Sequence record: OZ346158.1 | Strand: one strand, 5' to 3' | Length of the DNA stretch: 64,000 nucleotides | Source: a phage | Shown: positions 1 through 64,000 of the stretch, one piece after another | Numbering within the stretch: position 1 is the stretch's first letter | How the letters are laid out: every line of letters starts with the position of its first letter | The notes under the pieces: model-generated | Told to the model about the DNA's origin: nothing | Database searches by the model: none | The model's input: the letters and a program-made list of their open reading frames with translations, nothing else | Translations under genes and position numbers: made by a program

Positions 1-1443
1 AATGGTTGGAAATGGTTAAAAGATAAGCTTGGCTATCCTGTAGACATGAGCGCTTTAGAATTCAAAGCCCCGCCTAAGCGAGCATTTACCTCCACAGGAG
101 ATGTCAGCAAGATGGGGATAAAATGGTGCGAAGAGATGGGCTGCAAAGACCCCGACAAGATGGCTGATTTCTTGAGAGGTTATATTAAGGGCACCTCCAC
201 ACCACAACCTTTACCTAAAGAGCTGATGGATCAGGCAATAAGTGATCTGCAGCAGAAGCGAATGCCTGACTGCAAGATACCTATGAAAATCAGCAATCAG
301 GACGACATTAAGCGATACCTGATCAGTGCTGGTTGGCTTCCGACAATGTGGAGAACTAAGGATGTAACTAAGGACAGCAAGAAGAAAGCTCTACCTGATG
401 CAGATGTTGATGCACGAGTATATGCATACATGGACGAGCTTTTAGAGTCAGAGTATTGTGACCTAATTATCAACTTCTGGAACAAAACTGATGCTAAGTT
501 TCAGACAACAGTGCACAAGTTCCGAAGCTTTCCTAACTCCGAAAGGATTAAAAAGGAAGTGTTCGGGAAAATACGCAGAAAAGCCAGGGCACTTATTACT
601 TCTCCGCAACTGAAAGATACGTTTGGACACCTATGTCCGAATCTTGAAAAATTGAACGGAGAGATGGCTAAAGATATCGTCTTGTGGTTATCATTGCGAA
701 ACCGCAGATCGGTCCTTGATCCAATCAAGGAGGATAAGGTTGATACTGGTCTTCTTAATCACCCACGTTTGAAGATTGACCATAAGCTTCCTGCTAAAAG
801 CTCTGGATTAACAAACACTTCCCGACAGAAACACAGTATTTGTGCAAACATGCCTAAACCATCTCCTAAAGTGGTTATGGGTAAAGAGATGCGTAGCTTG
901 TGGGGTGTTCCTCCTGGATACTTTGAGATCGGTATTGACGGGTCCAACTTAGAGCAGCTTATCGGGGCTTGGGGTGCCTTTGAGTTCGACAACGGCTTGT
1001 ACTATGATGTTGTAAGTAACGGGGACGCACACCAAAACAATGCTGAGGCATATACAAAAGTAGCAGGCAGAGAGGTGTCTCGTAACGACGGTAAACCTAT
1101 CACGTATGGGGTTATGTACGGGGCACAAAAAGATAAAGTTGCAGATATGCTGGATATCTCCCCAGAGTTGGGGCAAAGGGTGATCGATGCACTTTGGGAT
1201 GCCAACCCCGGTCTTAAGGGGCGCAAAGAGGATCTGGAGAAATTCTGGGAAGCAACGGGTAAGAAGTTTATCTACTCTTTTGATGGTCATGCCATCTGGA
1301 CCCGATCTAAACACTCTTTACTTAATGCATACCAACAGAATGGTGGTGCATCGCTGTGTGACTTGGTTGGGATACTTATGCACCACCAAATGGTGAAGCG
1401 TGGGTGGTACGATGAAGGTGTTCGTCGTATTATTTATTACCAT
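1..1443 (+). CDS. DNA polymerase family A, exon 1 (5'-partial; reading frame open to window start)
   Basis: Pol A motif A (IDGSNLEQL), motif B (R..SRNDGKPITYGVMYG); ORF ends ...RRIIYYH then K-stop exactly where motif C HDE is expected. Confidence 0.85.
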
Positions 1444-2285
1444 AAATAACATTGTGGCTTCGTGCAGTGATGCACGTCGAAAACCTCTTTAATTGACGGG
1501 AAGGCTAAGTTGACTTTTACACCTAAACATGGTAAAAGCTCAATATGCTAATCCGCAGCGAAGACTAAAGGGGTGTAGTTAAAATGGCTAGATCAGTTGA
1601 TTATCACGGATATACCGTGTTTGATGATGGAACAATACCTTTATCGAAACGTGATCATACAACAATGTTCTGTTTTGATAATGGTCGAGGTTACCTTTGC
1701 GTAACCATGTTCATCGAGGGGAAGCAGTGCACAAAAGGTGTCCACCACTTGGTTGCTGAATGCTTTGTATCAAACCCTGATCCTGAAAGGCTCACATGGG
1801 TGAACCATAAGGACGGAAACAAATACAACAATGCATACTGGAACCTTGAATGGACCACCCCTGGTGGAAATATCAAACACGCTTATGATAATGACCTCAG
1901 AGTAAGGCCAGTCGGTGAGTATAATGCCAACGCTGTACTGACCGAGGATGAGGTAACGGAGATTTGCGAACTGTTACAAAGTGGTTTACGACAATGCGAG
2001 ATTAGGGATCTTGGGTATCCTTATGAGACGGTCAGAGCCATAAAGCAAAGAAGACAGTGGAAACATATCTCTAAAAACTACACCTGGTAGTAACGTTCAG
2101 AGACTATCGAAAGCATAGCGCCAACATAAATTGGTGCGAAGAAGCGAGTAGAGTAGGCCAGCAAGTGCGGTCGAAATGGGAGGTGCCTTGGTAACAAGGT
2201 AGTGAGATAGTCCGATCCATACAGGAAACTGTATGGCTGTGCACGTAATGGTGCGGGGTAGCTTAACGACCTACCTGAACTATTG
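1444..2285 (+). mobile_element. Group I intron interrupting DNA polymerase at motif C
   Basis: Exon1 ends with U after CAT(His); downstream ORF begins DEYQLQV restoring HDE; P-like (aattgacgggaagg ~1489), Q-like (aatccgcagc ~1549), R-like (gttcagagacta ~2097), S-like (gagatagtcc ~2204) elements; terminal G at 2285. Confidence 0.75.
1584..2090 (+). CDS. HNH homing endonuclease, intron-encoded
   Basis: HNH motif VHHLVAECF...VNHKDGNKYNNAYWNLEW; located inside intron between Q and R elements. Confidence 0.85.
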   Translation: MARSVDYHGYTVFDDGTIPLSKRDHTTMFCFDNGRGYLCVTMFIEGKQCTKGVHHLVAECFVSNPDPERLTWVNHKDGNKYNNAYWNLEWTTPGGNIKHAYDNDLRVRPVGEYNANAVLTEDEVTEICELLQSGLRQCEIRDLGYPYETVRAIKQRRQWKHISKNYTW

Positions 2286-2639
2286 GATGAGTACCAACTT
2301 CAGGTCCCTGACACACCTAAGTATAAGACTGTGTACACCTTCGACACAATTGAAGAATTGGAAGCATTTAAGGCAGAGCAGGAGGCCAAACTTCATGTGT
2401 TCGACGGTCATAAGTACAAAAAGGCACGCAAGGATGAAAACGGAAACGAAGTGGTTGACAGAGACGGAAACACGGTGTACGATCCTATCCTGAACGATGA
2501 CGGAAAGCTTGAACTTATCTGGAGCCCTGTGGGTGAAATGGTGGTGCATTGCTTCTGGCAAGCTTCTAAAATGATGGGCGTTCCATTCCAGATCACAGGT
2601 GAATACTTGTGCGGTCGTAACTGGGGTGATTGTCACTAA
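2286..2639 (+). CDS. DNA polymerase family A, exon 2 (C-terminal, begins with DE of motif C)
   Basis: Translation DEYQLQV... in frame after intron 3' G; completes YYH|DE motif C. Confidence 0.8.
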   Translation, partial: DEYQLQVPDTPKYKTVYTFDTIEELEAFKAEQEAKLHVFDGHKYKKARKDENGNEVVDRDGNTVYDPILNDDGKLELIWSPVGEMVVHCFWQASKMMGVPFQITGEYLCGRNWGDCH

Positions 2640-2688
2640 TGTAAACTATCAGCACAGGGAGGTGCTGTTGAGCAAAGAGGAGACTTTT

Positions 2689-2973
2689 ATGGTAGTAGAG
2701 CCAACAAAAACATTTACATCCATGACCATTCCTGTTATTATGCAGGTGGAGTGTGTTCAGGTATCTCAAGTGTGGCCTGGCACCAAAATCCCAACAGGGC
2801 CTGATTTCTTTCAGGTTGGGAAAGTGTACAATGTCTGGAAGGCACCAGATTGTTACCCTTTCATTAAAGATGACCGTGGGATGCTGTGGTATCTTGGAAA
2901 TGACTTGACACTGCACCTTGGGAATGCTATTATTGCAGTATTCAGACTTAACAAGAAGGAGACCGATCAATGA
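2689..2973 (+). CDS. hypothetical protein
   Basis: ORF with SD aagaggag upstream of ATG; start codon choice uncertain. Confidence 0.5.
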   Translation: MVVEPTKTFTSMTIPVIMQVECVQVSQVWPGTKIPTGPDFFQVGKVYNVWKAPDCYPFIKDDRGMLWYLGNDLTLHLGNAIIAVFRLNKKETDQ

Positions 2974-3197
2974 CGACTTTGGTTAAAGCTACCTTTGTAG
3001 AAGAAAAGATGACAGACCTGTCATTCTTTAAAGAAGGAAAGACCTACGAGGTTTATTACGATAAAGCTCGTGCAAACAAAATGATTAAAGACGAGGAAGG
3101 GGTTGCCTGGTATATCTCTCACCTGGCAAACGGTGAGTATCATATCTACGGAACCACTTTGCTTGCCAAGTTTGTAGTTGTTGAAGAGGACCTATGA
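2970..3197 (+). CDS. hypothetical protein
   Basis: ORF, ATGA stop-start overlap with upstream gene. Confidence 0.55.
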   Translation: MTTLVKATFVEEKMTDLSFFKEGKTYEVYYDKARANKMIKDEEGVAWYISHLANGEYHIYGTTLLAKFVVVEEDL

Positions 3198-3388
3198 AAG
3201 TAAAGTATCTTGCTGAAGGTATGAATAGGTATTTTACCCTTGGTGAAGAATATTGGCCCTTTACAAACAACGGTGATGTCTACGTGAAAGATAATTTCGG
3301 CACGCCGTGGTTTCTGCACTCTAATGGGCTGGGATACTCCATTTACTGCGGTGCAGTGAACAACACAACTCTTGCAGAGTTCGTTTAG
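3194..3388 (+). CDS. hypothetical protein
   Basis: ORF with overlapping stop-start coupling. Confidence 0.5.
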   Translation: MKVKYLAEGMNRYFTLGEEYWPFTNNGDVYVKDNFGTPWFLHSNGLGYSIYCGAVNNTTLAEFV

Positions 3389-3398
3389 AGGAGGTAGG

Positions 3399-3770
3399 AT
3401 GTTAGTAAAAGGTACCCATACAGTCAAACAACGTATTGAAGTTGAGATTGATGATTGTGAGCTGAAGCATATTTTACGGTCATGCTCCAACGTTTTGCTC
3501 CTTAGTATTCTCCAGGAGCGAGCGGAGAACGAGTTCTTAAATGCACTGGCAGGCCGCCCTGGTGATTTCTGTGTGCGTAAGCGTGGTGACAACAAGTCAT
3601 GGCTGTGGGAGATAGACGCAGAATGGGATTACCATAAAAATGAGGGTATAGATGAACCTATTCGTGAATTGACGGACAACGAGGTTCAGATGTACAATGA
3701 AGTTTGTCAGTGGGCAAAAAGTCAACAAACTTATCTTGATCCTTGGTGGATGATCGAAAATAGTCGTTGA
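3399..3770 (+). CDS. hypothetical protein
   Basis: ORF with SD agaggaggtagg before ATG. Confidence 0.55.
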   Translation: MLVKGTHTVKQRIEVEIDDCELKHILRSCSNVLLLSILQERAENEFLNALAGRPGDFCVRKRGDNKSWLWEIDAEWDYHKNEGIDEPIRELTDNEVQMYNEVCQWAKSQQTYLDPWWMIENSR

Positions 3771-3795
3771 CAGGAAGTAAGATTAGATATAAGAT
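3767..3795 (+). promoter_or_regulatory. sigma70-like promoter TTGACA-N17-TAAGAT
   Basis: Hexamer match read directly. Confidence 0.45.
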
Positions 3796-3846
3796 GCTTC
3801 ACACAAACAGAGCGTTGATTGTTTAACACTTAAGGAGACCGCTAAG

Positions 3847-4101
3847 ATGAAAATTACTCTGAAGCCAGAATGCGTTGAAAATGACCGAGCTTTTAAAGAT
3901 TGCACAATCGGTGCAATTTATGAAGCAGAGTTTTGTGAGAACCCTTTGGTAAAAGCCCTTCTGGAAGAAGGGGCCCCTTTATCACAAGAAGAGATCGATG
4001 AGCTGGAAAACTCAGCACAGTGCCTTACCTTTAAAGATGATGAAGGAGACTCTGTCTGGTGCACTGTTAATGAAGTCGTTTTTGTAAAACCTGAACATTA
4101 A
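3847..4101 (+). CDS. hypothetical protein (paralog of 4165-4437)
   Basis: Shares D(R/S)AF(K/R)DCT and KDD(E/Q)GD motifs with next gene. Confidence 0.55.
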   Translation: MKITLKPECVENDRAFKDCTIGAIYEAEFCENPLVKALLEEGAPLSQEEIDELENSAQCLTFKDDEGDSVWCTVNEVVFVKPEH

Positions 4102-4104
4102 TAC

Positions 4105-4133
4105 TTGACAACAGCGATAGGACCTAATACAAT
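4105..4133 (+). promoter_or_regulatory. sigma70-like promoter TTGACA-N17-TACAAT
   Basis: Hexamers and spacing read directly. Confidence 0.5.
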
Positions 4134-4164
4134 GGTCCTATCAAAACGAAAGGGGACCACAACA

Positions 4165-4437
4165 ATGACCAAACAATACCAACGAATTAAAGCCAAGGTT
4201 AAGCCAGACTATCTGGAGAAGGACTCTGCTTTTCGGGACTGCACAGCTGACAAAGTTTACACAGGGGCCGTCCTGCTGAACGATGAACTTGAAGTAGATA
4301 TTCTTGGTAAAGAGGCCACTATTAAGGACGACCAAGGCGATTATGTTTGCTGCACCACACGTGAGCTAGAAATCTTAGAATACTTCGGTGAAATCTTCAC
4401 CTCTCTTGATGATTACTTAGATGATGAGGAAGCGTGA
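4165..4437 (+). CDS. hypothetical protein (paralog of 3847-4101)
   Basis: SD aaagggga before ATG; motif similarity to upstream gene. Confidence 0.55.
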   Translation: MTKQYQRIKAKVKPDYLEKDSAFRDCTADKVYTGAVLLNDELEVDILGKEATIKDDQGDYVCCTTRELEILEYFGEIFTSLDDYLDDEEA

Positions 4438-4826
4438 TGAAAAATATTTGGGATATCGATATCTTTGAAGCCTCTAAGCTTGATGGTGCTGATGGAGTGA
4501 TTATGGTGTCTGATGGCAAGGCAACACTAACTTCTGGGGATATCATCTATGCCTTGGACGAGCTGGCGCTTCTGAAATCTACCGGTAACACTTTAGAGGA
4601 GCGTCTTCAAGGCTTCGCCTTCAAAGAAGGCACAAATACCGCCATGATGTGCACCACACGGACAGTTCAAGTTGGTAACGGTGTCTATATGATCATTGCT
4701 GTGTGTCCTAAATTCAGCAACGTCAACAAAGATGATGCTGACGCTGTCAACGATGTGGTTGTTCTCTTCGTGGGTGACGCTATGGCAGATCTGATGAATG
4801 CAGGAGAAGCAGCAAATGAAGACTGA
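4434..4826 (+). CDS. hypothetical protein
   Basis: ORF with ATGA overlap. Confidence 0.55.
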   Translation: MMKNIWDIDIFEASKLDGADGVIMVSDGKATLTSGDIIYALDELALLKSTGNTLEERLQGFAFKEGTNTAMMCTTRTVQVGNGVYMIIAVCPKFSNVNKDDADAVNDVVVLFVGDAMADLMNAGEAANED

Positions 4827-5118
4827 AAACATCACCCCCGCAGGGTTCTTAAAAGTATACCGTGAACTGCTATATACTACAGAGGACAGTGTTCTAGAGT
4901 ATCCAGAATATCTTTTGCTGTATAAGTATCTGCAGGAGGCTGGTGAAAATCTGCCAGTTAGTGCAGAAGGTGGTCCGAACTGGATATACAGCGCATGGAG
5001 AAAGGTTGACATTCTCCCCGACCCAGGTAAAGATATGGTAGTTTGGCAGCTTATTAACAACATCGGGATTCCAATCTTTGATGAAGCTGTTAAAATCTAT
5101 TTTGAACTTGACGATTAA
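4816..5118 (+). CDS. hypothetical protein
   Basis: ORF with SD gcaggagaag. Confidence 0.5.
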   Translation: MKTENITPAGFLKVYRELLYTTEDSVLEYPEYLLLYKYLQEAGENLPVSAEGGPNWIYSAWRKVDILPDPGKDMVVWQLINNIGIPIFDEAVKIYFELDD

Positions 5119-5135
5119 TATCAGGAGACCTTAAG

Positions 5136-5381
5136 ATGACTGAAGTAGTTGCTCGCGCAGGACAGAAAGTACGTTGTGTTGAAGTAGGTTTTGGTGGCAA
5201 AGGGTGTCAAAACTTGACTCAAGGTAAGGAATACGCTGTTATTTCTGGTGGTGGCGACGAAAGTATTGTGTTCGAGGGCCACATCCTGGATGCTGAAAAC
5301 TTTGAAATCTTTGACGACGATGGGGATCCGATCACCTGCCTGCTGGACGGGAATTGGGGAACTTTCGAAGTGATTGGCTAA
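5136..5381 (+). CDS. hypothetical protein
   Basis: ORF with SD caggagacc. Confidence 0.55.
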   Translation: MTEVVARAGQKVRCVEVGFGGKGCQNLTQGKEYAVISGGGDESIVFEGHILDAENFEIFDDDGDPITCLLDGNWGTFEVIG

Positions 5382-5464
5382 CAAATACCTATTGTAATTT
5401 ACAGAAGGGGATGCTAAAATAGTGTCTCCTTCTATGTTGTTCAAATAAAATCGGAGATTCCATA

Positions 5465-5830
5465 ATGGAACAAATGAACGATCAAGCGTCGGTTGCGATG
5501 AACGAGCAAGAACAACCTCAAGAATTTTTCTTAGGGTTAAGTAAAGATCAAGTGTCTCTTTTGCTAGTGCTTTCTTCTTTCATGGGAAGACTTCAGGAGC
5601 TCACACAACAACCGGAGGCTGAACAATTATTTCAGGCTCTGCGTGAAGAAGAAAAATATCGTCGTTTGGACTATGCCTTAGGTTGGGTAGCTCAACAACG
5701 AGATATGCTGATGGCCCTCTCTGGGACCACAAGTTTTGCAATGGGCCTGTTGGCTCAAGTTCAGGACAAATTAATTCAAGCAGGGTTTGCACACACGGCA
5801 AACACTAACGAAGAACAAGGAGACAAATAA
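5465..5830 (+). CDS. hypothetical protein
   Basis: ORF with SD aatcggagatt. Confidence 0.55.
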   Translation: MEQMNDQASVAMNEQEQPQEFFLGLSKDQVSLLLVLSSFMGRLQELTQQPEAEQLFQALREEEKYRRLDYALGWVAQQRDMLMALSGTTSFAMGLLAQVQDKLIQAGFAHTANTNEEQGDK

Positions 5831-7101
5831 TGAGCGTTATTCAACAATTCGCTAACCCGATGAATCCGCGTGAAACTGTTTTACTGGCTCACGGCATGAT
5901 TAAACGCGTCAGCATCAAGCCTATCAAAGGTGCTGATCCTACAACAGGTATTAAAACCACTGTGTGGCAAGGTAAGAAAATTGAGTCCAGCCACACCATC
6001 TCTTTACTGATTTCTGAACTGGATTCCTCTGATAACCTGCTTCAAGGTGGTGAAGAAGTCTGGATCAGCATGGGTGATAAACTGCTTAAACCGGGTCATC
6101 AAGACTCTGTCTCTGTTAAGATTGATGACAAGTGGGAAACCGTAACGCCAGGATGGATCGTAAATATCCCTTTGAAGGCAAACGAGCATAACGGTAAGAC
6201 CTACTACAAGGGCTCACTGGCTAAGATGGTTAAGCTGGGTGCAGGGGAGGCTCCAGCAGCGACTCAGCAGCAAAAACAGCAACAAGGTGCACAATCACAA
6301 GGCCAGAAGCAGAAACCTCAGCAGAATGCCAATCAGGACGTTTTACGCATCTATGGCGATGTGACTCAGATTGTTGGCAACGTGGTTACTGTTAATGACC
6401 ACAAGATTGGCGAAGGTGCTATGGTTGTCACTGATGAGCAGCTTAAAGACCTGGTGGTAGGTGGTCGTGTTGCAGCCATTGTTGACAAAGACACCGGAAA
6501 CATTATCAGTGGTTTCAAAGCCTACCCACCTAAGGCAGAGAACGGCACTCAAGGCTCTGGTGGCAAGCGTAAATCCTCTTACGACCCTATTGGTGTGGAG
6601 ACGGGACATAGCATCAATGCGTTGCAAATCATCCTGGATCGCGGGTTTAAGGTAGACGACCCACTAGGTGTGGCTAAAACACTGCACGTAGTCACCATTG
6701 AGCTTAAGAAAGAGTATGCTCAAGCCACCAACCGAACTGAAGATGAAGTAGGTGCCAGTGTCGGTAATGCGGTGTTGAACGCTTGTCGCCGTATTGACAA
6801 GAAAACGAAAGTTGATGATTTTGCAGCGGCAATTACTGCAGAAGCAAAAGATGTCTTGACTAATCTGGCTGAGCCGTTGTACGATTGGATCAAGAACGGT
6901 GCTGGGTCCACTGACCATCAAGAACCTCAAGCTGCCAAACAGGAAGCTGCTTCACAGCAAAATACTGTAGACGCTCCTCCTGTAAATGACGAGGAAGATG
7001 ACCCAATGGATCAGAATCCAGCACAGTATGACTTCTGTGATGACATACCTTTCGCTCCGGTGGGTTTGCAATATGGCAAAAGTAGAATCCACGCATTGTA
7101 A
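5830..7101 (+). CDS. putative DNA-binding protein with SSB-type acidic tail motif (DDIPF) and Gln-rich linker
   Basis: Near C-terminus ...YDFCDDIPF as in bacterial SSB tails, but followed by 15 extra residues that overlap the next gene. Confidence 0.45.
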
Positions 7102-7696
7102 GAGGTGCATCAAGTGTGGAGAGGTGAAAAACCTCTCCGAGTTCTACAAACATCCAAAGATGTCTGACGGTCATCTTAATAAGTGCAAAGAGTGTTGCAA
7201 GAAGGCCAGCAGGGAGGCTGACCAATTTTCCCACGACTCTTCAGAAAAAGGTGTGATCCGCGTGTTGTACAAGACTCAAAAGTGCAACAGTAAGAAGAGA
7301 GGTCACCCACCTCCGACTTACACCAAAAAAGAGTTTAAGGAGTGGCTATACCTAAACGGTTACAAAGAGTTGTATGATCAATGGGTAGCCAGCGGATACG
7401 ACAAAAGGAAAAAGCCTTCTTGTGACAGGATAGATGATTTCAAAGGGTACTCTTTTGATAATATCCGTTTAACGACTTGGGGAGAAAATAAAGACAAGCA
7501 GACAGAGGATATTCTGTTACATAGAAGCACCAGCGGTAGACGGTGCAAAAATGTAAGGAGGTTGGACATGAATGGTAACGTTCTTAAAGAATGGGTATCC
7601 CACAATTCTTGCCGAAGAGAAACAGGGATATGTGTTGATTACTACATTCATGAAAAAATTCCAGCTCCCGATGGATACCTCTATGAATACTTCTAA
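7070..7696 (+). CDS. HNH endonuclease with CxxC zinc finger (free-standing)
   Basis: [10 protein letters not shown]...CKECC plus [25 protein letters not shown] core. Confidence 0.75.
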
Positions 7697-7711
7697 CATC
7701 TAGTTAACATA

Positions 7712-7739
7712 GCCCTGCCCGAAAGGGTGGGGCATTTTT
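7712..7739 (+). terminator. putative intrinsic terminator
   Basis: GC hairpin cccgaaaggg followed by TTTTT. Confidence 0.45.
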
Positions 7740-7758
7740 GTATAAGGAGATCTGAAAA

Positions 7759-8175
7759 ATGACATTAGAAGATATCATTGTTAAGCCTGAGAACTATGAC
7801 CAATACAACCTGTCAACTCAATCTGTAGACCTTGGATGCGCCACGGTCAGTGCGTGGCTGGTTAACGGAAAAGAGCTGGATAAATGCTTAGAAGCTCACA
7901 TGTCTATTAACAAGTTTCTGGATGAAAATACTCACTGGCTTGAGGGTGCAGGCGTATATGCTTCATGGTTGGAGAGTATGGGATTCGACTACCAATCTGA
8001 AGAGGGGTGGTGGAGCTATTTAGCTATCTGCCCAGAGACGCTGCAATGCTTCATGAAATATTCTGAAGATTTAGAGTATCGCGCTGTGGTTGACAGTGCT
8101 ATTGCCCGTTATAGCCGTAAACCTTTTTCCCACGACATTAAAACTGTGGAAGAGTTTGTTGAAGTTTTCTGTTGA
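7759..8175 (+). CDS. hypothetical protein
   Basis: ORF with SD aaggagatc. Confidence 0.55.
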   Translation: MTLEDIIVKPENYDQYNLSTQSVDLGCATVSAWLVNGKELDKCLEAHMSINKFLDENTHWLEGAGVYASWLESMGFDYQSEEGWWSYLAICPETLQCFMKYSEDLEYRAVVDSAIARYSRKPFSHDIKTVEEFVEVFC

Positions 8176-8270
8176 CACAGGTTGAAAGGTGTGCAATTAT
8201 AACTTCATAGACGGGAGGACGTGATGAACGAAGAAAACTGGGATGTATAACTAACAGGAGGCCACTGCCC

Positions 8271-8468
8271 ATGATTTATCGAATCCGTGTAAGAGAAGAT
8301 GCACCAGGCTGTTACTTTGACTGGCGTGGGTGGTGGTTTCTCCACCCGATGGATGGACTCACAGATAGAATGCTGGATGCTGCCCTTTATACAGATACCG
8401 ACATAGAATATAATCTCTATCTGAAGGACGGTATAGATAACGGTCTATTTGAAGCAATTCCTGTGTAA
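8271..8468 (+). CDS. hypothetical protein
   Basis: ORF with SD caggaggcc. Confidence 0.5.
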   Translation: MIYRIRVREDAPGCYFDWRGWWFLHPMDGLTDRMLDAALYTDTDIEYNLYLKDGIDNGLFEAIPV

Positions 8469-8536
8469 GAGACTGTGATAGCCATGTTTTATGATCTTCC
8501 TGTAGCACCACCACCTGTTGAACCCGGAGAACTAAG

Positions 8537-8962
8537 ATGATCTATGAAATGCCAAAACTGATTCGTGATGATGCCCAAAACGCTCACACCATTATTATGG
8601 GCAAACGTATGGATATTATTTGTCATAAAGATTTCTGGGAAGGAAGTTACTTCACAGAGTATTTTGGTAAACTGGACAATGGTCTGCTGATCCAGTTCTA
8701 CACCGATGCGGAAAACAACATTCACTGGGAGTTCGAAACTGAAGATATCCATAAACTTTTCACCTTCCTCGGTATTAAGGTCGAGGCCAAGTTTGAAGAA
8801 GGTGAGTGCGACGATTGTGGATTCTATGAGGTAACAGATTTCTACCTTCCAAGTGGTAAAAATCTCTACTACGAAAGCCACTTCGGCAACTCAAATATGC
8901 CACAGGGTTGGGATGAGTTTTTGGAAATTGCAGAAGAGGAGCTGGAATACCGTGATTATTGA
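8537..8962 (+). CDS. hypothetical protein
   Basis: ORF with SD cggagaact. Confidence 0.55.
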   Translation: MIYEMPKLIRDDAQNAHTIIMGKRMDIICHKDFWEGSYFTEYFGKLDNGLLIQFYTDAENNIHWEFETEDIHKLFTFLGIKVEAKFEEGECDDCGFYEVTDFYLPSGKNLYYESHFGNSNMPQGWDEFLEIAEEELEYRDY

Positions 8963-9410
8963 TACTGTAAAGGGAGATCTAATCTCCATTTTCAAGAAAG
9001 GGTCAGGCCACATGATCCACGGTTGTAACTGCTTTCACACAATGGGTGCAGGTATAGCGAAAGATATTGCCCGTGAGTTCCCTCAAGCACTGGCAGCCGA
9101 CAAAGAGACTGCTTATGGTAATCTAGACAAGCTGGGTATGTTTTCTTGTTGGGAGCATTTTGCCAAGGCCAGGGTCGTATATGGAATCAACCTGTATACC
9201 CAGTTCTACCCAGGGCCCAATGCTGAATACTTCTCAATCATGAAAGGTTTTGAGCGAGTCAACGAGGTATTCAAAGGTATGTCATTGCCGTTCTACATTC
9301 CTAAAATCGGATGCGGTATTGGAGGTCTAAAGTGGAAACATGTAGAAGATGTAATTAATCTTGCAACCACAGATATTGATGTGGTTGTAGTAGAGTACAA
9401 AAAGTGTTGA
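8952..9410 (+). CDS. macro domain protein (ADP-ribose binding / ADP-ribosyl hydrolase-like)
   Basis: HGCNCFHTMGAGIAKDI resembles macrodomain N-A-N...G-G-G-V motif; about 150 aa; start codon (GTG 8952 or internal ATG) uncertain. Confidence 0.6.
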   Translation: MIIDTVKGDLISIFKKGSGHMIHGCNCFHTMGAGIAKDIAREFPQALAADKETAYGNLDKLGMFSCWEHFAKARVVYGINLYTQFYPGPNAEYFSIMKGFERVNEVFKGMSLPFYIPKIGCGIGGLKWKHVEDVINLATTDIDVVVVEYKKC

Positions 9411-9661
9411 CGACCATCTTCTGAGGTGATATAGTTTCCACAACAACTAAGAGAGGAGAGCACTGTGGAGACTAAAATCTTAATTCTTGCTGTGGTAGAT
9501 ACAACCGAAGGAGCTATATTCGAATCTGCAGGAGGGTATTTCTACCTACCATACGGAAAAAGAACTTCCGAGCCAAGTAAAGATTCAATCCTCAAAGTGT
9601 TCCCGTGTGCTTTCTGGCTGGAGATTTTGGTATAAGATTGCAGATGATTTGGGAGAGAATT

Positions 9662-9856
9662 ATGAGAAACAAGAAAGAACTTTACTCTGGTGAGTGGATC
9701 AACGATCAACAGGTGGGAGAGGTAACCTGCTTCCGATGTTTTACCAGGTACAATCTTAAAACTGCACCAAAAAGTGTTCCAAAGACTGATGGTTATTATA
9801 TAAAAGAACCTCATTGCCCAAAATGTAAATGCCGATTGTACTGGAGCAATCTGTAA
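9662..9856 (+). CDS. small zinc-ribbon protein
   Basis: CFRCF...CPKCKC cysteine pairs. Confidence 0.45.
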   Translation: MRNKKELYSGEWINDQQVGEVTCFRCFTRYNLKTAPKSVPKTDGYYIKEPHCPKCKCRLYWSNL

Positions 9857-9860
9857 GAGG

Positions 9861-9888
9861 TTGACATCTGAAAACTGCAGTGTATAAT
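9861..9888 (+). promoter_or_regulatory. sigma70-like promoter TTGACA-N16-TATAAT
   Basis: Consensus hexamers read directly. Confidence 0.6.
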
Positions 9889-9919
9889 ATACGCATAAAC
9901 TAACAGAGAGCGATGTATT

Positions 9920-10111
9920 ATGGTAATTTTTAACCGAGATGGTATCATAGTTAGACAGCACCCGTTCCTTGAATACTATCAAATTGAGCAATGGTGCTAC
10001 GGGGATTGCAGTCACTCCTATGGGCAAAGTTGGGGATACCGTACAGTTTTTGAATCCACAGACCTTGACAAAGTAAGACAGAAAGTTTTAGAACTTATTA
10101 ACAACAAGTGA
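9920..10111 (+). CDS. hypothetical protein
   Basis: ORF downstream of promoter. Confidence 0.45.
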   Translation: MVIFNRDGIIVRQHPFLEYYQIEQWCYGDCSHSYGQSWGYRTVFESTDLDKVRQKVLELINNK

Positions 10112-10118
10112 GTATGAT

Positions 10119-10451
10119 ATGGTAACATTAGAAAGACGTAAAGCTATTGCCGCCACACTGGCAGACATCTTTTGGGATTGTAATTTAAAATCTACCCGAA
10201 ATTGTGGCGCATCTGTAGATGTATTATTCCCACGGCCTACTATTGTTGCAATGGGCAACCTTCTTGATGTGGTATATGGAGCATGGGACAAGGAAGGTGG
10301 ATTCTATATCTGGCAACCTGACTACGGGACTTGGAAAGAGGTTAGTGGTTCTACGGACTTCACTCCTGCAGTGGCTAAAATGGATGGCTGGAAAATCTAT
10401 GTCGGTAACGACATGGAACTGAAAGGCGAAATTGTTTACTGGTTACCTTAA
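10119..10451 (+). CDS. hypothetical protein
   Basis: ORF. Confidence 0.5.
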   Translation: MVTLERRKAIAATLADIFWDCNLKSTRNCGASVDVLFPRPTIVAMGNLLDVVYGAWDKEGGFYIWQPDYGTWKEVSGSTDFTPAVAKMDGWKIYVGNDMELKGEIVYWLP

Positions 10452-10471
10452 GAAAGTGCAGGAGATAAAGT

Positions 10472-10717
10472 ATGAACAAAGGGTGGACATTTGTAGACGG
10501 CGTTGAAAACATGCCTCTAGGAAAGTATATTGTAGCCATGGCAGATGAGAATGGCAAGGTTGATTTCGGAGCTTGCGAGATTGTTCTTGCAGGATCTGGT
10601 GACCATGTGCACAAAACTGGGATAATTAACGGTCATTTCTACTTTGATTACAACCCTGTTGTGGCGTATATGGCTATGCCAGAGTTAGAGCTCCCAAAGG
10701 AGGGTGCAGATGTTTAA
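10472..10717 (+). CDS. hypothetical protein
   Basis: ORF with SD gcaggagat. Confidence 0.5.
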   Translation: MNKGWTFVDGVENMPLGKYIVAMADENGKVDFGACEIVLAGSGDHVHKTGIINGHFYFDYNPVVAYMAMPELELPKEGADV

Positions 10718-10907
10718 GCTTAAATCTGCATGGAACATCGCTGTGGGGGATGAGATCCGCATCCCAGGTGGAAAGACCATTATGAAGATATCACGTATCG
10801 AGTATGAAGGTGATCGTGTATTTCATATCTTTGCAGAAGATGGTCGAGAAATTTATATACAGGCAGGCTCTCACATCTATATCAGTAAGAAAGGGGACGA
10901 CAAATGA
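10704..10907 (+). CDS. hypothetical protein
   Basis: ORF with overlapping start. Confidence 0.45.
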   Translation: MQMFKLKSAWNIAVGDEIRIPGGKTIMKISRIEYEGDRVFHIFAEDGREIYIQAGSHIYISKKGDDK

Positions 10908-11236
10908 CAGAGATCATCGTTTCAACTGCAGGGTATGTATTCCTGACAATCATTGCGTTGGCTATTCTGGTGGCGGTGTATGGATTTGTTATCCTGCCTA
11001 TTCTTGAGACATTTAGCTTGTGTCGGTGTTGGAGAAAAGCTTACGGACCACAACCGTGGAAAGACTGGTTTCATTTGGTGCGTATAGCGTTCTCTTATGC
11101 CTATGATCACTCCAGCAGTGCATGCGTAACCGGGTACCATGCCTACAACTGGAACTGGGAAGGGCTTGGGAGATGGACTGTTACAAAAACTATACCCTTA
11201 CGGTTGTATAAAGGAAAGAACACACTGGGAGCCTGA
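10904..11236 (+). CDS. putative membrane protein
   Basis: Hydrophobic N-terminal segment VFLTIIALAILVAVYGFVILPIL. Confidence 0.45.
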   Translation: MTEIIVSTAGYVFLTIIALAILVAVYGFVILPILETFSLCRCWRKAYGPQPWKDWFHLVRIAFSYAYDHSSSACVTGYHAYNWNWEGLGRWTVTKTIPLRLYKGKNTLGA

Positions 11237-11544
11237 TATTTTAAGTTATCAGATTGCCAGAGATCAGGAGGATTTCTAAAATGGATTTCCTCCTTTTGAT
11301 ATTTTACCTACCAGGATATTTTAAAATCCTTAGAAAATCAGAAAATGGATCGAAAACTAAAATGGATTTTTCAGAGCAGGCACGACGAGATGAACCACTC
11401 ATCCTATCGTCTGCACCATATTCCAGACCACCATTACAGATTTCCCGCACATGCTCACATCCTTCTACTAGAACTTCCCCCACTTACCCTTGACCTTTTA
11501 TAGTAATAATCCAACCACTACCTTGAAGTTGTGGCGCAGCTTTC

Positions 11545-11720
11545 CAAGTACTCGATCTGTTTTTCGTTTCAAAGATTTAATTTTCTGAAAATTTTTCTCG
11601 ATAAATTTCTCAGTACTCGATCTGTTTTTCGTTTTCTGAATCGGATTTTCTGGAAATCGTTCCGGCTCTCGACCTGAAATTTTTGGGGACGAAATCGATT
11701 TTTCGTTTTCAGAAATGGAT
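11545..11720. repeat. Direct repeats (25-nt unit cagtactcgatctgtttttcgtttt x2 plus degenerate copies) in non-coding region
   Basis: Identical 25-mers at 11545-11569 and 11611-11635; related atcgatttttcgttttc at about 11693. Confidence 0.8.
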
Positions 11721-11839
11721 TTTTAAAATTTCTATATGGGAATATTTTAGTGGATACTATTTTATAGGAAATTGTTACGGAGGGTAATTAGCGTGCTAAT
11801 TAAATTTATTAAATGCGAGGAGTTCTCATTTAGAATTTT

Positions 11840-12050
11840 GAATGATAATCATTCTCGTTTGCAGAATAACGGGCAGGCCCGGTGATTGTCTCCCGGCCCC
11901 TACTGCCCCGGCTTGTTATTATAGTAACACACAGGACAAAGAAAGCAAGAAGTTTTTGCATAAATTTTTAGACGATAATGATAATCGTTCTCATTTCATG
12001 CAGCGCCCATCCCCGGTGGTTGTCTCCCCCGTCACCGGTGCCTGCCGTCC
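11840..12050. repeat. Two direct copies of a ~60-bp unit (gataatc..ttctc..gcag ... ccggtgRttgtctccc)
   Basis: Units at about 11840-11901 and 11972-12048; the 16-mer ccggtgattgtctccc recurs inverted at 21016-21031. Confidence 0.75.
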
Positions 12051-12238
12051 TTTCAATAGGTATATTTTGCCACCTGGCGGGGCCGCTGTCAACACTTTTC
12101 AAAAAAAAAATTCTAACCTGATGCGCTGACCGCTGCAACCTGGCAGGGCCTAACTGACCAGGTAGGAGAGAATGAAGGCTTGCAAACCTGGTGGGCCTAT
12201 GCTATAGGATAGGTAACAATTGAAGAGGAGGTACAAAA

Positions 12239-12415
12239 ATGGAAGGTAATATGATCCCCCTGGAAAATGTAGCTATTAATGACGCTGAGGCTATCGCCCT
12301 GGTTGAAAAGGCTATGGCGGGAGCGTTGGAACATAAAGAAGAGTACGAAAAAATGGTGGTTAACCTGGCAGGGGCGGCGGCTGGAGAATTCTACCCAAAA
12401 AATAATTTTAACTAA
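12239..12415 (+). CDS. hypothetical small protein (58 aa)
   Basis: Strong SD gaagaggagg 8 nt before ATG. Confidence 0.5.
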   Translation: MEGNMIPLENVAINDAEAIALVEKAMAGALEHKEEYEKMVVNLAGAAAGEFYPKNNFN

Positions 12416-12418
12416 TGG

Positions 12419-12447
12419 TTGACAGCTCGGACAGTTCTTGTTATTCT
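12419..12447 (+). promoter_or_regulatory. sigma70-like promoter TTGACA-N17-TATTCT
   Basis: Read directly. Confidence 0.5.
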
Positions 12448-12500
12448 TATCCTCGCAAGGTGAACAACACCACACCAATTAACAGAGAGGATAAAAAATC

Positions 12501-12698
12501 ATGAACGCCTACGGAATTAAAGTACGTCGCAACACTCGCCAGGTGGTCACCAATCAAGTGATTTGCCGGGTGGATGTAACCATCAACAACGGGCAAGGCC
12601 TTTATAAATTTCGTCGCGGTCATAGCTATACCCTGCAACAGCTTAACCGTTGCGCCCTGACAAAAGGTCAGATCAACCACTGGTTTAATAAAAAATAA
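12501..12698 (+). CDS. hypothetical protein
   Basis: SD agagagga; basic small protein. Confidence 0.55.
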   Translation: MNAYGIKVRRNTRQVVTNQVICRVDVTINNGQGLYKFRRGHSYTLQQLNRCALTKGQINHWFNKK

Positions 12699-12700
12699 TG

Positions 12701-12729
12701 TTGACATAGGGTCTGACACAAAATACACT
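12701..12729 (+). promoter_or_regulatory. sigma70-like promoter TTGACA-N17-TACACT with A-rich upstream tract
   Basis: Read directly. Confidence 0.55.
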
Positions 12730-12761
12730 GAAATCACAAAAGACACTAAGAGGATAAAATC

Positions 12762-13160
12762 ATGAAAACCACTACCTTTAATTTTGATAATGCGGACTTT
12801 TCTTTTTCTGATGTCAAGAACTGCCGCCGTGATCGTGGATTTTACAAGGCTTATAATCTGGTGGGCCTGGACGATGACAATAATTTGCACGAAGTAGCTG
12901 AGATCCGGTATTATGCCGCCGCCAGTGGTAACACTCACTACTGCGTGTTTTGGATTCACGACAACAAGAACAATAAGTACGGTTATACTGGCGGCAAGGC
13001 GAGCGGTCACGGTTACGATAAAGCTAACGCAGCACTTGAGAGCGCATTAAATGCTATGGGGATCACTGCCGACGGCTGGATCTACGAAGAAGAGTTTTTG
13101 TCGGCACTTGCTGACCACCTGGGCTATAAAAAGCACATTGTGACATGCGCCCACGAATAA
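12762..13160 (+). CDS. hypothetical protein
   Basis: SD aagaggata. Confidence 0.55.
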   Translation: MKTTTFNFDNADFSFSDVKNCRRDRGFYKAYNLVGLDDDNNLHEVAEIRYYAAASGNTHYCVFWIHDNKNNKYGYTGGKASGHGYDKANAALESALNAMGITADGWIYEEEFLSALADHLGYKKHIVTCAHE

Positions 13161-13243
13161 AAATCATTGACACGCTGCAAAATTTAAGTAAACTAGACAC
13201 AAAAGGCGGGAATGTTTCCCGCCAGCACAAAGGAAAAAAGATC

Positions 13244-13639
13244 ATGAATAAGAACGTACGCCGCATCATGAACGAACTGGCAAACGATGAAAAAATTATT
13301 GACATGCATTTAGTCAACATTTGCCGCCGTTGTGTAACATATAACAACCGCGCCGCAAAAGCGCGTGAGATGAACGCAAAAGGCACCTTAAAGCCCTTTC
13401 AGGTGGTTGTAAAATCTATAACCAGTGCAGCAGGCCAGGCGCATGACCACAACAACGGGAGCACTAATATTGATCCGTCTTACGTAATGAAACGGATCCG
13501 GACTTGCAAGAATAAAGAGCAGGTGTATAATGTCATAGACTGGTTGGATTCTATGGGCGATGTGGTTTACAATAGGTTTTCTGCAGCTATCGAGATCCAG
13601 CTTGACAGGTTGGACGGTAAAGTACTGAAAACTTACTAA
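13244..13639 (+). CDS. hypothetical protein
   Basis: SD aaaggaaaaaag; preceded by promoter and 5' hairpin ggcgggaatgtttcccgcc. Confidence 0.55.
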   Translation: MNKNVRRIMNELANDEKIIDMHLVNICRRCVTYNNRAAKAREMNAKGTLKPFQVVVKSITSAAGQAHDHNNGSTNIDPSYVMKRIRTCKNKEQVYNVIDWLDSMGDVVYNRFSAAIEIQLDRLDGKVLKTY

Positions 13640-13686
13640 GATTATTTTTAGATGGCCTTGACTTCAGGGCCATCAATAAAGTAAAC
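13640..13686 (+). repeat. 47-bp conserved intergenic element, copy 1 (hairpin gatggcc/ggccatc)
   Basis: Identical to 14271-14317; near-identical to 18010-18058. Confidence 0.85.
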
Positions 13687-13719
13687 TAATCCCAGTTAAG
13701 CGAAAAAGGAGGCTTGAAG

Positions 13720-13839
13720 ATGAGCACTACACGCCAACACACAAAGGTAACGATTATCGTTTGCATCATTGGTTACATCCTGGCGCAAATGTTGATGGGT
13801 AGCGCCAATGATTTCGCAAAATTTTTCTTAGACTTTTAA
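13720..13839 (+). CDS. small hydrophobic protein (39 aa)
   Basis: SD aaaaggagg; TM-like IIVCIIGYILAQMLM. Confidence 0.4.
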   Translation: MSTTRQHTKVTIIVCIIGYILAQMLMGSANDFAKFFLDF

Positions 13840-13867
13840 TTGACAAGCTAACTTAAATCAGTATAAT
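13840..13867 (+). promoter_or_regulatory. sigma70-like promoter TTGACA-N16-TATAAT
   Basis: Perfect hexamers. Confidence 0.6.
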
Positions 13868-13919
13868 ACTAAGCACATAAACGGGAAAACTTCCCAGAAC
13901 ACCAAAAGGAGAAAACATT

Positions 13920-14270
13920 ATGAATACTTCCATCACTATGACCGCCGAAGAAAAAGCCCTGCAGATCGCCGCTCTGAAAAAACAGATTGCAGAACTTGAA
14001 GACAAGATCGACAATTTTGAAATCGACGAAGACAAGTACGACGATAAATATGATGAATGGTTAGACGAGATCTACGGCGAAATTATGATCGGAAACATTT
14101 CTTTTCTTCCGTCGCGTATCCTCAAGGAGCTAGATCCTATCGCTTACCGCTGCGGATTTAGCGACTACATCGACAGCCTGGATATTGAGGACGATGAAGA
14201 ATACCAGGAATTACAGACAGAGTTAGAAGAAGCAAAAGAAGAGCTTGCAGAACTGGAAGAAAACGAGTAA
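13920..14270 (+). CDS. highly acidic coiled-coil protein (candidate DNA mimic)
   Basis: D/E-rich throughout (EDKIDNFEIDEDKYDDKYDEW...DIEDDEEYQELQTELEEAKEELAELEENE). Confidence 0.55.
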   Translation: MNTSITMTAEEKALQIAALKKQIAELEDKIDNFEIDEDKYDDKYDEWLDEIYGEIMIGNISFLPSRILKELDPIAYRCGFSDYIDSLDIEDDEEYQELQTELEEAKEELAELEENE

Positions 14271-14317
14271 GATTATTTTTAGATGGCCTTGACTTCAGGG
14301 CCATCAATAAAGTAAAC
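14271..14317 (+). repeat. 47-bp conserved intergenic element, copy 2
   Basis: Exact repeat of 13640-13686. Confidence 0.85.
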
Positions 14318-14359
14318 TTTATACTGTTAACACTGAACTAATGCATAGGAGTTAAAACC

Positions 14360-14605
14360 ATGGCAGCACTAATCACCAAATATTATGCCCCTACCAACAC
14401 CAAAAGCGCCCGTATCATGGTAAAAGGCTTCGGACGTAAAAAGGTGTACACCTGGGATTATGCCTTAGACACGGAAGACAACTACACCAACGCGATGACC
14501 GATTTTATTAATGATCTGAACACGCGGATCTTGACAAATTATAAAATTACCGATATTGCCTATATAGGGGAAGGCGGGATCTGTTTTGTCGGTATCGTCA
14601 AATAA
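14360..14605 (+). CDS. hypothetical protein
   Basis: SD ataggagtt. Confidence 0.55.
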   Translation: MAALITKYYAPTNTKSARIMVKGFGRKKVYTWDYALDTEDNYTNAMTDFINDLNTRILTNYKITDIAYIGEGGICFVGIVK

Positions 14606-14680
14606 GCTGTTTTTTCGGTGGTCCTGGTAGCAGGGCCATCTATAAAGATAGTTTATCAATACAATGAAAGGAGAAAGTAC

Positions 14681-15034
14681 ATGATCAGCGGGGCAAGTTT
14701 TATTATTGGCGCTATTGCTACGGCTTTAATTGTAAACAAGATCCAATCTAAAAACGAAAAAGATAGCAACGCCCTTACAGAATACCCGTTTTGGGTATTC
14801 AACGACAATGAAGACTATATTATCAAGTACAAGAATGAGAAGGGCGACCAGGTAACACCTCGACCGATCCCGGCTTACAAGATGCAAGAAACACTATACC
14901 GCCTAAAGGCTGGAGGCGCAAAAATCGTAGACTTTTGGGGATACGATCACACAGATCAGGAAGTTATAAAGCGCCGTATCCGGGCTATTCAGGCCAATAT
15001 TGAAGTTAGCAAGGGGGGAATATATGAAGATTAA
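14681..15034 (+). CDS. hypothetical membrane-anchored protein
   Basis: SD gaaaggagaaag; N-terminal TM FIIGAIATALIV. Confidence 0.5.
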   Translation: MISGASFIIGAIATALIVNKIQSKNEKDSNALTEYPFWVFNDNEDYIIKYKNEKGDQVTPRPIPAYKMQETLYRLKAGGAKIVDFWGYDHTDQEVIKRRIRAIQANIEVSKGGIYED

Positions 15035-15221
15035 TTTTGAGAAGATTGTAAAGCGATCTCATGCTTCCGAAGAGCTGCCGGAACGCCGCCAGCGCAACAA
15101 TAAACTGAATAAGCCAAAAAGATTTGGGAAGATCTGGCGGAATCATTATGATCGCAAATTACCGGGCCTGCTTTTGGAACGTGAACGACAGGCGGAACGA
15201 TACCGCCACAAAGGCAAATAA
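15024..15221 (+). CDS. small basic protein
   Basis: SD aaggggggaa; Arg/Lys-rich. Confidence 0.45.
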   Translation: MKINFEKIVKRSHASEELPERRQRNNKLNKPKRFGKIWRNHYDRKLPGLLLERERQAERYRHKGK

Positions 15222-15230
15222 CAACCAACG

Positions 15231-15256
15231 CCCCGCCATTGTGCGGGGCTTTTTAT
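15231..15256 (+). terminator. intrinsic terminator
   Basis: gccccgc-cattg-tgcggggc followed by TTTTTATTT. Confidence 0.7.
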
Positions 15257-15403
15257 TTCTATCCTACAAATAGCGCCCCTGGTTGGCCCTGTAAGCGCCA
15301 AAAAGGCCCCACCTATGCAATCGCCCCCCCTTTAACCTGAAAACATCGCTTAGGGCCGTTTTATGGCGTTAAAAATATCATTGACAGTGATTTTATTTAA
15401 AGC

Positions 15404-15431
15404 TTGACATCTTAAACAGGTTAGCTATACT
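15404..15431 (+). promoter_or_regulatory. sigma70-like promoter TTGACA-N16-TATACT
   Basis: Read directly; a second TTGACA lies 23 nt upstream. Confidence 0.55.
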
Positions 15432-15463
15432 AACCACATCAAAGAGAGAAAGGAGTAAACGCC

Positions 15464-15724
15464 ATGCGTAAATTAAAAAATTTTGATAAAGTTGATGTTG
15501 TCCTGAATAATTTTTACTACTGCAACAACAAGGCCATTTGGTGGCGTGATAGTTCCACCGATAAAGTCAAGGCGCGCTTTCTCCAGGGGCACTGGCAAGG
15601 CCGCCCAGTGATTAAAATCATGGGGCAATTGGTAGCGTTTAAAAATTGCCGCCGTGTTGATGACGTTGAAGAGATCTTGAATATTTTACGCCACAATAAT
15701 TTAAAAAATAGTGTTGACAAGTAA
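15464..15724 (+). CDS. hypothetical protein
   Basis: SD gaaaggagtaaacg. Confidence 0.55.
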   Translation: MRKLKNFDKVDVVLNNFYYCNNKAIWWRDSSTDKVKARFLQGHWQGRPVIKIMGQLVAFKNCRRVDDVEEILNILRHNNLKNSVDK

Positions 15725-15741
15725 ATCTCAATAAGTATACT
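15714..15741 (+). promoter_or_regulatory. sigma70-like promoter TTGACA-N16-TATACT, followed by 5' hairpin ggcgggaagttttcccgcc
   Basis: Read directly. Confidence 0.55.
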
Positions 15742-15798
15742 TAAGCACACAGGCGGGAAGTTTTCCCGCCACTAACAAAGAAAATAGGAGAAAATATC

Positions 15799-16422
15799 AT
15801 GACCACCGTTAACATTACCACAGGTTGCAATTTATCTTTCGACGTGCTGACCGACGAACAAAAAGAAAAAGCTATTGAAATGGTCCGCGAAAGAGAAGAA
15901 CACAGCGGAGAGGATTTTTTCGCAGAAAGTGTAATTGAATATTATAAAGAACAAGTTTTTCCAGAGTACGGCCTTGAAGATACCGATGTACATTGGTCCG
16001 GCTTTTGGTGTCAAGGCGATGGCGCGTCAATTAATGCTGAAAATGTAGACTTAGAGAAATTCTTGCGTAAAGTCAAGGCCCTGACCAAGTTCCGATCAAT
16101 TCGTCACTTGTTCGGCACAATGCACGATGGCGAACTATCAGCCAGTGTTGAACGCGACAAGTACAGCCATTACAGCCATGAAAACACTGTAAGCGGATAT
16201 ATTGATACTACCTGGCTAGATCTGACCGCAAAACAAGAAAATAAAGTAGAAGATCTGGAAGAGCTGATCACCGAGACGGTACGGGAGCTATCCCGCAAGG
16301 TTTATGTAGACCTGGAGGAGGCCTATCTTGAACAGTTTACTACCGAAAACCTGATCGGCCTTATTGAAGCCAATGATTGGCGGTTTGATGTGGATGAATA
16401 TGGAGAAATGAGTTTTTCATAA
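15799..16422 (+). CDS. hypothetical acidic protein
   Basis: SD aataggagaaa; 207 aa, E/D-rich. Confidence 0.55.
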   Translation: MTTVNITTGCNLSFDVLTDEQKEKAIEMVREREEHSGEDFFAESVIEYYKEQVFPEYGLEDTDVHWSGFWCQGDGASINAENVDLEKFLRKVKALTKFRSIRHLFGTMHDGELSASVERDKYSHYSHENTVSGYIDTTWLDLTAKQENKVEDLEELITETVRELSRKVYVDLEEAYLEQFTTENLIGLIEANDWRFDVDEYGEMSFS

Positions 16423-16513
16423 ATAAAGTGTTGCAATAATCTAAAAACCTGCTATATTAAAACTTAAGGGGGAGAGATGACTTGCCCCCACACAAAACAA
16501 AGAGGAAAACATC

Positions 16514-16894
16514 ATGAAAAACACTACTAAAGCTATTGACACCGTTATGTTTAACCTGGTTACATTCCGTGAAGATATGAAAGATCTTCCACGTGAAACA
16601 GTGTGCGACCATATCGAAAACTATCGCAAACTAATCAAAGAGTTGCCTTTAAAACGTGACCAGTACGCGGCTAACGCTATGCTTAACGCCATGATCAAGA
16701 AAATGATTCAGTGCGATTTGACTTTAGCTTATGATTATGCAGGTGGTCGTTTTGCAGTATACAATCAGCCCGTGCCTGGTATGAGCACCACAGAAGAATT
16801 GCACGCGTTAAATCTAAAACAAGACGTATGGGATAACATGCCCCGCGTGGTGGTGTGGGCAGAAAGCGGAAAGATTTACGGCGATAATTTTTAA
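16514..16894 (+). CDS. hypothetical protein
   Basis: SD agaggaaaac. Confidence 0.55.
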   Translation: MKNTTKAIDTVMFNLVTFREDMKDLPRETVCDHIENYRKLIKELPLKRDQYAANAMLNAMIKKMIQCDLTLAYDYAGGRFAVYNQPVPGMSTTEELHALNLKQDVWDNMPRVVVWAESGKIYGDNF

Positions 16895-16958
16895 TCAGGT
16901 AACAGGCGGCATATTTGCCGCCTTATTGTTAAACAGAACTGCAAAAGAGGTACATAGA

Positions 16959-17330
16959 ATGGAATTTATTATTTTGGCTGTAGTAGTTGCCTTGTTCAAC
17001 GCCTGGATCGCTGGCAAGATAGGTAGATCCGCTTTTCTATGGTTTGTTATATCTATTTTCCTGGGAGTGGTTGCAACTATTGTATTGGTTATCCTTGCAA
17101 TTGTTGACAAGGGGAATAATAGAAAGGGTAAAGTATTTTCAGACCTGTACGACGCTCAAACGTTTGTCAACGCCTATTATAGTGATCTTCCAGTCTCCCT
17201 ACGTTGCAGCCTTGCACAACAGGTTTTCGATGAAGCTAAAACCAGAGATCACGCCCATGAGATTTGTTTAACTGAGGCGGATCGCCTATTTGAGAGGAAT
17301 AGAAAATATGTGGACCAGCCGTTTAAATAA
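16959..17330 (+). CDS. membrane protein (2 TM)
   Basis: FIILAVVVALFNAWIA and LWFVISIFLGVVATIVLVILAIV. Confidence 0.5.
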   Translation: MEFIILAVVVALFNAWIAGKIGRSAFLWFVISIFLGVVATIVLVILAIVDKGNNRKGKVFSDLYDAQTFVNAYYSDLPVSLRCSLAQQVFDEAKTRDHAHEICLTEADRLFERNRKYVDQPFK

Positions 17331-17547
17331 TGCCACGTTAATTAACCCCTTTAGTGAAGATTTGAAGCCAGCCGCCTGGCGGGATGGATTCAATAACGAA
17401 AGCTTTATTTTCAGGCCTGATCTTAAGGAATTTTATAACAATGGATCGAACAACGACAGAGATAATTTTTCTTGTAATGTGCGTGGTGATAATACTCCTG
17501 GGGGCCATTGCAAACCACGTCACTGCTAACAGGAGGAAAGGGGAGAC

Positions 17548-17668
17548 GATGACACCCAAGGATAAGCCCCGTACCGATAAGGCGCGCCGTGTTATGGTAT
17601 GGCTTGAGATCATCGCCCTTGAAATATTGTTAGGCGTAGGGATGTATTTTATCGCTGTAAGTAATTGA
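17548..17668 (+). CDS. small membrane protein
   Basis: SD aacaggaggaaagggg; TM VMVWLEIIALEILLGVGMYFIAV. Confidence 0.4.
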
Positions 17669-17808
17669 TAACGGCCCCGATCCCTGGGGCCTAACTTTTC
17701 AAATTTTTTTCTCCCTGAGTGTTGCAATCCGATCCAGAATATGGATAATAACAATCAACGGGGAGACACTCCCCACCGCATAGACAAAGTTCCAAAAGGA
17801 GAAACAAA

Positions 17809-18009
17809 ATGAGCAACAATATCCGCGTTATTAACTTCAAAAAAGAAGAAAAAATTGCCGTGCTGATTGACGGTCAAGAAATCTTTAAAGGTGATTATGA
17901 AGATCATCAAACGGCGATTAGTATCACTCGCGTGATTGGTTACCATAATTTTTACCCTCAAGGCGCTGAGGCAGCAGTAAAACGAATTAAAGAGATTGTA
18001 GGCCTGTAA
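17809..18009 (+). CDS. hypothetical protein
   Basis: SD caaaaggagaaac. Confidence 0.55.
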   Translation: MSNNIRVINFKKEEKIAVLIDGQEIFKGDYEDHQTAISITRVIGYHNFYPQGAEAAVKRIKEIVGL

Positions 18010-18058
18010 AATTTATTTTTAGATGGCCTTGACTCCAGGGCCATCAATAAAGTAAATT
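18010..18058 (+). repeat. conserved intergenic element, copy 3 (2 mismatches)
   Basis: tttttagatggccttgactccagggccatcaataaagtaaa. Confidence 0.8.
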
Positions 18059-18100
18059 TAAACCCTGTTAAAATAATCAGTGCAAAAAGGAGTAATGATC

Positions 18101-18400
18101 ATGTTTATCCAGGCTAATAATCTTTATTTCTTTGATGGTCAGATCGTAGACGGCGTGGAGGTGGAAATCACCGGGTGCCCTGGCGGTCAGGTTATGACTT
18201 TTCGGAATAATGCCTTTGATGATTCTCATATCGTTATGAGAATGGAAGTTAGTAAGCTGGATGACAAGAAAACACTCATTGATTATTCCGTGAAAGATCA
18301 TCCAGACTACCACATGATCTATGGTGATTTGTGCATTGTTGACCGTGACAAGGTGGGCGGCATTGTGATCGCTATTGTGAACGATGTTTTCTCAAACTAA
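18101..18400 (+). CDS. hypothetical protein
   Basis: SD aaaaaggagtaatg. Confidence 0.5.
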   Translation: MFIQANNLYFFDGQIVDGVEVEITGCPGGQVMTFRNNAFDDSHIVMRMEVSKLDDKKTLIDYSVKDHPDYHMIYGDLCIVDRDKVGGIVIAIVNDVFSN

Positions 18401-18417
18401 TTTCAGCAGGTGATTTT

Positions 18418-18768
18418 ATGAAAGTAAAACTATATTACCTTAATGAGCTTAACCCCCTTGCCCAGGTCCGCGCCATGGCTAATACCTTGATTTGTGAGAA
18501 ATCTGTATATTGTGTTGAGCTTAACTCCATGCGTGAACGTCTCAAAGGTGGTTACTTTGACATCCATGCTGCAATCAACGGCCTGAATATGGAATTTATC
18601 CGCTTACGTAACAGCCGCCAGAATCTGGGAAGAATGGAACAAGATCCGGCCCACCTTCGTAAGCTGGTTATTGAAAATCATCTAATGTTTAATGCCGATG
18701 GTGATTATTACCATTTTCACCGTAAACGCTGGTACCGTAGCGGCAATATAGGAAAGAATGCAAAATAA
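18418..18768 (+). CDS. hypothetical protein
   Basis: ORF. Confidence 0.5.
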   Translation: MKVKLYYLNELNPLAQVRAMANTLICEKSVYCVELNSMRERLKGGYFDIHAAINGLNMEFIRLRNSRQNLGRMEQDPAHLRKLVIENHLMFNADGDYYHFHRKRWYRSGNIGKNAK

Positions 18769-18976
18769 GGCCCCTGGCAGGGCCTGCAGCGATATAATCA
18801 CATAAAGGCTATGCGGTTGCATAGCCTTTATTATTTTGGCGTTACAGCGGCCCCCAAGGCGCTTAAAAAAATTTTTAAAGAAGTACTTGCATCAAGTCCT
18901 ACAATATGGATAATAAAGGGTGTCGGGGGGGCGGTGAGGCCTCCAATCATTAACCGGATAGATAGGAGTTAAAACC

Positions 18977-19261
18977 ATGGCTATTGTTACCGTTGGCGAT
19001 GTAGTAGAAATGGAAGCCAAATACTTAAAAGCTGGTATGCATATCATACGGAATGATCAAGAATTGTTATTAACCATGGTTGAATATAATCCCGGTCAGG
19101 ATTATCCAAGCATTGACTACTTTTTCCAGTATGTTGATGAAGAATTAAAAGAGGATGAGGCTTATCAGGGTGAATTTTGTAATTTCTTTTGCCCTGATGA
19201 GGTTGTAAAAGTTATCTATCAACCTGGCGTACCTTTCCCGCTGCACGCTATCAACAAATAA
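18977..19261 (+). CDS. hypothetical protein
   Basis: SD gataggagtt. Confidence 0.55.
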   Translation: MAIVTVGDVVEMEAKYLKAGMHIIRNDQELLLTMVEYNPGQDYPSIDYFFQYVDEELKEDEAYQGEFCNFFCPDEVVKVIYQPGVPFPLHAINK

Positions 19262-19316
19262 ACCTGGCGGGGCCGAAAAGGCCCCCAATTATGAAAATAA
19301 AGAGAGGCAAATCATC

Positions 19317-19550
19317 ATGATGGAACAAATTAAACGCGCCGAGGCTATTAATGGCAACGTGATCTATTTTGTCAGCAAAAACGAAAAAGGCGTACCCTAT
19401 GCGGCGGTAATAGTACAGCCTGACGGCGATTATTGGTGTACTGTGTACGGCGCTTATTCTTTTGGGCGTCCAGTGCATGATAAAATTTTGAAAGTAGCGA
19501 ACCCTACCGGGAAAAATATCACAGCAGAAAAATTTTTTGAAAATAGTTGA
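19317..19550 (+). CDS. hypothetical protein
   Basis: SD aagagaggcaaa. Confidence 0.5.
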   Translation: MMEQIKRAEAINGNVIYFVSKNEKGVPYAAVIVQPDGDYWCTVYGAYSFGRPVHDKILKVANPTGKNITAEKFFENS

Positions 19551-19621
19551 CATGACCATATAAGACTGTAGTATATAAATCAAAGGGGCAAGCCCCACCA
19601 ACCACAAAGAGGATAAAAATC

Positions 19622-19801
19622 ATGGCTATTATTGCAAAGACTGAGATCGTAGGCTTGGATTCTATTCTCCTCGCATATGAGGAAGCTATAGAAATGTATG
19701 TGGTTTCCTATGGTGAGTATATCCGTGAATATAAATCTATTGATCTGGCTTTTGAATGTTATATTCGCCAGGTTAATAAAGCGTACGATGATTATCGTTA
19801 A
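19622..19801 (+). CDS. hypothetical small protein
   Basis: SD aaagaggataaaaat; downstream of promoter at about 19547. Confidence 0.45.
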   Translation: MAIIAKTEIVGLDSILLAYEEAIEMYVVSYGEYIREYKSIDLAFECYIRQVNKAYDDYR

Positions 19802-19891
19802 AATAGTTTGAAAACAAACAACCATCTTACAAAGCATAATACATAAGGCGGTGGAATGGTCCGCCACCTGGAACAAGAAGAGGAAAACAAA

Positions 19892-19996
19892 ATGAAACAG
19901 AAATTAATTGATGCGGTGATCCTGGTTATTGCCCTGGGTATTGGCCTGATTGCAACCATGGCTAATGTGATCTTGTCTTCCAACGGTATCGGGTGA
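19892..19996 (+). CDS. small single-TM protein (34 aa)
   Basis: SD aagaggaaaac; AVILVIALGIGLIATMA. Confidence 0.35.
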   Translation: MKQKLIDAVILVIALGIGLIATMANVILSSNGIG

Positions 19997-20311
19997 GGTT
20001 GGCAAATGATCACTAACAAAACAGGCAAGCGGAATTTTTACTCAACTTACAGATCGGCAAGCCTGAGATCTGGTATTGCACTAAAACACCACGTGACGAA
20101 ATGAAAGACTTCACCGCCACGCTGCAACGGGTAAAGATATCCATCACGCAGAAAAAGGCCTTGATAGTGGTGGAAGGTGAGATCCCTCAAACCGTTGTTA
20201 TAGTTGAGCGTACAGCATAGTTTAATTTATACCGATACCCGAAAATTAACCAACAAAGCATAAACAGGCGGTTACCGCCGCCTTAAACGTAGCAGAAAGA
20301 GGATAGACACA

Positions 20312-20596
20312 ATGAAAAAGATGATCGCAGTGGTTGCCCTGGTTGTTGGACTTAATGCGCCTGTAATGGCTAAAGAGCTGGCAAAAGAGGTTAATCTAAC
20401 GGATATTCATGCCGTCAATCGAATCGGGGTTACTTATCGCTTATGCCTTGCCGCTAAAACTTTTAAGGACGGCACGACAGAGTACTACGGATTCGAAGGT
20501 GTCCGGTGCGGTGAACTTGCTCGCGACCTTAAGGAAGATCCAGACCTGGAGGATCTGCCCATCACCGTAAACGGGAAAACTTACGTAAACCGTTAA
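20312..20596 (+). CDS. secreted/periplasmic small protein
   Basis: Signal peptide MKKMIAVVALVVGLNAPVMA. Confidence 0.55.
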   Translation: MKKMIAVVALVVGLNAPVMAKELAKEVNLTDIHAVNRIGVTYRLCLAAKTFKDGTTEYYGFEGVRCGELARDLKEDPDLEDLPITVNGKTYVNR

Positions 20597-20744
20597 CCAT
20601 GATAAAGATAATCATCACCTTGGCATCGTGGCGGGATCGCTGGCGCTCTTTCTCCTTATGGTTAGGTATGTGCTGATCGGTATTGTCCTGGTAGTCAGTG
20701 ATCTATTGGAAACGGTTGGCACCTTGTTTTAAAGAGCGGTAAAA

Positions 20745-20936
20745 ATGAATATCGAACAAGTTAGAAAGGTATTGGCGGTACTGCGTTATCATAATCATAG
20801 AAAGGTCATAGACGATCCTGATTATGTCGATTCAAGCCTGGAAGGGGATACACTACAAGCCATAAGTAACATGCAAGAATTGCTAAAGCGCATGACAGAG
20901 AAAAACCGACCGGACTACATAGGCGAAAAAATATAA
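20745..20936 (+). CDS. hypothetical protein
   Basis: ORF followed by terminator hairpin at about 20955. Confidence 0.5.
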   Translation: MNIEQVRKVLAVLRYHNHRKVIDDPDYVDSSLEGDTLQAISNMQELLKRMTEKNRPDYIGEKI

Positions 20937-21015
20937 TCCTTATAAACTACAAAACAGGGCTTGCAATGGTCCTGTTTTTTGTTATACTTGTTTCACGGCA
21001 GGCGCCTGGCGACGG

Positions 21016-21031
21016 GGGAGACAATCACCGG
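21016..21031 (-). repeat. inverted copy of 16-mer ccggtgattgtctccc (extended similarity 20996-21035)
   Basis: Exact reverse complement of 11879-11894; about 85 percent match to 12014-12048. Confidence 0.8.
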
Positions 21032-21063
21032 GTGTGCCTGCTATATAAAAACTATAAAAACCG

Positions 21064-21092
21064 TTGACATCTGCCAGGTGGTGGGGTAGCAT
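21064..21092 (+). promoter_or_regulatory. sigma70-like promoter TTGACA-N17-TAGCAT
   Basis: Read directly. Confidence 0.5.
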
Positions 21093-21147
21093 TTATCTCG
21101 AAGGGGGCAAAAGCGCCCACACAACAACCGGAAGAGAGGAAAACGCC

Positions 21148-21420
21148 ATGTTAAGCTGGATTAACCAAGAAGTTGAATCACGTTTCAATGCTATTTGGGA
21201 TCTCATCGAAAAAGAGGACGGAACATCAAGCCCTTATCTCAATAATCTTGAATTCCATTTCGTGGAAGCGATGAACGCAGAACATGATCACGAAGGTGGT
21301 GCGGATGAATTCGCTAAAGGATATGGCTTCAACAATGCCAACGAAATGATCGAGGCGGTTGTACTCCAGGCTGAGGAAGATTATCAATTAAAAACGCTTG
21401 AATTCTGCCGCCGTAAGTAA
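21148..21420 (+). CDS. hypothetical protein
   Basis: SD aagagaggaaaacg. Confidence 0.5.
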   Translation: MLSWINQEVESRFNAIWDLIEKEDGTSSPYLNNLEFHFVEAMNAEHDHEGGADEFAKGYGFNNANEMIEAVVLQAEEDYQLKTLEFCRRK

Positions 21421-21482
21421 TAAGATAATGACACGGGCCAAAAGGCCCACTAAACAAAAACCACATAAAGAGGAAAAACATC

Positions 21483-21746
21483 ATGAAACGTCTTGATCAG
21501 CTCAAATTAGTTCAATATATGGCTTATCGTGTTCTTGAAGTCCAGAAAGGTAGCAAAAAAGAGGTTTGCGAGAAAGCTTATAAGATCTTCACTCGCAAAA
21601 AAGATGATTGGATGTTACGCCAGACCAAAAAAGCCGATATCTTGGGGTACCTGGAAGAAGAGATCCGGCTTGAAGAGCAAGAAGAGATCCGCCGCAGTGA
21701 GGCAGATTATCAGGCAGCTTGGGAAAACTGGATGAATAACAAATAA
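21483..21746 (+). CDS. hypothetical protein
   Basis: SD aaagaggaaaaac. Confidence 0.5.
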   Translation: MKRLDQLKLVQYMAYRVLEVQKGSKKEVCEKAYKIFTRKKDDWMLRQTKKADILGYLEEEIRLEEQEEIRRSEADYQAAWENWMNNK

Positions 21747-21812
21747 TACAACAAGTTACATGGTCAGGGGCAATAAAGCCCCTTGATCACATAAAAATTA
21801 TGCCATCCTTGG

Positions 21813-21841
21813 TTGACAGGGATCGGCAGTTTTGCTATATT
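21813..21841 (+). promoter_or_regulatory. sigma70-like promoter TTGACA-N17-TATATT
   Basis: Read directly. Confidence 0.55.
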
Positions 21842-21890
21842 CTTTTTTGAAGGGAAGTTGTAAGAAAATTAACTAAGAGGTAAAAACACC

Positions 21891-22310
21891 ATGAACATTA
21901 AATCTAATAATCCGGCATATAGCTTTGATAACGCTTTTTGTCACGGTCCGGCGGCGAAAGGATTCGAAATCGATGGTAAACTAGTTATTGTCAATGTTGA
22001 CGGGGAAGAGGTTGCAGTATATCCGGTGGCAGACGTTAAAAGCCGTCTACAATGCCGCATCGATGTTACCGCCTACCAGCTTGATCCGGTCCGGGTAGTT
22101 GCCCTGGTCCTGGAAGAAGAAATTAAAGCAATGCACCACAGCAACAAGTTTATTGGTGACGCTCAAGATAATATGAAGGTGTGCCGCCATAAAGTTAATG
22201 AAGTGCTTAAAGAATATGGCTTTAAAGATCTGATGATCAAACGTGAGGAAAAATTCCGCTACCGTAACGACCTGGCAAATCGGATTTTTGAAATATACGA
22301 ATCATTATAA
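21891..22310 (+). CDS. hypothetical protein
   Basis: SD taagaggtaaaaac. Confidence 0.55.
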   Translation: MNIKSNNPAYSFDNAFCHGPAAKGFEIDGKLVIVNVDGEEVAVYPVADVKSRLQCRIDVTAYQLDPVRVVALVLEEEIKAMHHSNKFIGDAQDNMKVCRHKVNEVLKEYGFKDLMIKREEKFRYRNDLANRIFEIYESL

Positions 22311-22328
22311 TTTCTTAACTGAATTATC

Positions 22329-22356
22329 AAGGGGCTTAAAGGCCCCTTTCTTTTTG
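22329..22356 (+). terminator. intrinsic terminator closing the + strand block
   Basis: aaggggc-ttaaag-gcccctt followed by TCTTTTTG. Confidence 0.7.
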
Positions 22357-23123
22357 TCTGCTCTTCTCCTACCATAAACGGCCCTACCTGGCAAGTGGAA
22401 TAATTGACTAGCCATCAATCCCACATACTGTACAAATATACATGGAAAATAACTATTGCATAATTTTTCATTGTGTGGTAGCAAGTCCATTTTTACCCGT
22501 TTTCTCTCCCAAAAGTGCACGTAATGCCGCTATTGCACAAATTTTAACCTGATGCACATCTCCAATATCTTGTCAACAACTAAAAATCTTTATAAGTCAT
22601 ACACTTACACAGCATCGAAAGCGTGTTCTACGCGAAAAATCGAGTATAACTATAGCCGCCAGATCTCAGAATTCACGTACGCACGCCATTCTATAGCCTG
22701 CAAAGTATTTATTCCAACCACAGAATAACGGAATAGTCAATACCTGCATAAAATAATTATTCGTGTAAACTGCATAACATAAATCAGCTCAGGTGTCAAC
22801 ATTTTTCGTAAACAGTCCGAAATTATCACGATGAGTTATCATAAACAGAGAAATCTTTAGTCGTCTAATGTTTACTGTACATTACTATACTGACTGGAAT
22901 CATTAGATGACTAATACAATAGAACAAATTAATAATGTAATTATTTTACCTGTAACAATAAGGCAACTATGCAAACGAATGGCATGGCGCGACGGAGTCG
23001 CGACATAATATAAAAGCAGTAACCATCACCCCCGTGATAGTTTGTCTGCAAACTATTAATCAGATCATAGTTGCCTTGTATTTAGTTAATCATGACATAA
23101 CAAGCAAGGCAACTATAGATATA

Positions 23124-23381
23124 CTAAACCATAGCTTCAAAAGGAGTCATGAACGAATAAACGGCATCATCATCTGCTTCAGGGAATGCTCCCAAAGACT
23201 TCATATCTGAACCCTTGACAAATACAAGGTTTTGATCAAAGGCTTCTTGGGGGTCAATCCGATACATATTTCGTAGAATATCGCTTACCTCCTCATCAAG
23301 AGGTGAGTATGCTGTGCACGTTTTTCCGATCAAGCTTTGAGAATCAGGGTATCCACCTGAAGTTTTAAAATAAACAATCAT
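23124..23381 (-). CDS. hypothetical protein
   Basis: ORF at end of - strand block. Confidence 0.5.
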   Translation of the reverse strand: MIVYFKTSGGYPDSQSLIGKTCTAYSPLDEEVSDILRNMYRIDPQEAFDQNLVFVKGSDMKSLGAFPEADDDAVYSFMTPFEAMV

Positions 23382-23472
23382 ATAGTATCACCTCTGGTAA
23401 GAGATTGGGATTCCTTTCCCACAAATAATTACAAATCTTCCTTATCGAGGAAGTATGCTAATCCAAGCAGGA

Positions 23473-23742
23473 TTATTCCTCTACAATCTCATACACATCA
23501 GGAGTTACAATCAATTCTTCTCCGTTACCCGGTGCAACAAACACCACCAAACCTTCAGGTGTGTGCTTTTTAGCCATCTCGATAACATCTTCTCGCAGAG
23601 CTGGCTCCATCAGATCAAAACCTTCACCCAGGGCATCACGAACCACCTTCATATAGTCCACTGGTTGTGCTTCAACAATCATGCCTTCAACCAGTCCACA
23701 GTTTTTGTCTGCCAGCTCAGTTTTGAATAATTTAATTTTCAT
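23473..23742 (-). CDS. small protein, distant member of MKVK..EIVEE paralog family
   Basis: MKIKL N-terminus and EIVEE C-terminus shared with 25243/28892 genes. Confidence 0.5.
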   Translation of the reverse strand: MKIKLFKTELADKNCGLVEGMIVEAQPVDYMKVVRDALGEGFDLMEPALREDVIEMAKKHTPEGLVVFVAPGNGEELIVTPDVYEIVEE

Positions 23743-23879
23743 TTAGAGGTCTCCTCAATTATTTGATATTAATAGCCGTAACCTAACACATTAACTACAA
23801 CTGCGATTGCAAACATAATTTCAAAGCATGCAATCTCTACATTTGGGACTAATTTCTTAATCACACCCATTGTAGCACC

Positions 23880-24197
23880 TCATTTTCCAAAGTCAATCTT
23901 TACTTTGCCTTTCCCCTTACCTTTCTTTCCACCGCATTTAGCCAGCTGACGTGCTGCAACATCTACCATACGGTCAGTTGCCTCGTAAGCATCACTACCT
24001 TTAGCCTTGGCAATAACTTCTTTTCCAGAATTGTCAAAAATGAACGCCATAACTTCCTGGTGATCATTTTCAACTTTTACACTCACACGTGCATAGTTGG
24101 CAGAGGGGTGCAAACGCTCCAGTTTAGACATTTTGTTGGAAATGAAAGACACCATACCTTCAGTGATTTCTACGTTGCCAGTGATTTCAATTTGCAT
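23880..24197 (-). CDS. ribosome hibernation promoting factor / RaiA (S30AE family) homolog
   Basis: MQIEITGNVEITEGM...KLERL...VSVKVE and ...GSDAYEATDRMVDVAARQLAK closely parallel bacterial HPF (MQLNITGNNVEITEAL...KLARQL). Confidence 0.8.
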   Translation of the reverse strand: MQIEITGNVEITEGMVSFISNKMSKLERLHPSANYARVSVKVENDHQEVMAFIFDNSGKEVIAKAKGSDAYEATDRMVDVAARQLAKCGGKKGKGKGKVKIDFGK

Positions 24198-24279
24198 AAC
24201 GTGTTCCTTTTAAAGAAGAGGGAACCAAACCCTCTTTGAAAACAATGATACTAAATCTGAAGCGTTGTGTCAACAGTTT

Positions 24280-24570
24280 TTACAGATTGTTGTCGATAGT
24301 TTTTAAAATATCCACAGCAAGATCTGCCATTTTTCGAACATACTCTGCAAACTCAACAGGATCCTTGATCAAAGAATTCACAGGGTCGTACCCTAGAGCG
24401 TTCAAAATGGCTGCAGCATCTACAACCTTCTCATCATTTGCGAAGATCTCTCCATCAAACTTGTAGGTCCATTTTGAGTCAATCTTGGCAGGGAAGGATT
24501 GGTCAACGCTTGTTACACCATCCTTTTTAAACGCTCCGGTGTTATCAGTGTCCAGAACTAAATCCATCAT
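24280..24570 (-). CDS. hypothetical protein
   Basis: ORF. Confidence 0.5.
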   Translation of the reverse strand: MMDLVLDTDNTGAFKKDGVTSVDQSFPAKIDSKWTYKFDGEIFANDEKVVDAAAILNALGYDPVNSLIKDPVEFAEYVRKMADLAVDILKTIDNNL

Positions 24571-24587
24571 GTTAGTACCCCACTGTT

Positions 24588-24986
24588 TCAGTTTAGCTTT
24601 TCTTCAACAACCCCATAGCTCGGGACAGAGTCAAGAGCTTTCTGGTTTAAAAGTGGTGTAGCAGAATCTGCAAACGGTGTCCAAGTTTTTGTTCTGGCAT
24701 TCCAGTAATGCTTCACTCTGGAATCTGGATGCACTATAACAAAAACTTTTTCACTTGTCAACACATTAATTTCTTCTACACCCTTGCTGATAATTTCTCC
24801 GTCATAGCCCCCAGTCTGGTATCCTTCGTACCAGGTTCTTGCATAGGCATAGCCAGCTTGCCAGCATGCAGCCTCCTCCGAGGTGGAGACTACGTAGAAG
24901 TCTTTCTCAAATTCTGGAATACGCCCTTGCTTTATGCTCCAAGCTCCGCGAATTTTCATTGTAACTTTGAACAGTTTATTTTTCAC
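24588..24986 (-). CDS. hypothetical protein
   Basis: ORF. Confidence 0.5.
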   Translation of the reverse strand: MKNKLFKVTMKIRGAWSIKQGRIPEFEKDFYVVSTSEEAACWQAGYAYARTWYEGYQTGGYDGEIISKGVEEINVLTSEKVFVIVHPDSRVKHYWNARTKTWTPFADSATPLLNQKALDSVPSYGVVEEKLN

Positions 24987-24998
24987 AACGGTTACCCA

Positions 24999-25253
24999 TC
25001 ACAGCTCTACAATATTTGCATCTGACCCTACCCCAAAGGCATAATAGGACTCTTCCCCGAAATAATATTCAGGTGCACCAGCGGTGATCAGGTCTGCTCC
25101 TAAGATAAACACTACGTTGTGGCCTACATAACTGTGATGTTGCCGAACAGGATCATCCCACGGCAACCCTTCAAAGTATACCGCAGGAACGACCTTTCCC
25201 TTCAGGAAGGATTGTCCCAAGTAGACGTTAGAATCAAGAATTTTAACCTTCAT
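24999..25253 (-). CDS. small protein, MKVK-LD/LIAAGA paralog family
   Basis: MKVKILDSNVYLGQ...GADLITAGA. Confidence 0.55.
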   Translation of the reverse strand: MKVKILDSNVYLGQSFLKGKVVPAVYFEGLPWDDPVRQHHSYVGHNVVFILGADLITAGAPEYYFGEESYYAFGVGSDANIVEL

Positions 25254-25470
25254 GATTGTCCTCCACTATCTCTACATCCTCACCTAGGGCAAAGTTGTAG
25301 GTCCACTGACTGTCAAAGCATTCCTGAGATGCACCAGCGGCAATAAGATCTGCCCCTTTTATTTTTAAAAGGTCGGGGTAATCTTCGTTAGGGACAGCAG
25401 TAAACACTTTCCCCACTAAGGGCTCCTGACCAATATAGAAGCTCGAATCTAAAACTTTAACTTTCATCAA
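25243..25470 (-). CDS. small protein, MKVK-LD/LIAAGA paralog family
   Basis: MKVKVLDSSFYIGQ...GADLIAAGA...EIVED. Confidence 0.55.
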   Translation of the reverse strand: MMKVKVLDSSFYIGQEPLVGKVFTAVPNEDYPDLLKIKGADLIAAGASQECFDSQWTYNFALGEDVEIVEDNHEG

Positions 25471-25754
25471 CGGTCTCCATCAGGTGGTTGTGGGACGTAA
25501 ACACTGTTACGAATATCGTCCGCAGTATAGTAATAAGTGTCTCCAACCCTATCTCTGGCTGCAATGTACTCTGCTATACCAATAAGTGCCATTGATTTGG
25601 TGGCGTATCTTCCCCACTCGTTAGCTCCCCAGTAGAATTTAGACCAGTAAGGAATAAGACCGAACAAATATACCTTTTGACGAACTTCCCAGTAAGTGCC
25701 TTTTCCGACAAGTTTAAACTCGACTTCACTACTGTTAATCTTTTTCATTATCAA
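25467..25754 (-). CDS. hypothetical protein
   Basis: ORF, translationally coupled. Confidence 0.5.
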   Translation of the reverse strand: MIMKKINSSEVEFKLVGKGTYWEVRQKVYLFGLIPYWSKFYWGANEWGRYATKSMALIGIAEYIAARDRVGDTYYYTADDIRNSVYVPQPPDGDR

Positions 25755-26047
25755 TCTCCCTCTACCGTGGTAGGATTGTCAGTAAGAAATTGAGCATTGG
25801 CTGGAGGCACGCCTGACATTTTCCACACAACCATAAGTTTGTAACCAGGCACTCTATTAAGTGCAGATCGAGTAGAGTTTGTGCACGTATACTTTCGCTT
25901 TCCAAACCCGTTCTCCATCATAATCCAGTACCCAGTATCTTTGTCACCAGGTATCGGTAGACCACCTTCATCAACCCACTGAATGGACCACGGCACGATG
26001 GCTACAGCTTTATATTTAAACTTTTTAAACCACTCAAAAAGTTTCAT
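25751..26047 (-). CDS. hypothetical protein
   Basis: ORF. Confidence 0.5.
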   Translation of the reverse strand: MKLFEWFKKFKYKAVAIVPWSIQWVDEGGLPIPGDKDTGYWIMMENGFGKRKYTCTNSTRSALNRVPGYKLMVVWKMSGVPPANAQFLTDNPTTVEGD

Positions 26048-26142
26048 AATTCAGCCTCGCATAGACATAATCACTATAAACAGGCAAACAATGAATCCGA
26101 ATGCCACGCCACCCATAAACGTTAATATTGATGCAATCATAG

Positions 26143-26328
26143 TCAATCAGCCTCGCTTGGCAACTCTTCTACCTTAACATGCCGAAAAGTGTTACCGTAA
26201 TGGTTGATCCATGACATCAGCTCGCTTTCTTGCTCTTCCTCTGGGATGAACTCTCGAATGCTGACAAGTTTTAAGAAAACCCAATCACAATCTGCACCCA
26301 TTCTACCAGACAGGCAATAGTGCTTCAT
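26143..26328 (-). CDS. hypothetical protein
   Basis: ORF. Confidence 0.4.
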   Translation of the reverse strand: MKHYCLSGRMGADCDWVFLKLVSIREFIPEEEQESELMSWINHYGNTFRHVKVEELPSEAD

Positions 26329-26346
26329 AAAACCCTCCCGCCTGGT

Positions 26347-26541
26347 TTAGAATATTGCTTCTTCCATTGCGCCTGAGAGCAACAAAGAGGTGATCTGGCT
26401 AACATTCATCTCAGACTCTACTTCCTCCCCTTTGAAAGGTTCGCGGCAGAATAGGACTGTTTCAGGACTTTTACTTCGAACAATATAATACAAATCATTC
26501 AATGTGTTGTAGTAATAAGTGTTAAAACGTAAGTTTTTCAT
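26347..26541 (-). CDS. hypothetical protein
   Basis: ORF. Confidence 0.45.
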   Translation of the reverse strand: MKNLRFNTYYYNTLNDLYYIVRSKSPETVLFCREPFKGEEVESEMNVSQITSLLLSGAMEEAIF

Positions 26542-26825
26542 TTTCTAGTCCTCTTCTTAGATTTTTGGGGAGAAACGCTTTCTGCAATACGAGACAGACG
26601 TTCTTCTGAAGCCTTACCTACTCCAGGTTTTTTGAGTGGATTATCTTTATGACCACAATCCAACTGGATATTGGATACCTCTCCAACTTTGTAAGTCAAT
26701 TCTAGCAAAAGGTTGTCGTCCTTGTCAAATGTTTTTACGATAAATTTTTTATCGTTCTCCTGAACTTCATATCTGGTACCTGCAGTATACAGCATGGTGC
26801 CATCAGCATAGGATATCCAAATCAT
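26538..26825 (-). CDS. hypothetical protein
   Basis: ORF. Confidence 0.5.
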   Translation of the reverse strand: MIWISYADGTMLYTAGTRYEVQENDKKFIVKTFDKDDNLLLELTYKVGEVSNIQLDCGHKDNPLKKPGVGKASEERLSRIAESVSPQKSKKRTRK

Positions 26826-27169
26826 TGAGCCTCCTTTTGCTGCAACAGCATTAACTCTTTGTTAGAAATCTTTACTGCTGTTTTTATTGTTCCATCTTCA
26901 CGAAACCACGACCAGAACTCTACAGTGTCACCACTATCAAGTAAAGCATGCCCATGGTAAAAATCTTTGTCCTTAGACAGTTTCTCATCTATATCTGCAT
27001 CAACACATTCGTGATCCATAGCATTTTGCCTGAACGCATCGGTTATGCCAATGCACGCCTTGCTCTCAAGACTGGTATATCCGATATCTTTTAATTCAGT
27101 TTCCCAAGTCCAGTACCCTATAAAAGCTAAAACAGCTACCCACAGTAATAACGTTTTAATCTTTGGCAT
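26822..27169 (-). CDS. secreted or membrane-anchored protein
   Basis: N-terminal hydrophobic LLLWVAVLAFIGYWTW. Confidence 0.5.
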   Translation of the reverse strand: MPKIKTLLLWVAVLAFIGYWTWETELKDIGYTSLESKACIGITDAFRQNAMDHECVDADIDEKLSKDKDFYHGHALLDSGDTVEFWSWFREDGTIKTAVKISNKELMLLQQKEAQ

Positions 27170-27231
27170 TCTCTCTACCTCTTTCTTAGTTTATTTCACT
27201 ATGGCACATCCTTTGTGCCATATCTCAACTA

Positions 27232-27702
27232 CTACTTAAATAGTAGTTCAAAATAGTGCAAAATTAACAGAAGTTGAACTACACCTAGTGCAACGGCGAG
27301 TATGTTAATCTTAGAATCGAAAAACTTCTTAACTTTTACTCTAAAAGGTTCCTTAATGTCCTTTACGATCCTATCTATAGATGACCTCATATCTCTGATT
27401 ACCATCCTGAACATTAAAGACGGATGCTCCCCCATCTCTGTAACGGAATCGAAAACATACTCTCTTCGGTCATAAGGGCCGCCAGCTCTGCGTATTAACC
27501 TCTCCACAGAGACCTCGAACGTCACACCTGTAACGTAATCATCTATAACAAGTCGTGACGGGTCTTTACCTTTACTGTCAAGAGGTATCAAAGTTATCTT
27601 TCCAGATTTTGTTAAAATTTCCCCTTTTTCAAGCAAGGTGTACCAATGCTCTCTGCCAAGACTGTTGAGGCACGTTTTTACATATTTAACAAACATCGTC
27701 AC
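27232..27702 (-). CDS. C-terminally membrane-anchored protein
   Basis: C-terminal ILAVALGVVQLLLILHYF. Confidence 0.5.
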   Translation of the reverse strand: MTMFVKYVKTCLNSLGREHWYTLLEKGEILTKSGKITLIPLDSKGKDPSRLVIDDYVTGVTFEVSVERLIRRAGGPYDRREYVFDSVTEMGEHPSLMFRMVIRDMRSSIDRIVKDIKEPFRVKVKKFFDSKINILAVALGVVQLLLILHYFELLFK

Positions 27703-27902
27703 CCCTCATCACACGTCTGATATAACCACTCTATGAAATCTTGATACCATTCGCCCTCTGAGCGCTCCGTAGGCCAATAATCTTCACCCTCTCGTGCATT
27801 AAAATCTGAGTATTCAACTTTCCACTCCTTTACCAGCTCGTGGAGAAGGTTTTCAGCCTGTTCTAAAGATTTATTTTTTACCATTGCTGTCTCCTTTTTC
27901 AA
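27699..27902 (-). CDS. hypothetical protein
   Basis: ORF. Confidence 0.45.
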   Translation of the reverse strand: MKKETAMVKNKSLEQAENLLHELVKEWKVEYSDFNAREGEDYWPTERSEGEWYQDFIEWLYQTCDEG

Positions 27903-27967
27903 GATAGTTATACATCAGAACTGCACCACCTAAGATGGCTACCAGTAACAATATCCCAGATAGCATC

Positions 27968-28120
27968 TCAATAAACATGGCTTGAAACACTGGAAGGTCT
28001 CCCTAAATTAACGCACCATTTTAAATACATGCTCTTTTCCCATAAAGGTGCCTGGCTAAGATCTGCGTAGAACGCAATCTCTTTAAGAACAGTATAGATA
28101 GTTTTAGGTGCGGTCTCCAT
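27968..28120 (-). CDS. hypothetical small protein
   Basis: ORF; start uncertain. Confidence 0.3.
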   Translation of the reverse strand: METAPKTIYTVLKEIAFYADLSQAPLWEKSMYLKWCVNLGRPSSVSSHVY

Positions 28121-28331
28121 CCCTACTCTCCTTCCTGATATTCTTGTAGTAATCAACTAGGCACATTATTACGATGAAGATAACAACAGGCCAAAAAGGT
28201 GCAGCAGTGATGATGGTGATAAAATCATCAAACTTCACCCTTCGTCTGGACACGATGCATACACCTGTCAAGAATACCGCTGTTATAACGGACATTACCA
28301 GGTAACCTATTAGCACAACATTTATACTCAT
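28104..28331 (-). CDS. small membrane protein (2 TM)
   Basis: VVLIGYLVMSVITAVFLTGVCIV and AAPFWPVVIFIVIMCLV. Confidence 0.5.
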   Translation of the reverse strand: MSINVVLIGYLVMSVITAVFLTGVCIVSRRRVKFDDFITIITAAPFWPVVIFIVIMCLVDYYKNIRKESRDGDRT

Positions 28332-28361
28332 TGGTCCTCCCTTTGTAGGTTAAATTGTATA

Positions 28362-28895
28362 CTACAAATGGTCGCTGAGGGTGTCAAGAAAATTATCCCG
28401 TTCTTTCTCAGAGTTTTCATGTGTGTAGCTGAAAAACATATCGAGAATAACCTTATTGATATATTCCAGCTCCTCTGTGTTCAGATGCTTAGCAGGATCT
28501 ACAATGACATCCCAAATATCATACAGACCACACTCATGATACCCATAACGCCACTCAATTGTCAAGCTGAGCGGCAAATCTTTACCTTCACAAACAACCT
28601 TCCATCTACATATGTTGGTATCTGGTCGTACCTGTGCACGGTACACCTGCACAAAATCCAATTTGAATTTGAGGTACTCGTCATACAATTTAAGCACAAA
28701 GCTCTCGATTTGTGGAGACACTTTTGCAGCAAACTGTGCGTATTTGTACTTGCACTGGATGATCTTTCTGCGTTTTGCAGTTAAATTTTTTGCCGCCAGT
28801 TGTTCTTCAGTGTATCTCCACCTACGATCAACAAACGCAACAGGGTCTTTGTCCCCATAGAGGTCTTCCCAGTTAATCAGAAGCATACCTGTCAC
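28362..28895 (-). CDS. hypothetical protein
   Basis: ORF. Confidence 0.5.
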   Translation of the reverse strand: MTGMLLINWEDLYGDKDPVAFVDRRWRYTEEQLAAKNLTAKRRKIIQCKYKYAQFAAKVSPQIESFVLKLYDEYLKFKLDFVQVYRAQVRPDTNICRWKVVCEGKDLPLSLTIEWRYGYHECGLYDIWDVIVDPAKHLNTEELEYINKVILDMFFSYTHENSEKERDNFLDTLSDHL

Positions 28896-29125
28896 TCCTC
28901 CACAACTTCAAGGCCTTTACCGCCTCGCTCTGGCAGATTACTTAAAGATAGGTAATACATATAATCAGGAGAGATCCTGCCAGACTCTGCACCTGCAGCT
29001 AGTAAATCCTTCCCTTTAACCAGGACAACATTCTCGTTTGCAGATAGCCGTTTTGCTTCCACAATTTTACCAACACAGTCAACCAAGGAAGGGTACCCTA
29101 AATCTGTAAGAAATTTAACTTTCAT
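28892..29125 (-). CDS. small protein, MKVK-LD/LIAAGA paralog family
   Basis: MKVKFLTDLGY...GKDLLAAGA...EVVEE. Confidence 0.55.
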   Translation of the reverse strand: MKVKFLTDLGYPSLVDCVGKIVEAKRLSANENVVLVKGKDLLAAGAESGRISPDYMYYLSLSNLPERGGKGLEVVEE

Positions 29126-29162
29126 GCTACCTCCTACCTACCGTCCCTGGTAAGATAAATTA

Positions 29163-29561
29163 TTACTGAACAGAGCGCGGTGCTGGGAAGGATAACTCTT
29201 CTAAAGAGAAGATTTCATTTCCTACCACCCAAGTTGCTGGGTCATCTGGATCAACAGGTTGGATAATCATTACCTCATCCGCCTCGCACACACGTTTCCC
29301 ACCCATAGTAGCGTCAGCCACTAACATACGCGGCTCTTCAGAAATGCACAGGTAGCCACCTCGGCCCACTGTTCCTTCCACGGGATCCTGCCCTTTGACC
29401 ACAATGAATACCTTCTCTCCTGTGGAGATATTACTTTTCACACTAACAGTTTGACCAACTTTAGATGTACCGATCTTGGTGGCTTCAAACATTAAATCCC
29501 GAATTACTGTTGCATAGTTGCCGGACACTTTCTTACCTTCTTTAGTAATCTCAATCTTCAT
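29163..29561 (-). CDS. hypothetical protein
   Basis: ORF. Confidence 0.5.
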   Translation of the reverse strand: MKIEITKEGKKVSGNYATVIRDLMFEATKIGTSKVGQTVSVKSNISTGEKVFIVVKGQDPVEGTVGRGGYLCISEEPRMLVADATMGGKRVCEADEVMIIQPVDPDDPATWVVGNEIFSLEELSFPAPRSVQ

Positions 29562-29833
29562 AATCTAGGCTCCTTAAATGAATCTATGTAATCAATTAAA
29601 TCCCAAGCATCGCGATGGGCTGTCAGAGGGTATACTTCTCCGAGAGGGATCATAGCAATAAGTCTATCAAAAACCCAGTCTGGACGCAACATTTTATGGT
29701 GATATTCCCACTCACCTTCCACAGATTTTTTCTGAGTGATCAGGATCTCTGTGTAGTGTTTCGCCTGTCTTGAGTAGATTGAAAATGACTTGTACATAAA
29801 TGACCCCCTCTTGTTGAAAACAACAATACACAA
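29558..29833 (-). CDS. hypothetical protein
   Basis: ORF. Confidence 0.5.
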   Translation of the reverse strand: MCIVVFNKRGSFMYKSFSIYSRQAKHYTEILITQKKSVEGEWEYHHKMLRPDWVFDRLIAMIPLGEVYPLTAHRDAWDLIDYIDSFKEPRL

Positions 29834-30148
29834 CTACCAGGTTACTGTCAAGTAGGCAACCGTATTATTTTTCTCTGGGGAGATGCCAACAACATCTACC
29901 TGCAGACCTCCTGCCCTTAAATCTCCAACAATGTGCGGGAAGTAATCTGAGAGATGCGAGGGTAGATTTATCGAAAATCCGCACCCCAGAAAGCCTGCTA
30001 ACGCTTTATTTTGTATCTCCCCTACAATCGCATCATAAATGGAGTTAAGCTCGTCAGGGAGCGTTACAGGGCGTTTTAGCGCTAGCTGGTGTAATTTGTC
30101 CTTAGCACTCATTTTCATTTCAGGTCTACCTCTGGGGGTGCCAACCAC
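29834..30148 (-). CDS. hypothetical protein
   Basis: ORF. Confidence 0.5.
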   Translation of the reverse strand: MVGTPRGRPEMKMSAKDKLHQLALKRPVTLPDELNSIYDAIVGEIQNKALAGFLGCGFSINLPSHLSDYFPHIVGDLRAGGLQVDVVGISPEKNNTVAYLTVTW

Positions 30149-30648
30149 ATAAACGGCGGCAAGTCTAAACGGTTTTTCTTATCCCACACAAAATATGCAT
30201 ATGCTTGCCCGTCAGTTCTGCCGTTTGATTGAAATGATGGACGCTTAGATATTGTGATCACAGTAGTAGGTGCATTATCAAGCCACCATTCAAATCTGGC
30301 TTTGCTTTCCAGAAAATTAAGACGCAAAAGCATAATAACTACGTCAGCATCTTTCAACGCCTTGTCTACAAACTCACGAGCCAGGCTGTATGGTGGGTTG
30401 GTGATAATACAGTCAACATGGTTGTATTCTGTATTCAGATAGTCAACACCTTCTTGTATTTCTCCCCATGCAGATCCTAACGGCATACGGGAGTAGAACA
30501 CACCTGAGGCACTATTCCTGCAAGGCTCTAAGTAGGTCCAGTCTTCTGGGAACGGAATAAGGTCATACAGCCCTTCTGCACACCACTCCGGTGTCACATA
30601 CTCATCGTAGGCGTTACGTTGTTCATCAGGTTTTCTAGCACAAGTCAT
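30115..30648 (-). CDS. DNA methyltransferase (N6-adenine/N4-cytosine class, NPPY motif), orphan
   Basis: DCIITNPPYS catalytic motif; no adjacent restriction enzyme. Confidence 0.6.
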   Translation of the reverse strand: MTCARKPDEQRNAYDEYVTPEWCAEGLYDLIPFPEDWTYLEPCRNSASGVFYSRMPLGSAWGEIQEGVDYLNTEYNHVDCIITNPPYSLAREFVDKALKDADVVIMLLRLNFLESKARFEWWLDNAPTTVITISKRPSFQSNGRTDGQAYAYFVWDKKNRLDLPPFMWLAPPEVDLK

Positions 30649-30699
30649 GCAAATCTCCAGATCATAAAAGCCCTCCGAAGAGGGCTTTAGAATTAATGT

Positions 30700-31749
30700 T
30701 TAAGCTTCTTCGACAATTCCTGCACCCAGGATTTTTTCATTGAGCTCTTTTGCTGTTTTAATAATATTGTCCACCAGACGCTTGCGAGTCTTATCTTTCA
30801 CCTTAACCTCTTCACCGCCGTTCAGAGTAGTCTTCAATTGAGACAGAATATCCTGAAGTTCAACGACAGAGAATCTCTGCAGATCTTCTGAAGTAATCTC
30901 ACTCAGGGCAATTCTGACGGTCTCGCCACTTTCCATCTGCAGATTCAGGAACACAGTGTGAACATCACCTTTCGAACCACCCGCTTTTGCAGATTCAACA
31001 GCATGAACTAACTCATCTAAAGATGTGCACTGGTGAATCTCCGGAAGACCTGCTTCACCTAACACGCCTTCTTCATCACCTTTTGCCAGAAGCTTTTTCG
31101 GTTTTTGTCCGTTCTGGATGCGTTGTATGTTGCCTTCATCCAGAATAATAGCTCCAGTGCGTGCTGCCAGCTCTTCTCCGTCCAACCACACTTCGCCACC
31201 AGCTGTGATGGATGCGATCTCATCTTCTGTCAGCACCCCACCGTAGTATTTTTCGATCAGGCGTTCAAAACGTTTTTTCCAGTAGCTGACCTGAGTATTC
31301 ATGTTCACACCGTTACCATAAGTGCCACCTTGATAGTAGTGGAACATAAACTCTGTGTCCGGAGCCACAGTACGTTCTTTACAACCAAGCCATAAGATTG
31401 TTCCAGCAGAGCAGCACATCCCTTCAGCATGTGCAACAACGCTTGCCTGAGACTCTCGGAATGCCTGCAGATAAGCCATTGCAATGTGCACGCAACCCCC
31501 AGGACTATTGATGATCACCCGAATGCTTTCTTCCGGCTGAGCCATACGGATCGTCTGCAGACGAGACATATGATCTTGTAAGTCTTCCAAATCGTCGATA
31601 TAAAGAACGTGGTCAACAACAGGTGTTGGGTAGCTGTATGTTTCCATGATACCGCCCGGCATACCGAACATTTTATTACTCATAGGTTCGAAACCGTTCT
31701 GTTTTTCTTTCATGCCGTGTACCATGGTTCTGCGAGGTGTTAAATTCAT
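30700..31749 (-). CDS. ClpP-like serine protease (S14 family) with C-terminal extension
   Basis: INSPGG...GMCCSAGTILWLG active-site serine context; about 130 aa extra C-terminal region; terminator hairpin 30661-30700. Confidence 0.65.
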   Translation of the reverse strand: MNLTPRRTMVHGMKEKQNGFEPMSNKMFGMPGGIMETYSYPTPVVDHVLYIDDLEDLQDHMSRLQTIRMAQPEESIRVIINSPGGCVHIAMAYLQAFRESQASVVAHAEGMCCSAGTILWLGCKERTVAPDTEFMFHYYQGGTYGNGVNMNTQVSYWKKRFERLIEKYYGGVLTEDEIASITAGGEVWLDGEELAARTGAIILDEGNIQRIQNGQKPKKLLAKGDEEGVLGEAGLPEIHQCTSLDELVHAVESAKAGGSKGDVHTVFLNLQMESGETVRIALSEITSEDLQRFSVVELQDILSQLKTTLNGGEEVKVKDKTRKRLVDNIIKTAKELNEKILGAGIVEEA

Positions 31750-31809
31750 GAGAAATCCTTAATATTGGAAGTTGAAAGCTATTTATTTAAACCTGATTCA
31801 CATTTACCT

Positions 31810-32121
31810 TTATTTAGCAATCACTATGGAATACTTACGATTGTCAGAAGCATCACAACTCAATGATTGCCAGTCTACCACATACCACGTATCATTGTCA
31901 ACAATTACTTTATCGCCTGTTCTGTAGCAAGTGCTGCTTTCAATAATTCGAGACTCGATAAAGAATCTGTGTCGGCGCTCACGTAGCAACGCTAAGTTAA
32001 TTATATTACCACCGCTGTCCTTGGTCCACACATTCTTGGATCCCTTATTTGCCAAAATTGTCTCGCCGTTATAGACAAACAGGCAGTATATTTTATTCAG
32101 TTTCTCTTGTATTGTAGCCAT
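31810..32121 (-). CDS. hypothetical protein
   Basis: ORF. Confidence 0.5.
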   Translation of the reverse strand: MATIQEKLNKIYCLFVYNGETILANKGSKNVWTKDSGGNIINLALLRERRHRFFIESRIIESSTCYRTGDKVIVDNDTWYVVDWQSLSCDASDNRKYSIVIAK

Positions 32122-32222
32122 ACTGTCCTTCTCTCTGTTTTGTCCGATAATAATATCTAAAGCTTACCTATTTGTCAACAACTGTTTTAGATATTTAAGG
32201 GTGGAATAACCACCCTTCTGTA

Positions 32223-33011
32223 TTACTCGGAAACAGGGGTCCAAATATGATTTGCACGATCCTCAATAAGATTGAGTGCGATCTGACGACCCAACCCAGA
32301 ACGAACGACATCGTCTGGACTATCAAAGCTGATCATTCCAACCTCAGGATCTGGATGACGAGTAAAGAAATCCGTCACCCATGCAAGGCCAGATTTACCA
32401 GGGATGTCACGTTGGCTATTATCACCCATAATTACAAGGGTGGCTTGATCAGAGATCCTTGTGATAATTGACAACATTTCTTCAGGGTTAGTTTGCTGTG
32501 CCTCGTCAATCAGGACAAAGCATCGCTCATCGAAACTACGACCACGAATGCTTTCAACTTCACAAATCTCGATACGGCTGTTCTGACCGTCTCCCAGCAT
32601 TGCGGCAAAAGCACCTTTGCCAACACGACGACAAATCGTGTCCATCATGCTTCGAAGATAGGGCCACAGTTTCTGCATTGCATTTCCAGGTTTAAATCCT
32701 GAAGTCTTTCCTGTCTGAACGTAAGGACGTGCAACAATAATCTTATCAATCTCGTTCTTACGCAGAAGATCACCTGCATATGCAGATGCCATGAATGTCT
32801 TACCGGATCCAAACACACCGTTTACAATAATAATCTTACGTGACCCTAGATAATCAAGATACTTTTGCTGCTTCTTATTCATTGGTCGGAGAGCTGGAGC
32901 GGTGTGCTCTCTTTCGTCAGCAAATTTCTCAGCAGCCTTACGCAGGCGATCAGATTTGCGAGCCTCTCTAGCTTCATCACGCATGCGTTTTGTTTCTTTA
33001 GCTCGACCCAT
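32223..33011 (-). CDS. phoH: PhoH-like ATPase
   Basis: Walker A GVFGSGKTFMA, Walker B-like VLIDEAQ, PhoH architecture. Confidence 0.85.
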   Translation of the reverse strand: MGRAKETKRMRDEAREARKSDRLRKAAEKFADEREHTAPALRPMNKKQQKYLDYLGSRKIIIVNGVFGSGKTFMASAYAGDLLRKNEIDKIIVARPYVQTGKTSGFKPGNAMQKLWPYLRSMMDTICRRVGKGAFAAMLGDGQNSRIEICEVESIRGRSFDERCFVLIDEAQQTNPEEMLSIITRISDQATLVIMGDNSQRDIPGKSGLAWVTDFFTRHPDPEVGMISFDSPDDVVRSGLGRQIALNLIEDRANHIWTPVSE

Positions 33012-33049
33012 GTTGGGACTCCTTTCAGATTGAGATGTGCCAAGTACTT

Positions 33050-33400
33050 TTACTGCAACAGTTTTTCAATAGCCGCTTCCATGCTGCTTGCAACAGCCTG
33101 AACTCGGATATTCATCTCTTCTTGGTGGATCAGCTCCTTAAGCTCTTTAATGGTAAATTCTTTAGAGAAACCTTCCACCATAATCTTGTGCAAGGCTTCT
33201 TGCGTGTCTACTTGCAAGAACTTTTCCAGTTTGTTGGCAGAGGCTTCTAAATCAGCCCGAATACGAGGGTCATCTGTGCGATTCAGCATTAGGCGTAAGC
33301 CATCAAGATTAGTAGAAATAGCATCTGCATGTTGAGTAACTAACCGTGGCAAAATGAGATCTACAAACTTATTAGCCAAATCGATACGTTCTTGTGTCAC
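33050..33400 (-). CDS. hypothetical protein
   Basis: ORF. Confidence 0.5.
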   Translation of the reverse strand: MTQERIDLANKFVDLILPRLVTQHADAISTNLDGLRLMLNRTDDPRIRADLEASANKLEKFLQVDTQEALHKIMVEGFSKEFTIKELKELIHQEEMNIRVQAVASSMEAAIEKLLQ

Positions 33401-33572
33401 TGTTGCACCCCCTCTTCATCTTCATGATGTTTCTTTTCACGCTTGTGTTTTTTCTTAAGCTCAAGCGCAATCTCTTTCTTGTACGCCTTCTTCAAGGCTT
33501 TTTTAGCCATTTGGCACCTCCTCTGCTTTCATTACGGCAATTATAACCAACTCAACAAAGCTTTGTCAACAA

Positions 33573-34046
33573 CTAGTCTACCTGAACCCAACCGCCTGAT
33601 ACTTTTTTAAACATTCTTTGGTTATCACTGCCTCGGAACGGTTTCTTGGTTGGTAAATCTTTTACATACTTACCGTCAATGATGATATCAGCCAGTTTAA
33701 GAACATCACTAGAGATATGGTCAAATGTGAACCCAGTATATACAAGAATAGTTTTCTTGTCACCAAATTTTTCCTTAATTTTCTCCATCAGGCTAATAAT
33801 ATCTGGCTCATTATAGTATGCTAAGGGTTCTCCACCCAGCAGAGAGATACCGCACACAGACGGGTTATCTAAATCTGACAAGATTTTTTGCAAGTCTTCT
33901 TCAGTGAACTCCCTCCCCTTATCTTTTGACCAAAATGCCTGATTAAAGCAACCAGGGCAAGCGTGTGGGCACCCAGATACCCACAAGGCAGTTCTAATAC
34001 CTGGTCCTTCGGTGTAAGATATTTCTGTGTATCCAGCAATGTTCAT
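33573..34046 (-). CDS. nrdG: anaerobic ribonucleotide reductase activating protein (radical SAM)
   Basis: CPHACPGC radical-SAM CxxxCxxC cluster; adjacent to nrdD. Confidence 0.85.
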   Translation of the reverse strand: MNIAGYTEISYTEGPGIRTALWVSGCPHACPGCFNQAFWSKDKGREFTEEDLQKILSDLDNPSVCGISLLGGEPLAYYNEPDIISLMEKIKEKFGDKKTILVYTGFTFDHISSDVLKLADIIIDGKYVKDLPTKKPFRGSDNQRMFKKVSGGWVQVD

Positions 34047-34159
34047 AGATACTCCGCATCACATTTAGGGCAATGCCAAATAAAATCGTCTAGTGCCTTG
34101 CACCAACGAAGATTACAACTACAGCCGCACTTGCAAATTTTATAAATACCTGATGACAT
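34043..34159 (-). CDS. small Cys-rich (zinc-ribbon-like) protein, 38 aa
   Basis: Hand translation MSSGIYKICKCGCSCNLRWCKALDDFIWHCPKCDAEYL between nrdD and nrdG; not in ORF track (under 60 aa). Confidence 0.3.
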   Translation of the reverse strand: MSSGIYKICKCGCSCNLRWCKALDDFIWHCPKCDAEYL

Positions 34160-34222
34160 ACTGCACCTCCTAGCTCACTGTGTGTCAATAATATGCCACA
34201 TCCTTGTGGCTTTTGTCAAGAA

Positions 34223-35467
34223 TCAGCAACCACAACTTCCGTAGTGCTTAACTCGCTCGATAACTTCCGCTTGCTTACCTTTATTGTAAGGACGGGAGTT
34301 AGGACTGGAAAGGTATCCAGACACACGTCGAATTACACTGATCGTTCCCTCTTCATGGTTTCCACACTCTGGGCATACAAAGCCTTTAGCTGTTGCACTG
34401 AACTCACCAGAGAAACCACACTTGAGACATTTATCCACAGGTTGGTTAATACCAAAATACATAATGTGTTTATACCCGAAGTCAACAAGAGCCTCTAAAG
34501 CATCCAGGTTGTTTTTCAGGTTAGGTGTTTCTACGTATCCGATGTTGCCACCAGAGGAGATCATAGCAAAACCTTCCTCATACTCCCACTTATCAAAAGG
34601 AGAGCTATTTATCCATACTGGCTGATGGAAACTGTTGGTGAGATATTCATGCTCGTGCTTCAACACTTCCGGATATTCACGATCCAGACAGGTTGCAGCT
34701 TTATAGCATAGACTCTCAGAAGGAGTGCCGTACAAGCTAAATGCTAGTCTACTTTCCTTCTTGTATCGCTCACAAGCATCTCTCATGTGCTGAAGGATTC
34801 CAAGAGCTAAAGCCTTGTCACCCTCTCTGCCCAAAATCTGACAGGTTTCATACACACCGATATACCCAATACTGATGGAAGCGTACCCGTCATAGAAGAG
34901 TTTATCAATACTCTCTTCAGGATCCAGGCGAGCAAGAGCGCCTTCACACCACATGATGGGGTTCTGCCCTGCCTTTGTTCCTTTTAGACGATTAACCCTT
35001 ACAAGGTGAGCCTCGTATGCAAGATCCAAGTATTCGTCAAGAACTGCAAAGAAATCAACACCTTCCGTCTTGGCTTTTGCCGCAATCATTGGCAGGTTAA
35101 GGCTAACAACGCCTAAGTTAAATCTGCCAAGGTATTTCTCCTCGCCTGTTTCCAAGTCATTGTATTTGCTAAGAAAACTCCTGCAACCCATGCTAGTTAC
35201 TTTGCCATCTGTCGAGCCTGTCACTTTTCTATTTAGTGGTACAGATACGAAGTCAGGATAGATACGTTCTGCACAGCATTCCAGAGCTAATCGTTTCAAA
35301 TCATAGTTAGGATCCCCAGGGTTCATGTTGACACCCTCTTCCAGGAAGAACAGCACTTTAGGGAACACAGGTGTGATACGTTCTTCACCAAGACCCATTT
35401 TGTGGACTTTCAGGTAGTTTTTGGTAATCATTCTACCAAAGACCGAGGTATCCAGTCCTAAACTCAA
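34223..35467 (-). CDS. nrdD: anaerobic ribonucleoside-triphosphate reductase, C-terminal exon
   Basis: C-terminal CxxC...CPECG zinc site and glycyl-radical motif RRVSGYL; exact 5' exon boundary not determined. Confidence 0.8.
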   Translation of the reverse strand: MSLGLDTSVFGRMITKNYLKVHKMGLGEERITPVFPKVLFFLEEGVNMNPGDPNYDLKRLALECCAERIYPDFVSVPLNRKVTGSTDGKVTSMGCRSFLSKYNDLETGEEKYLGRFNLGVVSLNLPMIAAKAKTEGVDFFAVLDEYLDLAYEAHLVRVNRLKGTKAGQNPIMWCEGALARLDPEESIDKLFYDGYASISIGYIGVYETCQILGREGDKALALGILQHMRDACERYKKESRLAFSLYGTPSESLCYKAATCLDREYPEVLKHEHEYLTNSFHQPVWINSSPFDKWEYEEGFAMISSGGNIGYVETPNLKNNLDALEALVDFGYKHIMYFGINQPVDKCLKCGFSGEFSATAKGFVCPECGNHEEGTISVIRRVSGYLSSPNSRPYNKGKQAEVIERVKHYGSCGC

Positions 35468-36282
35468 TGTGATGAATGGAGTCTGCTGTCTCCTCCCTGT
35501 GTTTCCACAGGGCCAGACTATCTCTTACTCTACTTCAATAAGATAATAACCCTTTATTGTGAGATGCTTACCTTCGGCATTTCCTTCGATAGCCCTATGA
35601 ACGTTACCTACGTTCAAATTTAAGGCTTTTGCACAGGCATAGAGTGAAGGATATTCACCAACCAAGGTTTTACCTTTGTATGCCTGCACTTTCCTATAGC
35701 ACTTACCTGGACAAAGTCCTGTTCGGAAAGCATGTCTCTTATTATCTTCCGGCAAAACCCACTCTAGGTTAGACGGATGATCATTCAATGTATTGCCATC
35801 TTTATGATTCACTTCCCAGTTTTCAGGGTCTACTGGGACATCTGGCAAACAATACAAGGCAACAACCCTTGAGGTTTGGATTCGAATCTTTTTGCCTTTG
35901 TGGTTGAAAGAGTACATATAACGGCGTTTAACATGCTTGTTACCTTTTCCATAACCTCCCCACAATATTGGGTGTAGCATTCCACGTTTTCCGTATACGT
36001 TTCCAACCTCATCAATCACATAGTTTGATTCTTCACCATTAAGAATGATCTTTTTCATAGAGCCTCTCCATTTCGAAGTTAGTATTTCAACTAACCCCTA
36101 CACTACTTGGTTCAGAAATGTTTGTCAAGCATCTCTGCCTTTCGTTAGTCGTTACAACCGTTCCAACTCCTGTAAGAACTAGTCACGGGATTGGCATAGC
36201 TTTCGCCTTAGCGTTCCCCGTTAGCCGGATTTACCGACCCCTCTTATGAGGTTAGGAGAGTTTTACAACGGCCAGTTTGTTA
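35468..36282 (-). mobile_element. Group I intron in nrdD (approximate bounds) carrying HNH endonuclease
   Basis: nrdD split into N- and C-terminal ORFs flanking an HNH ORF; S-like element agatagtctgg on - strand near 35480. Confidence 0.65.
35525..36058 (-). CDS. HNH homing endonuclease, intron-encoded
   Basis: NWEVNHKDGNTLNDHPSNLEWV HNH core. Confidence 0.85.
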   Translation of the reverse strand: MKKIILNGEESNYVIDEVGNVYGKRGMLHPILWGGYGKGNKHVKRRYMYSFNHKGKKIRIQTSRVVALYCLPDVPVDPENWEVNHKDGNTLNDHPSNLEWVLPEDNKRHAFRTGLCPGKCYRKVQAYKGKTLVGEYPSLYACAKALNLNVGNVHRAIEGNAEGKHLTIKGYYLIEVE

Positions 36283-37143
36283 ACCGTTGACAGAAGTTAA
36301 CGTATTGATTTGATAGAGCAAAGTCTGCATGCTGTCAAATACGTCTTTATCTGTCATTTGCATTGCAACAGTCTCAGCATCTGGCAACCAATGTTCCTGG
36401 CAAAATTTAAGGTTCTTCTCATAGGTCGCTTCAGCATACTGTGCCAGATAATGATCAATATGGCTCATAGTCTGACCACCATATTGAGCACTAGCTACCG
36501 CACTAGAGATTTGGCTAAGGATTGTTGTTGCAACCCCTATTGACTTCGGCTTACTGACATGGGCGTTACCAATGTTGAATCCGTTTTCCAACATATCTGG
36601 ATAATTTACCAAACAACAGTTTGTTAACGGACTGATCAAGTAGTCAAGATCATGCACATGGATGAATCCTTTATTGTGCTCTTCGGAGACACGGTCTGGC
36701 AGGATCTGTGTTGATGCAAGGTGTTTGCTAAGAATACCTGCAAGCAGGTCGCGATGAGTGTGTACATGATTAGTAGGCTTATTTGCGTTTTCTTTTGTAA
36801 ATTCATCACAAGTTCGATCCAAGAAGCCACTAATATCTGCAAGCAGTTTTCCACCTGCCTCTCTGTTATTATCTCTTGTCTGTCTATACTGGATGTATTC
36901 TCTGGCTGCACATTTTAAACCCATATCCATAAGAGCATCTTCAACAAGGATATGGATATTTTTTACAGAGATCGTGCACTGGTCGGTTGGTAGATTGTTA
37001 GCAACAACTTCATTAACCGCGCAGGCGATCCGGTAAGCTTCTTCTTCAGTATGTCCAGACTCAAGTAAGGCGGACTCTGCCGCCTTGATCACCTTAATTC
37101 CGTTATAGAACTCTTCTCTACCGTCCCGTTTTACAACTTTCAC
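36280..37143 (-). CDS. nrdD: anaerobic ribonucleoside-triphosphate reductase, N-terminal exon (ATP cone)
   Basis: ATP-cone start MKVVKRDGREEFYNGIKVIKA; ORF terminates at intron border. Confidence 0.8.
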   Translation of the reverse strand: MKVVKRDGREEFYNGIKVIKAAESALLESGHTEEEAYRIACAVNEVVANNLPTDQCTISVKNIHILVEDALMDMGLKCAAREYIQYRQTRDNNREAGGKLLADISGFLDRTCDEFTKENANKPTNHVHTHRDLLAGILSKHLASTQILPDRVSEEHNKGFIHVHDLDYLISPLTNCCLVNYPDMLENGFNIGNAHVSKPKSIGVATTILSQISSAVASAQYGGQTMSHIDHYLAQYAEATYEKNLKFCQEHWLPDAETVAMQMTDKDVFDSMQTLLYQINTLTSVNG

Positions 37144-37418
37144 TTTTTCTCTCCAAAACCATTCTTAACAAAAGAGATGAAATCGTCGGCACCGCCTATA
37201 TGGACACTGTCAAGATCGCTTTCTAAGAAGATCTGCGGCAACGTTCTGGGGACAATTGGACTGCACTTCTCAATAAGCTCTTCTTTTGTGTAGCCCTCGC
37301 CAAGTGTCTTATATACAAAAGGCAGACCTTTGCTGATTGCAAATTCTTTTGCTCTGACACAATGTGGGCAGTTATCCTTACCGTAAATGATGATGAAAAA
37401 AGATTTTTCGCAGCTCAT
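37140..37418 (-). CDS. glutaredoxin
   Basis: CPHC active site, TLPQIF and GGADDF motifs. Confidence 0.8.
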   Translation of the reverse strand: MSCEKSFFIIIYGKDNCPHCVRAKEFAISKGLPFVYKTLGEGYTKEELIEKCSPIVPRTLPQIFLESDLDSVHIGGADDFISFVKNGFGEKK

Positions 37419-37421
37419 ATA

Positions 37422-38510
37422 TTAAAACTCCCAAATTTCTTCTTCAGCGTCGTTAACAGTTGTGTTGACGCGGTAGTCAGTGTTCGACATTTCTTGGTTC
37501 GCCGTCTGTTGTAATGAAGGTTTCATCCACACCTGCATAAACGGTAGCGGGTCCTTTGTTGGCGGCACAAAGTCTTTGTCGATGTCGTAGTAATCATAAA
37601 TCGGTGAGCAGTTATAGTCAACCCACTCTTTAAGCAACGGTGAGTTAAGACCTATAATCGCTCTTCCTTCGCTGAAAATATAGTCACTCCAACCGTACTC
37701 TTTGGTTCGTACTTCATCAAGAATCTCTTTTAACTCCCCCTTTATCTCAAGGAAGCTTTTCTCCCATGCGGGATCATTAAGCAAGATATCAATGATGGCA
37801 AAATCACCTTTCGAATGTAGCATTTCGTCAAGCATGATTTTTTGAACAAGCTGCGCCACCTGAACAAAGATACCCTGTTCAGCTACTGCGAAAGTGCATG
37901 CAAAACTTGCAATAAACTCAATACTTTCCAGAGCTAAAAGCGCAAAAAGCGCTCTAAGAATGCATTTCCGCACAATATCTTCTTCAACACTAGAAGGATC
38001 CAGGCGGTATTTTGCACCAATAACCTCAAGCTCTTGCATGTATTTGACAATAACGCCGGATCTGCTCAGAACGTTTTGGTTTTCCTGAATCTCTTCTATA
38101 ATCTCACGGGCATTGGGGAGGCATTGTCTAACAATCTCTGAGTAAGTTAGTGCGTGAAGAACTTCAATCTCTGACTGTTTCATCAATAGAGTGAAAAGCT
38201 CACTATTAGTGATGAATGGTGAAAAGAGGCAGATGATCGATCTTGCCGCAACGCTATCAGCCTCCCATTGCCACATCAAGGTCTGCACCATCACGTCATA
38301 AGTTGACTTTGAGCATGTTACAAAATCTGAAATAGATTGCGACAAATCCACTTCATCCTCTGCCCAATCTTGCTCTTTTTGTTTTTTGTATAGTTCAAAC
38401 AGTTGTGGATATTTTTTGTTGATAGAGTCGTACATACCCATTTGCTGTCCCAGAAACAGCGGATAGTCACCAGTTTTATGAGCGGTGTTCTCAGCATTAA
38501 ATACAGCCAT
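37422..38510 (-). CDS. nrdB: ribonucleotide reductase class Ia small subunit
   Basis: About 360 aa immediately downstream of nrdA; start taken at MAVFNAEN with SD agagg; a GC hairpin lies between nrdA stop and this start. Confidence 0.75.
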   Translation of the reverse strand: MAVFNAENTAHKTGDYPLFLGQQMGMYDSINKKYPQLFELYKKQKEQDWAEDEVDLSQSISDFVTCSKSTYDVMVQTLMWQWEADSVAARSIICLFSPFITNSELFTLLMKQSEIEVLHALTYSEIVRQCLPNAREIIEEIQENQNVLSRSGVIVKYMQELEVIGAKYRLDPSSVEEDIVRKCILRALFALLALESIEFIASFACTFAVAEQGIFVQVAQLVQKIMLDEMLHSKGDFAIIDILLNDPAWEKSFLEIKGELKEILDEVRTKEYGWSDYIFSEGRAIIGLNSPLLKEWVDYNCSPIYDYYDIDKDFVPPTKDPLPFMQVWMKPSLQQTANQEMSNTDYRVNTTVNDAEEEIWEF

Positions 38511-38548
38511 TATTCTACCTCTAAAATGGGGCCGAAGCCCCTTTAAAA

Positions 38549-40864
38549 TTATAGTGCACAGCTTTCGCAATACGGATCTTCAACTGAACTATCTGCAATC
38601 AAAGGATAGTTCTTTCTGGTTTCATCTTCAGCCTGTTTCTTGGCATGAAGTTCCTCTGCCAAGGAGTCACCAGCACCAACCCTAGAGTTTAAATAATACC
38701 ATGTCTTCATCCCGAATTTAGTGGCACGGATAAGGTACCCTAACTGCTCCTTCATTGAAATTTTACCATCTTTCAACTTGGTGTAGTCTATGTATAAATC
38801 CGCGCTGATTGCCTGACCTGTGAATTTTTGAATCACGGCATACATATCGATCATGTCGTTAGTATCAACGTCCCAAGCCGAGGTATAATACTCTTTCAAC
38901 TCATCATAGTCAGGAACGATAAACAGCACCTGCCCTTGTGGCGACTTTTTAAAGATAATGTGCTCACGGACAGGATAAACCCCGTTAGTGGTGTTTGTTG
39001 CCAGCGAAGAGCTTTCATTAGGCATATATGCTTCAAGAACGCTATTACGTAGCCCACCATTCTCAATGATTTCTTTACGTAACCCTTCCCAATCCTGTTT
39101 AAGAGAAGGATCTTTCACCACGCTATCGACCTCTTTGTTATAGGTGTCGATTGGTAACCAACCTTCTGGATATTTTGTTTTATGCATCCACTCGCAGACA
39201 CCACGCTCTTTTGCCAACCGTAAACTTGCCTTATGCAAGCTGTAGCTGTGAAGTTCTGCAAGATCGTGAACGAGCTGTTTACTTTCAGGAGACCCGTAAG
39301 TAACCTTGTGGCTGGCAATAAAATGTGCAACATTGGTAAGGCCAACCCCGATGGATCTGCGTTTTTTAACTGTGCTTTCCATATTTTCATACGGATATGT
39401 CATGATTTCCATAACATTGTCAATCATAAGCACCGTATAGTATGCAACATCCTCATACTCCTCTGGAGTAACCCTCCCAGCTACAAGAGATGACAGGAAG
39501 CACAATGCAACCTCTCCATCATCAGCATCGTACTTGAAGATATTACGCATATCTGAATAGCCTTTTGTCGGGAGGGCTATTTCTGCACACAGGTTGCTTG
39601 AATAGATCACATCTTTAAAAGGTGTATGTCTATTCATCTCATCTGTCCAGTATACGTACAGCCTTCCCACCTCAGTGCGCTGCGTGATCAGTTCAACAGC
39701 AAGATCTCTAGCTCGGATCCATGTTTTAGGAATACTGTCATCTTTAGCAATACGATCAACCTCTGCATCAAACTCCTCCATAGACATGGTGAAGATACCC
39801 TCATGCAGTTGAGGCGCGTGCTTATAAGAAACAAGCATCCAATCTAAATTCTTAGCCACACGGTTGATAAACGACCTATTAATACCGATGGAGTAGTCCA
39901 TGGTGTTGATTCTTTTTGAAGCAACAGTCATAGGGTTTCTCAAACGGATTAGCTCATCAATCTGCGGGTCCAGTGCAAGGAATGATACTGTTGCAGAACC
40001 ACCACGTGATTGTTGTCTGTTCTCCTTAACCCCAGCATCAATACCTCGATAATATGGAATCTTACCCATATGTTTAATAGTGTTACCACGAACACCATCG
40101 CCTGCAGATCTTGAGGATAAGTAGTAGCCGATACCTGCTTGGTTAACCGTCATTGTGTACGCAACTTCACGTGCCACACCAATAGATTTTGCTGTATCGT
40201 CAGCTTTTATTACACAACAAGATGCATACCCTGTCTTACCTGTGCGCAGCCCGTTTAAGTACGGTGTTGGGGCATTGATCTTTAAGTCGGACAGATAAGT
40301 GTATAATTTTACAACATCGTTGATACGACGTTCTTTCGGCATATTCTTCATGACAGCCATTGCTATCCCCATAAACATCATCTGGGGAGATTCAAACAAG
40401 GTGTCTTTAAGAGTATCCTTGATCCCGTATTTGTCGCGAAACTGTTTAAGGACTGCATAGCCATAACCGAGATCTTTACTGTGGTCAATAACAGCGTCTA
40501 AAGTGTTTAGCTCGGTAAAGCTATAACCCATATCCTCCCAATAACCTTTCTCAACCATGTCATTGTAAAATGATGGTAAGGAAGGGATCTTTGTAAACCC
40601 TCCAAAAGCCTCTTTATAGATCTGACCAATAAGAACACGACCAGCCATACGGGAATGTGCTTCGTCTTTACGGCTAACACAAGAGTCTATAATAGCTTGG
40701 TTAACTTCTTTGGTTGTACATCCATCATACAACCGCTTGTAGGCATCCAGTGCAATATGTGACCAATTGCCGTTACCATCGTCACCGAAAATAGCTGCCT
40801 TATTTAAACGTTCTGGATCGAATGCCACTTCACATCCGTTGCTTTTAATTACCTTGGTGATCAA
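38549..40864 (-). CDS. nrdA: ribonucleotide reductase class Ia large subunit
   Basis: ATP cone at N-terminus, active-site SSNLCAEIALP, 771 aa. Confidence 0.9.
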   Translation of the reverse strand: MITKVIKSNGCEVAFDPERLNKAAIFGDDGNGNWSHIALDAYKRLYDGCTTKEVNQAIIDSCVSRKDEAHSRMAGRVLIGQIYKEAFGGFTKIPSLPSFYNDMVEKGYWEDMGYSFTELNTLDAVIDHSKDLGYGYAVLKQFRDKYGIKDTLKDTLFESPQMMFMGIAMAVMKNMPKERRINDVVKLYTYLSDLKINAPTPYLNGLRTGKTGYASCCVIKADDTAKSIGVAREVAYTMTVNQAGIGYYLSSRSAGDGVRGNTIKHMGKIPYYRGIDAGVKENRQQSRGGSATVSFLALDPQIDELIRLRNPMTVASKRINTMDYSIGINRSFINRVAKNLDWMLVSYKHAPQLHEGIFTMSMEEFDAEVDRIAKDDSIPKTWIRARDLAVELITQRTEVGRLYVYWTDEMNRHTPFKDVIYSSNLCAEIALPTKGYSDMRNIFKYDADDGEVALCFLSSLVAGRVTPEEYEDVAYYTVLMIDNVMEIMTYPYENMESTVKKRRSIGVGLTNVAHFIASHKVTYGSPESKQLVHDLAELHSYSLHKASLRLAKERGVCEWMHKTKYPEGWLPIDTYNKEVDSVVKDPSLKQDWEGLRKEIIENGGLRNSVLEAYMPNESSSLATNTTNGVYPVREHIIFKKSPQGQVLFIVPDYDELKEYYTSAWDVDTNDMIDMYAVIQKFTGQAISADLYIDYTKLKDGKISMKEQLGYLIRATKFGMKTWYYLNSRVGAGDSLAEELHAKKQAEDETRKNYPLIADSSVEDPYCESCAL

Positions 40865-41169
40865 TTTGCTTCCTCCACTTCACTAACGTATTTATCAAGG
40901 CAGGTATCAGTATCTTGCTGGATAAAAGTATCCTCTTCTACAGAGATATTTATAATTTTACCTGTATACTCGTCATAATAGACATCATCATACATTTTAA
41001 TATCGTTTGTCAGGCCATTGAACCAAAGCCAACCAACATACTCTGCCCGACTTGCAAAACCAAGATCCTTCCACTTGGAGTTATGACTCATCTTCACCAC
41101 CTTAGCTTTCAATACCGAATAATTTTTCCAGGCGATGCAGATCTTCAAAATTGAAAGGTTCATCAACAA
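40861..41169 (-). CDS. hypothetical protein
   Basis: ORF. Confidence 0.45.
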   Translation of the reverse strand: MLMNLSILKICIAWKNYSVLKAKVVKMSHNSKWKDLGFASRAEYVGWLWFNGLTNDIKMYDDVYYDEYTGKIINISVEEDTFIQQDTDTCLDKYVSEVEEAN

Positions 41170-41602
41170 TATGAATATCTTCAGCCTTTTCAGATTGTTT
41201 TGTATACTTTCTTACATTAACACGATCCTCTACGGGGATATCATACGGGAGATCTTGAACAAGCATTGCCTCACCAGGTGCTTTATCTACATCTAAAATA
41301 TCTACACCGTTATACATTTGTGGGTATCTAAAGTCTGCACGCATGACACCAGCAAATACATCTGCCTTTCGATAATGTGTTGGCTTATTTTTGCATCGAA
41401 CGTTTTTTCCACGAAGAACATCAATACTTTTTAAATCAAACCCTACGGCAAAGAGTGCAGCTCGGAGACCGTTTCGTGTGCGAACGTTAAACCCGGGGAC
41501 GGTAGATAGAAAATCTAAAGTAACTGAAATAAATGTCTTTTTAGGAATCATAACATTACTCATATCTGTCTCCATTTCTGGCTCACCAACAAAGTGAGCC
41601 AT
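41102..41602 (-). CDS. hypothetical protein
   Basis: ORF. Confidence 0.5.
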   Translation of the reverse strand: MAHFVGEPEMETDMSNVMIPKKTFISVTLDFLSTVPGFNVRTRNGLRAALFAVGFDLKSIDVLRGKNVRCKNKPTHYRKADVFAGVMRADFRYPQMYNGVDILDVDKAPGEAMLVQDLPYDIPVEDRVNVRKYTKQSEKAEDIHIVDEPFNFEDLHRLEKLFGIES

Positions 41603-41661
41603 TATTATAGATTATCTAATACTATTAGTCAACACAAAAGTTACCTATCGCTGTGATAGGA

Positions 41662-42645
41662 TTAACCTTTCACGAAGTGGTTATTAAGCAGTTGTCTGTG
41701 CTGAACCCACCCACAAAAGTTGGCAGACCAGAATTTACCATCACGGTCTTGATGGGTTACACCTTCCTGCCAAGTACTGATGTCTTGTGTGATTTCACAT
41801 GAAGACAGGTAGTAGTTTAAACGTTCCATTGCGTTATCGTGATCCATAGGTGTTGCCTGGTGCTCGTAAGGGCTTGCATGAATACGATCCCCACCAATCA
41901 ATTTTTTAGCCACACTATCTGCCTTTTCAAACGTGCTGTCAATATTTCGATAAGATACTTGTGCACAGCAACTAGCACTGATAGACAGAGCTTCTTTAGT
42001 ATCGAGAATGCAGAGCTTTCCTTCTGTGTCACGTACAGCGTAGTTAAACTCTCCGTCCAAATAAACGTGCTCTACATATGGGGTGTGCCATTGACCCGGT
42101 TTAAGGATTTCAGGAGTGCTATTCTCAAGAGCCTCCCACATACAATTAGCTAACATCTGAATCGTAGGATCCGCATCGTGCCAGCAACGGAGGTGGAAAA
42201 AATTATTCCACTCGGTGCTTGTTACAACTGTTTTCATGCGCTGGAACGGCTCCACTAAGCGGTTACATACTTGCTTATGGTAACCAGCAAGGGCGAACTT
42301 CTCTGCATGCCAAGCGGCGTTTTTTGCAGCTTCTTTCCAAAACTCTTCAGGAGTTAGCTCCATGTCAGTGTACTCTACACGGATCTTTTGATCGTGTTCC
42401 CCACCATCTTCCATTCCTCGCTTATTTACACCGAAGCGAACTGGCATTGCCGGATTCTCCACAATCTGTTGCAGCATCTTGCCGACAGGTACTGCACGGG
42501 AAGACATGGCGTTTCGGCTGAACACTCGGTGCGTCATAAGCTCTGAGTGAATAATTCGAGGATACTCTAGTTCAAAAGTGGTGATACGCTTACCTTTCTC
42601 GGAAATGCTGTCAGCAATAATCTTTGCAGTGCACAGTTTTAGCAT
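41662..42645 (-). CDS. thyX: flavin-dependent thymidylate synthase
   Basis: ThyX signature HRVFSRNAMSSRA (RHR..S..N..S.R pattern). Confidence 0.7.
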   Translation of the reverse strand: MLKLCTAKIIADSISEKGKRITTFELEYPRIIHSELMTHRVFSRNAMSSRAVPVGKMLQQIVENPAMPVRFGVNKRGMEDGGEHDQKIRVEYTDMELTPEEFWKEAAKNAAWHAEKFALAGYHKQVCNRLVEPFQRMKTVVTSTEWNNFFHLRCWHDADPTIQMLANCMWEALENSTPEILKPGQWHTPYVEHVYLDGEFNYAVRDTEGKLCILDTKEALSISASCCAQVSYRNIDSTFEKADSVAKKLIGGDRIHASPYEHQATPMDHDNAMERLNYYLSSCEITQDISTWQEGVTHQDRDGKFWSANFCGWVQHRQLLNNHFVKG

Positions 42646-42845
42646 TATTTAGCTCTCCTTGTTTTAATTTTGGAAATTTCGTCTGGGTTTATGTTGGCCT
42701 TAAATGCAAGGTATCTGTTGAACATGTCAGAGCACATATCTTGGGTGATCCTAGAGGCATACACTAGCTTACCTCCTAGATCATACACCTCTAGCCAGTC
42801 ACCGTATCTGACTACAGGATCGCCACCTTTAGAACATCTGCCCAT
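42645..42845 (-). CDS. hypothetical protein
   Basis: ORF. Confidence 0.45.
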   Translation of the reverse strand: MGRCSKGGDPVVRYGDWLEVYDLGGKLVYASRITQDMCSDMFNRYLAFKANINPDEISKIKTRRAK

Positions 42846-42846
42846 T

Positions 42847-43440
42847 TCAAATACCTTCTAAAAATTTTCCTATTTTATACCAGCTATTAGCGGTATAGTC
42901 AACACTGACCTTTAACTCCTCGAATTGCTCATAAGGCGTATCTTTTAGGATTTTAATAACTTCAGGTCGTGAAGCGAATTGGTTCAGGTATTCATGCCTG
43001 TCGTCAATTATAACATCTACAGCCACATTCCCTTTGAAATGTGTGGCGTAGAAGCCGTGGCCCTGGGTGTGATCGTCCAGATCCATAAAATCACTGGTCC
43101 AACGCTTTAAGAACCTTGATTTAGATGCAAGGTGACCTTTCTTGCATACCGAGATAAATGCAAGCTTGTGACCACGAGCCACCAAATCTTTCATAACCTC
43201 AATAGCCCCCTCTTCAGGCTTAAGGAAGTCGTAGAGGAACGGATCACTCCAGAAATCAAAAGGTCCTATGATGTTTTCTTTGGGACGATCAGGCCAATAC
43301 TTTGACAGATCGTAATACATTAGCCCATTAGAAGGTTTAGCTACTGTCTTACTGGCTGGACCATACAAACGCTCCAACCACTCCCACCATGCTGTTCCTG
43401 AATCTACCAGTGTCAGATCTACATCAATTCCGATTAACAT
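42847..43440 (-). CDS. HAD-superfamily 5'-nucleotidase (deoxyribonucleotidase-like)
   Basis: N-terminal DVDLT (DxDxT) HAD motif I. Confidence 0.6.
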   Translation of the reverse strand: MLIGIDVDLTLVDSGTAWWEWLERLYGPASKTVAKPSNGLMYYDLSKYWPDRPKENIIGPFDFWSDPFLYDFLKPEEGAIEVMKDLVARGHKLAFISVCKKGHLASKSRFLKRWTSDFMDLDDHTQGHGFYATHFKGNVAVDVIIDDRHEYLNQFASRPEVIKILKDTPYEQFEELKVSVDYTANSWYKIGKFLEGI

Positions 43441-44048
43441 TCTTCTTGGGCCTCTTTAGCATCAATATACTTGCACACAATCTCCGATGCACACTCCCAA
43501 GGTGCACCTTCAGGGTTTACAACATCAAACTCAACCCCTTTTATTCCGTTCTTTTCCAGACTTAGATAGGTTCTGGAATCATTTCCCCAGTCATATCCTA
43601 CACGGTGAATACGGAACAACAACAGATCTCCACCTGTGCTGTATGCGTACTCGCTAAGGCATGCCAGCTCCTCTTTGAATCCCCCATCGGAGTAAACAAT
43701 AACCCCTTTACCTTCAGGGAAATCTTTCTTCAAAGATGCGACTGCGGCTTTACCGAAAGCATCTTCACCAAAGATAGGTTTAATCAGATTTTCACTACAA
43801 TGGATCATCCATTCTCGCGGAGAAACATGCTTGCCGTCTATCATTAAGAAAGGGCAAGGCTCTTCTTTGTAGTGGCGGTCATAAAGTGCATTCCAGAGTT
43901 GAGGAGTTACACCAGCTGCCTTAATTGCCACACTGAAGAGCATTTCCTTAACCTCACGGTGGTGTGAGTTAGGAATAGCTTCCAACAAGAGATCTGCAAT
44001 GTGATCCTTACCACTGCTGGGTGGGGCGTTAAGAACAATAATATCCAT
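43434..44048 (-). CDS. P-loop nucleotide kinase (dNMP kinase-like)
   Basis: N-terminal P-loop NAPPSSGKD. Confidence 0.55.
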   Translation of the reverse strand: MDIIVLNAPPSSGKDHIADLLLEAIPNSHHREVKEMLFSVAIKAAGVTPQLWNALYDRHYKEEPCPFLMIDGKHVSPREWMIHCSENLIKPIFGEDAFGKAAVASLKKDFPEGKGVIVYSDGGFKEELACLSEYAYSTGGDLLLFRIHRVGYDWGNDSRTYLSLEKNGIKGVEFDVVNPEGAPWECASEIVCKYIDAKEAQEEC

Positions 44049-44251
44049 TAAAAACCTCCGTGGTATTCTTCAACTGCATCAATAATACTTTTACACTTAT
44101 CTACCAGCTCGTTAGCCACTACAGCATCGTCTTCCCAAACAGCCTCCTCAATCTGATCAAGCAATGATCGCATCTTACTCATCATTTCTGGGATAAAGTT
44201 TTCTGAAAAGCTGTCTGGAATTGTTAACTCTAGTGTCATTTCGGTCTCCAA
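44048..44251 (-). CDS. hypothetical protein
   Basis: ORF. Confidence 0.45.
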   Translation of the reverse strand: METEMTLELTIPDSFSENFIPEMMSKMRSLLDQIEEAVWEDDAVVANELVDKCKSIIDAVEEYHGGF

Positions 44252-44266
44252 TCATACTATGCGTTA

Positions 44267-44725
44267 TTAGAAGTTTGTTTTTACACGTCCCTTCTCATCA
44301 ACCTCGTTGTTAGCTAAAAGCGTTACAAAGTCTGTGAAACGAACATGAAGAACCCTTTTCTTATCAAGGTATCCTAAAGCCACCCCTGAGAAATTTAGCA
44401 TCAAAGGGGCTAAAGAAGCTCTGGCACTGAAATGCTGTTGTTCTACCCTTCCAACACCCTTAGTGTAGGATGGGTTAAGATTGTAAGTTCTGAATCCCAG
44501 TTTTGTTGGAGCTTTAGAATTAAAAACGACTTTATAGCGTTTCTTACTCAACTTATGCTCCAGGATAAGCATTCCCTTATCACCTTTGATAAGTTGAAAA
44601 TCTGTAAAGTGCTCTTTTAAGACGAAAGGTAGTGCCAGTCCCATCGCCTGTCCTCTTTGTACCGCTGTCTCACCAAAAGCTTTTGCATCAGTAAGTTCTT
44701 TGGTCAAGTCTATGCTTTTGATCAT
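44267..44725 (-). CDS. hypothetical protein
   Basis: ORF. Confidence 0.5.
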   Translation of the reverse strand: MIKSIDLTKELTDAKAFGETAVQRGQAMGLALPFVLKEHFTDFQLIKGDKGMLILEHKLSKKRYKVVFNSKAPTKLGFRTYNLNPSYTKGVGRVEQQHFSARASLAPLMLNFSGVALGYLDKKRVLHVRFTDFVTLLANNEVDEKGRVKTNF

Positions 44726-45536
44726 ACCTGGTCTCCAAAATGTATTGTAGTTCTTTCTTACCTATACTCTTCATTCCAGCAGTCTTACCTGCTTCTTCTT
44801 GAAAAGAAGAATAGCATTCAGCAAACACTCTGTCAACACCGTTAACTAAAGATTTTATGAAATATGTTGATTCTTCAGATTTTGGGTCATCATCCCCCAA
44901 TACTTTTCCAGCATTATACCCAACACGTCTTACACAGAAGTCGTAGTCATCTGGTGTGCTAAAAGAAAATAACTTATTCTCTCCAATCTCTACAGGATCC
45001 CTATTGCACGCCTTTTTCTCCCAAATTTGGAAAACACATGGCACGTCATAAGGTTTGCCATTAAGTAAAAACGAATTCTTAGGGCACCTTTCGCTGTAGA
45101 CAAGGTGCATCGACATGTCCAGTTTGTTTGCAAAAAATATTTTTTCAAATGTCCGTGGCAAGATGAAGGCTATAGCCCCTCCAAGCTCTAGCAATGATGC
45201 ACAATGGTTAAAGAATTTGCAAGCTAAGGATGAATTCTTGCCAAATGGTGGGTTACCTATGAAGACATCTGCCTTGGGATGCACCTCCAAGAAGTTTGCC
45301 TGAATGCACGGTGTTGGTCCTTCAAATTCAGGATCTGGTACTAAATCGTACGACAGTATCTCTGAAAATAGTTTTGAAAAAGAACCCCTTCCAGCAGAAG
45401 GCTCAACGTATGCACAATTCCCATACTTATCTTTTACTTTACCAACAAGATATTCTGCATACTCAGGGTTTGTGTAGTATTTGTCGTTGGACTCTTTCTT
45501 GCTCAAAGTGCCTCCAAAAGGAAAAGGGAGGCGCAA
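44688..45536 (-). CDS. DNA N6-adenine methyltransferase (NPPF motif), orphan
   Basis: SAM-binding VEPSAGRGSF and catalytic FIGNPPFG. Confidence 0.65.
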   Translation of the reverse strand: MRLPFPFGGTLSKKESNDKYYTNPEYAEYLVGKVKDKYGNCAYVEPSAGRGSFSKLFSEILSYDLVPDPEFEGPTPCIQANFLEVHPKADVFIGNPPFGKNSSLACKFFNHCASLLELGGAIAFILPRTFEKIFFANKLDMSMHLVYSERCPKNSFLLNGKPYDVPCVFQIWEKKACNRDPVEIGENKLFSFSTPDDYDFCVRRVGYNAGKVLGDDDPKSEESTYFIKSLVNGVDRVFAECYSSFQEEAGKTAGMKSIGKKELQYILETRYDQKHRLDQRTY

Positions 45537-45551
45537 GCCTCCCTATAATTG

Positions 45552-46535
45552 TTAGATTATCTGAATCAGGGTATTTTTCATTTCTTCTCTGGTGCGGATG
45601 TTGTTACGGTCACGAACAACAGATCCACAACCTTCGCAGCGGTATGTTTTAAATGCACTCAGTTGAGTATACGCCAAAGCTTCTTCCTCGTGAAGGTGTT
45701 CTCCACCACAGCGTGGGCAACGAACTTTTGGCTCCTCATCCTGGTAGTACAATGACATGTTGGGGTGCTGCTTAGCAAACGGGCGAGCCAGCAAATACAG
45801 GCCTTCCAGAGATAGGATATCGCCAACATTGTACTCCCGCATCTGTTTAAACGCCTCAAGATCACCGTGAACACACTTGATCCACATTTCAAATGTGTGG
45901 TCAATCAGTTTCTGTCGGGCAAGTTGGAAGTATTTGCATGCATACTCCAAAGTGTTTGCATTCAAACGGAATGCCTTCTTGATCATTTTAAGGGTGTCAA
46001 CCTCTTTGTAGGGGCTTGTTGGAGGCAATCCGTGAAATGCAAATCGTTGGTTGGCCCACCCACAGTCAAAACCTGAATTGTGGGCTACTGCGACATCACA
46101 TTTATCCAGATAATACCACAAATCCTGAATCAATTCGAGATCATTGTGAATATCCTCATCCCACATTTTGTAATCAGGAAGAGCGCAGTCAACCACACTA
46201 GGACTGTCTAACCACTTACCTGCGAAAGTTAGCATGTAGGGCATAATTTCAATACCGCAGGTTTGAATGTTGGTCTTATAGTGCCCAAAGAACCAGCCGT
46301 TTGTTGGAGATGTCTCTGTATCATACACCCAAACTTTAGCACCTTTGTGCTCTTCAAGGAAGCGCTCCGTTGCTTCTCCTACAATCTCTGACATATTCTC
46401 TTGTGCACGTTTAAGCTGTAGTCGGATCCAGCTCTCACGTGACTCACGGCCTAAAAATTCACGAGCAATTTGTCTATTAGTGTATCCCTGTTGCTTTAGT
46501 GTTAAAATTTGCTCAAGAGTTAACTTTGTCATCAT
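45552..46535 (-). CDS. DEDD-family 3'-5' exonuclease (DnaQ-like) with N-terminal HTH
   Basis: Exo I VWVYDTETS, Exo II AHNSGFD, Exo III-like YNVGD; C-terminal CPRCGG...CEGCG zinc ribbon. Confidence 0.6.
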   Translation of the reverse strand: MMTKLTLEQILTLKQQGYTNRQIAREFLGRESRESWIRLQLKRAQENMSEIVGEATERFLEEHKGAKVWVYDTETSPTNGWFFGHYKTNIQTCGIEIMPYMLTFAGKWLDSPSVVDCALPDYKMWDEDIHNDLELIQDLWYYLDKCDVAVAHNSGFDCGWANQRFAFHGLPPTSPYKEVDTLKMIKKAFRLNANTLEYACKYFQLARQKLIDHTFEMWIKCVHGDLEAFKQMREYNVGDILSLEGLYLLARPFAKQHPNMSLYYQDEEPKVRCPRCGGEHLHEEEALAYTQLSAFKTYRCEGCGSVVRDRNNIRTREEMKNTLIQII

Positions 46536-46547
46536 CGTTAAGATTCC

Positions 46548-46769
46548 TTAGTAAAACTGAAGAATGTCTTTTAAAGCGAAGTCACGATATTCGCCCTTGT
46601 CTACATCGAAGGCACGCATCAACCACTGCTCTTCTTTATGATACTCTGTAGAGCCAAACCATAAATTAGGCTCAGTAACGCAGCGATCTGCAACAACACC
46701 TTTCCAGTTACGGTATTTCATCCTGATCAGAACTGAATCGCAAGGATTGAATACCTTTTTCATCCCCAT
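46548..46769 (-). CDS. hypothetical protein
   Basis: ORF. Confidence 0.45.
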   Translation of the reverse strand: MGMKKVFNPCDSVLIRMKYRNWKGVVADRCVTEPNLWFGSTEYHKEEQWLMRAFDVDKGEYRDFALKDILQFY

Positions 46770-47313
46770 AGAAATCTCTCTCCTCAGTTTTCTTTATAAA
46801 CTCCTGCATGTAGAACTCAATAGCCTCATGCTTGGTGCACTCCGGATTAATGACAAGATTGAGATCTGATTCTGCTCGTGCAATGATCGTAGCTTTAGAG
46901 CATCTCCTCAAGAACTTTGTCATATCATCTCTGTAGTTTTTGTGGAGCGGGAAGTCGCTGTAGTCTTTCTCCAAATAGTCAGCCATCCGGCGCAACGCCT
47001 CTGATAAACTGCAATCTGTATACTCGTTACAGTATTTCATCCAGTATTTAAGCACATACCCCTCAAAGGTATTAGTGCATTGGGACAAAACACCCCTGCA
47101 ACGACCAGTCAGATGGTCATGATCCAAACAAGGCTTACGAAGTGGCTCGCACAAGATAGGATCAAGACCATCCTGCTCCTCTGACAATTCTTTTCGAAAG
47201 TTGGCTATGTCCTTAGAATCTTTTAACCACCCGTTATGAACGGGGGCTTTGACAGCTTTCTTTCTTATTTTACGCTTTGCGATAATCCCTCCAGATGCGC
47301 CCTGCCTATCCAA
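46708..47313 (-). CDS. endonuclease VII-family protein (junction-resolving / HNH-like)
   Basis: CLDHDHLTGRCRGVLSQCTN matches Endo VII core (DHDH.TG..RG.LC..CN). Confidence 0.65.
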   Translation of the reverse strand: MDRQGASGGIIAKRKIRKKAVKAPVHNGWLKDSKDIANFRKELSEEQDGLDPILCEPLRKPCLDHDHLTGRCRGVLSQCTNTFEGYVLKYWMKYCNEYTDCSLSEALRRMADYLEKDYSDFPLHKNYRDDMTKFLRRCSKATIIARAESDLNLVINPECTKHEAIEFYMQEFIKKTEERDFYGDEKGIQSLRFSSDQDEIP

Positions 47314-47894
47314 TAAGCATCTGCGAGATCGGCCTTACCTTGTACCAAATTGATCCCATCTAGGAACCCAGGTTCAGATACTTCGCAGGCCTTAACCATC
47401 AACTTTTTATCCATCGTAACAGGTTTCTTCACAGTATGCTCTTTACCTGTCTTTTTGTCAAGCTTTTTCTTCTCCTCGAAAGCAAGTTCCTCAGGAAGAT
47501 GACCACGAGCAAACTTTTTGGCAGTTGTTGGTGTCACTGTGTGGACCTTAAACAGGCCGTCATTTTCACAATCAGCTAAGGCATCCCAAAGCATAACTTC
47601 AAGACCGTAAAACAACCCAGCCAGTTCACGTGTGGCATCCCCGCGTGATCCAAAGGAAAGCCCTTCCATAACTACAGTGTCAACGCCGTGCGTGTGGATA
47701 TAATATCTGACCTGTTTGCAGATCCAGTCAATACGCTCAGCAGCTGTTGCAAAAGAAACCGTCCCTGGTTTCTTCTCTTTTGCAGATGAGCTTTGAGTTC
47801 GTAACACAACCTTATGAACAGGCTTTCCATCGTCCCATACAACGCAAGCTGTGTGTGTCAACGACTGGTCTATGGATAATAGACGCTCTCTCAT
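47265..47894 (-). CDS. RuvC-like Holliday junction resolvase
   Basis: LSIDQSLTHTACVV, VVMEGLSFGSRGD, DLADAYWIG motifs in RuvC order. Confidence 0.6.
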   Translation of the reverse strand: MRERLLSIDQSLTHTACVVWDDGKPVHKVVLRTQSSSAKEKKPGTVSFATAAERIDWICKQVRYYIHTHGVDTVVMEGLSFGSRGDATRELAGLFYGLEVMLWDALADCENDGLFKVHTVTPTTAKKFARGHLPEELAFEEKKKLDKKTGKEHTVKKPVTMDKKLMVKACEVSEPGFLDGINLVQGKADLADAYWIGRAHLEGLSQSVK

Positions 47895-48226
47895 GCTTCC
47901 TCATCCTCCTCTCCTTCATCAGGAGCATAAGCCTTATCTTTGAACAATACGAGAGAGCAAAGCTTAACATCTGTTTCCACACTGGTGAACATGCATAACC
48001 GCTCGCCCTCAATCAGCTCACAATCCTCTTTTAAAACAGCAGACCATACACGGTCATCTGCGTAATCATCCGTGTACAGGATGTATGAAATGGTGTCATC
48101 TTCATACAACCGCCACATACCTGTGGCAACAACGAATGTATTTTTTGTTTTAAGTGTCCCTGTTGTGTGATCATCCTCAAAAACAGCTTCCATAATTGCG
48201 TTATCTACAGAATTTTTAGTCATCAA
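47891..48226 (-). CDS. hypothetical protein
   Basis: ORF. Confidence 0.5.
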   Translation of the reverse strand: MMTKNSVDNAIMEAVFEDDHTTGTLKTKNTFVVATGMWRLYEDDTISYILYTDDYADDRVWSAVLKEDCELIEGERLCMFTSVETDVKLCSLVLFKDKAYAPDEGEEDEEA

Positions 48227-49362
48227 ATTGCTCCAACATTTCTAAGAACGTTAACAAGTTTTGTTTGATCATTGAATGTTCGCTTCATATACAAACAGTC
48301 AAAAATTATACTCATCCATTGACCTACAGAGATTCTACGATCAATACCATTGAAGTCAGTATACTTAACAACACCTTTCGGGAACCACTTCTTGTACTGA
48401 TCAATAATAGCCACCCACATCTCCTTTGGAGTGCTGCACTGAGACAGTAGGTAGAATGCTGAGGCATCTCCGAACTTACCCTTACCGATAAGTCCTTGAT
48501 ACGGCTTGATGTTGTCAGCAGAGTCACCACACAGCATTTGGTATCCGAAGAACAGCATTCCGTAACCACCAACCTCTCCATTAGGCTTCATGAAGATGTT
48601 CCCCATACCGTTATCGATCAGCATAGGGGTTTCCCTTACAAAATCTCCCTTATCGTTTCGCATGGGATCGAACACAAGCCCCGGTAGTGTTCTTTGGTCC
48701 TTATCAATAGAGATAATAAACTTGTTGAACTTACCTGTTTTTTGGTAGTGGTTCCAACCTTCAAATTGCTGGATAGCTAACCAGTCATCAGCCTCGATAC
48801 CGTTGATCACTTGAGCATTATACTGCTTTTGGAGATACTGTCTTGCATCTCCAAGCAGCAGTGGTCGAAGAGTATTGTTACGGTTGGCTTTGTATCTTTC
48901 CGGCATTGGAAGATCTAGTCTGAAGTTACCTGTGCCTCCCAACACCCCGACACATCGCTCTTCCGGAATACCAAGATAGTTAAGAACTGCATTTGCCTTA
49001 CATTTTATTGTGTGCAAGCAGTTCTCTACAGGGTCAGGTGTTTGGATATCCAAGACATCAAAATCTTCACGTGTCCACGGAATAAACTCCTTACCAGACT
49101 TTTTACATGCGGCTTCACGGTTGGTATTCTCAGCTTTTAGCCAACCACCAACGGTGTTCTTCTGCCGCCCCCAGAACTCTGTTCGTGTTTTAAACATCTT
49201 CTTACGTCCGGAGGCTTTGTGTGTTACCTCAATTGTCCTTTTTTCACAACTTGCTGCAGCTTGATATGCAACCTGATCGAAGTCATAATAAACTATAGCG
49301 TCAGGTTCAAGAAGATCAGCCAGACAATCTATGGACTCAATAAGTGGATATTCTCTACTCAA
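48223..49362 (-). CDS. 5'-3' exonuclease / flap endonuclease (FEN family)
   Basis: YKANR...NGIEADDWLA...ISIDKDQRTL parallels Pol I 5'-nuclease YKAGR...GVEADDVIG...STGDKDMAQL. Confidence 0.8.
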   Translation of the reverse strand: MSREYPLIESIDCLADLLEPDAIVYYDFDQVAYQAAASCEKRTIEVTHKASGRKKMFKTRTEFWGRQKNTVGGWLKAENTNREAACKKSGKEFIPWTREDFDVLDIQTPDPVENCLHTIKCKANAVLNYLGIPEERCVGVLGGTGNFRLDLPMPERYKANRNNTLRPLLLGDARQYLQKQYNAQVINGIEADDWLAIQQFEGWNHYQKTGKFNKFIISIDKDQRTLPGLVFDPMRNDKGDFVRETPMLIDNGMGNIFMKPNGEVGGYGMLFFGYQMLCGDSADNIKPYQGLIGKGKFGDASAFYLLSQCSTPKEMWVAIIDQYKKWFPKGVVKYTDFNGIDRRISVGQWMSIIFDCLYMKRTFNDQTKLVNVLRNVGAI

Positions 49363-49663
49363 AGACCCTCCTGTTAGTTATTCTGCAAGATGGTTGGATG
49401 CTGTAATGGAATGCATCATCACTCTCTGCAATAAGTGACTCAACATCCCAATACTTTTCAAAAAGGAACGGATTAGACCCCCAGTGGTGGGTTATTTTCA
49501 TCAAGGAGTCTGGTATCATATAACCACAGATCTTAATTACATCGCCAGGTTGAATTGTGTTTTCATGAAGGTTGCTTGCCTTCTTCAGAATCATACCTTT
49601 ATGATTCTCGTTTGCATACAACTGGACAATATCTTTATCTTCAACAATAAAAATTTTAAGCAT
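49355..49663 (-). CDS. hypothetical protein
   Basis: ORF. Confidence 0.5.
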   Translation of the reverse strand: MLKIFIVEDKDIVQLYANENHKGMILKKASNLHENTIQPGDVIKICGYMIPDSLMKITHHWGSNPFLFEKYWDVESLIAESDDAFHYSIQPSCRITNRRVFE

Positions 49664-49722
49664 ACCTAGTTCTCCTAGTTTATAGATATCTGACCGATAA
49701 TATCAGATTAATAACACTTTTG

Positions 49723-50016
49723 TCAAGACTTTTTAGTCTTTCTTGGAGAGCTTTTTGTTGATCTTTTCCTTTTGTGGTAGATTCCAAGTGCAGCGTTTTC
49801 TTGGGCGCACGTTTTAACAGTTCTCAGACAAGAACTTTCAGCTTTAGGCAGGTTTAACTCCCACCAACCAAGCCAGTAAAGTTCTGATTCAGACAACTGC
49901 TCAGATTCAGCCTTCCGATACAAGGATTGCATACCTCTGATGATGTCGTCCAGAGGTGTATCGAATACAAAAGCTGTCTTATCAAATTTCTCTTTTAAAG
50001 GTTTCTTAGCCATCAA
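49723..50016 (-). CDS. hypothetical protein
   Basis: ORF. Confidence 0.45.
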   Translation of the reverse strand: MMAKKPLKEKFDKTAFVFDTPLDDIIRGMQSLYRKAESEQLSESELYWLGWWELNLPKAESSCLRTVKTCAQENAALGIYHKRKRSTKSSPRKTKKS

Positions 50017-50470
50017 GGTAACCCTCTATCCACGAAAAGTCAGTCTTCCATTCTGGAACTTTACTAAGCTCACGCCACTCTGCAAAGCAGTCTCGGTAAT
50101 ACGCCTCTGCCATACCCTTGGTGATCTTATTCACCTTAGCCAACTGACTAACTGCCTGAGCATACTTTCCACGGATATTTGCTAACCCAGGATGCACAGA
50201 TGTGTGACAATCTGGGCACAACGCTATCAGTCCGACAAGCCGGATCACTCCCTCTTCGAAAGTGTAAAGTTCATGACACTCCACTGGGTGTTTGCTGCCT
50301 TTACCGCCGCACACCTCACAGGTGTAGTTGGCTTCTCTATAGCACTTCTTGCGGATCTTATCCCACTCACTCTTCTTTACAGCGTTTCGGAGGTTATTAT
50401 ACCAAGCTGTTTCTGGGATCAGTTGCACAATAAGCCTGCGTTCAGACTTCATTAAACGTCCGTCTTCCAC
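50006..50470 (-). CDS. zinc-finger HNH-like nuclease
   Basis: CEVCGG...HPVECHEL...CPDCH arrangement. Confidence 0.45.
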   Translation of the reverse strand: MEDGRLMKSERRLIVQLIPETAWYNNLRNAVKKSEWDKIRKKCYREANYTCEVCGGKGSKHPVECHELYTFEEGVIRLVGLIALCPDCHTSVHPGLANIRGKYAQAVSQLAKVNKITKGMAEAYYRDCFAEWRELSKVPEWKTDFSWIEGYLDG

Positions 50471-50479
50471 GTATCCCCC

Positions 50480-50686
50480 TTATTCAAAGAAATGGGTGCG
50501 AGGGCAGGAACCTGCCTCGCCTTGTTTCACAAGCTCGTAGAGCTCACCTTGGCTTGTCTCATAAAGGCAAATACGTTTACCATTGTCCCGATATACATCG
50601 ACAAGATACGCTGTTTCACCTGCAAACACGACACCACAGGCCAGACATGCTGCCATGAACAAAATTGCCAACAGAAAATCTTTCAT
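50480..50686 (-). CDS. small secreted protein or lipoprotein
   Basis: Signal peptide MKDFLLAILFMAACLACGVVFAG with possible lipobox. Confidence 0.45.
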   Translation of the reverse strand: MKDFLLAILFMAACLACGVVFAGETAYLVDVYRDNGKRICLYETSQGELYELVKQGEAGSCPRTHFFE

Positions 50687-50754
50687 GGTTAAACCCTCCC
50701 TAACATTGTATGAGGTAACAATACCACGTCCGTGTGGTCATGTCAATGATACTG

Positions 50755-51453
50755 TTACAATCTTTCAGCAAGAGCCTTTGCGTAACACGCTTCAGCAGAC
50801 TCTTTGGTGTCAAACCTGCCTAGCGTTTTTCCTCTGAAAGTTACTTTCCATTTGCCCCTATCTGCTTCAAATCTGACACCTCTAGATTTATCCCTCCCTA
50901 AAGGCTGTCCACGATATTCCCTGACAAACGTGCCACTTTCAAAAGACTTTTGAGCAGCAAGGGCCTCTTCTAAGGTATCGTATTCTCCTAGGTCTTTCTT
51001 ATAGTAATGACCTACCTTACCAAAAGCAGCATACCTTCCAGTTCTAGCATGAAAATATACACCCAAGTGTCCAGTGTTAGATTTAGGTATCTTGCGTGCC
51101 AGGCATCCGTCATCTGCCGCCTTTTTTGCGTTTTCTTCTGGTGTTAACAGTTGTAGGTTTTCTATCCTGTCATCAGCAACACCATCGGAATAGAAAAGTG
51201 GCTTTATGTGATCAACTTCGTACCCTTCTGGAATTGGTCCATAATGCATCTCCCACACCAATCTATGCCTGTAGTAATGCACGCCGCGATAGATTATATC
51301 CCTGTACCCGTCCATGTTAGTACATCCAGCCTCCTTTCCCATCAGTTGAGGTTTGTTTTTTGGTGGGGACTTCCAAAACAACCTTCCAGTGCCTGTATCG
51401 TATCTAAAGACACTCCACCAGTCAATCCCGTTACTCATCTGTAACAACTCCAC
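50755..51453 (-). CDS. HNH endonuclease with AP2-like DNA-binding domain (free-standing)
   Basis: HRLVWEMHYGPIPEGYEVDHIKP...NLQLLTPEEN HNH core plus C-terminal AP2-like repeats. Confidence 0.75.
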   Translation of the reverse strand: MELLQMSNGIDWWSVFRYDTGTGRLFWKSPPKNKPQLMGKEAGCTNMDGYRDIIYRGVHYYRHRLVWEMHYGPIPEGYEVDHIKPLFYSDGVADDRIENLQLLTPEENAKKAADDGCLARKIPKSNTGHLGVYFHARTGRYAAFGKVGHYYKKDLGEYDTLEEALAAQKSFESGTFVREYRGQPLGRDKSRGVRFEADRGKWKVTFRGKTLGRFDTKESAEACYAKALAERL

Positions 51454-51919
51454 CTGCCTTCTTAAAGATCTCCAGCATCTTGTCTATACTTTCTGCTCGC
51501 TGATTGTACAGCTTTCCAGCCCCTGGCGGTGGTGGGAAGCTTGCCCAGCGGCTGCGGCATTTATAAATGGCCTGATGAATACGCCCTTCATCAATGTCGG
51601 CGAGAGCCTTGCACTCACGGATCAGTTGCAACGCAATCTTGTCCTGACTGTCAGGGCCAAAATCTGGTAATCCTAACTGTTTCATGTAGTGTTTAGCAAA
51701 CTTCTCCAAAACCTGGTAACGCCCAGCAGCGGAGGAGGTAAGTTTAGCATTTAGCTTAACGTAAACACCGGGATGCTTGCTGTAATCGCTGAACAGCTTG
51801 CCTCCGACTATGACATCGTACCCCCGATCCTTGGTAGGTTGTCTACCATTATCTGTGCCTTCCGAATATGCGATCATATCCAAGAAAGCTTTTCGTTGAA
51901 CATTTTTATCAAGTTTCAT
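51431..51919 (-). CDS. endolysin, lambda R-type lytic transglycosylase
   Basis: QRKAFLDMIAYSEGTDNGRQPTKDRGYDVIVGG...AGRYQ matches lambda R nearly residue-for-residue at the N-terminus. Confidence 0.9.
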   Translation of the reverse strand: MKLDKNVQRKAFLDMIAYSEGTDNGRQPTKDRGYDVIVGGKLFSDYSKHPGVYVKLNAKLTSSAAGRYQVLEKFAKHYMKQLGLPDFGPDSQDKIALQLIRECKALADIDEGRIHQAIYKCRSRWASFPPPPGAGKLYNQRAESIDKMLEIFKKAGGVVTDE

Positions 51920-52043
51920 TTTTCATACTCTCCAGTTTACTCATAACTAACCCGATCAACAACACTGCATAGTGTGGTTATGTAGGTGCCAATTGAAAAA
52001 CCATCATTCAATTGGCTACCGTTACCTACTGAACCTCCCTACA

Positions 52044-53327
52044 TCATTCCAGCACCTCCCAAGTGTCTGGGTTAACATTTCGGACGCAGATACCGACAGG
52101 GAATTGGTAGTTGTTGTCTTCTGTCCTTGCTTGATATTTGAAGGTGACAAACTTGCCGATCATTTCCTGCATCCTGTCATAGCTACGCTCCTCGTGCGTG
52201 CCTTTCATCTTCATTTTAACAATAACACCTTCCTTGTCAACACAGATAAGAACACCTTCATCATTCTTATCTTTCTCAACGTCAATAACTTTCACCTCTG
52301 CGTCGTTGAACTTTTTCCATTTCAATGCTTCAGATGTTCGCTGACCGTACTCGTATTTACCGCAGAAATTACGCATGATAGTACCTTCATATCCTTCGGA
52401 CATGAATATACCAACAGATTCTTCGCAATGATCAACTGTGTACGCAAGCTCTGCGTCAACAACCTTGATATGGTCAAGCATCAGAGTGGTAACGGTATCC
52501 TCTGCATCCATAAGATCCTTGCAGCGTCCAGACTCTGTTTCTGGATCCCACCACACCTTGTCGCTAGGAATATCAAAAATGTGATACTCCAGATCGTAGC
52601 TACAGTACCCACCGTAACGCAAATCATCACGAACAGGCTCAACATCGACAGGAATATCTACCTTGTTGAAGTTTTTGTATGTTGATAAGCCTGCCTTAAT
52701 TGCTGCATGACGGCGTTTTTTATCTGCCTCATAGTCTTTATCGATCTCGGCCTGAATCTCTTCCTGTGTGCGCCACCGTTTAGCAAGAGACACTATTTTC
52801 TGCAAAGGAAGACCATGAATGTATAGTTCCCCATCAAGTTGTTTAATCCCAGTGGTAGAATGGAAAGAACGAAGTTGCTCTAAAAGCTTTCCTTGAATAG
52901 GGTAGGACTTATTACCACGGGAAATAAATTTAGGCTCACCATTTTGGAAAACAACAAGCAGACGAAGGCCATCTAACTTACGCAAGATCCAGCAAGGTAA
53001 TTTAAGTGCCTTGCCACGCTTCAGGTAGTCATGCACCAGCATGGGTAAAAGATCAACACCCTGCTCGCAATCTTCCATGTTTTCAACATACCCCAGACGG
53101 ACTTGTTTTTCCCACTTGCTGATAGCCTCAAGCTCGGCCTGTTGCTCAGCTGTAGTCTCGTTGGCACGACCTACGTTCTTAGGTGTGCATACCGTCTCTT
53201 TGTACTGCAGTTTACCATCAAGCTTGCCAAACTCTACGATAACCTTATCACCATCCGTGAATACTTTCCACTGTTGGTAGCTGCCATCTTTATTCAGTGC
53301 GTACAGTGTTGTTTTGATCTGATGCAT
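52044..53327 (-). CDS. DNA ligase (nucleotidyltransferase motifs I/IV/V)
   Basis: Motif I KLDGLR, motif IV EGTIMR, motif V LKWKKF. Confidence 0.7.
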   Translation of the reverse strand: MHQIKTTLYALNKDGSYQQWKVFTDGDKVIVEFGKLDGKLQYKETVCTPKNVGRANETTAEQQAELEAISKWEKQVRLGYVENMEDCEQGVDLLPMLVHDYLKRGKALKLPCWILRKLDGLRLLVVFQNGEPKFISRGNKSYPIQGKLLEQLRSFHSTTGIKQLDGELYIHGLPLQKIVSLAKRWRTQEEIQAEIDKDYEADKKRRHAAIKAGLSTYKNFNKVDIPVDVEPVRDDLRYGGYCSYDLEYHIFDIPSDKVWWDPETESGRCKDLMDAEDTVTTLMLDHIKVVDAELAYTVDHCEESVGIFMSEGYEGTIMRNFCGKYEYGQRTSEALKWKKFNDAEVKVIDVEKDKNDEGVLICVDKEGVIVKMKMKGTHEERSYDRMQEMIGKFVTFKYQARTEDNNYQFPVGICVRNVNPDTWEVLE

Positions 53328-53596
53328 TACTCGGCCTCTTCCTTAAAAATTTTAAACATCTCTTCTTTACTCATTACCAACCAGTCTCCCATAAAGTCAA
53401 CTAGCCAATCTCCCTGGTACAAGACAAGGTTACCAAAAGGCTCGACAAGCTCACACATGCGACGAAGATCTCTGGTCCGAACAGGTGACGATGTAAACAC
53501 ACCTGTATCAATCCACCGTTGCAGATCAGATACTGATGAAGAGCTTCCGTCAAACTGATGTGCTTCTACAGGTTTAGCAAGATTAAATAACGGCAT
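53327..53596 (-). CDS. hypothetical protein
   Basis: ORF. Confidence 0.5.
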   Translation of the reverse strand: MPLFNLAKPVEAHQFDGSSSSVSDLQRWIDTGVFTSSPVRTRDLRRMCELVEPFGNLVLYQGDWLVDFMGDWLVMSKEEMFKIFKEEAE

Positions 53597-53891
53597 TGCA
53601 GTCCTCCTTCTGTAGTAGGTCTTTTATAGGATAAACAAGTAAGTGTGGGTCGTAATAACGTATAGTCCTATTCTGCCACACTATGAACTTTATTACAACC
53701 AAATTTACAATATCTTTATCACCATGTAGCCCAACACACACATTTGTCCATATTTTGTGGTTGAAGACCTTGCTATCGATGTAGATTTTAGTGTCAAACT
53801 TATCTTCCATTCTACCAATAAGTTTGATCAGCTCCTTCATCTGGTCGCCAAACACAGCATCTTTTTCAAGATCTCTGGAATGCTTGTACAT
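53583..53891 (-). CDS. hypothetical protein
   Basis: ORF. Confidence 0.5.
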   Translation of the reverse strand: MYKHSRDLEKDAVFGDQMKELIKLIGRMEDKFDTKIYIDSKVFNHKIWTNVCVGLHGDKDIVNLVVIKFIVWQNRTIRYYDPHLLVYPIKDLLQKEDCNAVI

Positions 53892-53953
53892 AACTGACTA
53901 CCTCACTGCATACTTTCCATAATAAGTAAAGCCGGGTAATCCCGGCTATGTTG

Positions 53954-54667
53954 TTAAATATACTCTGTTACATCCTTGAAGCTCGAAGGCTTCATAATCT
54001 TACCTTTACTGTCAAGGAATATAATAACTTTATTGCCGTTGTAGAACTCCTCTTTAGCAACGAAACCTTCGTAGCGACCACCAAAACGACGCTCAAGATC
54101 TTTAATCTCCAACTCGATGAGTTGTTCAGCAGGCATATCTGCACTGGCACCGTGTGAATGCCGTAGATGGTTGATCCGTGCAAACTTACTGTCATTAGAT
54201 TTTAGAACCTTCCGCATCATCCCACACACATCCCCGCTAAGCTGGAACAGCAAAGCTGTTGATAACTCCGCTAGTCGGTAAGCTGACGCTCTTTGCTTGG
54301 ATGTGTTTTTCGCAGCGATCAGTGTATCATAGAACTCACCGATCTTGAACTTAAGACCTCGCGGATTATCAAACAGGTTTGACCACTTTTCGTGGTTATC
54401 ATTAACAAGATAAGCTGCATAACTTGTGACAACGTGAAGATCGCAGGCCTCTTTTAGCAGGTGATCTCCACCATCACCTTTCTCCAGCTCTTCCAAAACC
54501 TCATTGAACTCTTCCTCAATGAAGCTAAGCTGTAATTCGAATGGTGTGTATGATTTTTTCACTTTAGCTGCCACACGGTTCCAGTTTTCCACCCAGTTGG
54601 CAGACCAAAGGTAGTTTTCAGGCTGGGACAGTTTTTCCAGGTTGTCGATCAGTTTAGTATTCAGCAT
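53954..54667 (-). CDS. MazG-like nucleotide pyrophosphohydrolase (tentative)
   Basis: EEEFNEVLEELEKGD...LLKEACDLHVV resembles MazG EExxE/D metal-binding helices. Confidence 0.45.
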   Translation of the reverse strand: MLNTKLIDNLEKLSQPENYLWSANWVENWNRVAAKVKKSYTPFELQLSFIEEEFNEVLEELEKGDGGDHLLKEACDLHVVTSYAAYLVNDNHEKWSNLFDNPRGLKFKIGEFYDTLIAAKNTSKQRASAYRLAELSTALLFQLSGDVCGMMRKVLKSNDSKFARINHLRHSHGASADMPAEQLIELEIKDLERRFGGRYEGFVAKEEFYNGNKVIIFLDSKGKIMKPSSFKDVTEYI

Positions 54668-54680
54668 TAAAGGTCTCCTT

Positions 54681-55442
54681 TTAAAGTTCCATAAAGTTTT
54701 CTACAGTTTCAATAAATGCTTTATCAGAGAAAGCGTCAACAGCACCGTTAAACCATACAGGGATCCCGCGATCCTCATATTGATAAAGGTCGCTACGTGA
54801 AATGCCACTTCCATCTGCACTCTGCGAATCATACTTGTTTACAATCAGCAGTTTTGTGCCTTTACAAGTAGCAGGAAACAATTCCCAGTTAAAATTAATA
54901 ACTGTGTTAGAACAACCTACCAGGATCACCATATCATTGCTTGTGAGAGATGTCAACAGGTCATACATGTCTGTATACTTAGGAGCAACCTCACCGAAGA
55001 ACACTACATTGGGCTTAACCCAGGTATACTTGCCTGTATCTACCTCCGTGTATCCGATATTTTTAATTACATCATTACCTTCAGCATCTTCGTAGGTGAT
55101 TTCAGGCAAATACCCGTGGACATGTAAAATATCTTCATGTTTTACACCAGCACGCTCCAGCAAATCATCTACATTGGTAGTAAGGTTGATCACACGACCA
55201 GACCAGCGGGAATACCACTCAGCGATCCGAAGATGTGCAAGGTTAGGATCAACACTGCCCAGAGCTACACGACGTGCATTGTAAAAGTCATGCACCTTAT
55301 AGTAGTTCTTGGCAAAGGTGTGGATGTTGCACACCTCATCGATGCTGAAATTCTCCCACATTGCAGTGCTACCAGATCGGAAAGTGGGAATACCAGATTC
55401 AGCGCTCAAACCAGCACCGGAGATAATAATCAGTCGTCGCAT
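54681..55442 (-). CDS. Sir2-family NAD-dependent deacylase / ADP-ribosyltransferase
   Basis: GAGLSAESGIPTFR, TTNVDDLLERAG, catalytic HVHG, PNVVFFGE; no obvious zinc-ribbon cysteines. Confidence 0.8.
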   Translation of the reverse strand: MRRLIIISGAGLSAESGIPTFRSGSTAMWENFSIDEVCNIHTFAKNYYKVHDFYNARRVALGSVDPNLAHLRIAEWYSRWSGRVINLTTNVDDLLERAGVKHEDILHVHGYLPEITYEDAEGNDVIKNIGYTEVDTGKYTWVKPNVVFFGEVAPKYTDMYDLLTSLTSNDMVILVGCSNTVINFNWELFPATCKGTKLLIVNKYDSQSADGSGISRSDLYQYEDRGIPVWFNGAVDAFSDKAFIETVENFMEL

Positions 55443-55450
55443 AAGTGTCC

Positions 55451-55801
55451 TCAGTAGATGTTTTGTTTAATCTCTATTCCAAACTTCTTGAATGAGTCAG
55501 CAGCAAGCATAAATTTACGAGCTGCCGATGGATTAGAAGTATGCACGAAAATAATCACGTTGTCAATAAGTGGTGGCTTTCCGAATACAAGTTTCTCCTC
55601 TAGCGCAGAGAAGCAGTCGTACCCTTCAAGCACTTCACCTAGATCATTGTCAAAATGCCACTCAGAAACGCGCCTGTAGAGCTTTCTATTATCGTTAATA
55701 AAATCCATGAACTCAGAAGAGTTCTTCAGCCAAAGAGCATCTTGGATTCCGTAATTTGACGGATCTCTCAAGTCATCTAGCCACACAATCAACTTCTTCA
55801 T
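55451..55801 (-). CDS. hypothetical protein
   Basis: ORF; start MKKLIVW overlaps upstream stop. Confidence 0.5.
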   Translation of the reverse strand: MKKLIVWLDDLRDPSNYGIQDALWLKNSSEFMDFINDNRKLYRRVSEWHFDNDLGEVLEGYDCFSALEEKLVFGKPPLIDNVIIFVHTSNPSAARKFMLAADSFKKFGIEIKQNIY

Positions 55802-56733
55802 TGCATATAGTCCTCGTTGTGAAAATAGCAATCAAGTATCTCACGGCGTTCCTGCTCCAGGAGGCAGTTCCACACATCTTCTGTGTAATTGCTACGAATG
55901 AAGTTTACCATGCCATAAAACTCTTCGTCAATACGTTTAAAGATATCATCATCCCAAATCTTCCAAGCTTTACCCCTCATTACGGCCTTCCGTGCCAAAT
56001 AGTATGGAGACTTGATCTTCAGCTGCAGGTCATAAGGGTAGTAAGGCTTACGGATCATATACCCTTCGCCCCTTGTTTCTGCAGCTAATTCTTTTGCATA
56101 GCTGAACGGGATTTCACGCAAAGTGTGAGGACGTTTTGCACCAAGGTATTTGGCAATCCCATCTAAAGCTGCTTCTGGTAGCATTATTCCAGAATCATTA
56201 TATCTGCAACCTATCAAATATGCGCCATGGTCTTCTTGAACAATATGCGGATCTGAAGGGTGACAAATTTCAAACATGAATGTCATGTTTTCATTGCCCA
56301 TAACCTTCTTGATAAGATCTAAATTACCACATTGCTCTTGGATGGTTTCCTTTGCAAGGTTACAATATGGAGAATCAAGAGACCCGGTTGTTGAGAACAA
56401 TAGGTCACCTTTATGAGATGATACCACACCAAGGAATCCGTTCTTTTTCTCTACCGCAGTCACAAGCTTATTGTCAGGCAGGTTGGTGGAGTTTTCTCCC
56501 AAGTTAAACACTTTTGTGAAGGGCCATGCCACAACATTTCCTTCATTACCTACAACAATGCCTCGGCACTCCAGTAAACGAGGGGACAAATGCCATAAAT
56601 TGTTGTAAAATACTTTTCTAGCATATTTATAGATCTTTAACCCGAGATCTGGGTAATACCTACTGGTTACAAGACCTTTGTCAACTAGGTCGTCTGCATT
56701 AAAATACTTCATCATACGTTCCTCATTTGTCAT
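55798..56733 (-). CDS. RNA ligase-like nucleotidyltransferase
   Basis: Motif I VEKKNGFLG (Kx[DN]G), motif IV GEGYMIRKP, motif V LQLKIKSP; divergently adjacent to kinase/phosphoesterase pair. Confidence 0.6.
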   Translation of the reverse strand: MTNEERMMKYFNADDLVDKGLVTSRYYPDLGLKIYKYARKVFYNNLWHLSPRLLECRGIVVGNEGNVVAWPFTKVFNLGENSTNLPDNKLVTAVEKKNGFLGVVSSHKGDLLFSTTGSLDSPYCNLAKETIQEQCGNLDLIKKVMGNENMTFMFEICHPSDPHIVQEDHGAYLIGCRYNDSGIMLPEAALDGIAKYLGAKRPHTLREIPFSYAKELAAETRGEGYMIRKPYYPYDLQLKIKSPYYLARKAVMRGKAWKIWDDDIFKRIDEEFYGMVNFIRSNYTEDVWNCLLEQERREILDCYFHNEDYMQ

Positions 56734-56833
56734 TTTGTCAGTCTATCCTGCCACACAAATAACCTAGTGTCAACACTTGAAATTAACAAAACAGTTAGAT
56801 ATACTATCGTTGAAATTAAAACGGAGGGTCACT

Positions 56834-57244
56834 ATGTCTAAAATGCTATATATCGTGCGTGGTCTACCAGGGTCTGGCAAATCAACACTGGCAAATGCGC
56901 TATCTTTAGAGGGTCTGTATCCACATTTTGAGAACGACATGTTCTGGTATGACGATGACGGCAATTACAACTGGGATGCAAGTAAAGTAACACTCGCAGC
57001 GAAATGGTGCAAAGATAACGTAGAAGATATGATGCGTATGGGATACGACCGTATCGTGGTAAGTAATACGTTTACAAAAGAAAAACATGTGCAGGAATAT
57101 GTTGACATGGCAATCAGTCATGGGTATAGTTATACCGTGATCGTGGTTGAAAACCGCCACGGTAATAAAAGCATTCATGATGTTCCAGACAAGGTTGTGG
57201 ATCGTATGGAACGCCAGCTTAAAAACTGCATTAAACTTAAATGA
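56834..57244 (+). CDS. P-loop kinase, polynucleotide 5'-kinase-like
   Basis: YIVRGLPGSGKSTLA resembles T4 Pnk kinase P-loop; SD aacggagggtcact. Confidence 0.6.
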   Translation: MSKMLYIVRGLPGSGKSTLANALSLEGLYPHFENDMFWYDDDGNYNWDASKVTLAAKWCKDNVEDMMRMGYDRIVVSNTFTKEKHVQEYVDMAISHGYSYTVIVVENRHGNKSIHDVPDKVVDRMERQLKNCIKLK

Positions 57245-57251
57245 GGAATGT

Positions 57252-57806
57252 ATGAAATACTTTGTAACAAGCGACACACACTTTCTCCACCAGCGGGTCA
57301 TGGAGTTTGATTCATGTCAAAAACACAGATCTCAGTATGATCACAATCTTGACAGTATGAATGCGGGAATCATCGCCGAATGGAACTCTGTTGTGTCACC
57401 TGCAGACACTGTGTTCCACTTGGGAGATATTGCGTGCACTAATGATAAGAATATCAACAACTTACTTCCAGATATTCTAAATATGTTGAACGGACATATT
57501 ATTCTTGTTCGTGGCAACCATGACACACGGACGACTGTCAGAATTATGAAAGAGTTCGGTCATGAGGTTGTAGATTATTACGAGCTTCGCCACAACAAGA
57601 ATTTGATCTGTATGAGCCATTACCAATTTGCAAAGTGGAACAGAAAGCCTCACGGATCAGTCCAACTGTTCGGTCATGCTCACGGAACCACACAACAGTT
57701 GTTTGGCAGGCAGCTTGATGTCGGTTGGGATGTGTGGGGGAGACTCTTACCATTAGAAGAGGCATACCGTATTGCAATGAGTCTTGCTATTGACAGCGGG
57801 GAGTAA
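57252..57806 (+). CDS. calcineurin-like metallophosphoesterase
   Basis: DTHF, GDI, GNHD, GHAH metal-binding motifs in order. Confidence 0.75.
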   Translation: MKYFVTSDTHFLHQRVMEFDSCQKHRSQYDHNLDSMNAGIIAEWNSVVSPADTVFHLGDIACTNDKNINNLLPDILNMLNGHIILVRGNHDTRTTVRIMKEFGHEVVDYYELRHNKNLICMSHYQFAKWNRKPHGSVQLFGHAHGTTQQLFGRQLDVGWDVWGRLLPLEEAYRIAMSLAIDSGE

Positions 57807-57853
57807 TCCCTGCTATTTTAAAGAAAATTGCCACACAAGGAGAATCAGGAGAT

Positions 57854-58204
57854 ATGAAAGATGGGGATAAGCTGCTATATCTTAAAGTCCCCCTTGAAAT
57901 ACTGTCTATGTCAAAAGTTTTGAATGACACAACTGGGGAGGTTGTTGTTCTTGACTTGTATGACAAGATCGTATACTGCTACCTGCACAACTGGTATAAG
58001 CTTGGAGGAAGTTCACGCTTCACACCCAGCACAAGGAAAATTGCAGCAGATGTTGGGATAAAGAAAACAAAAGCAGCAGCGTGCGTTAAAACTTTAGAAT
58101 GTGCAGGAGTGGTTGAAATATCCACACAAGGGAGAGGTAAAAGATGCACATTTTCCAAAGTTTTGCCACCAGAAGAGGTTATTCGAATGTCAACAACTGG
58201 TTAG
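57854..58204 (+). CDS. winged-helix DNA-binding protein (replication-initiator O N-terminal-domain-like, tentative)
   Basis: HTH segment TPSTRKIAADVGIKKTKAAACVKTLECAGVVEI; immediately upstream of iteron array. Confidence 0.5.
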   Translation: MKDGDKLLYLKVPLEILSMSKVLNDTTGEVVVLDLYDKIVYCYLHNWYKLGGSSRFTPSTRKIAADVGIKKTKAAACVKTLECAGVVEISTQGRGKRCTFSKVLPPEEVIRMSTTG

Positions 58205-58278
58205 ACCAGTAAAAACTTAAATATCTGTACTATAAGGATTCGTATGTTTTATGTTCGCTCTGGAACAGAGGTTAGTAA

Positions 58279-58361
58279 CTGTCCGTGATACGGACACTAC
58301 TGTCCGTCACGCGGACACATCTGCCCGTAATACGGACACTAACTGTCCGTGATACGGACAC
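58279..58361. repeat. Four tandem about 21-bp palindromic iterons (consensus cTGTCCGTgatACGGACAc)
   Basis: Copies at 58279, 58300, 58321, 58343; each has 7-bp inverted arms with a 3-nt spacer; followed by AT-rich tract 58362-58490. Confidence 0.85.
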
Positions 58362-58864
58362 ATAAAGAATATAACTAAAATAACTAAATAATAAAAAATA
58401 AAAGATCTAGTACTTATGGTACTAAGTACATATACTTAACTTATGTAGAATATACTAGATCCTAAGTACCATGTTTTAAATTTATTACTTACTATGGGTA
58501 GTGTCGGCCCTTCATTGGCACTCGCCTACGAGGGGCGAGATGCCGGGCCTCCCTGGTGCACACAATAACAGAAGTGCATACATGCAGGTCTGGTAACATG
58601 TGTGGGAGCGAAGCGATAGCGCAGGCCAAAGGCCGAGCACTGATGTGGACCACCGACGAAAGCTTGCCAGCGCCGTAAGGAGTCGGTTGAGAGTCTCCCG
58701 CGCGAGCTTGGATGAAGTTTATGTGTGGAAACGGACAAGAAGGCCCCTAAATCGCTCCACAGCTATATAAACTATACCAGGTAAGGCAATCGCACCAGTT
58801 TGATAGAAAAGCTCGTTACAAAGCGATACAGTGAGTTTTTCTATAACTTGAAGAGGAGGTAGTT

Positions 58865-59443
58865 ATGAGTCCACGCAAAGATGACCGTGAAAAGATTGCA
58901 AAACGTTATCAGAATGAAGAACAGATGGAGAAAACTTTCAAGTGGAAGCCAGGTTTCCAGCGTAATCATTCTAACGCTCGTGATCGTAAGCATCCGGATA
59001 AGTGGTTAACACCGCCAAATGATGGCATTCAGGTTGGTGATGAGAAGGAGCTGTCACCTGGAAAAGATGGCAACTACATTCGAACTAAGGAAGCAGGTCC
59101 AAAGGATGACAGCTATCTTGTAGATAAGGTTCTTGACGGTGTTGATGTAGGTGTTGACACTGTACGAAACCTTTTTCTTGGTTGGTATCGCACAGGGTTT
59201 TTCGACATCAAGGCTATTCGTCGTGTTTGTGATATTAAAAAGTCTGCCTACGATGATGATTCCCTACATCGCACTCTGAGACAATACTCAGAGAGATACG
59301 GTCATCCAGTTATCACTCTTGACGATATTAACGAAGTTATGTATCATGTAGAGGTTGTTGCAGGTAGGTTCGGTGATGCATATCTCGGTATTCTCTCTGC
59401 AAAGGATGAGGTAATGTTAAATAAGATTTACTATGAACGCTGA
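58865..59443 (+). CDS. hypothetical protein
   Basis: Strong SD gaagaggaggtag. Confidence 0.55.
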   Translation: MSPRKDDREKIAKRYQNEEQMEKTFKWKPGFQRNHSNARDRKHPDKWLTPPNDGIQVGDEKELSPGKDGNYIRTKEAGPKDDSYLVDKVLDGVDVGVDTVRNLFLGWYRTGFFDIKAIRRVCDIKKSAYDDDSLHRTLRQYSERYGHPVITLDDINEVMYHVEVVAGRFGDAYLGILSAKDEVMLNKIYYER

Positions 59444-59453
59444 GGGGCGATTA

Positions 59454-59642
59454 ATGAACAATCCGGTAGCAAAGAACTGTAATAAATTCAACAAGTCTGC
59501 GATTCACACTGACAGGAAAAAGAGTTGGTTTCCTGACATTGACGAGGAGCTTGAGAGTTACTTTGAAGATTTAGTCACCAATGCAGAGGAGGTTGCGATT
59601 AAAGAATACGCAGACAGGAGGGATAAGGCCGGAATCTGTTGA
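59454..59642 (+). CDS. hypothetical small protein
   Basis: ORF. Confidence 0.45.
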   Translation: MNNPVAKNCNKFNKSAIHTDRKKSWFPDIDEELESYFEDLVTNAEEVAIKEYADRRDKAGIC

Positions 59643-59718
59643 CAAAAATAATGTTACCTGATAAGATCTGCAATATGATGTGATACAATTTTAACTTACG
59701 AGGTCTACAGGTAATGCT

Positions 59719-59961
59719 ATGTTTAAGGTTAAGCTCGTTTTTCGTTCCATGAATGAGGATTATTTAGAAGATGAAGGTGAATTTCGTGCACTGGATGATG
59801 CAATAGATTTTGCCAACGACTTAGCTTGTATGAATACGGGTTATGGGCTATGCTGTTGGGATGGTGGTGTTCAGATCGGTGATAGCAAGATCTTCTACTT
59901 CTACCCTGAGCCCGATAACAAACAAATTAAGTATGTTTTATTTATTTGTGCTTTACAATGA
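59719..59961 (+). CDS. hypothetical protein
   Basis: ORF with SD ttacgaggtctac. Confidence 0.5.
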   Translation: MFKVKLVFRSMNEDYLEDEGEFRALDDAIDFANDLACMNTGYGLCCWDGGVQIGDSKIFYFYPEPDNKQIKYVLFICALQ

Positions 59962-60250
59962 GGTTGTTTTCGTGTATCATGATGAATATCCAATTTAAAG
60001 ATGAATTTGATGGCTTTATCTCCGGATGCTTTGAAACAGGGTTCGGAGAAGACTGAGTTCCCCTTAGAGGGCTTGATAGTGCACCACACTTAAAATGGTA
60101 GGGGCAGCCAGCACATGACGATGTGACTCCAGCCAACCTGTAACAAGGTCGAGCCGAAGCGCGGGTAATAGGCCTCTGGTAACCCACTTGTTGGGTCTTG
60201 CTGGTCCAGGACGCTGGACAAGTCGCAGGGAACACCACCCTGCGGCGAAC

Positions 60251-60279
60251 TTGACAATCAGTATTTGCTATGATAAAAT
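60251..60279 (+). promoter_or_regulatory. sigma70-like promoter TTGACA-N17-TAAAAT
   Basis: Read directly. Confidence 0.55.
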
Positions 60280-60307
60280 CCACCTATCACGTGATAATGG
60301 AGGAAAC

Positions 60308-60646
60308 ATGGCGGATACAACTAAAAAGCGTCGCCGTAGAGGCAGACCTCTGAAAGAGGAGTCCAACGCCATTCAGCTAGAGAAGAACATCCTTGATATG
60401 AAGGAATCTTTTATAGCGATGGTTCCAGAAGCTCACAAAGTTTTAAGAGAGCTGATGTTGGACCCGAAAACCAAACAAAATATTCGTCAAAGCATTGCAG
60501 AGTATGTTCTTGATAAGGCAGACCGAATGCAGGAAGAATATGATGAGATGTTTGGTGAAGAGGAAGAGGTGGTAGTAGAAGAGGCTGAAAAACCAGCACC
60601 TTTTATGCCATTCACCACAGAAATACAGCCTGTTGGCAATAGTTAA
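60308..60646 (+). CDS. basic-N-terminus/acidic-C-terminus DNA-binding-like protein
   Basis: KKRRRRGRPLKE followed by acidic tail; SD aatggaggaaac. Confidence 0.5.
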   Translation: MADTTKKRRRRGRPLKEESNAIQLEKNILDMKESFIAMVPEAHKVLRELMLDPKTKQNIRQSIAEYVLDKADRMQEEYDEMFGEEEEVVVEEAEKPAPFMPFTTEIQPVGNS

Positions 60647-60742
60647 AATATTTTCTTGACAAACTTTGCTTAACAGTGTAATATTGTAAACATGGTCTCC
60701 CACCTTTTCTGGCGGCTAAGGTGTAAAAGAAAGCCACCCAGT

Positions 60743-60817
60743 GCCCTGTTAGCTTAGTGGATAAAGCAGCGGCCTTCTAAGCCGTTGACACTGGTTCGAG
60801 TCCAGTACGGGGTGCCA
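60743..60817 (+). tRNA. tRNA-Arg (anticodon UCU)
   Basis: Hand-folded cloverleaf: acceptor gccctgt/acggggt, anticodon loop cuUCUaa, T-loop ttcgagt, encoded CCA. Confidence 0.85.
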
Positions 60818-60821
60818 AATT

Positions 60822-60908
60822 GGGGAGTTATCCCGTAGAGGTAGCGGTGTAGACTGTAAATCTATTGTCATTGCGACTCGGGTGGTTCGACTCCACCACT
60901 CCCCACCA
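60822..60908 (+). tRNA. tRNA-Tyr (anticodon GUA), long variable arm
   Basis: Acceptor ggggagt/actcccc, anticodon loop ctGTAaa, T-loop ttcgact, CCA. Confidence 0.85.
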
Positions 60909-61022
60909 AATTTATATTTTTAGATGCATAAATAATACAGATAATGGCATTGATATTTATCGTCGTTTATACTAGTCACTAACTGCTCGAAAATCAGTGT
61001 CATTATCAGTATAATTTATAAA

Positions 61023-61113
61023 GGAGGGTAGGGAGCAATGGTGCTCAAGCGGTCTTGAAAACCGTCCCGTTGAGGATGACTCGATGATGGTTCGATTCCA
61101 TTACTCTCCGCCA
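61023..61113 (+). tRNA. tRNA-Ser (anticodon UGA), long variable arm
   Basis: Acceptor ggagggt/actctcc, anticodon loop ctTGAaa, T-loop ttcgatt, CCA. Confidence 0.8.
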
Positions 61114-61211
61114 CATTGTTGACCTTGTAATTAAGCGAAAGCCGGAAGCAGAACCGGATTATCAAATGTTACAGTCGTCATCGCCGACTAGCAACATGGT
61201 CAACATACTGA

Positions 61212-61308
61212 GCTAGGTAAGCCCTTTGGCAAGGGCGAGGATTTTTAATCCTGAAAATAGACGAGGTAGTCGTTGAATACATAGGTGGTTCGATTCCATC
61301 ACCTAGCA
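61212..61308 (+). tRNA. atypical tRNA-like gene (possible tRNA-Lys UUU with about 30-nt variable region)
   Basis: Perfect 7-bp acceptor gctaggt/acctagc, D-arm gccc..gggc, T-loop ttcgatt; anticodon arm imperfect; 97 nt. Confidence 0.4.
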
Positions 61309-61315
61309 CCTTTTT

Positions 61316-61388
61316 GCTGATGTAGCACAATCGGTAGTGCAATTGATTTGTAATCAATAGGTTGTAGGTTCAAGTCCTGCCATCAGCA
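61316..61388 (+). tRNA. tRNA-Thr (anticodon UGU)
   Basis: Acceptor gctgatg/catcagc, anticodon stem attga/tcaat, loop ttTGTaa, T-loop ttcaagt. Confidence 0.85.
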
Positions 61389-61392
61389 CCAA

Positions 61393-61467
61393 GGCCCTGT
61401 AGCTGGAAGGTTCAAGCAAGCGACTCATAATCGCCAGACGGTGGTTCAATTCCACCCAGGGCCACCA
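61393..61467 (+). tRNA. tRNA-Met/Ile2 (anticodon CAU)
   Basis: Acceptor ggccctg/cagggcc, anticodon loop ctCATaa, T-loop ttcaatt, CCA. Confidence 0.85.
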
Positions 61468-61478
61468 AATAGTAAATA

Positions 61479-61555
61479 CTCCGCGTAGCTCAGCTTGGTA
61501 GAGCGCCTGATTTGGGATCAGGAGGTCGAGTGTTCGAATCACTCCGTGGAGACCA
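61479..61555 (+). tRNA. tRNA-Pro (anticodon UGG)
   Basis: D-arm tagctcagcttggtagagc, anticodon loop ttTGGga, T-loop ttcgaat, CCA. Confidence 0.85.
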
Positions 61556-61601
61556 CTTTCAGTTATACTTTAAACATATATAAACAAAAGGAACCTTTAA
61601 A

Positions 61602-61871
61602 ATGTATACACTTAAAATTGTAGAGCGTGTAAATCCAACTCATACCGTAGATTTTCGTGACGATTTCAATCCTCTGGCTGTAAATCTTCGAGAGTCATAT
61701 CATGAACTCAGCTGCGATGCAGTGGTGGTCTTTTTTGAAGACAACTCTGAAGGGGCGGTAGCTTGTGTTGTTGATAGTGAGCAGAAGTTTTATATTTACA
61801 GAGATGTAGATGCATACTTGATGAATGAAAACGCAGTTACTGTTAGAATCATCCACCGAGTGCCTCGATAA
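61602..61871 (+). CDS. hypothetical protein
   Basis: SD aaaggaacc. Confidence 0.5.
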   Translation: MYTLKIVERVNPTHTVDFRDDFNPLAVNLRESYHELSCDAVVVFFEDNSEGAVACVVDSEQKFYIYRDVDAYLMNENAVTVRIIHRVPR

Positions 61872-61976
61872 GTATTAGTCTCCTTTTAGTTAGTTTCGAT
61901 CTATTTAGGTTACTCAATTTTAACCCGCCCCGTTAGCTGTATAGCTGCGGGGTTTTTTCGTTTCTGGAGCCTTAAA

Positions 61977-62375
61977 ATGATTTCAGGTTTAACATGGCTG
62001 AGTAGGTATAGAGGGATTATAAAAGGTTTAGTTTTTGCAGCGGCTATAGGTACAGCTTATCTTGGGGCCGTGTATTGGTTTAACTCTAAGCTTAATGAAG
62101 CCTACCAAGAAGGTGTGTTAGCAACAGAGTTGAAGTGGGAACGGATCCTTGATCAGCAACAAAAGCAGGCCGACAAAATTAAAATGGGCCACGCAGAGGA
62201 GGTTAAAAACCTTGAAAAATCCCTTTCTGATCTACAGGATAAATTAAATATAGCTGAGAGGGCAGGTAGAGAAAAGCAGATTATCTACCTCCAGTCACCT
62301 GAAGGCAAGAAGTCAACACTTCCTGATCAGCTTATAGATATTTATAATGAGAGTATCAATCAGGAGGATCAATGA
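61977..62375 (+). CDS. i-spanin (Rz-like)
   Basis: N-terminal TM LVFAAAIGTAYLGAVYWF then coiled-coil periplasmic domain; next gene is a lipoprotein. Confidence 0.6.
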   Translation: MISGLTWLSRYRGIIKGLVFAAAIGTAYLGAVYWFNSKLNEAYQEGVLATELKWERILDQQQKQADKIKMGHAEEVKNLEKSLSDLQDKLNIAERAGREKQIIYLQSPEGKKSTLPDQLIDIYNESINQEDQ

Positions 62376-62659
62376 GAGTTGCTACACTGTTTATTGTGTG
62401 CTTGTTATTATGTGGGTGTGCAACCAGCGTTGAGAGAGAATACAAGATTGACCCTCCTGATGTAGGAAGGTTGATTGTTAAACCCCCGGAAGGTGCCATG
62501 AAACCACCTGCTAAAGCTATGCCTTTGAAGAAAGGTGCGCCAGATGCAGTGAATTCTGGCATTATGAGGGATAATAATCTGTCTTGTAGCAATGATAGAG
62601 CTAAATTGATCATTTTGCAAGACTATATTAGAACACTTTTTCCAAAGGAGAGAGGTTAA
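62372..62659 (+). CDS. o-spanin (Rz1-like outer-membrane lipoprotein)
   Basis: Lipobox LLLCGCA, Pro-rich mature region; start overlaps i-spanin stop. Confidence 0.65.
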   Translation: MRVATLFIVCLLLCGCATSVEREYKIDPPDVGRLIVKPPEGAMKPPAKAMPLKKGAPDAVNSGIMRDNNLSCSNDRAKLIILQDYIRTLFPKERG

Positions 62660-63084
62660 TGTCTAAGATTTACGGACCGTGTTCTGAAAAGCAGAAGATG
62701 ATCCTAGAAAACGATGCAGATATTTTGGTAATCGGCGGTGCCGCAGGGTCTGGCAAGTCGTTCCTCTTGCAATTGATGCCACTTAAAATTATTGATGACC
62801 CCCACAGCTCTGTGGTTATGTTCCGAAGAACAACCCCACAGTTGGAAGGTGAGGGTGGATTATGGCCTAAAGCAGTAGCTATTTATAGTGATCTGCCTGA
62901 AAACATTAAGCCAAAGTTTAGAGAGAAGGATCATAAGTTCATTTTTCCACGGTTTGATCCGAACACTGGCAAGTGGGATAGAAGCAAAAAGGGAGCTGTT
63001 GTAAAATACTGCCACATGGAGTATGTACAAGATAAGCTTAACCATCAGGGGCTTGAGTACACCATGGTTTGCTTCGATGAGGGT
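62659..63084 (+). CDS. terminase large subunit, exon 1 (ATPase N-terminus)
   Basis: Walker A GGAAGSGKS, Walker B MVCFDE then G-stop at intron border. Confidence 0.8.
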
Positions 63085-64000
63085 TAATTTGTAGCTCTCG
63101 TAAAACCTCCCTAATTGCGGGGAAATCTTTATTATTGACACCACCAACCTGTCATGGTAACATGACAGAGGCTTCGAAGAGAGATCGAAGGTATGGTAAC
63201 AGTGTGTTAATTTAGATAATCCGCAGCGAAGCATCCGAGAGGATGAACGTTCAACGACTAGTCGAAAGACGTAGAATCAAGCGATTCGAAACGGGAGGGT
63301 GAATGTGTAATACTAAGAAATGTATGGATTGCCAAAGAGTTCTACCTATTGATGATTTCTTTTTATCATCTAAGAGCAAGGATGGATACTCAGGTACATG
63401 CAAGGAATGCTATATGTACTACAGGAAGGGTGGATCTCGTAAAAACAAAAATATGGTTAAGAGAGATGATGCAGCATTGTTTATTCAAGACTTGCTGAAG
63501 AAAGGTGAACTTTTTGAATGCAAATCTTGTCATGAAAGTATGCTCGCTGATAGTTTTTACACAAAACGTGACTATGGTAAAGTATATCTGGTTACGAACA
63601 GGTGTAAGATGTGTGAAAAGTTTTATCAGATTGAGAAGAAATTTCACATAACAAAAGATGAATACTATCGTCTACTCTCAGATCAAGATCATAAGTGTGC
63701 CATTTGTAGAATATCCCTTGATGAGTATAGGACGCAAGGGTATAGAGATTTCTTTTGTGTTGATCATGACCATAAAACTGGTGCTGTAAGAGGGTTGCTT
63801 TGTGATAAATGCAACAGAGCTTTAGGTTTCTTCCAAGAGGATGAGGAAACTATTCTTAGAGCGGCAGAGTATTTACACATTCATAAGATATAGTCTGGTC
63901 TGCATGGAGACATGCAGCTGCCTGAAAATGGCGGGGCAAGACTAGCGACCTTGCCCGAACATAAACGACACAATTCGAATGGGAGCAGATAGACTACCTG
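63085..64000 (+). mobile_element. Group I intron in terminase large subunit gene (3' end beyond window)
   Basis: P-like aattgcgggga (63106), Q-like aatccgcagc (63220), R-like gttcaacgactagtcg (63250); contains endonuclease ORF; shares the 15-mer taatccgcagcgaag with the polymerase intron. Confidence 0.7.
63303..63893 (+). CDS. intron-encoded endonuclease (Endo VII / HNH-like)
   Basis: Zinc fingers CMDCQ..C and CVDHDHKTGAVRGLLCDKCN core. Confidence 0.8.
   Translation: MCNTKKCMDCQRVLPIDDFFLSSKSKDGYSGTCKECYMYYRKGGSRKNKNMVKRDDAALFIQDLLKKGELFECKSCHESMLADSFYTKRDYGKVYLVTNRCKMCEKFYQIEKKFHITKDEYYRLLSDQDHKCAICRISLDEYRTQGYRDFFCVDHDHKTGAVRGLLCDKCNRALGFFQEDEETILRAAEYLHIHKI

Follow-up and report, generated by a model that had tools for sequence, protein, structure and literature searches.

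RepA of the Vibrio cholerae satellite PLE is an initiator of the RepA_N class, and its N-terminal domain is represented by PDB entry 4RO3 (Barth et al., bioRxiv 10.1101/639039). The binding sites of RepA at the PLE origin are semi-palindromic iterons. PLE replicates only during ICP1 infection; ICP1 has a Pol A and a helicase-primase of the T7 type, and its gene products are expected by the authors to be required for PLE replication (bioRxiv 10.1101/639039). The ICP1 origin-directed nuclease Odn combines the same N-terminal domain as PLE RepA with a GIY-YIG-type nuclease, and the PLE replicon, that is the initiator together with its origin, is exchanged between relatives as a module (PMC8263062). 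Staphylococcal RepA_N initiators belong to theta plasmids, mainly of Firmicutes, and carry genus-specific C-terminal domains (bioRxiv 10.1101/639039). Those that have been compared here, the RepA proteins of pTZ2162 and pSK41 (PDB 5KBJ, 4PT7 and 4PTA), bind semi-palindromic iterons as dimers. In staphylococcal RepA_N plasmids, the origin is located inside the rep gene.

The lambda origin lies inside the O gene. Its four repeats are dyad-symmetric, 18 bp long and spaced 20, 24 and 23 bp; an A-rich tract of about 40 bp comes directly after them, and then a palindrome. It is transcribed from an upstream early promoter, and the C-terminal domain of O (299 aa) recruits P-DnaB. Initiator and repeats co-vary between related lambdoid phages, and O-ori modules are exchanged likewise. 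The T7 primary origin is an AT-rich region downstream of promoters that serves a replisome of Pol A and the gp4 primase-helicase. What activates it is transcription from promoters of the phage RNA polymerase; iterons and an initiator protein are absent. Phage rV5 has a replisome with a polymerase of the Pol A type and a primase-helicase like gp4; the reference paper reported that the replication origin could not be defined and that skew changes track transcription (PMC3606486).

We analysed a stretch of 64,000 nucleotides from phage record OZ346158.1 (the window). Positions 57000-59500 of the window shared 99.8% identity with Escherichia phage AlexBoehm (Bas56); over 110 further rV5-like phages, all in the genus Vequintavirus, matched at 95-99%. 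The window is part of a Vequintavirus (rV5-like) genome of about 136 kb in full, and the rest of this genome was represented by AlexBoehm 1-80000. The rV5-like phages are widely isolated coliphages under development as biocontrol and therapeutic agents. According to PhageTerm, Vequintavirus genomes show circular permutation and headful packaging (PMC8407724; PMC13211470). In the CRISPRi-ART papers, the rV5-like phage EdH4 served for single genes only. Public records label the 116-aa ORF at the locus studied here as 'putative transcriptional regulator' (many records) or 'replication initiation protein', and a few of them tag the repeats that follow it as 'repeat_region' with no comment added. 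We propose that this locus is an iteron-type origin with a minimal candidate initiator, consisting of a DNA-binding domain only, that serves a T7-type replisome, a reading to which we assign a probability of roughly 0.55. To date, the locus is likely the strongest candidate for the site at which rV5-like coliphages start replication.

The candidate initiator is encoded at 57854..58204 on the + strand. Its ORF and its sequence and fold matches describe an extended winged-helix protein of 116 aa that may bind the iterons; it consists of the DNA-binding domain and one short helix and ends after the winged helix, without a C-terminal domain. The best solved relative by sequence was PDB 4RO3 (E 7.4e-6 with the single sequence and 2.8e-6 with a profile), and the nearest relative by sequence and fold is the N-terminal domain of Vibrio PLE RepA, of the RepA_N/DnaD-N class, whose extended winged helix with an N-terminal beta-hairpin is also found in the 116-aa protein. 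A first structure model, based on five near-identical sequences, was unusable (pLDDT 45), and the model improved to pLDDT 80 once homologues of 70% and 27% identity were added to the alignment. Among Pfam families, DUF6945 matched with E 2.3e-5 and 24.9 bits, below its cut-off of 28 bits, and HTH_36 with 22.8 bits, below its cut-off of 25; the same search (E <= 10) returned neither Phage_rep_O (PF04492) nor RepA_N (PF06970). In PHROGs, the protein belongs to phrog_12838, 'replication initiation protein', and has weaker matches to other initiator families. No terminase family matched the protein in Pfam or PHROGs. Matches of full length, by sequence and by fold, were to replication initiators, and regulators aligned over a core of 64-87 residues only.

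The protein is narrowly distributed. A tblastn search of 50,697 phage records found it only in Vequintavirus, and a HMMER search of 1.84 billion representatives returned ten matches, which were three spurious repeat proteins and generic HTH_36 or DUF6945 proteins. An Odn-like protein combining GIY-YIG and DUF6945 was among the remote matches. Searches for distant homologues in IMG/VR, GTDB genomes, plasmids and NCBIfam added nothing, and there was no detectable sequence similarity to the staphylococcal RepA_N initiators.

The repeat array begins about 75 bp after the stop codon of the 116-aa gene, behind a spacer at 58205..58278; like the repeats and the AT-rich DNA beyond them, this spacer is given without a strand. 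Repeat search and motif scan located four 19-bp semi-palindromes (cTGTCCGTnnnACGGACAc) at 58279-58361, with a start-to-start spacing of 21, 21 and 22 bp. Iterons 1 (58279..58297) and 4 (58343..58361) have the same sequence, CTGTCCGTGATACGGACAC, and iterons 2 (58300..58318) and 3 (58321..58339) read CTGTCCGTCACGCGGACAC and CTGCCCGTAATACGGACAC, respectively. When TGTCCGTNNNACGGACA was searched with up to three mismatches, the window contained seven matches against 1.27 expected, a number reached in none of 100 shuffles. The four array sites had 0-1 mismatch and the other three had 3 mismatches, and no further site with two or fewer mismatches was present in the remaining genome (AlexBoehm 1-80000 scanned). 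The spacing of 21-22 bp would place the repeats on one face of the helix, and the bound DNA would therefore be bent or wrapped. Natural isolates carry 2, 3 or 4 repeats and always differ by whole units of 21-22 bp. The exact repeat motif also occurred in 104 IMG/VR stretches, a number that we judged to be at about chance level; a contig with three copies (L090) was rejected as an unrelated GC-rich phage with intergenic hairpins. GTGTC words within the repeats match T7 primase recognition sites, although the specificity of the T7 enzyme may not be that of the rV5 primase.

Directly after the array lies an AT tract of 135 bp (58362-58496) with 80% A+T. Its first 41 bp (58362..58402), which abut iteron 4, are 93% A+T with 29 A on the top strand and form the candidate DNA-unwinding element. 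The remaining AT-rich part (58403..58496), delimited by composition and repeat search, contains inverted repeats and two GATC sites. We computed a nearest-neighbour duplex stability profile over the window and AlexBoehm 1-80000 with window sizes of 40, 60, 100 and 130 bp, and found that the least stable duplex of the ~136-kb genome was located at 58362-58491 at all four sizes. The genome-wide minima at 40 and 60 bp mark the A-rich first part as the candidate element. At 130 bp, the stability of the AT tract was -134.5 kcal/mol, compared with a mean of -172.3 (sd 7.0) and with -144.8 and -147.5 kcal/mol for the next least stable stretches in the window and in the rest of the genome, respectively. 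The palindromes of the tract are GTACTTA at 58410-58416 and TAAGTAC at 58423-58429 and 58463-58469, and a 9-bp inverted repeat, GATCTAGTA / TACTAGATC, occupies 58404-58412 / 58453-58461; folding of this palindromic part as a single-strand hairpin was not significant (z = -1.2). On the - strand, GATCTTTTATTTT (58395..58407) matches the E. coli oriC-type 13-mer consensus GATCTnTTnTTTT exactly, as no other site in the window does; this gives one match against 0.12 expected per 64 kb, a result of limited weight because the test was chosen after the tract had been seen. Neither a DnaA box (TTWTNCACA) nor an IHF consensus was present in 57800-58900, so that the locus lacks the pairing of DnaA boxes with 13-mer unwinding repeats that marks a DnaA-dependent origin of the oriC type.

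At the scale of the genome, both the main divergent strand switch and the minimum of the cumulative GC skew are 1.5 kb away from the locus, and replication forks leaving it would run co-directional with transcription both ways. The skew minimum fits an origin, yet skew follows gene orientation and so adds no independent evidence. The replisome genes are about 60 kb away.

The cassette was present in 119 of the 119 Vequintavirus records searched. The gene, the repeats, a GC-rich element and a downstream 192-aa gene were found in Vequintavirus only, except that a sister lineage also has the module and the GC-rich element. Mydovirus and Seunavirus, compared by synteny through KB57 and one Seunavirus, lacked the module, and it is therefore not the ancestral origin of the subfamily. 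KB57_101, which occupies the equivalent position in KB57, was not a homologue.

Rates of change were compared as mean pairwise differences among ten genomes, with third codon positions taken from three neighbouring genes. The repeats differed by 0.027 (0.022 in the half-sites and 0.069 in the central 3 bp), the A-rich tract by 0.031 and the remaining AT tract by 0.037, against 0.10-0.13 for third codon positions and 0.145 for the 74-bp spacer upstream of the repeats, which changes at a neutral rate. The repeats and the AT tract thus change 3-5 times slower than synonymous sites, and both are under purifying selection. The AT tract is kept in its sequence, beyond its composition, and a plain unwinding element would not need such conservation.

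The sister lineage (type B) was represented by at least ten contigs of 107-139 kb and one IMG/VR contig. Homology to it, at about 83% nucleotide identity in the flanks, stops at 57816 and resumes at 58503, so that the swapped segment (57817-58502) comprises precisely gene, repeats and AT tract, and the flanking proteins are 84-92% identical. The type-B counterpart of the 116-aa protein is a 143-aa homologue with 27% identity (E 5e-7). Its repeats are five to six semi-palindromes (TCTGATRCA..TGYATCAGA) spaced 33, 21, 34 and 22 bp, the first of which overlaps the stop codon; about 190 bp then separate them from an A-rich tract that abuts the same GC-rich element. Residues of helix 3 and of the wing differ in the 143-aa protein, whose repeats differ too. 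In contrast, a variant of 70% identity retains the TGTCCGT..ACGGACA repeats together with the helix-3 (KKTK) and wing (RGKR) residues. Because the repeats change or stay along with helix 3 and the wing, protein and repeats behave as a cognate pair, with binding of the one to the other being predicted. By the same sequence comparison, the gene, the repeats and the AT tract behave as one exchangeable unit.

A promoter scan placed a sigma-70-like promoter (TTGACA-18-TATTTT with TG) upstream of the 116-aa gene, at 57790..57819 on the + strand. The boundary of the exchangeable module (57817) falls within this promoter, and the type-B gene has an 11/12 promoter match at the equivalent place. No sigma-70-like promoter and no terminator-like site were detected in 58205-58864, nor was there a sigma-70-like promoter at the type-B equivalent of the array. 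Table S4 of the rV5 paper gives no promoter between the stop codon and the next gene; its nearest entries are P075 on the downstream side and P081, which is located at the divergent switch. Therefore, early transcription would read through the array. Since the promoter of the gene is upstream and without a repeat, simple autoregulation is unlikely. This disfavours the alternative offered by an earlier, sequence-only reading of the locus, in which the repeats were a four-site operator for an autoregulatory repressor: the array is downstream of the gene, and its sites neither overlap nor adjoin a promoter of the sigma-70 type.

The first choice of the sequence-only reading was a lambda-type origin, with four copies of a repeat 21-22 bp apart behind a winged-helix gene and about 130 bp of AT-rich DNA with gtactta/taagtac palindromes after them. 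These elements were all recovered, the layout matches the lambda record, and the AT tract proved to be the global minimum of duplex stability. What did not hold is the initiator, whose HTH region had been thought to resemble the N-terminal domain of lambdoid O; beside the absence of Phage_rep_O from the Pfam results, the 'O-like' replication initiation families of PHROGs gave only marginal matches (E 0.026-0.14), and the protein is closest to PLE RepA. The likeness to lambda thus includes four dyad-symmetric iterons about two helical turns apart (19 bp here) beside an A/T-rich tract, the position of the A-rich tract directly after the repeats, with its A's on the same strand and a palindrome to follow, read-through from an upstream early promoter and the co-variation of initiator and repeats. 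The locus differs from lambda in that its repeats come after the stop codon rather than inside the gene, and in that the 116-aa protein has no Phage_rep_O domain and no P-like loader is evident.

With PLE, the locus shares the exchange of initiator and origin as a module between relatives and the T7 type of Pol A and primase-helicase, encoded by rV5 and by ICP1, the phage whose infection PLE needs. The systems differ in that PLE RepA continues into a C-terminal domain, that the PLE repeats number three and measure about 30 bp, against four of 19 bp, and that PLE is a satellite, whereas here the phage genome itself carries the locus. As in RepA_N and PLE-RepA systems, the putative initiator has semi-palindromic direct-repeat iterons that, judging by co-variation, are its cognates; the C-terminal host- or replisome-specific domain of these systems is absent. 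Although the direct match to 4RO3 was significant (E 3e-6 to 7e-6), the match to DUF6945 fell short (24.9 vs 28 bits) and PF06970 was unmatched. The T7 primary origin resembles the locus in its AT-rich region downstream of promoters and in its replisome of the rV5 type, but the locus has iterons and a candidate initiator gene, and rV5 encodes no RNA polymerase. As membership of the lambda group fails on initiator family, location of the origin in the gene and recruitment domain, and the RepA class on the missing C-terminal domain and the Pfam cut-offs, we treat the locus as a putative iteron origin in kind that is a member of neither family. The 116-aa protein itself groups by descent with PLE RepA and the fold class of RepA_N.

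The explanation that competes best with an origin is transcriptional control, which we consider unlikely on balance. Here, the 116-aa protein would be a repressor or activator and the four sites an operator array, acting either as a roadblock to early read-through or in the control of a non-sigma-70 promoter in the AT tract that drives the GC-rich element and the 192-aa gene. The annotation in many records agrees with this explanation, as does the winged-helix core of the protein, which is like that of the regulators MarR, ArsR, LexA and CodY. Moreover, the array is inside a transcribed operon, between two genes and with no terminator, the sequence conservation of the AT tract is promoter-like behaviour, and co-variation of protein and repeats is equally expected of a repressor-operator pair. 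The late promoters of rV5 are poorly defined. However, neither in the window nor in type B does a sigma-70-like promoter overlap or follow the array, and the promoter that the gene does have is free of repeats. There is also a single cluster of sites in 136 kb, the regulators match the protein over the core only, whereas initiators match it throughout, and the DNA next to the array is the least stable in the genome.

A role as an accessory or competitive replicon appeared improbable to us. According to this explanation, the locus is a laterally acquired cassette other than the main origin, and would be a second origin, a copy-control ('handcuffing') site, or a means of interfering with relatives or satellites that co-infect and have these repeats as well. 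Such a role is possible in view of the restriction of the cassette, which is swapped as a unit, to one genus and its sister lineage, and of the reuse of the same DNA-binding domain for origin-directed interference in ICP1 Odn (PMC8263062). The Odn-like protein among the remote matches, the missing recruitment domain and the variable repeat number of isolates point the same way. Against this, the presence of the cassette in every Vequintavirus record searched, together with strong purifying selection, suggests a core function, and an unsystematic look through the genome scans for repeat motifs and duplex stability showed no other origin-like element.

Headful packaging and the lack of a recognisable small terminase among the scanned neighbours also led us to consider a pac site, in which the winged-helix protein would be the missing small terminase subunit and the repeats its binding sites. 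Small terminases such as lambda Nu1 and SPP1 G1P do bind repeated sites through helix-turn-helix domains, and three short metagenomic contigs terminate within the array or just past it. Nevertheless, this explanation is very improbable, as the protein matches no terminase family and has initiators as its best relatives, the lysis genes and seven tRNA genes separate the locus from the large terminase gene, which starts 4.4 kb away (at 62659), long type-B contigs continue straight across their repeat arrays, and repeat-number polymorphism in mixed samples is a simpler explanation for the contig breaks.

Returning to the origin reading, we infer a mechanism that combines wrapping of the iterons, opening of the A-rich tract and self-loading of the primase-helicase. 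The 116-aa protein would be made early from its own promoter and form dimers of an extended winged helix of the RepA_N / PLE-RepA N-terminal class. These dimers would bind the four semi-palindromic 19-bp repeats, with the bound DNA being bent or wrapped, and the adjacent A-rich tract would open on supercoiled DNA, aided by read-through transcription from upstream. The gp4-like primase-helicase and the Pol A, both of the T7 type, could then load onto these exposed strands, with no dedicated loader required. Entry of the replisome in this loader-free manner would explain a protein that has no C-terminal recruitment domain.

Several observations were counted against an origin. The characterised initiators of the RepA_N, PLE RepA and lambda O types all carry a further domain. 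The Pfam matches are below their cut-offs, the module is restricted to its lineage, the distance to the replisome genes is about 60 kb, and one phage genome has two repeats only. In type B, a gap of about 190 bp separates the repeats from the A-rich tract, and the AT tract is conserved at the level of sequence.

If the origin reading is true, iteron binding of the RepA_N / PLE-RepA type would serve the own genome of a large virulent phage, beyond plasmids and satellites, and the 116-aa protein would represent such an initiator in its smallest form, bearing on the way in which RepA_N origins are handed over to the replisome. The two naturally exchanged cassettes would be ready-made controls for specificity swaps, and the locus would be a defined part for engineering, for instance of infection-dependent shuttle replicons or of origin-directed interference. 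The label 'replication initiation protein' was already in the databases and the kind of element is familiar; new is a specific candidate origin of about 690 bp for phages that had no previously proposed one, the skew analysis of the rV5 paper having failed (PMC3606486).

The module is flanked by a conserved GC-rich (56%) element at 58497..58800 on the + strand, which is retained when the module is swapped. This element had no conserved ORF and no codon periodicity, and 58497-58800 matched no Rfam family. Folding of the single sequence gave z = -2.4, and RNAalifold found hardly any covariation, the covariation term being positive (unfavourable). The element could be a non-coding RNA or part of the origin. 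On a tentative and rather doubtful extension of the origin reading, a domain-only initiator would open the origin purely by wrapping phased iterons beside the unwinding element, with a self-loading T7-type primase-helicase. The swappable module would then be a specificity cassette of at least two types, and the invariant GC-rich element of 300 nt would be the common second half of the origin. As such a second half, the element could, for example, provide a region for priming or R-loop formation, or encode a non-coding RNA.

Three prime of the candidate origin module, we found a GC-rich non-coding element of about 300 nt (window 58497-58864), with a GC content of 56% within an AT-rich genome. 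Across 10 genomes, the region spans exactly 349 nt from anchor to anchor with zero indels, and contains neither a conserved ORF nor codon periodicity. The core sequence of the element is still carried by the sister lineage, in which the neighbouring module has been swapped for a 143-aa homologue with other repeats. Rfam returned no family match for the element, and covariation was near nil. A strong hairpin, GGCACTCGCC-TACGA-GGGGCGAGATGCC, is located at its start (about 58516-58545), and a 13-bp stem (58803-58844) lies directly 5' of the ribosome-binding site of the downstream 192-aa gene. Possible identities for the GC-rich element include a new non-coding RNA, a leader, and a portion of the origin.

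Every repeat of the array contains GTGTC on the minus strand (window 58293-58357), and a further copy is present on the plus strand at 58501. This pentamer is one of the recognition sequences of the T7 gp4 primase.

We also noticed that several sequences end at the array. Three short metagenome-assembled contigs terminate within or shortly past it (L119 1-1839, L120 1-3519, and L128 1-1392), and coordinate arithmetic places the break in GenBank MG065672.1 about 4 nt 5' of the first repeat. These ends are likely due to repeat-number polymorphism in mixed samples; alternatively, they may correspond to a physical DNA end.

In Klebsiella phage KB57, of the related genus Mydovirus, the divergent intergenic region (L009 2445-2640) carries two to three copies of a 24-bp semi-palindrome, TCTAATTATTCCCGAnnAGGAATA, at a spacing of 24 bp, which differs from the repeat motif of the window. 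These copies are followed by a tract of AT-rich DNA that contains GATC palindromes as well as repeats of ACTAACTTATSAT. This arrangement may be an analogous element that uses a different binding protein.

The large terminase ORF (window 62659-63893 region) ends early, after 142 aa, and its match to the uninterrupted large terminase gene of the Vequintavirus phage AlexBoehm (Bas56) runs out at 63083. Downstream of the shortened ORF, a 196-aa ORF with HNH/endonuclease-VII-like motifs occupies 63303-63893. The terminase gene of this isolate thus looks like the site of a homing-endonuclease or intron insertion. The 112-aa protein encoded at window 60308-60646 belongs to phrog_3330, a family annotated as 'unknown function'. 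It starts with basic residues (KKRRRRGRP), is helical in its central part and ends in an acidic stretch. By eye this looks like the build of a small terminase subunit, an identity for which no family gave support.

The cluster of seven tRNA genes includes an unusual member (window 61212-61310). ARAGORN called it a 'tRNA-???' of 99 nt whose anticodon has four bases (atcc), its Rfam score was a low 35.5 bits, and public records disagree on it, listing tRNA-Lys or tRNA-OTHER or leaving it out.

Finally, PLSDB entry CP057073.1 (137,565 bp) is a complete Vequintavirus genome that was deposited as an E. coli 'plasmid' of the non-mobilisable class, with cattle faeces as its source. The entry could represent either a carrier state or contamination.

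Follow-up and report, generated by a model that had tools for sequence, protein, structure and literature searches.

Two examples of single-strand initiation signals next to an origin are ssiA and ssiB of RSF1010, which the plasmid's own primase reads, and the G4-type 'G site' past oriR, downstream, in plasmid R1. At other origins transcripts act as primers or activators, as in the case of RNA II of ColE1 and the R-loop RNAs of T4 ori(uvsY) and ori(34). In the lambda-type origin, four iterons with dyad symmetry precede an AT-rich region. Satellites that use the terminase of a helper usually carry the cos or pac site of that helper, as seen for P4/P2 and the cos-type SaPIs, and plasmids with homology to T4 or SPP1 are far better replicated or transduced. 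The satellite-plasmids cf-PISP and PISP of Vibrio crassostreae have recently been described (PMC13230959).

The locus considered here lies in a stretch of 64,000 nucleotides (the window; OZ346158.1) from a Vequintavirus (rV5-like phage), whose nearest relative is phage AlexBoehm (Bas56). Collinearity with the AlexBoehm record is limited to 55200-61900 of the window, which thus comes from a close, circularly permuted relative. Vequintaviruses have been reported to be circularly permuted, without a defined pac terminus (PMC8407724, PMC13211470). The phage has its own replication genes, encoding a DnaB-type primase/helicase of 692 aa (bas56_0072), a PIF1-like helicase and a polymerase, as well as a gene for an EndoVII-type packaging and recombination endonuclease, and seven tRNAs were found by ARAGORN, all within 60743-61555. 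E. coli biocontrol makes wide use of the rV5-like phages, which are also represented in the BASEL collection. In the literature searched, no characterisation of the rV5-like origin, early regulation or satellites was found, nor any paper on Vequintavirus non-coding RNAs or on the plasmids described below. Judged from its sequence relatives, a GC-rich block of the window (58497-58760) is a non-coding element under purifying selection, which belongs to no described family, appears to be universal in one phage genus, and connects this genus with satellite-like E. coli plasmids that appear to form an undescribed group.

Conservation and folding of the GC-rich block

The block was singled out in an earlier note, drawn up from the letters of the window alone, as GC-rich and free of plausible ORFs, and both observations hold. 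At 58.0% GC it is the maximum of the 64 kb (mean 42.6%, sd 3.3, over all segments of 264 nt; the fraction of segments this high is 8e-5). The overlapping ORFs are all short (31 and 56 aa on the plus strand; 53, 42 and 70 aa on the minus strand), and there is no frame in which eight phage and seven plasmid homologues share a start and remain free of stops; 1-nt indels also occur among them. In most deposited genomes the block carries no annotation.

Over the 701 nt surrounding the block, identity is 100% to AlexBoehm and 97-99.9% to most other rV5-like phages, and the block region is covered in 119 of 119 matching phage records in a database search. The flanking proteins of 116 and 192 aa are confined to the same 119-120 Vequintavirus records in a search of a phage collection. 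One relative was found in IMG/VR, while a 17-mer scan of species-representative genomes gave chance matches only. A covariance model of the core domain (R1; Table 1) found no match in the fetched loci of Mydovirus, Seunavirus and Justusliebigvirus, where the gene order is different.

Table 1. Features of the locus, in window coordinates
Feature	Position	Strand	Description
Winged-HTH gene, initiator-like	57854-58204	+	116 aa; directly upstream
Four palindromic repeats	58276-58361		21-22-bp spacing, each with TGTCCGTGATACGGACA; iterons or operators
AT-rich stretch	58362-58496		135 nt, 20% GC; candidate DNA-unwinding region
Hairpin H1	58506-58549	+	44 nt; 5 + 4 + 6 bp, one bulged A
Linker	58550-58596	+	fast-evolving; mean pairwise difference 0.26, 0.33 versus L004
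Core domain	58597-58705	+	109 nt, conserved; score of covariance model R1 117 bits
Stem F	58652-58657 with 58682-58687	+	encloses 24-nt loop 58658-58681 (GAAAGCTTGCCAGCGCCGKAAGGA)
3' part	58706-58760	+	second ATGTGTGG (58721-58729), GGCCCCTAAATCGC (58742-58755)
12-bp hairpin	58803-58844	+	conserved, 92% complementary; just 5' of the ribosome-binding site of the 192-aa ORF
192-aa ORF	58865-59443	+	first gene downstream; PHROG 12226 (unknown function), restricted to Vequintavirus

The block does not evolve evenly. Divergence was measured on nine Vequintavirus copies, eight from close phages and the most distant one from L004, a divergent phage of IMG/VR. It amounts to 0.021 among the close phages and 0.109 versus L004 for H1, and to 0.031 and 0.083 for the core, as compared with 0.10 and 0.38 for the 3' part. 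The corresponding values in the neighbouring genes are 0.024-0.033 among the close phages and 0.083 versus L004 (192-aa gene) at codon positions 1 and 2, and 0.083-0.115 and 0.318 (192-aa gene) at position 3. H1 and the core change 3-4 times more slowly than the third codon positions of the flanking genes; they evolve like the constrained positions 1 and 2, while the linker and the 3' part are neutral-like. The linker has lost 18 nt in Murica and typing phage 5, and a hairpin predicted in it is broken by substitutions. Of the 3' part, GGCCCCTAAATCGC is echoed in the plasmids.

The complementary segments from which the earlier note had argued for pairing are real, ctcgcc/ggcgag being the inner stem of H1 and ggcc/ggcc lying at 58624-58634. 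The thermodynamic pairing potential is at chance level: the minimum free energy of the block (-99.9 kcal/mol) corresponds to z = -1.06 on the plus strand and z = -1.39 on the minus strand, perfect hairpins of at least 5 bp number one against 1.5 expected from shuffles, and the two strands fold similarly in terms of both minimum free energy and RNAalifold energy. All evidence for structure is comparative, drawn from the homologues. In H1, all 15 pairs are formed (100%) in four distinct sequences, and in the plasmid L005 two of the 15 are changed on both sides (G-C to U-A) with none broken. Stem F reads ACCGAC/GTCGGT in the phages versus GCTGCC/GGCAGC in the plasmids, three pairs being changed on both sides. 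The loop that it encloses is identical between the phage and the plasmids of phage type except for one G/T, at what may be the N of a GNRA tetraloop (GUAA or GGAA), and the flanks of the stem, ATGTGGACC and GAGTCTCCCGCGCG, are the same in phage and plasmids. Over the whole core, 90.3% of cells are paired in an alignment of 20 distinct sequences that was fitted to the covariance model, versus 27-52% in slid controls, and the covariation score of these 20 sequences was reached by none of 500 shuffles. The covariation stems from two or three lineages and hence few independent events; support for the helices is good, though on thin statistics. Some of the core pairs are G-U on the plus strand.

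Not every helix that can be drawn is retained. A long-range helix between GUGUGGGAG and CUCCCGCGC (58600-58608 with 58695-58703) is always drawable, but shows no double compensatory change; it is kept by C-to-U changes opposite G, and G/U-rich sequence pairs promiscuously. A helix GGAC/GUCU is found in all four states (A-U, G-U, A-C and G-C), and thus shows no sign of constraint.

Of the suggestion that the block is a structured non-coding RNA or ribozyme-like element, the part that stands is a selected, non-coding sequence in which at least two helices show compensatory changes in homologues; the ribozyme reading finds no support. The note also passed over the most important part of the setting, namely the origin-like repeats just upstream and the plasmid homologues treated below. 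The Rfam search that had been proposed as a check reached no family, ribozymes included: Rfam 15 gave no match in the block at gathering scores, and at E up to 10 only chance-level matches to rli43, mir-154 and UPD-PK2, the first with 23.9 bits versus 100 needed and mostly over the AT-rich region. Nothing was found in the plasmid loci at E up to 1, and ARAGORN found no tRNA or tmRNA in the block. A hammerhead-like CUGAUGU...GAAA, read by eye, has no stem II and is missing from the plasmids.

Origin-like surroundings and satellite-like plasmids

In the phage, genes of RNA-repair type (RNA ligase, polynucleotide kinase and phosphoesterase) are followed by the winged-HTH gene, the four repeats, the AT-rich stretch and the block, in this order (Table 1). 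The 116-aa protein matches Pfam HTH_36 at E 8e-5, under the curated cut-off, and PHROG 12838 at E 8.5e-80, for which 'replication initiation protein' is a family name only; it also matches weakly PHROG 8102, which has the same name. The four repeats are annotated as repeat_region in phage pangalan. The AT-rich stretch has nested inverted repeats and two GATC sites, and its mean pairwise difference among close phages is 0.027. The HTH gene, the iterons and the AT-rich stretch together make an origin-like layout, which is a probable replication origin. In L004, the HTH gene is replaced by an unrelated 143-aa initiator-like ORF and TGTCCGTGATACGGACA by palindromic GATACATATTTGTATCA, whereas the same block follows after an A-rich run and everything downstream is kept. 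The occurrence of the same block beside a different initiator-like ORF and different repeats suggests that the element is independent of initiator specificity. T7-type primase sites are found at its 5' edge (GTGTC in most phages, GGGTC in L004), but their counts are at chance. Reading ATGTGGA/TGTGTGGG as a DnaA box gives only 6-7 of 9 matches and, in our reading, leaves the hairpins unexplained.

The flanking genes are all on the plus strand, with no promoter or terminator predicted between them in the phage. A scan for promoters resembling those of sigma-70, phage-specific promoters being outside its scope, found none on the plus strand upstream of the element in the phage or in the plasmid L009, and in L005 a single weak one (9 of 12), some 270 nt upstream. 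A minus-strand promoter to the right of the block (TGGTATAGT) occurs in the window, without being conserved in L004, L013 or L142. The segment 58790-58864, which includes the 12-bp hairpin, differs by 0.032 among the close phages and by 0.093 versus L004.

A second GC-rich block of the window (60040-60250) covaries too, and ends exactly at the -35 element of a strong early promoter. Structured intergenic elements may be a habit of this phage.

In complete E. coli genomes, the first block is found only in small plasmids, in unannotated DNA. Together with copies from PLSDB, from one scan of metagenomes and from tracing the capsid protein, these genomes gave 20 plasmid copies, while a scan of IMG/VR for the capsid gene found nothing. 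The capsid protein falls in a cluster of 441 members, which implies that plasmid copies number in the hundreds. The plasmids are circular, 13.2-14.3 kb in length, non-mobilizable and found only in E. coli, where they are seen in many sequencing runs; one is carried by E. coli 190 (NZ_CP020521.1). They have 15-18 genes, whose largest products are a 706-aa tape measure with 25% identity to that of AlexBoehm, a 348-aa capsid protein (PHROG 29), an HTH protein of about 300 aa and a 267-aa Dit-like protein with 50% identity to the AlexBoehm tail tube initiator. Another protein has 45% identity to bas56_0011. Among several HTH proteins, one of 284-306 aa encoded beside the core shows weak HTH_36 matches in most plasmids, and in L007, the one plasmid tested, weak matches to PHROGs named 'replication initiation'. 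No replisome gene is annotated in the plasmids, none of their other ORFs is long enough for a terminase or portal, and no non-structural protein is common to plasmids and phage. With capsid and Vequintavirus-like tail genes, no annotated replisome gene and no ORF of terminase or portal length, these 13-14 kb plasmids are probably satellites of Vequintaviruses. One of them carries aminoglycoside-resistance genes (aph), and phage therapy could therefore mobilise such plasmids.

By the covariance model R1, the core is present in exactly one copy per phage and one per plasmid, with no further copy in the window or in positions 1-128,900 of the AlexBoehm record. In all 20 plasmids it is located downstream of variable iterons and AT-rich repeats; iterons particular to each plasmid, an AT-rich repeat and a hairpin with a C/G run come before it, and it sits amid two to five plasmid modules, each consisting of TGTGTGGG and three short perfect hairpins. 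The density of these hairpins is far above chance (8 versus 2.5 in L141; 1 of 500 shuffles). Strong sigma-70 promoters are situated downstream of the element, and L009 has two terminator-like hairpins on the minus strand at its left edge. The phage-type stem F and loop are found in 13 of the 20, while the other seven have a different hairpin of 8 bp at this position between the same flanks, for which the database holds no phage counterpart. The only matches (E = 0.03), to an inverted repeat in the T5 terminal repeat, involve a segment of the query lying some 100 nt downstream from the alternative hairpin, and are taken as chance. H1 of the phage type is carried by L005 but not by the other plasmids, showing recombination inside the element. 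When the plasmids are compared with the window and positions 1-50,000 of AlexBoehm, the core and H1 are the strongest DNA in common; the other matches are only 25-68 nt long, three of them in homologous tail genes.

Possible roles of the element

Since compensatory substitutions preserve two helices or more, the element evidently acts by base-pairing in a single-stranded nucleic acid, and the compensatory change around an invariant loop argues that the fold is read by a sequence-specific partner. The plasmids and the phage have no non-structural protein in common, so that the reader should be encoded by the phage or the host. The array of iterons and AT-rich DNA is the sole neighbour common to the phages, L004 and the plasmids, and for this reason a role at the origin is tentatively favoured, its chances being put somewhat below even: the element would be an origin-accessory module, either RNA or unwound DNA, which is read by a phage replication factor and has been copied by the satellites. 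As an initiator-independent accessory of the phage origin, it would come into play when the initiator opens the AT-rich DNA and the adjoining element folds in single-stranded form, as an origin-proximal transcript of the plus strand or as the unwound strand itself. A phage replication factor, for which the DnaB-type primase/helicase is the obvious candidate, would then recognise the invariant loop and its flanks, leading to priming or helicase loading. The plasmids alone would replicate by their own Rep and iterons, and their copy of the helper module would allow amplification by the helper replisome after infection. As to the form of the module, plus-strand RNA is favoured by the orientation shared with the flanking genes, by the purine richness and by the GNRA-type variation, and DNA by the nearly perfect Watson-Crick pairing of the hairpins and the failure to find promoters. 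Against an origin role, a repressor could use the palindromic repeats as its operators, and the adjacency in the plasmids may reflect the placement of all cis-elements in one large intergenic region. The other hairpin of the seven plasmids implies that the loop is dispensable, or that other helpers exist.

More loosely, the shared core may be the handle by which the plasmids exploit the phage. That it is a handle of structured RNA or single-stranded DNA at the rV5-like origin, multiplied by the satellites to capture the replication or packaging machinery of the helper, is proposed with rather more reserve, as a conjecture that is possible but doubtful. If the shared module is such a means of hijacking, the mechanism has not been described for the satellite families known so far: these have a cos or pac site in common with the helper or respond to helper proteins. 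The defined stem and invariant loop offer a small mutable target for studying the start of replication.

Another reading, considered unlikely, is a structured plus-strand RNA unrelated to replication. It might serve the early operon as a leader or in cis-regulation, such as an antitermination or processing site, or be a protein-binding RNA, in which case the arrays of UGUGUGGG and hairpins in the satellites would capture or titrate an RNA-binding protein of the helper. The block is probably co-transcribed with its neighbours, since these are all on the plus strand with no promoter or terminator predicted between them; the plus strand is purine-rich, the sole variable position of the loop fits a GNRA tetraloop, and G-U pairs on this strand, the hairpin modules of the plasmids, well above chance, and the covariation of the second block up to an early promoter point the same way. 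This reading is weakened by the lack of a sigma-70-like promoter aimed at the element in the phage and L009, L005 having the one weak candidate, and by the strong promoters that the plasmid genes have past the element, which make read-through unnecessary. Wobble pairs are also rare in the short plasmid hairpins by our reading, both strands fold equally well, and no antisense target of at least 12 nt for the invariant loop is present in phage or plasmid, where only chance 10-11-mers were found. A cluster of generic stable hairpins at an operon boundary, without a specific partner and acquired by the plasmids through recombination, would serve as a protector of RNA 3' ends, a factor-dependent terminator or a transcriptional insulator. 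The second block, similar in style and ending at the -35 of a strong promoter, is in keeping with this, as are the strong promoters behind the plasmid element, the minus-strand terminator-like hairpins at its left edge, and the recombination within the element that L005 shows. Nevertheless, it is quite improbable, because the 24-nt loop and its flanks are identical while homologous proteins are only 25-50% identical, which argues for sequence-specific recognition, and the conservation equals that of codon positions 1 and 2.

There are three other explanations. The element could be the pac site of a helper with headful packaging, copied so that the helper terminase packages the satellites. Apart from the few matches of 25-68 nt it is the only DNA common to the plasmids and the compared parts of the phage, and the plasmids have no ORF of terminase or portal length; yet such a site is improbable. 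Compensatory stem changes around an invariant loop are unexpected for a site read as duplex DNA, and Vequintaviruses are reported to be circularly permuted, without a defined pac terminus (PMC8407724, PMC13211470). Its position also speaks against this reading. In AlexBoehm coordinates, from which the distance was taken as the terminase gene is outside the window, the block, near 131.9 kb of a 135.3-kb record, is tens of kb by gene order from the gene of the large terminase (683-2230), although only about 4 kb round the circularly permuted map. The element may instead be a homology patch, whose identity over about 60-110 bp would support recombination-dependent replication by the helper or homology-facilitated transduction, with the structure irrelevant. 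The EndoVII-type endonuclease of the phage would suit such a role, but the patch is very improbable, for it explains neither the strong conservation within the phage genus, nor the compensatory stem changes, which lower the identity, nor the seven plasmids with a central hairpin unlike that of any database phage. Least credible of all, and extremely unlikely, is that small proteins are made from the block, for example from one or more of the ORFs of 31, 56 and 70 aa. The AlexBoehm record has two tiny hypothetical ORFs called in the block and some other records also annotate small ORFs, and few stop codons are expected in GC-rich DNA; neither a frame nor a start codon is conserved, however, 1-nt indels intervene, and the differences between phage and plasmids are paired in stems, where they would be non-synonymous.

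Comparison with known systems

Like the ssi signals, the element is a non-coding hairpin segment beside iterons and an AT-rich region, in which conserved bases are presented by hairpins that are maintained in evolution, and its function is presumed to follow the opening of the origin. It differs in that it is larger, consisting of H1 and the 109-nt core, occurs in a virulent myovirus, and is common to satellite-like plasmids; we know of no sequence similarity between the two. The origin primer and activator transcripts are likewise structured or G-rich sequences beside an unwinding region, and runs of UGUGUGGG are repeated on the plus strand here. In contrast to these, no promoter aimed through the element was found in the sigma-70-like scan, which gave weak plasmid candidates on either strand, and T4 origins, as is generally known, are without iterons. 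The locus is reminiscent of a lambda-type origin, with four dyad repeats spaced by about two helical turns, an AT-rich stretch after them and the initiator-like HTH gene close by. In the phage, however, the repeats lie outside the 116-aa gene, and a structured GC-rich block of 260 nt comes after them.

With the cos and pac sites of P4/P2 and the cos-type SaPIs, the element has in common that a short non-coding sequence is shared by a phage and its dependents. Unlike them, it is placed beside origin-like repeats and, by gene order, tens of kb from the terminase gene, it shows compensatory changes in its stems, and the helper is circularly permuted. The E. coli plasmids, for their part, are similar to cf-PISP and PISP, likewise circular plasmids (about 11-16 kb) that have replication functions of their own and carry some virion genes (PMC13230959). 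They differ from the Vibrio plasmids in carrying capsid, Dit-like and tape-measure genes related to those of a virulent myovirus, and in sharing a non-coding element with that myovirus.

Satellite-like plasmids and a variant core hairpin

The non-mobilizable E. coli plasmids of 13.2-14.3 kb form a tight family (L007, i.e., NZ_CP020521.1, L008-L011, L141, L143 and L154-L166), which encodes a capsid protein, a Dit-like protein and a tape measure, among others. The Dit-like, tape-measure and other proteins are 25-50% identical to Vequintavirus tail proteins, and the family has neither a replisome gene nor any ORF of terminase or portal length. These plasmids are probably satellites of rV5-like phages. 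Their capsid protein falls into 18 clusters at an identity of at least 82%, one of which has 441 member sequences; no paper on the family was found in the literature.

In the core region of 7 of the 20 plasmids (L010, L154, L155, L157-L159 and L165), stem F and the invariant loop that it encloses are replaced by another 8-bp hairpin, GTCCGGAT...ATCCGGAC, with an 18-nt loop, while the flanking motifs are the same as those around stem F. This version occurs in no phage of the collection and may indicate an unsampled helper lineage.

The 39.6-kb plasmid record L006 (NZ_CP043822.1) has the element in three copies, the spacing of which fits three 13.2-kb units joined head to tail; this trimer is either genuine or an artefact of assembly. 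The family member L166 (NTNY01000053.1, a 30.1-kb contig) has an insertion that includes aminoglycoside phosphotransferase genes (see table), and therefore resistance genes are aboard a probable phage satellite.

Coordinates of the features described in the text (window positions unless stated otherwise)
Feature	Position	Remarks
CCTGG(N1-3)GGCC, 7 copies	12073, 12139, 12187, 15278, 17497, 18773, 19263	+ strand only
RNA-repair set	55798-57806	RNA ligase, polynucleotide kinase and metallophosphoesterase genes; just upstream of origin-like locus
12-bp hairpin ATAGAAAAGCTC / GAGTTTTTCTAT	58803-58844	just upstream of the RBS of the 192-aa ORF
Second GC-rich, ORF-free block	60040-60250	GC 0.51-0.53
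Seven tRNAs (ARAGORN)	60743-61555	2 kb downstream of origin-like locus
tRNA-Ser(TGA) (ARAGORN)	61023-61113	missing from AlexBoehm annotation
tRNA gene, 99 nt (ARAGORN)	61212-61310	annotated in record as 97-nt tRNA-Lys
Insertion in L166	about 13450-21041 of L166	aminoglycoside phosphotransferase genes (APH, APH_6_hur), DDE transposase, TetR-type regulators

Recurrent motif, tRNAs and GC skew in the window

Most copies of CCTGG(N1-3)GGCC lie upstream of genes, in GC-rich patches of intergenic DNA, and some form GGGGCC...GGCCCC hairpins followed by a AAGGCCCC-type sequence, which resembles 58740-58749. The motif may have a role in regulation or termination that is specific to the phage. Within the tRNA cluster, the 99-nt gene received an odd four-base anticodon call from ARAGORN and an Rfam score of only 35.5 bits. 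The cumulative GC skew is lowest at about 56.7-56.9 kb, the point where the direction of transcription switches.

Comparison with a divergent Vequintavirus

The second GC-rich block is absent from the plasmids and is 91% identical to its counterpart in the distant phage L004. In its hairpins, three pairs are altered on both sides, GTCCAG/CTGGAC being replaced by GCTCAG/CTGAGC and ACCCA/TGGGT by TCCCA/TGGGA. A strong sigma-70-like promoter lies at 60251-60279, and the block ends exactly at its -35. The 12-bp hairpin is as conserved as coding sequence, L004 included, and may serve as an operator for translation or as a site of processing. The origin-like locus has undergone a module swap between L004 (1819-2650) and the window (57854-58496): L004 has an unrelated 143-aa HTH-like ORF where the window has the 116-aa gene, and the palindromic repeats are GATACATATTTGTATCA in L004 versus TGTCCGTGATACGGACA in the window. 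L004 retains the GC block that corresponds to window 58497-58760, together with the genes downstream of it.

Follow-up and report, generated by a model that had tools for sequence, protein, structure and literature searches.

A 97-nt RNA gene in the tRNA cluster of Escherichia phage rV5 was found to belong to a discrete family of evolutionarily conserved tRNA-shaped RNA genes. The anticodon arm of this family is shown to fall 1-2 nt short of that of any working tRNA, and in the rV5 copy the anticodon stem-loop, and this part alone, matches tRNA-Lys. The explanation tentatively preferred here is that the rV5 RNA is a tRNA mimic which may serve as bait or competitor for anticodon nucleases directed against tRNA-Lys.

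Location, annotation and anatomy of the rV5 element

The window, i.e. the whole stretch of phage DNA analysed (OZ346158.1, 64,000 nucleotides), is 100% identical in its region 60700-61600 to Escherichia phage V5/rV5 (NC_011041) and also to many other Vequintavirus genomes. On the plus strand, from 61212 to 61308, the element reads GCTAGGT AA GCCC TTTGGCAA GGGC G AGGATTTTTAATCCT G in its 5' half and AAAATA GACGA GGTAG TCGTT GAATACATA GGTGG TTCGATT CCATC ACCTAGC A in its 3' half. Directly 3' of it CC at 61309-61310 is followed by U, so that the CCA end is incompletely encoded. Promoter-like sites occur in the cluster at 60656-60684 and 60987-61015, and the promoter scan around the cluster yielded none immediately 5' of the element. 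Located inside the cluster and having no such site of its own, the element would be co-transcribed with the neighbouring tRNAs; RNase P, 3' exonucleases and the CCA-adding enzyme would then be expected to mature it to a stable RNA of about 100 nt.

ARAGORN reports the element at 61212-61310 as 'tRNA-???' with a four-base anticodon (atcc). With the Rfam tRNA model (RF00005) 61212-61308 scores 35.5 bits, which is above the gathering threshold of 29 bits and the lowest score within the cluster. In the alignment to this model position 26 is deleted, the first pair of the anticodon stem is non-standard, and 26 nt are inserted in the variable region. The BASEL annotation, which is based on tRNAscan-SE, lists a 97-nt 'tRNA-Lys' with boundaries identical to 61212-61308. 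Labels in GenBank vary between none, tRNA-Lys (BASEL phages), tRNA-OTHER, tRNA-TERM and tRNA-???(atcc). The element is unannotated in the reference rV5 record and missing from the six tRNAs given in the rV5 genome paper (PMC3606486). No account of the element was found in the literature on rV5, Vequintavirinae, tRNA-like RNAs, suppressor tRNAs or decoys.

An earlier sequence-only reading of this DNA had described a 97-nt tRNA-like gene in the tRNA cluster, with a perfect 7-bp acceptor stem, a D-arm, a canonical T-arm, an imperfect anticodon stem and a variable region of roughly 30 nt. Sequence, ARAGORN and Rfam agree with this description and with its boundaries, the three arms are present and covariation supports their stems. 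The imperfection of the anticodon stem is a G/G opposition flanking the hairpin, the loop of which is UUUUUAA, with UUU as anticodon, when four base pairs are formed. The variable region measures 30 nt and consists of two linkers and a 5-bp hairpin (Table 1). The gene also came through the gene-finder check proposed in that reading, as ARAGORN, Rfam and the tRNAscan-SE-based annotation delimit it alike and fail to concur on a standard tRNA.

Table 1. Coordinates of the element, its parts and neighbouring genes in the window
Feature	Position	Strand	Remarks
Rnl1-family RNA ligase	55798-56733	-	Pfam RNA_lig_T4_1, E=1.4e-14
AAA_33 polynucleotide-kinase-like P-loop protein	56777-57244	+	Pfam AAA_33
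Metallophosphoesterase	57147-57806	+	Pfam Metallophos
tRNA cluster (context)	60743-61555	+	Arg-UCU, Tyr-GUA, Ser-UGA, element, Thr-UGU, CAU (Met/Ile2), Pro-UGG
Whole tRNA-like gene	61212-61308	+	97 nt including discriminator A73; ARAGORN; Rfam tRNA 35.5 bits; covariance model R1 106.3 bits
Acceptor stem, 5' strand GCUAGGU	61212-61218	+	pairs with 61301-61307; 7/7 Watson-Crick
D-arm GCCC-UUUGGCAA-GGGC	61221-61236	+	G18G19 present; 3/4 core pairs covary
Shortened anticodon-like hairpin G/AGGA-UUUUUAA-UCCU/G	61237-61253	+	17 nt; canonical tRNA and tRNA-Sec 19
5' linker AAAAUA	61254-61259	+	G-AAAA invariant in 33/33 family members
Extra (variable-arm) hairpin GACGA-GGUAG-UCGUU	61260-61274	+	5 bp; hairpin in nearly every homologue
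3' linker GAAUACAUA	61275-61283	+	AUAC invariant; AAUACAUA nearly invariant
T-arm GGUGG-UUCGAUU-CCAUC	61284-61300	+	C56 pairs with G19; 3/5 pairs covary
Acceptor stem, 3' strand ACCUAGC, and discriminator A73	61301-61308	+	pairs with 5' strand

The minimum free energy fold of the element is a cloverleaf (-34.2 kcal/mol, z = -4.1 against shuffled sequences). The D-arm, which is preceded by A8 A9 and not by U8, can be extended to 6 bp with a 4-nt UGGC loop resembling that of tRNA-Sec. RNAalifold also yields a 6-bp D stem, with invariant U14:A21 and U15:A20; as these two extra pairs never vary, covariation is uninformative about them. The Rfam tRNA-Sec model aligns the D-arm of a homologue of loop type 4 (see below). 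The anticodon-like hairpin, AGGAUUUUUAAUCCU with a G on either side, can alternatively be read with 5 bp and a UUUUA loop or with 6 bp and UUU, and its minimum free energy fold favours the closed 6-bp form with the UUU triloop. The reading with a 7-nt loop is formally canonical (U32 U33 UUU A37 A38).

A conserved family in two phage subfamilies

BLAST, motif scans of IMG/VR and metagenomes, and the covariance model R1 recovered 33 distinct homologues. The phages that carry them are Vequintavirinae (Vequintavirus, Avunavirus, Seunavirus, Mydovirus and Henunavirus), Stephanstirmvirinae (Justusliebigvirus, e.g. phage PaulScherrer) and several uncultured phages. Family members score 67-124 bits with R1, and the next best sequences, ordinary class II tRNAs, reach 28 bits at most. 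Full-length matches in phage genome records (about 200 records) comprise 120 of the rV5 type, 62 of the Seuna/Mydovirus type and 35 of the Stephanstirmvirinae type. An exact 22-nt family motif was absent from a set of 185,579 bacterial and archaeal species represented by one genome each. When all complete E. coli genomes were searched with the element by BLAST, nothing was hit either, so the element was not copied from a host gene. An IMG/VR scan with the pattern GCYATCAAAGCNNGAAAA was too unspecific; among the matches listed, the new loci all lacked a T-arm.

In the alignment of the 33 sequences 98.6% of the pair cells hold standard pairs, and 14 of the 21 cloverleaf pairs have changes on both sides, with compensatory changes in five of the seven pairs of the acceptor stem. 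When the 3' partners were slid by 1-3 columns as a control, only 31-45% of the cells paired. RNAalifold returned the same cloverleaf independently. The tertiary pair G19:C56 is replaced by U19:A56 in 11 of the 33 sequences, without mixed cases, and this covariation is strong evidence for a tRNA-type L-shape with its elbow. An extra hairpin persists in almost all members even though its sequences in different genera are unrelated. Covariation and the retained extra hairpin together rule out a decaying pseudogene. A pseudo-tRNA had been the first of three options left by the sequence-only reading, and it had to be abandoned in view of compensatory changes in all four stems, the extra hairpin and G19:C56. 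That the element is a functionless remnant of a tRNA or a chance tRNA-like fold is likewise extremely improbable: some Vequintavirus isolates lack it or carry it in chimeric form, and it went unannotated in the rV5 record and paper, but the compensatory changes affect every stem and the tertiary pair in two phage subfamilies, the single-stranded linkers are invariant, and the fold is far more stable than that of shuffled sequences (the z value given above).

Common to all members are the 7/5 acceptor/T domain, A8 with U14 replacing U8 with A14, a D-arm able to form 6 bp with a 4-nt loop, and a strictly conserved G/G opposition at the foot of the anticodon hairpin. Between these two invariant Gs the hairpin has 15 or 16 nt in 33 of 33 members, which results in an arm of 17-18 nt compared to 19 nt in canonical tRNA (26 + 5 + 7 + 5 + 44) and in tRNA-Sec (6 + 7 + 6). 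An anticodon arm with a 5-bp stem and a 7-nt loop is described as near-universal in a review (PMC7609411). Three features are ancestral to the family: the Sec-like D-arm, the shortened anticodon arm, and the long variable region in which the linkers are conserved. A 'tRNA with an insertion', the second option of the sequence-only reading, is too simple a description, since these departures are shared across two subfamilies and do not result from a recent insertion into a tRNA-Lys.

Four types of anticodon loop were distinguished by lineage. Type 1 is found in Vequintavirus including rV5 (AGGA-UUUUUAA-UCCU), type 2 in Avunavirus (AGGA-UUUAUAA-UCCU), type 3 in Seunavirus and Mydovirus (AGGUC-CAUCCA-GACCU, with the loop variants CAGCCA, CUUCCA, CCGCCA and CCUCCA), and type 4 in Henunavirus, Justusliebigvirus and uncultured phages (GGGC-CAUCAAA-GCCC). 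The anticodon equivalents of the orthologues are UAU, NCC or UCA, versus UUU in rV5. In most members U33 is absent or the loop is not 7 nt long; type 4 has A33 in place of U33, and the type 3 loop has 6 nt or 8 nt. Type 3 homologues, including those of Seunavirus, gave no ARAGORN call and no Rfam tRNA match at E<=0.01. The deepest divergences of the family lie within type 4, where the loop is nevertheless almost constant; CAUCAAA is therefore probably the ancestral loop and the U-rich one of rV5 a derived state. Clusters with a Gly-like or UCA-type copy also hold a canonical tRNA-Gly(UCC) or tRNA-Lys(UUU), so that the element is not needed there as a decoder. Pairing of the loop with the D-loop or the linkers in a pseudoknot was considered and dropped, because it is unconserved across the loop types.

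Conservation within the family is highest in the G-AAAA and AUAC linkers, the elbow and the acceptor end. In several genera the loop of the extra arm contains a recurrent GAAYUAACAGUA motif. Only Vequintavirus has A as discriminator; Avunavirus has U or C at this position and the remaining groups have U, and U73-CCA is encoded in 23 of the 33 members. This pattern of conservation, the recurrent motif in the extra arm, the frequent U73-CCA end and the deep conservation of CAUCAAA, which is not a canonical anticodon loop, are in favour of a tRNA mimic with a role outside defence. Such an RNA could be a charged carrier independent of its anticodon, a regulator or sponge of host enzymes, or the ligand of a phage protein reading the linkers. 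We nevertheless consider a role of this kind distinctly unlikely. By Pfam, no partner gene was found among the nearest open reading frames flanking the rV5 cluster, and a discriminator which may be A, U or C argues against a single synthetase. Furthermore, no G3:U70 was seen, and G2:C71, G73 and G-1 were absent in the sequences inspected; G3:U70, G2:C71 with G73, and G-1 are the identity sets invoked for Ala, Ser and His, respectively. Simple class II or anticodon-independent charging was dropped as an explanation, as the elements for Ser (G2:C71 and G73), Leu (A73), Ala (G3:U70) and His (G-1) are absent or unconserved.

Comparison with known tRNAs and stable phage RNAs

Parts of the element are like class II tRNAs and tRNA-Sec, but it fails a defining feature of each. 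With class II tRNAs (RF00005) it has in common the 7-bp acceptor stem, the 5-bp T stem, the UUCGAUU T-loop, G18G19, the G19:C56 elbow, a long extra arm with a stem, the location in a tRNA operon and, for the rV5 copy, a score above threshold. In contrast to class II tRNAs the anticodon arm is 1-2 nt short, A8/U14 take the place of U8/A14, the loop is not conserved among orthologues, and the extra hairpin does not follow directly after position 45 but is held by single-stranded linkers of 6 nt and 9 nt.

The 6-bp D stem with a 4-nt loop, the lack of a free N26 and the long extra arm recur in tRNA-Sec (RF01852), selC* tRNA-Cys and allo-tRNAs. Type 4 relatives in addition have U73 together with UCA, like selC* tRNA-Cys(UCA), and allo-tRNAs also present differing 'anticodons' on one scaffold (PMC7609411). 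The rV5 element is distinguished from tRNA-Sec by its 7/5 domain, where tRNA-Sec has 8/5 or 9/4, by A73 instead of G73 and by UUU instead of UCA. From allo-tRNAs and selC* tRNA-Cys, which have 8/4 or 9/3 (PMC7609411), the whole family is set apart by 7/5 in 33 of 33 members. A further trait of those two kinds is charging by SerRS, AlaRS or CysRS that does not depend on the anticodon; most members of the family carry U73, G3:U70 was not seen, and neither G2:C71 nor G73 occurred in the sequences inspected. Unlike in the tRNA-Sec-like families, the anticodon arm is shorter and not longer, and A33 or loops of other than 7 nt occur. The examples of tRNA-Sec, selC* tRNAs and allo-tRNAs known to us are cellular and do not come from virulent enterobacterial phages.

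These likenesses bear on the idea that the elements serve as recoding or suppressor tRNAs, in the manner of allo-tRNAs or of opal suppressors derived from tRNA-Sec, and are charged whatever their anticodon, with the rV5 copy putting an amino acid other than Lys at AAA/AAG and the UCA type reading UGA. Type 4 finds its best match in the Rfam tRNA-Sec model with 43.3 bits, its CAUCAAA loop is one base apart from the tRNA-Sec loop CUUCAAA, and Erwinia phage records label the type 4 copy 'tRNA-TERM suppressor'. Moreover, a CUA amber-suppressor-like tRNA occurs in the same metagenomic phages, and allo-tRNAs provide the precedent of a single scaffold with many anticodons (PMC7609411). A recoding function is still very improbable, as the tRNA-Sec score stays below the Rfam threshold of 47, U33 is replaced by A33, the domain is 7/5 and not 8/5, 8/4 or 9/3, and a phage whose Lys codons were misread in this way would suffer from it. 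In phages that carry the UCA type, UGA makes up 20% of the stops compared to 22% and 29% in the other two groups, so no depletion of UGA is seen (counted on about 60-90 open reading frames per group). U73 and C2:G71 also count against recoding, as they do not fit Ser identity.

Like the element, the rnaC and rnaD RNAs of T4 (species 1 and 2 RNA) are small stable RNAs inside a phage tRNA cluster, and rnaC has a tRNA-like T-arm and acceptor at its end. They differ from the element in their length of 119-139 nt and in their architecture. Homology was rejected, as R1, run with filters off, scored rnaC at 6.6 bits (E about 0.9) and did not hit rnaD. We know of no function for the two T4 RNAs.

Likeness to tRNA-Lys and candidate roles of the rV5 copy

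The core of the rV5 hairpin, GAUUUUUAAUC, agrees with G30-C40 of E. coli tRNA-Lys(UUU) (reference sequence from PMC11464382) at 10 of 11 positions, which correspond to the loop and the adjacent two base pairs, GA-YUUUUAA-UC. The body of the element, compared here by sequence alone, has 49 identities to E. coli tRNA-Lys versus 45-51 to unrelated tRNAs, and it differs further from tRNA-Lys by the 30-nt variable region and the shortened anticodon stem. The remark of the sequence-only reading that the gene is unusual for tRNA-Lys is borne out by the body, which is no nearer to tRNA-Lys than to unrelated tRNAs, and by the variable region. A UUU anticodon and A73 make up the identity set of E. coli LysRS. 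The rV5 element carries both if its loop is read with 7 nt, and A73 is exclusive to Vequintavirus.

The nuclease AriB of the PARIS system recognises U36AAUC|A41 in its target, where mutation A41C substantially inhibits cleavage and U39A abolishes it (PMC12409363). The rV5 hairpin reads U36AAUCC41 and so has C41 as in the inhibitory A41C mutation, but U39 and U16, which AriB requires, are retained. tRNA-Lys(UUU) is also cut by PrrC and by a bacterial Schlafen. The tRNA-Lys of T5 is a PARIS-resistant precedent. Compared with a replacement tRNA of this type, the rV5 element has A73, and C41 as in the cleavage-reducing exchange, and is encoded by a phage without other tRNA-Lys, but T5 tRNA-Lys has A39 and the rV5 element keeps U39. 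About 4-5 kb upstream of the element the ligase, kinase-like and phosphoesterase genes listed in Table 1 form a putative RNA repair module (55798-57806), and the BASEL annotation names the same module as RNA ligase, polynucleotide kinase and phosphoesterase. In T4 the equivalents of ligase, kinase and phosphatase repair tRNA-Lys cut by PrrC. By analogy to this repair in T4, the set upstream of the element suggests that the rV5 lineage is under pressure from tRNA-cutting defences.

An ordinary lysine tRNA is unlikely due to the shortened anticodon arm and the 30-base extra arm. The main rival to a bait is a working but structurally odd tRNA-Lys(UUU), charged by LysRS via UUU and A73, decoding AAA/AAG and resistant to nucleases because of C41, the G/G opposition and the extra arm. 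We regard this as rather unlikely, in spite of several observations in its favour. The 7-nt loop U32 U33 UUU A37 A38 is available, A73 occurs only in the genus with UUU, the tRNAscan-SE-based annotation says tRNA-Lys, and the Rfam tRNA score is above threshold. According to ARAGORN the rV5 cluster lacks a canonical tRNA-Lys, unlike relatives with other loop types, which carry one. T5 tRNA-Lys provides a precedent against PARIS, and A41C lowers cleavage by AriB. On the other hand, the anticodon arm is short by one layer (either N26 is lacking or the stem is only 4 bp long), A8/U14 stand in place of U8/A14, and a variable region of 30 nt is foreign to tRNA-Lys, to which the body is unrelated. 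The sister genus is one base off (UAU), has U or C at position 73 and does not encode CCA, and most homologues cannot form a canonical loop at all. Finally, the ARAGORN call is not Lys, and the hairpin favours the closed 6-bp form.

From the three options of the sequence-only reading a 'tRNA-like decoy' appears to be the best-fitting one. Members of the family would not decode normally but would bind factors which recognise the shape of a tRNA. The rV5 hairpin would imitate the anticodon stem-loop of E. coli tRNA-Lys(UUU), the target of PrrC, PARIS AriB and a bacterial Schlafen, and the RNA could then soak up anticodon nucleases directed against tRNA-Lys, alongside the Rnl1-type ligase, kinase and phosphatase of the phage. 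A more far-reaching proposal, made with little confidence, is that of a new family of phage tRNA mimics in which the anticodon hairpin would be a swappable bait module tuned in each lineage to a host tRNA or immune effector, the rV5 copy being the tRNA-Lys(UUU) version against nucleases of the PrrC, PARIS and Schlafen type.

A number of observations on the loop and the linkers speak against bait. The CAUCAAA and CAUCCA loops match no host tRNA known to us, so that loop mimicry would explain the rV5 type only, and the retention of CAUCAAA across deep divergence points to a sequence-specific role outside an arms race. A bait model leaves the invariant linkers G-AAAA and AUAC unexplained. In rV5 itself the formally canonical loop (U33, UUU, A37) and A73 are compatible with decoding, and the alternative form with 6 bp and the UUU triloop would be a poor mimic of tRNA-Lys. 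The match to tRNA-Lys was observed post hoc, on an AU-rich hairpin.

Recent work has shown that phages can overcome tRNA-cutting immune systems by means of their tRNAs, to our knowledge always working replacement tRNAs. A conserved non-decoding RNA in the shape of a tRNA, if confirmed, would add a second anti-defence strategy, bait instead of spare part, and the rV5 bait would copy the anticodon stem-loop of the most-attacked tRNA in E. coli. It would also account for an element that annotation pipelines name in conflicting ways, or pass over, in about 200 phage genome records. If the element were a working tRNA-Lys instead, its 4-bp anticodon stem and 30-nt extra arm would stretch the structural limits of decoding. 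Several of the phages bearing the element are candidates for therapy and biocontrol.

In phage V18 and O157 typing phage 4 the element has been lost via chimeras with tRNA-Tyr, which makes it an accessory and not an essential gene. This loss also fits a gene related to conflict.

Sequence signals in and beside the element

The loop of the extra hairpin, which is formed by the variable region of the 97-nt tRNA-like element, contains the recurring motif GAAYUAACAGUA at eight loci of the element family (L019, L022, L027, L031, L033, L042, L056, and L058). The carriers are Mydovirus (KPP-1 type), Henunavirus, and uncultured family members, and their hairpin stems are unlike each other. The motif reflects a constraint on the loop at the level of sequence. 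Between tRNA-Ser and the element lies a 98-nt spacer that folds into three hairpins, which are enclosed by a long-range closing stem (UGUUGACC / GGUCAACA), with a minimum free energy of -25.8 kcal/mol (z = -2.6). A search of Rfam yielded no match for this spacer, which may be another structured RNA or a degenerate tRNA-like RNA. At the other end of the element, its T-arm/acceptor helix followed by CACCUUUUUG (window 61297-61315), directly before tRNA-Thr, was flagged as terminator-like, a signal which is probably incidental.

Chimeric and putatively aberrant tRNA-like genes

In Seunavirus and Mydovirus the tRNA directly upstream of the element is annotated variously as Ile(GAU), Ser, or '???'. 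Its anticodon loop is non-canonical as well, with 6, 7, or 8 nt and without U33, and differs even among close relatives (ACGAUUC, ACAGAUCC, AAGAUUC, and ACGAUA). Besides the element, this gene appears to be a second tRNA-like gene of aberrant form. Phage V18 carries a fusion of the 5' part of tRNA-Tyr with the element's 3' part, in which tRNA-Ser, the spacer, the 3' half of tRNA-Tyr, and the 5' half of the element are deleted. O157 typing phage 4 has a Tyr-like gene with the acceptor 3' strand of the element at its end. These two chimeras suggest recombination between long-arm tRNA genes.

Positions of features in the window and at related loci (L)
Feature	Position	Strand	Remark
tRNA directly upstream of element	L001-L006, L019, L023; e.g. 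L001 1119-1194		about 80 nt upstream
Chimeric gene, V18	L196 651-747
Chimeric gene, O157 typing phage 4	L197 about 640-728
CAU-anticodon tRNA	window 61393-61467
CUA-anticodon tRNA, amber-suppressor-like	L042 2791-2865; L033 7862-7934		ARAGORN label 'Pyl'
Spacer, tRNA-Ser to element	window 61114-61211
Rnl1-family RNA ligase, AAA_33 polynucleotide-kinase-like gene, metallophosphoesterase	window 55798-57806	ligase -
SIR2-family protein	window 54681-55442	-	beside RNA repair genes
ATP-dependent DNA ligase	window 52044-53327	-	beside RNA repair genes

Putative RNA repair genes, other tRNAs, and record labels

The AAA_33 polynucleotide-kinase-like gene and the metallophosphoesterase adjoin the Rnl1-family RNA ligase in a divergent arrangement. 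Together they form a putative heal-and-seal module for RNA, similar to that of T4, and lie 4-5 kb upstream of the tRNA cluster. Within the cluster, most records label the CAU-anticodon tRNA as tRNA-Met, but the BASEL and Gotham records list it as tRNA-Ile of the lysidine type, which reads AUA. A CUA-anticodon tRNA is also encoded by uncultured phages whose element has the CAUCAAA-type anticodon loop. GenBank has about 18 records under the name 'Campylobacter phage' (MG0656xx series; database matches H11-H14, H19, H20, and H45-H47) that match the rV5 tRNA cluster with 99-100% identity. They probably represent E. coli phages that were mislabelled or present as contaminants.

Follow-up and report, generated by a model that had tools for sequence, protein, structure and literature searches.

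The terminase gene in the OZ346158.1 window

The analysed window, 64,000 nucleotides of sequence record OZ346158.1, derives from a Vequintavirus, an rV5-like coliphage with about 99% identity to phage nomo. Close to its 3' end, an ORF at 62659-63087 encodes a 142-aa product with the C-terminus ...MVCFDEG. This product matches the Pfam family Terminase_6N (PF03237; E 1.1e-5, 25.6 bits, cut-off 22), and by eye it contains a Walker A motif (GGAAGSGKS) and a Walker B motif (MVCFDE), in agreement with a preliminary description of the locus in which the ORF of the terminase large subunit (TerL) stopped just after Walker B. The stop codon is formed by the first three bases of a group I intron, in which an endonuclease ORF is nested; behind the intron, a second TerL exon begins. 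The main features of the region are:

62659-63084 (+): TerL exon 1, 142 codons (ORF, Pfam Terminase_6N, junction set against the intron-less phage nom)
63085-63967 (+): group I intron, 883 nt, IA2-like, beginning with an in-frame TAA and ending with omega-G 63967 (RF00028, excision comparison)
63303-63893 (+): putative homing endonuclease ORF, 196 aa, in the P8 loop (Pfam PF02945, PHROG, PDB sequence matches, motif residues)
63968-64000 (+): start of TerL exon 2, TQFEWEQIDYL; the window ends within this exon (comparison with nom; continuation in phage nomo)

The 3' exon had been placed beyond the window, which proved incorrect: the intron ends at G63967, and the last 33 nt of the window (ACA CAA TTC GAA TGG GAG CAG ATA GAC TAC CTG) belong to exon 2. 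The downstream TerL continuation foreseen in the preliminary description is thus found in frame within the window itself, as well as in the 99% identical nomo. When 63085-63967 is excised, the resulting TerL is identical at 515 of 515 residues to the uninterrupted TerL of phage nom, and it equals the TerL of 515 aa annotated in phages nom and FV3. The insertion point lies between codons Gly142 and Thr143, one codon past the Walker B glutamate. With a slash marking the junction, here and below, the predicted ligated sequence is ...GATGAGGGT/ACACAATTC..., while the TerL sequence at the empty, intron-less site reads ...TTCGATGAGGGCACGCAGTTCGAA... and an intron-less TerL fragment spanning the insertion site reads ...TGCTTCGATGAGGGCACGCAGTTCGAATGG... 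We also considered an intein, but this was ruled out, since the first intron codon is an in-frame TAA and the inserted element is structured as RNA.

The intron has a complete group I core

A whole-window Rfam scan at the gathering threshold reported no group I intron. In permissive scans with RF00028, however, two introns were found in the window, both just below threshold: the one in TerL and one in a polymerase gene. The TerL copy gave a full-length alignment at 63075-63917 (48.7 bits, E 4.3e-11, gathering score 50). We attribute the deficit of 1.3 bits to the 590-nt ORF insertion, because an ORF-less allele of the same intron in phage magaca, whose record and the window share 98.4% identity across the matched parts of a 2,101-base query, passes easily with 84 bits against the gathering score of 50. 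ORF-less alleles of the polymerase intron likewise score 72.5 and 64.7 bits, and the shortfall of both window introns can thus be ascribed to their ORF insertions. Using the Rfam alignment, folding and comparison with related introns, we located the following elements:

63079-63099 (+): P1, in which GAGGGU/UA (63079-63086) pairs with the internal guide UAGCUCUC (63092-63099) (cmscan alignments; local fold -8.8 kcal/mol)
63106-63111 (+): P3 5' strand CCUCCC, partner GGGAGG at 63293-63298 (Rfam alignment; 6 bp read from the strand sequences)
63113-63231 (+): P4-P5 domain (Rfam alignment; folding; compensatory P4 change)
63113-63122 (+): P element AAUUGCGGGG (Rfam alignment)
63122-63219 (+): branched P5 extension (local fold -28.4 kcal/mol)
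63218-63227 (+): Q element AAUCCGCAGC and P4 3' strand (Rfam alignment)
63232-63245 (+): P6 hairpin CAUCC-GAGA-GGAUG, identical in the ORF-less polymerase intron of JLBYU08 (alignment, folding)
63249-63260 (+): R element and P7 5' strand GUUCAACGACUA (Rfam alignment)
63261-63270 (+): P7.1, GUC-GAAA-GAC (local folding)
63274-63287 (+): P7.2, GAAUC-AAGC-GAUUC (local folding)
63293-63298 (+): P3 3' strand GGGAGG, doubling as Shine-Dalgarno sequence of the endonuclease ORF (Rfam alignment, sequence)
63301-63310 (+): P8 5' strand GAAUGUGUAA, pairing with UUACACAUUC at 63873-63882 (comparison, folding)
63873-63895 (+): P8 3' strand (63873-63882), then S element and P7 3' strand AAGAUAUAGUC (63885-63895) (Rfam alignment)
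63900-63967 (+): P9 to the 3' tail, terminating in omega-G 63967 (Rfam alignment, folding)
63900-63917 (+): P9 hairpin with a GAGA loop (Rfam alignment, folding)
63934-63956 (+): P9.1 hairpin (folding)

The P, Q and R-like elements noticed earlier downstream of the TerL stop codon were accordingly all located, together with the S element, whose region supplies UAGUC for the P7 pairing with GACUA at 63256-63260. The splice-site hallmarks of a group I intron are present as well: exon 1 ends in U63084, which forms a wobble pair with G63094 in P1, and the 3'-terminal intron nucleotide is G63967. P10 with the 3' exon, read by eye, is weak, at about 3-4 bp. Several helices differ in sequence between related introns while pairing is kept, as judged by inspection of a few helices rather than by a full statistical covariation test. 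In P4, GCGGGG pairs with CCGCAG here, whereas the phiKZ-like and D148 introns have GCUGGG and CAGCAG on the two strands; P7 is GACUA with UAGUC in the TerL intron versus GGCCA with UGGUC in polymerase introns, and P6 is a hairpin of differing sequence in six introns compared. What defines the IA2 subgroup is a pair of additional hairpins, P7.1 and P7.2, which lie between the 5' strand of P7 and the 3' strand of P3. Both hairpins are present in the TerL intron and P2 is absent, and we thus regard the intron as IA2-like, an assignment made by inspection and not with a subgroup-specific model.

Three states of the TerL gene in Vequintavirus

Among about 113 Vequintavirus records, TerL was found in three states: intron-less (about 58), with a 319-nt ORF-less intron (about 23), and with intron plus ORF (about 30). 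These counts rest on INPHARED, a collection with duplicate RefSeq/GenBank entries. The ORF is thus carried by about 30 of the about 53 intron-bearing genomes and by none of the intron-less ones. Scans of IMG/VR for the junction sequences added just four further loci. As a side observation, the INPHARED records named 'Campylobacter phage' resemble rV5-like genomes.

Presence of the intron is linked to three synonymous changes in the flanking exons, which read GGT/ACA CAA with the intron and GGC ACG CAG without it at nine of nine loci read directly; all the intron-less entries listed agree with the GGC ACG CAG pattern. Only the change from GGC to GGT is required, because of the splice-site U. 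P10 pairing was considered as a reason for the two changes in exon 2, but this idea was dropped, as both exon types pair about equally well (3-4 bp) with the guide region.

A different reading of the locus would be that an endonuclease cassette has split TerL in the absence of splicing, and that two separately translated polypeptides reassemble. There is precedent for such an arrangement in NrdA of Aeromonas phage Aeh1, which is divided by mobE. Several GenBank records do show the 'terminase large subunit' as two CDSs, the downstream one starting at an ATG, and in Pectobacterium phage CB7 the insertion of one intron-associated HNH stayed in the mRNA (PMC7344957). Nevertheless, we find a split gene very improbable at this locus. 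A full ribozyme core is kept in about 53 genomes, and the 319-nt ORF-less form would otherwise have no reason to persist; the boundaries fall exactly after a U and a G, with the frame restored and 515 of 515 residues recovered; and the break lies inside the ATPase core, immediately beyond the Walker B region. Moreover, the ATG ORF annotated in nomo starts about 40 codons into exon 2, so that conserved residues would be lost. Splicing of the TerL intron, which we infer from these properties, remains the preferred reading, although no splicing or cleavage experiment on this intron or its endonuclease was found in the literature.

The nested ORF encodes a putative homing endonuclease

The ORF within the intron matches Pfam Endonuclease_7 (E 2e-21, 76.1 bits, cut-off 23.6), PHROG endonuclease VII families (E down to 3e-33) and, by PDB sequence matches, the structures of Hpy99I and T4 Endo VII. 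Together with the Rfam RF00028 match, this bears out the earlier suggestion that TerL is interrupted by a group I intron with an Endo VII-type ORF. Our identification of the protein is based on these Pfam, PHROG and PDB sequence matches and on literature describing the Endo VII motif as CX2-4C, DHDH and CX2C-N zinc and catalytic residues (PMC6083498). These residues are intact in the window protein (C132xxC135, D154-H-D-H157, C167xxC170-N171), which also has CxxC pairs in its N-terminal part.

The reading frame is closely interwoven with the ribozyme. Its AUG lies inside the 5' strand of P8. At the other end of the frame, the final codons with the UAG stop overlap with both the 3' strand of P8 and the S element; in the ORF-less alleles a short hairpin replaces the P8 stem formed by 63301-63310 and 63873-63882. 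Since the ribosome-binding site of the endonuclease is the P3 3' strand and its start codon is within P8, an RNA that is being translated for the endonuclease probably cannot fold as a ribozyme, and vice versa.

The Pfam family is named after the T4 resolvase, and the CB7 paper cites work on HNH proteins that stimulate terminase (PMC7344957), and one could therefore ask if the nested protein is a Holliday-junction resolvase or a packaging cofactor, i.e. an HNH/Endo VII terminase helper, that ended up inside an intron by chance. This we hold to be extremely improbable. The ORF is missing from about 80 of the about 113 otherwise near-identical, viable phages and is thus dispensable. At 95% identity or more it was found only inside the TerL intron, the next relatives being less than 50% identical, and the similarity to T4 Endo VII is confined to the catalytic motif region (query residues 117-177), while the Cys-rich N-terminal part is the protein's own. 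Furthermore, an Endo VII-motif protein of Escherichia phage 2 JES-2013 has been listed as intron-encoded, with such intron-embedded proteins indicated as homing endonucleases (PMC6083498, 2018), and was assigned to the clade of endonucleases that includes F-CphI, not to that of the resolvases (PMC6083498). Across the 2,101-base query, the JES2013 record matches the window DNA at 97.9% identity, the ORF region included. F-CphI of S-PM2 was itself among the tblastn homologues of the window protein (30.6% identity), and the two have in common the CX2C...DHDH...CX2C-N catalytic motif of the F-CphI family. F-CphI is free-standing, adjoins the psbA intron and works through 'collaborative homing' (PMC6083498), whereas the window gene is intron-internal and a predicted homing endonuclease.

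Comparison with known introns

A TerL intron with a homing endonuclease is an already published feature of this phage group, and the locus described here is in that sense real but ordinary. The rV5 genome paper has a section entitled 'Introns in terminase' (Kropinski et al., 2013; PMC3606486), and joined TerL CDSs are annotated in the rV5 RefSeq record (NC_011041, ORF64ABC) and in BASEL records (e.g., MZ501093). In rV5, the same ribozyme occupies the same site of the same gene in its 319-nt ORF-less form; rV5 differs from the window in that the Endo VII ORF is lacking and in that a second, HNH-bearing intron is found further downstream, at a position beyond the window. No second TerL intron is present in nomo, which is 99% identical to the window. 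MaxBurger (Bas54) has the same intron and ORF; its record already joins the TerL exons into one CDS and labels the ORF product a 'putative homing endonuclease'.

The T4 introns belong to the IA2 subgroup, and their distribution among relatives is optional. The T4 td, nrdB and nrdD (sunY) introns, with I-TevI, I-TevII and I-TevIII, likewise reside in conserved enzyme genes and carry their endonuclease ORFs in peripheral loops, and the nrdB intron core has DNA similarity to the TerL intron (71.6% over 109 nt). They differ in their host genes and in their GIY-YIG or HNH endonucleases, and the TerL intron is set apart by having its ORF in P8, the ribosome-binding site in P3 and the stop codon in P7. 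ORFs that reach into intron core sequences are under tight control, as reviewed by Hausner et al. (PMC3984707).

The TerL intron of Pectobacterium phage CB7 (Certrevirus, Vequintavirinae) is found in the same subfamily, gene and Walker B region and contains an HNH ORF. Splicing of the CB7 TerL and polymerase introns was detected by RT-PCR, and for TerL also by Sanger sequencing (PMC7344957). We considered the CB7 intron as the same insertion, in which case it would have given orthologous support for splicing, but rejected this, as it sits 6 nt upstream (GVD/EGTQF versus FDEG/TQF) and has a different core and endonuclease, and is therefore an independent insertion. By contrast, the TerL intron of Av-05 (Avunavirus) is at the same site (...FDEG/, GGT/), with 73.7% identity over 171 nt and a P6 of similar type, but its sequence has diverged and the Av-05 TerL has an intein-like insertion in Walker A.

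Relationship to the polymerase intron

The second intron of the window and its ORF are located as follows:

1444-2285 (+): polymerase intron (RF00028 38.9 bits, E 3.9e-8; junctions from the intron-less phage EduardKellenberger)
1584-2090: HNH endonuclease ORF within P6 of the polymerase intron (PHROG HNH, E 9e-38)

According to the preliminary description, the TerL and polymerase introns share a 15-mer. This was confirmed, except that the polymerase copy is at 1549-1563 and not at 1548-1562: the window contains precisely two copies of TAATCCGCAGCGAAG, at 63217-63231 and 1549-1563, compared to a mean of 0.08 matches in dinucleotide-preserving shuffles, none of 100 of which reached two. The 15-mer consists of the conserved Q element and the start of P6, and 13-14 of its last 14 bases are matched in introns of a phiKZ-like phage, of Av-05 and of Vibrio phage D148. 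As it is found nearly verbatim in introns of unrelated phages, it is no private signature of the two window introns.

The 15-mer had been taken to suggest that two introns of one lineage invaded two essential genes, and in its strict form this would make them direct sister copies, the product of a recent transposition. Besides the 15-mer, such a relationship could account for a 37-nt exact match between the TerL intron and an ORF-less polymerase intron of the window type (JLBYU08), which covers the whole variable P6 hairpin and was found in Vequintavirus genomes only (51 records). That the two are direct sister copies nonetheless appears unlikely to us. Except in a segment of about 78 nt, their identity is only 43-67% and indels are numerous. 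In blastn searches with the TerL intron, every polymerase allele scored below the intron of the phiKZ-like type (102 bits over 208 nt) and below that in TerL of Av-05 (90 bits); the best of these alleles reached 79 bits over only 78 nt and the rV5-type 28 bits. The endonuclease genes are also unrelated and occupy different loops, HNH in P6 of the polymerase intron versus Endo VII in P8 of the TerL intron.

The similarity is instead distributed as a mosaic. On its flanks (P1 to the 5' strand of P4, and P8-P9), the window-type polymerase intron has 87-95% identity to its rV5-type counterpart, while three segments of its central P5-Q-P6-R-P7.1 part are 67%, 100% and 80% identical to the TerL intron as against 37%, 73% and 33% to the rV5 type, whose own centre is not TerL-like. 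A mosaic fits this pattern better than whole-intron descent. What stands of the one-lineage proposal is thus the link through the central module and the 37-nt stretch; overall, the TerL intron is nearer to the phiKZ-like and Av-05 introns. We tentatively suggest, as a possibility we hold somewhat short of an even chance, that co-resident Vequintavirus group I introns swap ribozyme modules by recombination, and that the window-type polymerase intron is a chimera with polymerase-type flanks and a TerL-lineage centre. Endonuclease cassettes may later have replaced one hairpin in each intron, the 14-nt P6 by the HNH ORF and P8 by the Endo VII ORF, which would have brought its own 10-bp stem.

A model for splicing and homing

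The sequence comparisons make it very likely that the TerL gene of this Vequintavirus is interrupted by a mobile intron of group I (IA2-like, P7.1 and P7.2 present, P2 missing), and that the Endo VII-motif protein encoded in its P8 is a homing endonuclease. Transcription of TerL would run through the intron, and a ribosome translating exon 1 would halt at the in-frame TAA formed by the first three intron bases. In the folded ribozyme, the internal guide GCUCUC would pair with the exon sequence GAGGGU, a guanosine cofactor would attack 3' of U63084, and the exons would then be ligated after omega-G63967, giving a predicted mRNA for a normal 515-aa TerL. In a mixed infection, the endonuclease would be expected to cut intron-less TerL near the insertion site, and repair off the intron-bearing genome would copy the intron and the flanking exon markers into the cut allele. 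We propose this homing step because of the affinity to the F-CphI family and the population pattern.

Implications

The most direct consequence concerns annotation. Many GenBank records give two 'terminase' fragments and a 'recombination endonuclease VII' at this locus, where the correct description would be one spliced TerL and a putative homing endonuclease, and automated pipelines should join 62659-63084 to 63968 onward. The catalytic motifs of terminases and polymerases are usual targets of elements of this kind. With empty sites, ORF-less introns and ORF-bearing introns in one phage genus, and with linked exon markers, Vequintavirus TerL illustrates the homing cycle in textbook fashion. 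Only the mosaic relation of the TerL and polymerase introns is mildly new; it is a hint that introns residing in the same genome may recombine.

A group I intron interrupts the terminase gene

The gene for the large terminase subunit (TerL) is cut by a group I intron carrying an Endo VII-type ORF, as the preliminary description had proposed, and its interpretation proved essentially correct. An ORF at 62659-63087 (142 aa, C-terminal MVCFDEG) matches Pfam Terminase_6N, and 63075-63917 aligns with the complete Rfam group I intron model (48.7 bits, E 4.3e-11; gathering score 50), all four conserved elements (P, Q, R, S) being recognisable. A second ORF, at 63303-63893, matches Pfam Endonuclease_7 (E 2e-21). 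In a permissive Rfam scan of the entire window, group I introns were found in TerL and in the polymerase gene and nowhere else. We set the limits of the TerL intron by alignment to the uninterrupted 515-aa TerL of the relatives nom and FV3; exon 1 ends in ...GAT GAG GGT, and exon 2 begins with ACA CAA TTC at 63968. The window therefore includes the 3' splice site, along with 11 codons of exon 2, although the 3' exon had been supposed to lie beyond it. Joining the exons of the intron-bearing relative nomo in silico gave a protein identical to nom TerL at 515/515 positions, and we infer from these alignments that the intron would be spliced.

Features of the TerL region
60743-61555, tRNA cluster, upstream of TerL
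61977-62375, i-spanin gene, upstream of TerL
62372-62659, o-spanin gene, upstream of TerL
62659, TerL start, downstream of the spanin genes
63085-63967, TerL group I intron, 883 nt, from alignment to nom/FV3

Megablast of 61900-64000 matched 122 phage records, the best being Escherichia phage nomo (Vequintavirus; 99.0% over full length), and the window thus belongs to the genome of an rV5-like myophage of E. coli, in agreement with the upstream gene context. Within the tRNA cluster, a 99-nt tRNA-like gene at 61212-61310 (+) has an Rfam tRNA score of just 35.5 bits; ARAGORN reports it as 'tRNA-???' and gives the anticodon four bases (atcc), and its GenBank relatives are annotated 'tRNA-OTHER'. 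Separately, about 18 MG0656xx records named 'Campylobacter phage ...' (C. jejuni) are 97-100% identical to rV5-like coliphages in TerL and polymerase, which suggests wrong host labels or contaminating phages.

RNA anatomy

P1 contains a U63084-G63094 pair, the terminal intron base is G63967, and the first three intron bases form an in-frame TAA. A passage of the review by Hausner et al. (PMC3984707) describes such stop codons as a means of halting the ribosome so that the intron can fold. Rfam alignment and folding assigned helices P1, P3, P4, a branched P5 extension, P6, P7, P7.1, P7.2, P8, P9 and P9.1, with P2 absent; P7.1 and P7.2 indicate a probable IA2-like intron. P8 forms a short hairpin in alleles that lack the ORF. 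Where the ORF is present, it takes the place of this hairpin and lies between the strands of a new 10-bp P8 stem, GAAUGUGUAA with UUACACAUUC. Both ends of the ORF overlap the ribozyme core: the P3 3' strand doubles as its Shine-Dalgarno sequence, its start codon (AUG) falls in the P8 5' strand, and its UAG stop falls within the S element (P7 3' strand). The same review links ORFs reaching into core sequences, in the part that treats them, to tight control that leaves folding undisturbed (PMC3984707).

The endonuclease and the distribution of alleles

The endonuclease has C132xxC135, DHDH at 154-157 and C167xxC170-N171, the set given as the Endo VII catalytic motif in a section of PMC6083498. 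The solved structures that its sequence matches include Hpy99I, with E 1e-5, and T4 Endo VII, with E 6e-4; it is also distantly homologous to F-CphI from S-PM2. PMC6083498 names as intron-encoded the Endo VII-motif protein that Escherichia phage 2 JES-2013 carries; the JES2013 record is 97.9% identical to the window over the 2,101-base query, endonuclease ORF included. Copies at least 95% identical occur in 30 records, only within the TerL intron.

Among ~113 Vequintavirus records of the phage collection, ~30 carry both intron and ORF, ~23 (magaca and rV5 itself among them) an intron of 319 nt that lacks the ORF and scores 84 bits in Rfam, and ~58 no TerL intron. At 9/9 loci read, the junction is GGT/ACA CAA with the intron and GGC ACG CAG without it, and no intron-less record among the matches listed exceeds 97.5% identity to the spliced junction sequence. 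The splice-site U comes from GGT. Co-conversion or target-site protection would fit the two remaining synonymous exon changes; P10 pairing was examined for a link to them, and none was found. Judging from sequence, we infer that the TerL intron element would be capable of homing.

Related insertions in TerL

Av-05 (Avunavirus, NC_025830) has a group I intron at the window's FDEG/ site, and also a ~230-aa intein-like insertion inside the Walker A loop (GGAAG/CLSKDH...VVTGN/SGKS; locus L010, 1381-2511). In Pectobacterium phage CB7 (Certrevirus; locus L017, 1-1400), the TerL intron lies 6 nt, or two codons, upstream (GVD/EGTQF vs FDEG/TQF); its splicing was demonstrated by RT-PCR, according to a passage in PMC7344957. 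The CB7 intron is an insertion independent of the Vequintavirus one, so that separately acquired introns are concentrated at the Walker B codons. The TerL of rV5 (NC_011041; locus L018, 2135-4980) is annotated as a three-piece join: the window's site holds an intron that has no ORF, and further downstream comes another intron, which contains an HNH ORF (ORF 65) and is missing from nomo.

Relationship to the polymerase intron

Features of the polymerase intron
1444-2285, group I intron inserted at YYH/DE, Rfam 38.9 bits, E 3.9e-8
1584-2090, HNH ORF, in P6

A 15-mer comprising the Q element and the start of P6 occurs at 63217-63231 and 1549-1563 and at no other site in the window (0/100 shuffles had two matches), and it had been taken to place both introns in one lineage. 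However, its last 14 bases are matched at 13-14 positions in the Av-05, phiKZ-like and Vibrio D148 introns, and thus the 15-mer alone is a weak sign of kinship.

Relatives of the TerL intron by blastn rank
1, phiKZ-like intron, 102 bits
2, Av-05 TerL intron, 90 bits
3, JLBYU08 polymerase intron, 79 bits, over 78 nt only
4, Vibrio D148 intron, 72 bits
5, T4 nrdB intron, 55 bits
6, rV5-type polymerase intron, 28 bits

A more specific link comes from JLBYU08, a relative with an ORF-less form of the window-type polymerase intron. It has an exact 37-nt run in common with the TerL intron, which includes the variable P6 hairpin in full; only Vequintavirus genomes contain this run. In the window's polymerase intron an HNH cassette stands exactly in place of the P6 hairpin (14 nt), and this reduces the shared stretch there to 15 nt. 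At least two polymerase intron core types exist (rV5-type and window/JLBYU08-type); they differ in P5, P6, P7 and P8, with P7 covarying (GACUA/UAGUC vs GGCCA/UGGUC), whereas the flanks are nearly identical, at 87-95% by segment for JLBYU08. Across three segments of the JLBYU08 centre, identity is 67%, 100% and 80% with the TerL intron, and 37%, 73% and 33% with the rV5 type. A recombination mosaic with a TerL-intron-like centre would be a better account of the window-type polymerase intron than whole-intron sisterhood. The single-lineage claim was therefore overstated, since phiKZ-like and Av-05 introns score higher, but a specific connection stands.

The polymerase region (window 900-2700 and relatives) is an insertion hot spot with intron-less, ORF-less and HNH-bearing states. 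In VB-EcoM-WM, 241Ecol014PP and JEP1 it is broken into 2-4 pieces over 2.2-2.9 kb, suggesting further introns or endonuclease genes.

Joined TerL CDSs are already present in the rV5 RefSeq and BASEL GenBank records; the rV5 genome paper includes a section 'Introns in terminase' (PMC3606486), and a passage of the BASEL paper reports annotating intron boundaries by comparative genomics (PMC8594841). Terminases and polymerases are typical targets of phage introns, and a TerL intron with an endonuclease is an ordinary feature that has been described before.
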